Positions 1 to 15,678 of a stretch of DNA of 15,678 nucleotides are shown here, one piece after another. Position 1 is the first letter of the stretch, and the number at the start of each line of letters is the position of its first letter. Under the pieces are notes generated by a model, which saw only the letters and a list, made by a program, of their open reading frames with translations, did not search any database and was not told where the DNA came from. This DNA comes from an uncultured archaeon (GTDB lineage Archaea; Asgardarchaeota; Lokiarchaeia; Sigyniarchaeales; Promethearchaeaceae). The DNA lies in assembly GCA_964426185.1 (NCBI GenBank), contig CAYRPF010000074.1, forward strand, positions 1 through 15,678. Reading direction: 5' to 3'. The translations under genes were made by a program, and so were the position numbers.

Positions 1-1
1 A

Positions 2-31
2 GAAGCATTCTTCATTCGCAAAACGCTCTAA
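2..31 (+). CDS. Possible 3' end of a gene entering from the left edge (…EAFFIRKTL*)
   Basis: Short open frame ending in TAA at 29-31, followed by a T-rich tract. Too short to identify. Confidence 0.25.
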   Translation, partial: EAFFIRKTL

Positions 32-169
32 TTTCAGTTATTTTTTTGAAATATTTGCAATACTACTAAGCACTAAATTGTCGACAATTGTTTGATATTA
101 CAATGTAATAGTTGAATGGGTTTAATTATGGAAAGCAATCATGCCTACATTTCAGTAAAATGGTATTTT

Positions 170-190
170 GGAAGAAAAAAGGAAAAAATT
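170..190 (-). terminator. Archaeal oligo-T terminator of the 760-aa gene
   Basis: Minus strand reads AATTTTTTCCTTTTTTCTTCC just after the stop at 199. Confidence 0.55.
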
Positions 191-198
191 GAATAATT

Positions 199-2481
199 TT
201 AAAGAGATAGTTGCGCTTCACTCGCTTTATAATCGTCCCCGGTTCCGGTGATTTTATAGGTAATTTCTATTGTATCTCCGGCGGGAATCTCTTCAATCAT
301 CCAGATCAGTATATCTTTGCCTTCAAGACTTTTGATTTCACTGGGTTCTTCGCTGTAATCGCCGTATTCGAAGTTATCAGGGACCAGGTCACGTAATTCC
401 ACGTTTGATAAGGTCGTTTCACCAGTATTTGACAACCGTAATACAATTTCATATTCTCCTTCATTGGTAGAAGCCGCAACACGCTTGCCTTTGCGAATCT
501 TTTTACGTTCGTGTACGACCGGTATGGTAATACTTTCAGGTATAATCTCAATTGGTGCACCTGCGGGGTATGTATTTCCTAAATACTTAACATCAGATAC
601 ATATTCCGTATTTTTAGCGGGCTTATCCGCAGTGATGCTATATTTGATTTTAAAGATCATACCAGAAATGAACATTCCAATTGCGCTATCTCGTAATTCG
701 GTCAGTGAAATTTTGAGAAGATGTTCGGAATCTGATGAGTTATCTGATGGTTCCATTTTAATGAAAGACTCATCTACAGTAATAGGTTCACCTAGTTCTT
801 TCCAATCAATTTCTTCGTCTTCATCAAATCCTTCGTGGTTGTAATCGCTGGGCGGGCGTTCAATATAAATTTCGATTTCATCTGCTTTCGGAGGAATATA
901 TCCAGCAGGAATGCGATCTTCAACAATTAATTCATTTAGATCAGCACCCCCTGTATTTTTCACTTGATGTAAAACATCGAACGAACTTCGTGTGAAAGAT
1001 GGAAGAGAAGTCTTGGAATAACGCAACAAACCCGCCATCATGGCAACAGCCAATTCAATATCATCAATTGTGATGGAACCCATAGTAGAAACTTTTCGAT
1101 CTCCAATCAAAAAGAATTCCACTGTTTTATAGAATTTGGGTTCTTCTCCATTTTCGGTAGAAGTTTCCCATACTACTGATTCCCAACGGGCACCTGAAGC
1201 AATAGGAGGAATCTCATTTGGATCAATATCCAAGACTTTTTCTTCAGTAACTGCATTCACAATATCTAAATTCACCAATTGCATTTGAAAATCGGATTCA
1301 TTTTCGAATATGACGCGACAATCATAGGTATCTGGATCCTCTTCTTTTTGGAAAATTTCCATACCCACAAAATTATCACTATAAGCATCGAATTTGTCGA
1401 TTTGAGTTCCAGTTAATGCCTTATTGGCAAAGTACTTCACAAAAACTTTCCCAGTGTTTACTTTTTCTTCAGCAGAATTAACCTCTATAGACATGTTAAC
1501 TTTAAGAGTGACTTCAGCACCTGCATCAACAGATTCGATGGTCCATACGATTAAATTTTCTATATCAATTTCTGCTCGTCCGAGATCAGTACTAACTACG
1601 TCAACATTAGTGAAACCATCGGGAATTTCTTTTTTAATTTCAATATTGACTAATTCATGATCAGTGGTATTTTTTGCCACAATTTTGAATAAAATGCGAT
1701 TTTCATTTCCAGGAACCAGTGAATATGTTTTAACTGATTCATCATTCAAGGTCGAAATAAATTCCGTGATTTTCAAGGAAGGTTCTTCGAATGCATCAAT
1801 TTCGTATTCGATTTCTCGTTCGGTGTCTGGATCTAAGTTTCTGATGGAAATTTGATCATCCAGTGAAGCGGATTTATCCTTTTTGAAGGAAATATCGATA
1901 TCCCAAATTTTATTGGTGTTAGAAGGATTTCTGATTTTAAAAACACCACTGGTTTTCCTATCTTTCTCGATATCTGTTTCTCTGTTAAATTCAAAGTGGG
2001 TTTCTACCTTTTCAATTATTTCTAAAGGAACCAATTCTCCCTCTGCACCTTTGGGACCTAATATTATTTCTCCTTCTCTTTTTCCGGTCGTACTATCAGA
2101 AGTATATATCTTCCCTGTACTTGGATCTTTTTGATATTCTATCGTTCGTTGTCCACCTTGAGATTTCACCTTTTGAGCTTCAGCTTGCTCATATTGCTCA
2201 TTAGAATCAAATCCCATTCGAGTTTTCTCCGCTATTTGAGGGGCACTTGATTCAACTTCATCAAAGAACGTTTTTAAGATATTATAATCTTTTTTACCGA
2301 TTTTAACATCTTTGCCATTCTTTTTAATTGCACTTTCAATCGTGCTTTTTGGTAAATTACTCGGAGAGAGGTTTCCAAAAATCGCAAAAAACTGATCCGA
2401 GGTAACAGAAAAGTCACAAGAAAGAGTTTTTTTATCTAAAACAACCTTCCCCACATTTTTGATGTTGTATTTTTCAACCAT
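199..2481 (-). CDS. 760-aa cytosolic multi-beta-sandwich protein: candidate adaptin mu/delta-COP mu-homology domain (aa ~150-473, with an insert) plus two C-terminal DUF11-like Ig domains
   Basis: Long ORF with no signal peptide or TM helix. It has repeated N-T-(G/T)-x3-L-x4-6-D/E-x-(I/V)-P patterns (aa ~270, ~509, ~685), a W-x-I strand in the first and third repeats, and mu-like motifs in mu order (see findings). The CDS is secure; the product call is inference. Confidence 0.85.
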   Translation of the reverse strand: MVEKYNIKNVGKVVLDKKTLSCDFSVTSDQFFAIFGNLSPSNLPKSTIESAIKKNGKDVKIGKKDYNILKTFFDEVESSAPQIAEKTRMGFDSNEQYEQAEAQKVKSQGGQRTIEYQKDPSTGKIYTSDSTTGKREGEIILGPKGAEGELVPLEIIEKVETHFEFNRETDIEKDRKTSGVFKIRNPSNTNKIWDIDISFKKDKSASLDDQISIRNLDPDTEREIEYEIDAFEEPSLKITEFISTLNDESVKTYSLVPGNENRILFKIVAKNTTDHELVNIEIKKEIPDGFTNVDVVSTDLGRAEIDIENLIVWTIESVDAGAEVTLKVNMSIEVNSAEEKVNTGKVFVKYFANKALTGTQIDKFDAYSDNFVGMEIFQKEEDPDTYDCRVIFENESDFQMQLVNLDIVNAVTEEKVLDIDPNEIPPIASGARWESVVWETSTENGEEPKFYKTVEFFLIGDRKVSTMGSITIDDIELAVAMMAGLLRYSKTSLPSFTRSSFDVLHQVKNTGGADLNELIVEDRIPAGYIPPKADEIEIYIERPPSDYNHEGFDEDEEIDWKELGEPITVDESFIKMEPSDNSSDSEHLLKISLTELRDSAIGMFISGMIFKIKYSITADKPAKNTEYVSDVKYLGNTYPAGAPIEIIPESITIPVVHERKKIRKGKRVAASTNEGEYEIVLRLSNTGETTLSNVELRDLVPDNFEYGDYSEEPSEIKSLEGKDILIWMIEEIPAGDTIEITYKITGTGDDYKASEAQLSL

Positions 2482-2627
2482 ATTTATTCAACCGCATATA
2501 TCTTGTAGTAACTTAATTATGATTTATGTCGAAGTATTTAATAAGAATTTCCTTAACATTTCTATGTTTGATTTATGTCACAGCATTATAAATTCTAAGT
2601 TTTAGTGTATTTATTCAACAATTTAAT

Positions 2628-2667
2628 AAATTATATGTCGTTTTGGAAATTATATGTCGTTTTGGAA
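2628..2667 (+). repeat. Perfect 19-bp tandem duplication (AAATTATATGTCGTTTTGG x2, plus AA) spanning the LysE-family start codon
   Basis: Identical units at 2628-2646 and 2647-2665. Confidence 0.95.
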
Positions 2668-3352
2668 CCTTTTTCTAATCACATTTCTGTTGGGATTAGG
2701 AGGAGCAATTTCACCTGGAGCATTACTAACATATACTATTTATAGATCGATAAAGCAACCTAAACAATCCATAAAAACAGGTTTAAAAATCAGTTTTGGC
2801 CATGTAACAGTTGAGTTAGTGTTGATGATTTTTCTTCTAGCCGGAGTTCTAAATTGGGTGAAAAATCCCAAAGTAATAATTGTTATTGGCTTTGTAGGCG
2901 GAATTTTGTTAATATACTTCGGTACTACGATTCTATATCAAATCGCCCGTAAAAAAGTCGACACACAATTCCTAATTGCTAAAAGGGACAATATTACCCT
3001 TGAAGAAGACGATAAGAAAAAAAAATTTCCATATAATAAGAAATTGAACGCCTATTTTGCATCTATGGGGTTTTTGATGAGTAATCCATATTGGTGGCTG
3101 TGGTGGATCACCATTGGTACTTCTATTATGTTGGATAACGGTGTATTATGGGGGAATTGGAGCGCTTTTATCATTTTTGTAATTGCCAAAGAATTAGGTG
3201 CCATTATTTGGTATACTGGTGTATCAGTTGCGGTGGGTTTAGCTCGTAAAATTATGACGCATGGTATTTATTTGGCAATTCTCGCAATTTGTGGATTATT
3301 TATGTTAGTTTATGGAATATATTTGGGGATTTCCCCTCTTCTGTCCTTATGA
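2654..3352 (+). CDS. LysE-family translocator (amino-acid/metal efflux)
   Basis: N-terminal G-x3-A-x-S-P-G motif (GLGGAISPGALL), GH in TM2, SNPYWWLWW motif, about 6 hydrophobic segments. Confidence 0.85.
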   Translation: MSFWNLFLITFLLGLGGAISPGALLTYTIYRSIKQPKQSIKTGLKISFGHVTVELVLMIFLLAGVLNWVKNPKVIIVIGFVGGILLIYFGTTILYQIARKKVDTQFLIAKRDNITLEEDDKKKKFPYNKKLNAYFASMGFLMSNPYWWLWWITIGTSIMLDNGVLWGNWSAFIIFVIAKELGAIIWYTGVSVAVGLARKIMTHGIYLAILAICGLFMLVYGIYLGISPLLSL

Positions 3353-3449
3353 TCATTGAATTCATTCACACTCAATCAGATTACATAAAAAGAAAAAATT
3401 AAGTTCTTTTTCTGGCAGAAATTAGATTAAATCTATAATTTTTATTTTA

Positions 3450-3845
3450 ATGGAATTTACAAATATTTTGGTCTTATTATTCAACCCATCATTTAAATAT
3501 GCAAACGGGGTGGGAGTTTTTAAGTTATATGAGAAATCTAAAGAAACAGAAATATATGATTTTGTGGAATACTTGGTTAAATGGGTAGCTGGAACGAAAT
3601 TAATCTTTATCGCTTTAATGATCGTAATTTTAGCGTTTGGAAATGAAAAGATGATCTCCTTTATGGCTTTGGCCATGGCAATTTCAATTTTATCCTTCTA
3701 CTGGAAATTATATCTTCTAATAAGAAAAATAGTTCAAAATGAACAGATAGAAACGAAAAATTACTCAAAAACGTTAGCAATAATGATTGGAGCCATGATT
3801 ATAGCATTTTTGATTGGTTTTATTTTATATTTTATCCCAAAATGA
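3450..3845 (+). CDS. Hypothetical small membrane protein (3-4 TM)
   Basis: 131-aa ORF with several hydrophobic segments. No family recognised. The N-terminus may be truncated. Confidence 0.7.
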   Translation: MEFTNILVLLFNPSFKYANGVGVFKLYEKSKETEIYDFVEYLVKWVAGTKLIFIALMIVILAFGNEKMISFMALAMAISILSFYWKLYLLIRKIVQNEQIETKNYSKTLAIMIGAMIIAFLIGFILYFIPK

Positions 3846-3919
3846 ATAAAGCAAAAAAATTTAGTTTCATATTGAAAAATACAGCAAAAATTTTTTTATA
3901 GATTTGATACTTACATTCT

Positions 3920-4909
3920 ATGATAAAAATGAGCAGCAATGCTGTTATATGCGTTAACCATCTCACCAAAAAATTTGGGGATTTCACAGCAGTAAATGAT
4001 ATTTCTTTTGAAGTGGCACATGGTGAGATATTGGGAATGCTTGGACCTAATGGAGCAGGAAAAACAACCACAATTAGAATGATCACAGGCGTTTTCAAAG
4101 TAAATCAACCAAATTGTATTAAAGTTGAAGGTACAGATATCTTGGATTCCCCTGAATATAAGGCAAATTTTGGAATTGTTCCAGAAGTCAGTAATGCTTT
4201 TTTAGATTTTACCGTATGGCAGAATCTCAAATTCTCAGGATCTCTTTATGGTTTGAAAAAATCGGAGATTGAAAAACGTGGAAATTATTTACTTGGACTC
4301 TATGATCTGAAAGATAAAAAAAATTCAATAACAAAATCTCTCTCAAAAGGATTAAAACAACGCTTAAATTTCTGTATGGCACTTATTCACAATCCAAATA
4401 TTCTCATTTTTGATGAACCAACAACCGGTTTAGATCCAATTTCAGTTAAGATCTTAAGAGAACAAATTTTAAAACTTCAACAACAAGGCAAAACAATTTT
4501 TATAACAACCCATGATTTACGTGAAGCCGAAAAAGTCTGTGATAGAATTTTGGTACTTTACAAAGGTAATCTGATTGCTGATGAAACTCCTGAAAAATTA
4601 AGGCAAAAATTTAAATCAGAAACAATAATTTCCTTAGATTTTTACTCAAAACCAGATAAATGGGAATTAATTCTTGATGAATTGCGAAAAAAGTTCAAAA
4701 TTTTGCAAAAAAAATATCGGATTCAAATCATGAGTAATAATATTCTGGAAGATATGGCTCAATTAAATGAGATAATCCAAAATTATAAAATCATTCCCGA
4801 AAATATCAAAGTAATTGAACCTACTTTGGAGGATGCATTTATTGATCTGATTCAAAACCATCAAAGTGCCGAAATTACTAATTTGAAAAAAGAAATGAAG
4901 AATGTGTAA
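3920..4909 (+). CDS. ABC-2 type (DrrA/CcmA-like) exporter ATP-binding subunit
   Basis: Walker A GPNGAGKT, signature LSKGLKQR, Walker B IFDEPT, H-loop THD, C-terminal PTLEDAF motif. The start may be the ATG at 3929. Confidence 0.95.
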   Translation: MIKMSSNAVICVNHLTKKFGDFTAVNDISFEVAHGEILGMLGPNGAGKTTTIRMITGVFKVNQPNCIKVEGTDILDSPEYKANFGIVPEVSNAFLDFTVWQNLKFSGSLYGLKKSEIEKRGNYLLGLYDLKDKKNSITKSLSKGLKQRLNFCMALIHNPNILIFDEPTTGLDPISVKILREQILKLQQQGKTIFITTHDLREAEKVCDRILVLYKGNLIADETPEKLRQKFKSETIISLDFYSKPDKWELILDELRKKFKILQKKYRIQIMSNNILEDMAQLNEIIQNYKIIPENIKVIEPTLEDAFIDLIQNHQSAEITNLKKEMKNV

Positions 4910-4912
4910 AAA

Positions 4913-5719
4913 ATGACCAATAATAATAATAATAGAGATTTGAGAATACGAATTCGCCGCATCTTGGCACTAGTACGGAAAAATATTGCTCTTTACTTTA
5001 AAAAAGGGCCAGTAATTGTGTTTGGTTTACTGTTCCCGTTTTTCATTACACTTTCATGGATAATTGGAAGAAATCTATCAATACAGCAAGTATTTGTTGG
5101 AATTGTGGCTATGTCAACTTTTTTCAGTGCCACCGCTATCTCGCCTGTTGTAATTCCCATTGAAACTCGAGAAAAATCATTAGAACGTGAATTATCTTCC
5201 CCATTACATATCTCAGATATAATTTTAGGCATAATAATCGGTTCGAGCATTTACGCATTTTTCATGTCAATTTTAGTATTTATAGTATTTTTACCATTTC
5301 TTCCAGCAGGAACACTGACGTTTCTTGAAATTTGCGTAATTATTGCGGGAATACTTATGATATGCATATTAGGTTCTGTTATTGGTACGCTAGTATCCGC
5401 TTACCCAACAGATATGACTTCTAATGTAATGGTGATTATGAACTTAATCAAATTTCCATTACTTTTCATAAGTGGAATATTCTTTCCGATATCAAATATA
5501 AGCCCGATAAGCCGAATATTTGTCCATATTTCCCCCATAACGTACATAGTTGATATTTTATGGTATGCCACATCAGATCTTAATATATTTCCGATATGGA
5601 TGGATTTATGTTTGCTTTTAGTCTGGATTGTGGTTTTATATTTCATATCTCAAAAAATCCATGAAAAAACCATTCAAAAACGCATCTCTTTAGGAGGAAA
5701 ACGTCCTCATCGTAATTAA
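4913..5719 (+). CDS. ABC-2 type exporter permease
   Basis: About 6 TM segments, ETREKSLER loop, FISGIFFP and SPITY motifs. Lies 3 nt downstream of the ATPase gene. Confidence 0.92.
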   Translation: MTNNNNNRDLRIRIRRILALVRKNIALYFKKGPVIVFGLLFPFFITLSWIIGRNLSIQQVFVGIVAMSTFFSATAISPVVIPIETREKSLERELSSPLHISDIILGIIIGSSIYAFFMSILVFIVFLPFLPAGTLTFLEICVIIAGILMICILGSVIGTLVSAYPTDMTSNVMVIMNLIKFPLLFISGIFFPISNISPISRIFVHISPITYIVDILWYATSDLNIFPIWMDLCLLLVWIVVLYFISQKIHEKTIQKRISLGGKRPHRN

Positions 5720-5722
5720 ATT

Positions 5723-5751
5723 AAAGAAAAAAACATAAAAATCAAAAAAAA
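5723..5751 (-). terminator. Oligo-T terminator of pckG
   Basis: A-runs on + (T-runs on -) immediately downstream of the stop at 5760. Confidence 0.5.
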
Positions 5752-5759
5752 CACAGAAA

Positions 5760-7628
5760 TTATAATTCTGAAGGGGGAATAATATTTTTTCCTTTCTTTT
5801 CTTTCAGTAGAGTTAATTCAGAGCGAATTCTCTTTAATTCATTCCAAAATTCTTCTGGCATCTCAGGTTCATCTTTATATAATTTTTCCATCCGGTCGTA
5901 TTTGGCTAAATAGCGATCAATCCTTAATGAAAATTGAGCATTATATTCTTCCTCCGTGTAGATTCGTCCTTCAAAAACTGCGCTAAATAATTTTCGCAAA
6001 TCTTCATACTTAGGAATTACACCAATAGGAGTTTTAATTCCATCAAAATCTCCATGAACCCGACCTTCTGCCCAGAGTAGCCATACTTTTTTATCCAATT
6101 TAGTATTTAAATATTTTCCATCTTCTCCCTTTAAGAAGTAATTTGTAGAGAATACTTTCGGGCATTTCTTCAATTTTCGGCCGAATATAAGATGATTTTG
6201 GAAATATTTGCCTAATGGAACGATGATGAAGTCCATATTTGCCATTGGACTGGATTTTCGCACGCCTTCTTGTCCCAATGTAGCAGATGTGGTTTCGGAT
6301 TCAATAGTGGCTCCGATAAAAACTCCATGTTCCCAATTCAAACTTTCTGCAACAGGAACGGTAGTATCAGAATCTCTTCCTCCATAAAGAATACCAGATA
6401 CTGGAGCACCTTCAGGATCATGTAATTTCTCATCTACATTTTCTAGTTCATCAATACGTACGGTAAAGCGAGCATTAGGATGTGAAATAGGAACTTCTTT
6501 TCCTTTGGAATCTTTTATACCTTTTTCCCATTTACCATAATGATTCCAACCTTGAGTAGGATATTCTACATCTCCCATACCTTGCCAAAATACTTCTCCC
6601 TCATCGGTTGTTAATACATTTGAGAATATAACTTCTTTTGGAGTCGTAATTGCCCGATAGATGACGGGATCATCTTTTGGATTAACATCTTTGATAATTC
6701 CGAATATCCCTTGTTCAATATTCACCGCACGCATATCCCCATCTTTTCCTTCCCGGATATATACGATGTCATCACCAACTATTGTAGCTCCGGGAATCAT
6801 TGCCGTACTTGTTTTTCCGCAGGCAGAAGGATATGCTCCAGCAAAATAAGTTTTGCGACTACGATCCAAGGGGTAGAACGCTGAAAGAAACATGTGCTCA
6901 GTTAACCAATCTGAATGATTTGCCTTATAAATAGCCAAGCGTAGTGCTAATTTTTTACATGCAAGACTATTCCCTGCATATTGATTATTTACTGAAAAGA
7001 CCCGAAATTCGAGGGGATCAATGTAAATTCTTCGTTGATCGACATTTTTGGTGCAGTTTCTTCCATCCAATTCTCCAGCAGAATGCCAAAAATAGAAGAA
7101 ATCATCTTTATCTTCTAAAGACGTGCGGAAATGCTCATATCCTGGACGATAGAGAATATCCTCAGAATGACCTACATAAAAACTGTCGGTTATTTGCAAA
7201 GCAGCGATTGCAAAACGTGAATGAGTAGGGCCCAAGCAGAAAAAACGAACGGCCATTGTTTTATTCCGCATTGCTCCATCCATGAATGAAAATATTTCTT
7301 TTAATCCCTTTTCGCGTTCTACCACATTTAAACTTCTACTTAATGTTTGACCTTCGGGTAATAAAGTAGCGGTATGTTCTTTATCTCTGGCTTGATCGCG
7401 ATATCCGTCATAATGGATGGTGTGTCCTTCAGTTTTCAAGGGTTGTTCTTCATGGTATTCCAAAGCAAGATTACGAAAACGCTGAATTTCTTCGGGTGCA
7501 TCAGTGAAAACCATAACTTTAGCAGGTTTCATCAATTCTATCGCATCGAAAACAACTTTATTTACTTTAGGATTAGAAAGTGCTTCCAGTTTTGCTTGAT
7601 CTCCCGGGCTAATCTGATATTCATGCAT
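5760..7628 (-). CDS. pckG: Phosphoenolpyruvate carboxykinase (GTP)
   Basis: 622 aa. YAGNSLACKK, WLTEHM, P-loop AYPSACGKTSTAM, VGDDI, HPNARF and ILYGGR motifs typical of GTP-PEPCK. Confidence 0.97.
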   Translation of the reverse strand: MHEYQISPGDQAKLEALSNPKVNKVVFDAIELMKPAKVMVFTDAPEEIQRFRNLALEYHEEQPLKTEGHTIHYDGYRDQARDKEHTATLLPEGQTLSRSLNVVEREKGLKEIFSFMDGAMRNKTMAVRFFCLGPTHSRFAIAALQITDSFYVGHSEDILYRPGYEHFRTSLEDKDDFFYFWHSAGELDGRNCTKNVDQRRIYIDPLEFRVFSVNNQYAGNSLACKKLALRLAIYKANHSDWLTEHMFLSAFYPLDRSRKTYFAGAYPSACGKTSTAMIPGATIVGDDIVYIREGKDGDMRAVNIEQGIFGIIKDVNPKDDPVIYRAITTPKEVIFSNVLTTDEGEVFWQGMGDVEYPTQGWNHYGKWEKGIKDSKGKEVPISHPNARFTVRIDELENVDEKLHDPEGAPVSGILYGGRDSDTTVPVAESLNWEHGVFIGATIESETTSATLGQEGVRKSSPMANMDFIIVPLGKYFQNHLIFGRKLKKCPKVFSTNYFLKGEDGKYLNTKLDKKVWLLWAEGRVHGDFDGIKTPIGVIPKYEDLRKLFSAVFEGRIYTEEEYNAQFSLRIDRYLAKYDRMEKLYKDEPEMPEEFWNELKRIRSELTLLKEKKGKNIIPPSEL

Positions 7629-7888
7629 AGTTATTCATCCTTCACGCAAGAAATATGAATTAACAATTAGGTGAATGAAGGTTTGCGAACATTAAAAATG
7701 TTTTTCAAAATCACATATTTTATGCAAGTTTTTTCATCCAAAGAGCAATCGCTATTCTAAATTTCACCAAAATCATGGGAATTTCGTGGGCGTGATCAAG
7801 TTTTGGAAAATGTTGTTTAGTTAGAAACACTTTACTATAAAAATTTTTAAATAAGGTATTTTTTAGTAAATTAATAGAATTTCATATT

Positions 7889-7920
7889 TTTTGCATCTTT
7901 GGTGCAAAACAGTATATATT
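7889..7920 (+). promoter_or_regulatory. Palindrome TTTTGCA-N7-TGCAAAA immediately upstream of a TATA-like element (TATATATT) of the GTPase gene
   Basis: Inverted repeat at 7889-7895/7903-7909, TATATATT at 7913-7920, SD-like GGGAG at 7957-7961 before the GTG at 7970. Confidence 0.45.
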
Positions 7921-7969
7921 TCCTTCCATTTGACTAAATGAGATATAAAAATAATAGGGAGCCACTTTT

Positions 7970-9046
7970 GTGTTAGAGAATATCTTTTTAATTTCGTTTA
8001 ATCACATCAATAAAGTCCAGACTGATTCTCTCACTCTTGCCTCTCCTCATTTAAAGTCGCATCACTCAATTTTTGCTTACCCCGATGATTTATTTCTTAA
8101 AACTTCCCCGAATTTGATAGATCAAATTATTTCCCAGCAAAAACATAATTTAGAGGTTTCTTTAGATAGAAAATCATTTACCGAAGATTTTCTATATTCA
8201 AATATCAAAGCCATTAAATCGGAAGACAAAAAATTCTTGGTTTCTCCACTTCCGTATCGCCATGTATTAGGATTAGTCTTTGATCTTGAAACTGATCCAT
8301 TCGATTATCGAAACGAACTAGTTAAACTCTTTCTTGATTATGTCTTAGAAAAATATTTTAACCGCCCCACCAAAAACAATAAAGATACACTTTTATTAAC
8401 TCTTTTTGTGGATCTCAGAAATTACAGCCATGAATCCAATCTTTTCAAAGATAACTTGAATGAACTCCACTTTTATCGGGGAGAACCATACATTAAGGTT
8501 TTTGTTTTCGGTATTGATAACGCAGGAAAAAGTTCTTTAATGAGATTACTGGCCACAGGAAAATTTGATGAAAATTTCTTTATTCCTACCAGAAAGTTCC
8601 GAATCACAAACATTACTTTAATAAATCGAATAAAACTTAGTTGCTGGGATATGCCGGGGCAAATTATATTTCGAGAAGATTGGTTACGAGGTGCTCAAGC
8701 AAGTAATATTTTGCTATTTGTATTAGACGTTGCTGATACCGATCGATATTCTGAAGCAAAAAAAACTTTTTGGAAAATGGTCAATCTCTATGATCTACAA
8801 CATTTGCCCGTGATATTCATAGTTAATAAAATCGATCTATTGGAAAATCCAATCGATAAAACAAAAATAGAGCAAATCTCACATTATTTTGGATTGTCAA
8901 AATTTGTAAGAAGAGACATCATAGTAATTTCCACCAGTTTACCAACTCGAACTGGAATTGATAAATTAAAAAGAGAAATTTCCAAAATTGCAACTCATCT
9001 ACTATTAGTAAACGGTGTTAAGGACCCCCTTTTTATGGCAGAATAA
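7970..9046 (+). CDS. Arf-like small GTPase (aa ~175-358) fused to a ~170-aa N-terminal domain (longin/uDENN-like, inferred)
   Basis: G1 GIDNAGKS, G2 FIPT, G3 WDMPGQ, R-x2-W in switch II, LFVLD, G4 NKID, G5 TSL-x3-TGI. GTG start with a GGGAG SD. Confidence 0.9.
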   Translation: MLENIFLISFNHINKVQTDSLTLASPHLKSHHSIFAYPDDLFLKTSPNLIDQIISQQKHNLEVSLDRKSFTEDFLYSNIKAIKSEDKKFLVSPLPYRHVLGLVFDLETDPFDYRNELVKLFLDYVLEKYFNRPTKNNKDTLLLTLFVDLRNYSHESNLFKDNLNELHFYRGEPYIKVFVFGIDNAGKSSLMRLLATGKFDENFFIPTRKFRITNITLINRIKLSCWDMPGQIIFREDWLRGAQASNILLFVLDVADTDRYSEAKKTFWKMVNLYDLQHLPVIFIVNKIDLLENPIDKTKIEQISHYFGLSKFVRRDIIVISTSLPTRTGIDKLKREISKIATHLLLVNGVKDPLFMAE

Positions 9047-9143
9047 TGTCATTAAAGAGTTTCTTTTTATAAGCCTAATATTTTAATAAATCCTGAAATT
9101 TATTTTCTTAATATATTATGAATAATTATTCATAAATTAATAT

Positions 9144-9168
9144 AGAGGTAAATTACAGAGGTAAATTA
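9144..9168 (+). repeat. 12-bp direct repeat AGAGGTAAATTA x2 (period 13) duplicating an SD-like GAGGT before the ferredoxin ATG
   Basis: Units at 9144-9155 and 9157-9168. Confidence 0.9.
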
Positions 9169-9172
9169 TTAT

Positions 9173-9337
9173 ATGTGGAAAATTGAAAAAAAATTCTGTC
9201 AAGGTTGCGGAATATGCGCCCTTCAATGCAATGGAATACAAATAATTAATGGATATGCAGAAATTGTAGAACAAGATTCATTGTGCATCGAACGAGCCGC
9301 TCGAGTTTGTCCGAGACACTTAATTCAAAGAATTTAA
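9173..9337 (+). CDS. 54-aa single-cluster [4Fe-4S] ferredoxin (not in the ORF track)
   Basis: Translated by hand: MWKIEKKFCQGCGICALQCNGIQIINGYAEIVEQDSLCIERAARVCPRHLIQRI*. It has CxxCxxCxxxC…C-x7-CP, an upstream SD and a downstream T-rich terminator. Confidence 0.88.
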   Translation: MWKIEKKFCQGCGICALQCNGIQIINGYAEIVEQDSLCIERAARVCPRHLIQRI

Positions 9338-9342
9338 AAATA

Positions 9343-9391
9343 TTCTTTTCCTTCTAATTCTTCTTTTTCTCCTCTTTTTAGTTCTTTTTTT
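9343..9391 (+). terminator. Long pyrimidine/oligo-T terminator of the ferredoxin gene
   Basis: TTCTTTTCCTTC…TTTTTCTCCTCTTTTTAGTTCTTTTTTT after the stop at 9337. Confidence 0.55.
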
Positions 9392-9396
9392 ATCAC

Positions 9397-10290
9397 TTAC
9401 GAAATTTGTTCTTCATCGGAATGATTACTTTTTGATTCTTCCGACTCAGAATTTTTCTTCTGTATATCAACATCTTTAAATTCACCCATTTTAGATTCAG
9501 ATGATTTAGGACTTTCTTCGCTTTTTTTGACTACATCCTTCTTTGATTCTTCCTTTTTAGGTGCTGGAGGTGGAGGAGAATGTTTCGATACAATAACCTT
9601 TGCGGGTTGAATAACTTGATCTTTAATCTTATATCCTTTTTGAATGACATTTACTACAGTATCTTCAGGTATATCATCATTAACAACTTTCATCATTACT
9701 TCATGCAAATTAAAATCAAAGGGAACTCCTGTCTTATCAATAGGCTCTACATGAAAGCTTCTGAAGATATTATTCAACATTTCATATAATTTCTTAAATC
9801 CTTGCATGAAATTATCAATTTTGCTTTCCACAGGGATATGTCCATTGGCTTTTTGATTTTGAGCAGTTTCAAAAGCTTTCTCAAATGAATCGATTAAAGG
9901 AGTAAAAGCCGTAATCGTATCTGCTCGGGTTTTTAATCGAATGACATCTTGTTGTTTGATGAAATATTTGCGTGTATTTTCCATTTCTGCTTGTAAATAT
10001 CGATATTTCGACTTTTGATCTTGAATTTGGGTATCTTTTTCTTTAAGTTGTTTCTTTAATTGTTCAATTTGTTCTTTAAGTCGTTCCGTTTCAGATTTTG
10101 GCTTTGGTTTCGATTTTTTTTCTGTGGTAAGATTAGATTTTCTTCCACTTTTTGCTTGTCCGTCTGATTTTTGAGTTTTAGTTTCGTTCTGAGGATTATT
10201 TTCTGGTTCTTTTATTGTTTTTTCATCTAAAGAATGTTTGTTTTCTGAATTTGATTCAGCTTCATTGACTATTTTACTTTCTGAGTTCAT
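9397..10290 (-). CDS. grpE: Nucleotide exchange factor GrpE with long charged N- and C-terminal extensions
   Basis: Coiled coil followed by YLQAEMENTRK, FDFNLHEVM and QKGYKIKDQVIQPAKVIV motifs. I prefer the ATG at 10290 (GGAG 6 nt upstream) over the TTG at 10344 given in the track. Confidence 0.92.
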   Translation of the reverse strand: MNSESKIVNEAESNSENKHSLDEKTIKEPENNPQNETKTQKSDGQAKSGRKSNLTTEKKSKPKPKSETERLKEQIEQLKKQLKEKDTQIQDQKSKYRYLQAEMENTRKYFIKQQDVIRLKTRADTITAFTPLIDSFEKAFETAQNQKANGHIPVESKIDNFMQGFKKLYEMLNNIFRSFHVEPIDKTGVPFDFNLHEVMMKVVNDDIPEDTVVNVIQKGYKIKDQVIQPAKVIVSKHSPPPPAPKKEESKKDVVKKSEESPKSSESKMGEFKDVDIQKKNSESEESKSNHSDEEQIS

Positions 10291-10375
10291 ATCCATCTCC
10301 TGTCTGATATTTTTTAAATTTATGGAATTCGATTTTTCTTTCAAAATATTTCTCTAATATATAACAATGGGGGAT

Positions 10376-10386
10376 AATATTTAAAG
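10376..10386 (-). promoter_or_regulatory. Putative TATA box for grpE (CTTTAAATATT)
   Basis: TTTAAATA core. The identical 11-mer occurs upstream of hsp20 at 11580-11590. Confidence 0.5.
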
Positions 10387-10400
10387 AGCCATCACATCAT

Positions 10401-11006
10401 TTACAATTTACGTATACGAATTCTACGTTTTCTTTGCAATCGCAGAGATTTCTTAAAGGTAATCTCTAAAATATTATCTTCGGCATGGAATTGAGCTCGA
10501 CCAGATTTAGGACTGATAGTTGTATTCAGCTTGATTTTCCGGTAATAATCTCCAGACGTAACTTCTAATATATAGGGGGACGCCTTTAATTGAATTTCTT
10601 CGCCACTTTCTTGTTCAGGAATTTCTAAGATTACTTTAAGATGTAATTCATCTTCGTAGAAATCCAAAAACTGCTTTATCTGCCGCCTTTTAATTTCTTT
10701 TTGTTTTGATACAAAATGTGCCAACGCATTGTGAAATTCATTGAGGGTATCTTCATCATGCTCTTCATCTAATAAGATAGGTTTAGATTTTACTGAATCC
10801 CATCGAAATTGAAAAGATTTTCCATTAAATGGATTGGTAAATTGAAATATTGGATCTTCTCCATCTTCATCACGGACAGGCTCAAAATAATAGTCCCTCA
10901 TCCGTTTCACGATTTCCTCATCACTCAACAGTTTATTGAGTTTTTTGGTGATCCGATACGTCAATTCTTTTTTAGTAGACTTTGTTTCTTCAGGATTAGC
11001 CGTCAT
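10401..11006 (-). CDS. Divergent Hsp20/alpha-crystallin family protein with a long N-terminal region and a basic C-terminal tail
   Basis: C-terminal LDFYEDELHLKVILEIP…YYRKIKL…AQFHAEDNILEITFKK pattern, an IxI motif (IRI), and position next to hsp20 and grpE. Confidence 0.75.
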   Translation of the reverse strand: MTANPEETKSTKKELTYRITKKLNKLLSDEEIVKRMRDYYFEPVRDEDGEDPIFQFTNPFNGKSFQFRWDSVKSKPILLDEEHDEDTLNEFHNALAHFVSKQKEIKRRQIKQFLDFYEDELHLKVILEIPEQESGEEIQLKASPYILEVTSGDYYRKIKLNTTISPKSGRAQFHAEDNILEITFKKSLRLQRKRRIRIRKL

Positions 11007-11112
11007 TTTCTCAGCATTTAGTTACATTAAATTTTTACAAAAAATGGATAAAACAAAGATTTAGCGTGGTGTAGATCACAGATTTGAGGGTTAAAAATTT
11101 TTTTACTACTTT

Positions 11113-11484
11113 TTAATCTACTAACGGAATAATTATATCTAAAATTCCATTATTGAAATGAGCAGTGGCGGAATCAATGTCCACATCTTTCGGCAATTTA
11201 ATACGCTGACTTTTCAAATTTACTTTAATCTCCAATTCATTTGATGAAATTGCAAACAGATCAACAGCTTCTTTCTGAACACATGGTAAACTAACAGCAA
11301 CCTCAATCTGATTGGGTTCTTCAAAGATATCAACAAACCATTCTTCTTGTTCTTCTTCTTGTTCATTCCCTGGATTATCAATTTTAAGGGAATCTGTTTC
11401 TTCGTTAAACATTTCATCGAATGTGTCGAAAATCTGATGCAATAAATCCCAAAAATCAAAAGGGTCGTCATGTCTAGTCGTCAT
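11113..11484 (-). CDS. Small heat shock protein, Hsp20/alpha-crystallin family
   Basis: VDIFEEPNQIEVAVSLPCVQKE…RIKLPKDVD…ATAHFNNGILDIIIP, preceded by a DPFDFW N-terminus and an SD-like GGAAGTGA. Confidence 0.9.
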   Translation of the reverse strand: MTTRHDDPFDFWDLLHQIFDTFDEMFNEETDSLKIDNPGNEQEEEQEEWFVDIFEEPNQIEVAVSLPCVQKEAVDLFAISSNELEIKVNLKSQRIKLPKDVDIDSATAHFNNGILDIIIPLVD

Positions 11485-11528
11485 GCTCTCACTTCCTTAT
11501 TATATACTAATTTGAAATTTTATTCTTG

Positions 11529-11564
11529 CTTCGAAACTTCCTTCGAAACTTTAATAGTTACTAT
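11529..11564. promoter_or_regulatory. Candidate operator of the hsp20 cluster: CTTCGAAACTT x2 (period 12) plus palindrome ATAGT-T-ACTAT
   Basis: Repeats at 11529-11539 and 11541-11551, palindrome at 11554-11564, all just downstream of the minus-strand TATA. Confidence 0.55.
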
Positions 11565-11579
11565 AATTAAGAAAAACAA

Positions 11580-11590
11580 AATATTTAAAG
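11580..11590 (-). promoter_or_regulatory. Putative TATA box for hsp20 (CTTTAAATATT)
   Basis: Archaeal TTTAAATA consensus with an A-rich BRE-like segment upstream on the minus strand. Confidence 0.55.
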
Positions 11591-11760
11591 TTTGTTAACA
11601 TTTTGTTGTCTTTACTAATAAAAATATTAGATTTCGATCATTTTCTTGGAAATATTCCAAAAAAATTCATAATCTTTTTAGCATCGATTGAAACTAATAA
11701 TATTAATAATAATAACAATAACCACAATATCGGATTGTTTTTAGACTGGTGTCGTTCAGA

Positions 11761-12420
11761 ATGCCCTCAAAGAAAAAAATTGATGATTTAGATATTCAAA
11801 TCTTGAAATATTTGCAAAATGATGCAAGAAGAAGCTTGAAAAAACTCGCAGATAAATTGAAGAAAAAAACCAGCACTATTTATCACCGGCTCCAGCGCTT
11901 AAAATCTAATGATGTTATTCTCGGTTACTCCATTATAATGAACCCGGGATACTTGGACATCCATAAAATTGGAATACATACTATCAAGATAAAACCATTA
12001 AATATATCTTCGCTTGATGCGACTTTTCTTTCTAGTTTTGCAAATTTTATCAAAACAGAATTTTCTGAAGTCCTGTTTATTGGGATCTCTGAAGATTCAC
12101 AAGCGATCCATCTTATTTCCTTTCATTCTTCAGATAAGGCATTAAATGAATTTTTGACCAAATTAAAGGAAAATCCCTATATTGCCAACATCGAATCTCA
12201 ATATATAAGCGAGATTGTAAAAGGCCAGAAGCTTTTTTCTTTTAATGAACACTGGATGAAAGCTTCAGTGCGCCACCGAAAAGTGAAAAGGGAATCTAAT
12301 CAAGATGAAAGTCAGGTAATGGAAATAAATCTGGATGATGAATTTCAAGATGATGAAGATATAGAGGAAACCGATGAAGAGCAGAACAATGAAGATTTCG
12401 ATGAAGAGATCCGATTTTAA
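11761..12420 (+). CDS. Lrp/AsnC-family winged-helix transcriptional regulator with an acidic C-terminal tail
   Basis: DDLDIQILKYLQNDARRSLKKLA…TIYHRLQRLKSNDVILGY is the AsnC HTH. A divergent RAM-like domain follows. I prefer the ATG at 11761 over the GTG at 11749. Confidence 0.9.
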   Translation: MPSKKKIDDLDIQILKYLQNDARRSLKKLADKLKKKTSTIYHRLQRLKSNDVILGYSIIMNPGYLDIHKIGIHTIKIKPLNISSLDATFLSSFANFIKTEFSEVLFIGISEDSQAIHLISFHSSDKALNEFLTKLKENPYIANIESQYISEIVKGQKLFSFNEHWMKASVRHRKVKRESNQDESQVMEINLDDEFQDDEDIEETDEEQNNEDFDEEIRF

Positions 12421-12611
12421 AAAAAGAAAAAATAGAAAATATCTTAATGCCGATAGCATATACTGTTGTTATTAGCTTTGAATCGGTATTATATTTCACC
12501 AAGCGGGATATTCCAGTTTAACAAAACCATCATCTACTTTGGATACCGATTTCTCAATATTCAAATAAGTTCATCTATTACATATTTCAATAATAGGATA
12601 TTTACTCAGAA

Positions 12612-13865
12612 ATGACTTTAAAAAAATTTGTCATGGAAAGAAATCAAAACAAACCGGGAAAAATTGAGAAACGAGTCCTTTTCTATAGTTTTCTTATCTT
12701 TTTATCCATCTTTGCTAACACAATTTTGACTTCGAATAAGTCAGAATTTTTTAATGCCCTTTTTGCATCTGTCGCTGATCCTTTAACCGATGATCAAGTT
12801 AAAATAATGGTATCACTATTTGATTCGATCTATTATGCCTCATTTCTGATCGGAATTGTAATCGGGATTGTTTCTGATTCCAGTGGAAAACGGAAAATTT
12901 TGATCATCATCGGATCTGCTGGGTGTTCGGTGCTATTCGTTTGTATGACAATTTCTCCGACCTTTCTGATTTTGGTCATTTTACGTTTCATACAAGGGTC
13001 GTTTCATGTCGGGGTTTGGCAAACCTTAATGGTTCTTATTCTAGATGAATCCGATAGCTCGAACCGTGCAAAACATATGGGCTTGTTTACGATGTTTTTG
13101 GGGATGGCGATGGGATTAGGAACAATGATAAGCGGGTTTATTGCGCAAGTCCATGTATTTTTACCTTATTACATTGCAGGAGGATTCTATCTTATTATTA
13201 TTATCTTATCATTAATTTTTATTCATGATCCTAACCATATCAAAACTCGAATTTCTATTTCTGAAAGTGTACAGCTGTTGAAAAAAGAACCAGGCATAAT
13301 AATTCCATGCATCTTCAATTTTGTTGATAGGTTACACATGGGCTTTTTAGTGACTATTGTACCCCTCTTTCTCACACAAGTTTTCCCATTACGGGAAGGA
13401 TTACGGGGGATGATTTTAGGACTTGGGGCATTACCACAACTGATTGTAGCCTATCCGGTTGGCAAAAAGTGCGATTCTTCATGGGGCTTGAATAAACCAT
13501 TGATTATTGGATCCTTAAGCTATGGACTTATACTTAGTGTCACCGGAGTGTTGGGTAGTCTTAATCTTGGATTATTTATTGCTTTGCTTATATTGGGAGG
13601 TGTGTCTATGGGTTTTACTACACCGCCTACGAATGCTTTACTGGGTGAATTTGTCGATCCTGAACATAATGGAATGGCAACCGCTGTTTTTAATTTATTC
13701 GGGAATTTAGGGATTGTACTGGGACCCTTAGTCGGAGGATTATTGGCTCTGTTTTCTTATCAACTTTCATTTTTCGTTGCAGGTATGATCGAATTAAGCA
13801 CCCTTGTTTTAAATGTTATGCTTATAAAATCACACCCTGCATACACACACCAACCCAAGTTTTAA
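12612..13865 (+). CDS. MFS transporter (MFS_1, DHA1-like)
   Basis: Motif A GIVSDSSGKRK, LRFIQG, about 12 TM segments, GIVLGPLVGG. The start may be the ATG at 12633. Confidence 0.92.
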   Translation: MTLKKFVMERNQNKPGKIEKRVLFYSFLIFLSIFANTILTSNKSEFFNALFASVADPLTDDQVKIMVSLFDSIYYASFLIGIVIGIVSDSSGKRKILIIIGSAGCSVLFVCMTISPTFLILVILRFIQGSFHVGVWQTLMVLILDESDSSNRAKHMGLFTMFLGMAMGLGTMISGFIAQVHVFLPYYIAGGFYLIIIILSLIFIHDPNHIKTRISISESVQLLKKEPGIIIPCIFNFVDRLHMGFLVTIVPLFLTQVFPLREGLRGMILGLGALPQLIVAYPVGKKCDSSWGLNKPLIIGSLSYGLILSVTGVLGSLNLGLFIALLILGGVSMGFTTPPTNALLGEFVDPEHNGMATAVFNLFGNLGIVLGPLVGGLLALFSYQLSFFVAGMIELSTLVLNVMLIKSHPAYTHQPKF

Positions 13866-13967
13866 CTCACTTGGTATTCTGGTCAAGTATCTGGATTGAA
13901 TACATGGTTCATATTATAAATTGCATCAATAACTCCTATGGAGAAATTGAGTTGATAATACTATTTA

Positions 13968-13997
13968 AGAAAGAAGGAAGGAAAGTAAGTAAAAAAA
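13968..13997 (-). terminator. Oligo-T terminator of the GPH-family transporter
   Basis: Pyrimidine/T runs on the minus strand downstream of the stop at 14023. Confidence 0.4.
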
Positions 13998-14022
13998 TTT
14001 GAAGTTATATACATATTTTTGA

Positions 14023-15516
14023 TTACAATAGTTGAGATTCTCGATGACGGCGTTTAATTAACTCCTTTTGCACGTTTCTCCACCTCTCTCCGTGGAGCGG
14101 AAAAATAACTAAAAGAACTATTACAAGCACAATACCTGTGATATTGGCAATACTCATTAATATTCTTAAGCCAAGTTGAAGATTTCCGATATTTTCTCCT
14201 TCTTGCACACCAAGCACATAATCATTCCAGCCATAACCGGAAAGAACTAACATAATAACTAACACAACTAAAATGGTGGAATATCGATTAATCAGCGAAT
14301 TCACACCATAATATGTCCCTTGCCTGCGTTTGCCAGTTTTTACTTCATCTTCATCAATGACTCGACCAATTAGGATATCAACATAATACATTGCTCCTGA
14401 AAGACCGATTCCGACTAATGCCATAGTAATAATGGCAGCATTTTGGCTCGATTCATTGAAAAACCAGAATGGAATAAGTGAAAGGATCCAAATTGTGTTG
14501 CTGATGATAAAACCAATGCGCATATCAAATTTTTTACCCATCCACTCCATTAAAGGAAATGTAGCAGCTGCAACAAGTAGTGCCACTAACAACATCAATG
14601 TAAGAGTGAAATCTCCTTTTTCAATGCCTAGAACCCAAATTCCATAAAGTGAAATTATTGCAGTAAGTAGCTTAAACACAAACCAATTTAACATATTTGC
14701 GGTAATAAAAATCAAAAAGGCCTTATTTTTGACAGTTTCCTTTAATGAAGCCCATATTCCAGGCATTTCTTCGGGTTTTGTTAATTCGGCGGGATCTTCC
14801 TTCATTCCAATCTTGAAAAATAAGAAACCCATGATTAAAGTAATTACGGCAATCAAACCTGCAACCCACATATAATTTAATGGTATATTTTGAACAATTT
14901 CCGCAGGTGTTTCATTATCAGGAGCCATAGGATTGATTAAAAAGGAAGGCAAAGCAAACCCAATTAATATCCCAATAATAGTCATTGTATTTTTTATACG
15001 ATTTGCACGACCGCGCTCGCGTTCGGATCTAAACATTTCTGGAAAAAGAGCAGTTTGATTAGCTGAAAACATTGTATAAAAAAGATCATATAAACAAATG
15101 ATGATTACCATGTAAGCTGTGTTCCATCCATCCGATTCAATAGGAATTGGCCAGAAACGTGGCGGGAAAAAGAGAAGAAAATTCATTAAAGCAAATGGGA
15201 CAAGACTTAGTAGTACCCAAAAACGACGACGACCAAATTTTGATTGTGTTCGGTCTGAGAGCGTGCCGATAATCGGATCATTGATACTGTCCCATATAGC
15301 AAAAAGAATATAGCTCGGCGCCAGCCAATATAGATCGATTCCCACTACTGCATAATAGAAAGTAAACGCGGCAAATTGGAAAAATTGATGGCTCATCTGA
15401 TCTGTGAGCGCCCCAAAGCCGAAACTCATTGTGGTTGATGTAGAATGGGAATATTCATTAAATTTTTTCTCATAAGTACTAAGTGAGGTTTCTGATTTGA
15501 TTTCTTTTGATGACAT
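14023..15516 (-). CDS. MFS transporter, glycoside-pentoside-hexuronide (MelB/MFS_2) cation symporter family
   Basis: WDSINDPIIGTLSDRTQSKFGRRR, ALFPEM-x5-ER and IDEDEVKTGKRRQGTYYG motifs. Confidence 0.93.
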   Translation of the reverse strand: MSSKEIKSETSLSTYEKKFNEYSHSTSTTMSFGFGALTDQMSHQFFQFAAFTFYYAVVGIDLYWLAPSYILFAIWDSINDPIIGTLSDRTQSKFGRRRFWVLLSLVPFALMNFLLFFPPRFWPIPIESDGWNTAYMVIIICLYDLFYTMFSANQTALFPEMFRSERERGRANRIKNTMTIIGILIGFALPSFLINPMAPDNETPAEIVQNIPLNYMWVAGLIAVITLIMGFLFFKIGMKEDPAELTKPEEMPGIWASLKETVKNKAFLIFITANMLNWFVFKLLTAIISLYGIWVLGIEKGDFTLTLMLLVALLVAAATFPLMEWMGKKFDMRIGFIISNTIWILSLIPFWFFNESSQNAAIITMALVGIGLSGAMYYVDILIGRVIDEDEVKTGKRRQGTYYGVNSLINRYSTILVVLVIMLVLSGYGWNDYVLGVQEGENIGNLQLGLRILMSIANITGIVLVIVLLVIFPLHGERWRNVQKELIKRRHRESQLL

Positions 15517-15607
15517 TGCATATTTCCCCGAATTAATAAATTTAAAACATTTATATAATATTTATTTAATTAAATATCTCCTTAAGTGAATTTAAATTTT
15601 CATGATT

Positions 15608-15676
15608 TCATTCCAAATCAGAGACTTCACCCAATATTTCAAGAAGAATAGTTTCAAATTCTTGCCCGGTTATAGG
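15608..15676 (-). CDS. Possible 3' end of a gene entering from the right edge (…PITGQEFETILLEILGEVSDLE*)
   Basis: Open minus-strand frame from the window edge to the TGA at 15610-15608, with an amphipathic-helix-like sequence. Confidence 0.35.
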   Translation of the reverse strand, partial: PITGQEFETILLEILGEVSDLE

Positions 15677-15678
15677 GG

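Follow-up and report, generated by a model that had tools for sequence, protein, structure and literature searches.

How eukaryotic vesicle coats came by their machinery for selecting cargo is an open question, and the parts of that machinery in Asgard archaea are known as scattered Pfam matches. The mu homology domain (MHD) is the C-terminal domain of the AP mu subunits and occurs also in delta-COP and the muniscins. In mu2, the pocket for YxxPhi motifs consists of Phe174, Asp176, Lys203, Trp421 and Arg423, and the lipid-binding surface is basic. We know of no complex in eukaryotes that joins an MHD protein to a propeller of the BBS7/ITFG2 type. Specific literature searches for a mu homology domain in Asgard archaea gave no paper; a broader search gave Eme et al. 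2023 (Nature 618:992, PMC10307638; Supplementary section 4.3.1, Table S3), who found PF00928 candidates in most Asgard phyla, reported them as Pfam domain matches of 'sparse distribution', without architecture, and argued that AP-complex building blocks exist in Asgard archaea. Koestlbacher et al. 2026 gives no detail about an Asgard MHD. Outside the Asgard archaea, proteins of Marine Group II are reported.

In this paper we describe a gene from a contig of an uncultured lokiarchaeon, of which a stretch of 15,678 nucleotides, here called the window, was analysed. New here are the whole fold of its product, an insert within that fold, a nearly phylum-wide occurrence of the family and a predicted partner encoded by a linked gene. 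The gene lies at 199..2481 of the window on the minus strand, from its start at 2481 to its end at 199, and encodes a protein of 760 aa (P0001); the coordinates of all its parts, given below, are likewise on the minus strand. P0001 is acidic (pI 4.5), multi-domain and soluble. The single soluble 760-aa reading frame of the original prediction was borne out by the ORF, its translation and a Kyte-Doolittle scan, and the labelling by automatic pipelines went much as had been foreseen, the actual labels being COG1470, hypothetical or TIGR01451.

Ig domains of the DUF11, CARDB and pilin-like kinds are mostly found in secreted or cell-surface proteins, and P0001, which has a DUF11 and a pilin-like Ig domain and one relative that NCBI calls a 'COG1470 family protein', could be an adhesin-like protein of this sort. 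We consider this highly improbable. By Kyte-Doolittle analysis P0001 has neither a signal peptide nor a membrane helix, carries no anchor at its C-terminus and does not begin with a hydrophobic stretch; its top 19-residue mean is 1.34, at aa 468, which is a beta-strand in the model. A hydrophobic N-terminus is found in none of the relatives, where the sole hydrophobic peak is an internal strand near aa 450-470, and the predicted propeller partner has no leader either. DUF11/TIGR01451/CARDB surface repeats form secreted tandem arrays, whereas P0001 is leaderless and has one DUF11-type domain nested in a beta-sandwich; PF01345 is common to that domain and to the C-terminal one.

The N-terminal domain (aa 1-85, 2227..2481) is basic and, in the full-length AF2 model, shows three strands with three helices after them. 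It is clade-specific, being found in 21 of 58 aligned relatives and in the paralog P0067; it matched no Pfam family over cut-off, and a feature search of the ESM Atlas with aa 1-145 gave no usable match. The pre-MHD segment (aa 88-146, 2044..2220), in which the model places a helix (93-105) and a beta-hairpin (125-140), is occupied in all 58 aligned relatives, with near-invariant E95, E98, K106, I125, T127, D129, G133, E136 and G137.

The MHD proper spans aa 147-474 (1060..2043). It had been proposed, for positions 1063-2037 (aa 148-472), from a series of motifs, all of which are at the sites claimed: LVPLEIIEKVE at aa 150-160, SGVFKIRN at 178-185, the block NRILFKIVAKN...IVWTIESVDAGAEVTLKVNM at 261-330, KVFVKYFANKALTGTQIDKF at 345-364 and RKVSTMGSITI at 462-472. 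PF00928 (Adap_comp_sub) matches P0001 with 45.4 bits (cut-off 31.6; E 8.7e-12), over profile positions 120-236 of 259 only, and is matched independently by 37 of 61 relatives at E 0.01 or better. At the sequence level this match is limited to aa 256-367 (1381..1716), that is, subdomain B and two return strands, and the same residues also match DUF11 (E 1e-7). When the family profile was run against PDB sequences AP-2 mu ranked first, marginally (E 0.09), the HMMER alignment covering mu2 302-402; phmmer with the whole of P0001 against PDB sequences gave chance ZnuA matches only. In an hhalign comparison of the family with 12 metazoan mu2 MHDs, only subdomain B was aligned (probability 13%, E 0.002), on a template so shallow (89% mean column identity) that subdomain A cannot be judged from it. 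As far as sequence goes, the resemblance to an MHD exceeds chance.

The rest of the domain becomes visible in the predicted structure. The AF2 model (pLDDT 93.7) has a two-subdomain all-beta fold with B nested in the A chain and the last strands returning to A, and a mu-homology fold is thus confidently predicted for the core of P0001. The last residue of mu2, 435, falls on model residue 334 (aa 474), and about 100 model residues are left unaligned to mu2 although the alignment spans both ends. Identity to the AP mu C-terminal domains (mu2 PDB 5WRL, 2BP5 and 1BW8; mu1, mu3A, mu4) is 13-17%. The proposed motif series therefore divides in two: its subdomain B part holds by sequence, through PF00928, and its subdomain A part is matched only through the computed fold. 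The mu C-terminal Pfam match in Asgard archaea stands for a complete, confidently modelled MHD.

The insert that the original prediction placed before the closing strand is there, as a conserved segment of about 80 aa (aa 369-449, 1135..1377) between the equivalents of the mu2 strands that end at about 413 and start at about 418. No other segment of the MHD is as well conserved: its mean major-residue frequency is 0.64, and N370, P383, F392, N394, S396, D406, W433 and P448 are invariant. It is also present in distant Asgard classes, where the profile matches extend to position ~340. The closing beta-hairpin (aa 450-474, 1060..1134; model strands 450-458 and 460-472) has an invariant F456 and a near-invariant D474.

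The likeness in fold might have arisen without common descent, P0001 being an archaeal DUF11/CARDB multi-Ig scaffold in which an Ig within an Ig imitates an MHD and which is uninformative on eukaryotic adaptors. Both DUF11 and PF00928 match subdomain B, the subdomain-B stretch of the family profile matches giant DUF11-repeat proteins 20-40 times each, and the metazoan mu2 MHD itself does not match DUF11; the low hhalign probability points the same way. An ESM Atlas cluster labelled mostly Thermoplasmatota is also of the same overall shape (TM by query 0.69), and the arrangement may therefore be older than the Asgard archaea. That the PF00928 match is mere DUF11 cross-talk was considered and is rejected by the structural match over the whole domain. 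We regard descent-free likeness as quite unlikely. P0001 also suggests that subdomain B of the MHD descends from a DUF11-type Ig domain.

Whether P0001 works as a mu subunit does is a separate matter. Of the mu2 pocket residues only the Asp176 position was mapped, by alignment offsets. Glu154 had been placed at this tyrosine-binding Asp, and the offsets agree (model 14 against mu2 176, mu3A 182 and mu4 190, if the alignment is gap-free from its first aligned residue); the residue itself is not conserved, the column being Lys in 33 of 58 relatives and Glu in 20. Since the column is mostly Lys or Glu, a YxxPhi pocket is not predicted. No longin domain (Clat_adaptor_s, PF01217) was found in P0001 or genome-wide at E 0.01, in a genome that is 92% complete and with control genomes also lacking a match, and in the same genome there is no match to a sigma-type small subunit. 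Long relatives (900-1340 aa) have no longin or other informative fusion. Lacking a longin domain and, at the one pocket position mapped, a conserved residue, P0001 is not a mu subunit. Adaptin_N matches were obtained on HEAT-repeat frames of the genome; the same model also gives matches in three prokaryotes used as controls, and none of the frames is linked to the MHD gene. Compared with AP mu, P0001 thus has no longin domain, about 80 extra conserved residues, Lys or Glu at the Asp176 offset, an acidic surface and two Ig domains after the MHD. In delta-COP (4O8Q, 5FJW) and the muniscins SGIP1 and Syp1 (5AWR, 3G9H) the domain order and the partners are different; in P0001 the MHD is central.

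Two C-terminal Ig domains follow the MHD, as foreseen, but their appendage-like character did not hold up: Alpha_adaptinC2 (PF02883) scores E 0.19 and 12.4 bits against a cut-off of 27.6. The first (aa 481-656, 514..1041) resembles pilin/CnaB domains and has an acidic loop around 545-590; its top structural matches are Gram-positive pilin domains, and a Pfam scan of aa 481-660 gave no match. The second (aa 657-760, 202..513) is a DUF11 Ig domain (PF01345 E 5e-6; TIGR01451 E 2e-9, 37.2 bits against a cut-off of 24). Over the whole protein PF01345 scores 57.9 bits against a cut-off of 24.6, in two stretches, aa 259-344 and about 675-745. Within the DUF11 domain lies an FEY motif (aa 704-706, 364..372), the probable centre of the predicted interface with the propeller.

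The gene for this propeller enters the window at 1..31 on the plus strand with its last 31 bases, including the stop codon at 29-31. The rest is on contig G000:C127, whose last 55 bases are identical to window positions 1-55; that the source genome lacks the propeller was considered and is refuted by this overlap. The two genes are convergent, tail to tail, with 167 bp between their stop codons, and in the nearest relative they are likewise arranged on one contig. The propeller scores over cut-off (27 bits each) on Beta-prop_BBS7 (54.7), Itfg2 (52.6) and BBS2_Mid (50.1), families of BBS7, BBS2 and BBS1 of the BBSome and ITFG2 of KICSTOR. In the source genome it is a bare propeller of 362 aa that lacks the ear, the platform and the helical parts seen in BBS proteins; its relatives have C-terminal extensions and reach 814 aa.

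By the gene linkage computed here, the propeller gene is 0-1 genes downstream of the MHD gene in 9 of 11 loci of the order. In Lokiarchaeum ossiferum the two genes are on CP104013.1, separated by 143 bp. Among 63 species-representative loci, each with at least 3.5 kb of downstream sequence, 55 combine the FEY motif with the propeller, two have the motif only, six have neither and none has the propeller only, so that 55 of the 57 with the motif retain the pair. The linkage is largely a clade feature, and the 55 species are therefore not independent. A second subfamily has the propeller gene co-directional, mostly 70-170 bp downstream, in an operon-like arrangement. In Promethearchaeum syntrophicum MK-D1 both retrieved copies have FEY, and the propeller is absent within ~5 kb. 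Members in other Asgard classes have a metallo-beta-lactamase-fold gene as neighbour in place of the propeller. An Arf-family GTPase gene lies 5.5 kb from the MHD gene, in a position kept in close relatives.

Binding between the two proteins is a prediction. The complex model has a median ipSAE of 0.82 (runs 0.01, 0.82 and 0.82), the best control 0.00; of 80 solved complexes 58 attain that ipSAE, as do 2 of 110 mismatched pairs. The model was run on alignments of our own, so that this calibration is only approximate. The pLDDT of the partner is at least 83, and contact agreement among runs is at least 0%. The contact residues of the propeller repeat blade by blade and include the invariant W77, W309 and Y338, and chain residue 565 touches W77 with the smallest expected error. 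The interface numbering is ambiguous, following either the chain (1-620) or P0001; if the chain is counted from 1, residue 565 is P0001 705. We prefer the chain numbering on the sole ground that FEY correlates with propeller linkage. On the models, the propeller is most likely bound via the C-terminal Ig domains of the MHD protein. As the tie holds in the order that contains both cultured Lokiarchaea, the predicted binding offers a concrete protein pair for experiments.

We lean, with modest confidence, towards P0001 being a cytosolic modular scaffold with a genuine MHD core. Its aa 147-474 would be an MHD and a relative of those at the C-termini of AP mu subunits, delta-COP and muniscins, with subdomain B still recognisable as a DUF11-type Ig and some 80 conserved residues inserted ahead of the closing hairpin. 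Both C-terminal Ig domains would dock on the top face of the seven-blade propeller, through the FEY strand and the aa 715-721 hairpin of the DUF11 domain and through loops of the pilin-like domain, and the MHD with its conserved insert would be left free to hold a further ligand. Several observations speak against this scaffold: homology to eukaryotic MHDs is seen by sequence in subdomain B only, where DUF11 fits equally, and comes for the remainder from predicted structure; one of the three complex runs scored 0.01; the MHD is acidic (pI 4.5), unlike the lipid-binding surface of mu2; and members in other classes have the metallo-beta-lactamase-fold neighbours.

An adaptor role, at membranes or elsewhere, is what we infer from the fold and the pairing. 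In its strongest form, P0001 would be a single-chain proto-coat cargo adaptor at membranes, its MHD selecting cargo tails and the propeller serving as a coat or cage element as in COPI, TSET and the BBSome. The AP, COPI and muniscin adaptors use this fold as their module for binding cargo and accessory proteins, the predicted partner is a propeller of the type of BBSome subunits and ITFG2, an Arf-family gene is nearby and AP building blocks have been argued for in Asgard archaea (PMC10307638). That gene may however be nearby by chance, as small GTPase genes are very common across Asgard genomes (PMC10307638), and the acidic protein has no lipid-binding or membrane-targeting feature, no conserved residue at the mapped tyrosine-pocket position, no longin domain and no visible link to HEAT-repeat large-subunit-like genes, while distant members are paired with a hydrolase-fold gene. 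We judge this proposal unlikely. A bolder extension of the scaffold, which we hold as doubtful, is that the Lokiarchaeia MHD protein and propeller form a stable cytosolic primitive adaptor in which the C-terminal Ig domains hold the propeller and the MHD with its insert chooses a membrane or cargo ligand; the complex would then be a surviving relative of the ancestor from which the coats that bear an MHD (AP, COPI, TSET) arose. If the pair has nothing to do with membranes, it would caution against inferring coat function from an MHD fold.

The family is not sparse. Its profile finds matches in 158 of the 201 genomes sampled from the phylum, and in 54 of 59 genera, along almost the full profile length, and all 65 full-length relatives are of Asgard origin. 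A 'Bathyarchaeia'-labelled locus (L059) was considered as a non-Asgard occurrence and dropped, its genome falling in the window's own phylum. The architecture had been called undescribed, which fails for the family, since it is already among the PF00928 candidates of Eme et al. 2023 (PMC10307638). The profile matches the Jordarchaeales protein P0140 (E 3.5e-47) and the Njordarchaeales protein P0133, the first candidate in their Table S3 (Jordarchaeia) shares motifs by eye, and by sequence P0001 belongs to their Asgard PF00928 candidate ESP family. The source genome carries three paralogs.

The gene for P0001 is one uninterrupted open reading frame at window 199-2481 on the minus strand, and encodes a protein of 760 residues whose closest named relative, in Candidatus Harpocratesius, is 75-78% identical; all named relatives are Asgard archaea (Promethearchaeota). 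The original prediction placed a mu-adaptin/delta-COP type domain at window 1063-2037, which corresponds to residues 148-472, and all of the motifs that it quoted are found at the residue numbers assigned to them. As it had also claimed, there is no hydrophobic N-terminus or membrane helix, and the maximum 19-residue hydropathy mean, 1.34, lies on a modelled beta-strand. The protein is acidic (pI 4.5), with the exception of its basic first 145 residues. A full-length model (pLDDT 82.5) was obtained. A small N-terminal domain of three strands followed by three helices (residues 1-85) is present in 21 of 58 relatives, and a search of the ESM Atlas by features with residues 1-145 returned no fold match for it. 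The helix and hairpin that follow (residues 88-146) are conserved in all relatives, and a DUF11 domain occupies residues 657-760. The description of the C-terminal Ig domains as appendage-like is unsupported (Alpha_adaptinC2, E 0.19).

The Pfam profile PF00928 (Adap_comp_sub) matches P0001 with 45.4 bits (E 8.7e-12; cut-off 31.6), at residues 256-367 only and over profile positions 120-236 of 259, and the same residues also match DUF11. When a family profile of 61 relatives was compared with all PDB sequences, AP-2 mu was the top match at a marginal E of 0.09, over mu2 302-402 only, and hhalign of the family against a shallow metazoan mu2 alignment returned the same region with 13% probability. 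Because these matches are confined to one region, sequence alone relates only subdomain B of the mu-homology domain (MHD). An AlphaFold2 model of residues 141-480, built from the 61-relative family alignment, is all-beta and very confident (pLDDT 93.7, pTM 0.80), and a Foldseek search with it bore out the predicted fold: the first 50 PDB matches are all MHDs (best E 1.3e-10), mostly with 241-261 of about 250 target columns aligned. The alignment to eukaryotic MHDs reaches both ends of the domain and leaves about 100 model residues unaligned, so the extra residues lie inside it. The secondary structure and the HMMER alignment suggest that these are residues 369-449, between the pair of strands that succeeds subdomain B and a closing hairpin at 450-474; the strand-by-strand topology is likewise inferred, from aligned ranges and secondary structure. 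By computation, P0001 is a real and conserved protein without a leader, and its predicted MHD is complete.

Conservation within the domain is highest in the insert (residues 369-449), where N370, P383, F392, N394, S396, D406, W433 and P448 are invariant. The insert is also found in distant Asgard classes and is likely to be functional rather than decorative. The proposal that Glu154 stands where mu subunits have their tyrosine-binding Asp (mu2 176, mu3A 182, mu4 190) held in part. It agrees with the offsets from the first structurally aligned pairs (model 7 with mu2 169, model 6 with mu3A 174, model 9 with mu4 185), provided that the first strand is gapless, but the column is variable: 33 of 58 relatives have Lys and 20 have Glu, and a YxxPhi-type pocket is therefore not predicted. 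E157, at the offset of mu2 E179, is invariant in 58 relatives. Mu subunits carry a longin domain, whereas P0001 has none, and in a Pfam profile search PF01217 gave no match in P0001 or in the whole genome of the window.

The family profile also matches giant DUF11-repeat proteins, 20-40 times each, through its subdomain B positions, whereas the metazoan mu2 MHD has no DUF11 match in Pfam, so that the archaeal subdomain B looks intermediate. This would fit a scenario in which the MHD arose when a DUF11-type Ig domain was inserted into a different beta-sandwich.

Eme et al. 2023 (PMC10307638) listed 44 PF00928 candidates in Asgard archaea, never fused to Clat_adaptor_s, and the first of these (Jordarchaeia) visibly shares the family motifs. 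P0001 is thus a new member of a family already listed, and not an undescribed protein; our literature search found no paper on the fold, insert or architecture of the family. The family profile finds matches in 158 of the 201 genomes sampled from the phylum (54 of 59 genera), over nearly all 341 profile positions and in frames of 580-780 residues, and also matches Jordarchaeales and Njordarchaeales proteins. Among cultured species, Promethearchaeum syntrophicum MK-D1 and Lokiarchaeum ossiferum have copies, and one ESM Atlas cluster, mostly labelled Thermoplasmatota, has the same overall shape. A full-length member also occurs in a MAG labelled 'Candidatus Bathyarchaeia archaeon' (L059, DATKZI010000014.1); the genome collection searched places this genome in the window's phylum, and the record label is probably wrong. 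The window's genome (G000) carries three copies: P0001, P0067 on contig C20, and a 689-residue frame at G000:C103:3384-4334 (+; E 2e-46 to the family profile). P0067 (735 residues; positions 8993-11200, +, of locus L018, G000:C20:3000-22000) is 29% identical to P0001, with the same architecture and no propeller neighbour, and has FEM in place of the FEY motif at residues 704-706 of P0001. Two genes downstream of P0067 is a gene for a 450-residue Gtr1/RagA-type GTPase (L018 12417-13769, -), and a TPR protein gene lies upstream.

A beta-propeller gene whose scores exceed the cut-offs of Beta-prop_BBS7, Itfg2 and BBS2_Mid follows downstream of relatives of P0001. Within the window's order 9 of 11 loci have it, against 0 of 15 loci from other families. 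In G000 this gene is at the end of contig C127 and, like its Harpocratesius counterpart, adjoins a TFIIB gene. The final 55 bases of C127 match window 1-55 exactly, so that C127 and the window's contig (C74) are adjacent, and the propeller gene runs into the window as far as base 31; it converges on the MHD gene, with 167 bp between the two. The assembly break falls in the last propeller codons. In the closest relative a single contig of 4.4 kb carries both genes, arranged likewise. Convergence is the rule in the window's subfamily; in the second subfamily the propeller gene is co-directional, mostly 70-170 bp downstream, and the arrangement looks like an operon. The second subfamily also has a conserved ORF of about 150 residues that abuts the propeller gene convergently (L013 13962-14417, L020 12712-13182, L021 5893-6330, L023 13445-13915), where G000 has TFIIB. 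Gelsolin-domain and TFIIB genes stay near the pair in relatives of the window's subfamily (L011 17226-18251, L015 10946-12013, L014 18115-18283).

Of 80 species-representative loci, 63 had at least 3.5 kb of downstream sequence: 55 with the propeller, 2 with FEY and no propeller, 6 with neither, and 0 with the propeller and no FEY. The sole two exceptions among the 57 FEY-bearing loci are both retrieved MK-D1 copies (L044 and L046; NZ_CP042905.2), with no propeller within about 5 kb downstream. The linked species are kin, so these counts describe clades and not independent events. Elsewhere in the phylum, four families have a metallo-beta-lactamase-fold gene (Lactamase_B_3, about 240 residues) directly upstream of, and co-directional with, the gene for an MHD protein of about 600 residues (L025 8132-8872, L026 10071-10790, L027 10082-10783, L029 10015-10869, L033 8087-8803, L036 8108-8812, L037 9992-10747), so that the MHD family has a different fixed neighbour there.

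P0001 residues 141-760 were modelled together with the propeller, with an alignment as input for each protein, alongside three controls. The ipSAE values were 0.01, 0.82 and 0.82 (median 0.82), and the best control reached 0.00. In calibration, 58 of 80 solved complexes attain this mark, as do 2 of 110 mismatched pairs, counts that hold only roughly because the alignments were self-made. Partner pLDDT was at least 83 and contacts shared between runs at least 0%. The model supports, as a prediction, binding of P0001 to the propeller. Propeller contacts repeat blade to blade (35, 55, 77, 99, 125, 148, 222, 244, 267, 289, 312, 338) and include invariant W77, W309 and Y338; the model points to the top face as the contacting side. 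The residue numbers of chain 1 can be read in two ways. Taken as P0001 residues, they would place the interface on the MHD insert and the acidic loop; counted from 1, they would place it on the two C-terminal Ig domains (537-601 and 703-748), centred on E705 of the 'NFEYG' strand and hairpin 715-721. We favour the C-terminal Ig interface, because FEY tracks the propeller neighbour (the MK-D1 copies excepted), being replaced by GFKLVS, KFEMQD or GLILSD where the propeller is absent, including in the G000 paralog, whereas the insert motif is conserved whatever the neighbour gene.

Binding through the C-terminal Ig domains, as predicted, would leave the MHD and insert free to hold a third partner, and P0001 may thus work as a scaffold or adaptor. 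That it is a coat-type adaptor, the proto-coat of the original prediction, is a minority possibility, since P0001 is acidic and has neither a predicted tyrosine pocket nor a longin domain, and since a hydrolase-fold gene is the neighbour in distant relatives; nothing in this analysis indicates a membrane placement. The computed tight linkage of P0001 and propeller is that of one archaeal order, and the value of the finding is a testable protein pair.

Around P0001 the window encodes LysE, an ABC transporter pair, GTP-dependent PEPCK, an Arf-family GTPase, GrpE, PIH1_CS-like and HSP20-like proteins and an AsnC-type regulator. The Arf-family domain (PF00025, E 1e-24) spans residues 174-337 of a 358-residue protein (7970-9046, +) whose N-terminal extension of about 170 residues has no Pfam match; in both Harpocratesius (L011) and L014 this gene remains close to that of the MHD protein. 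A 201-residue protein (10401-11006, -) has a PIH1 CS-like domain (PF18201, 25.5 bits; cut-off 23.3), and its gene lies between those for GrpE and an HSP20/ArsA_HSP20-like protein (flanks 9397-10344, -, and 11113-11484, -). This eukaryote-type co-chaperone domain is inside a chaperone gene cluster, and the order is the same in Harpocratesius (L011).
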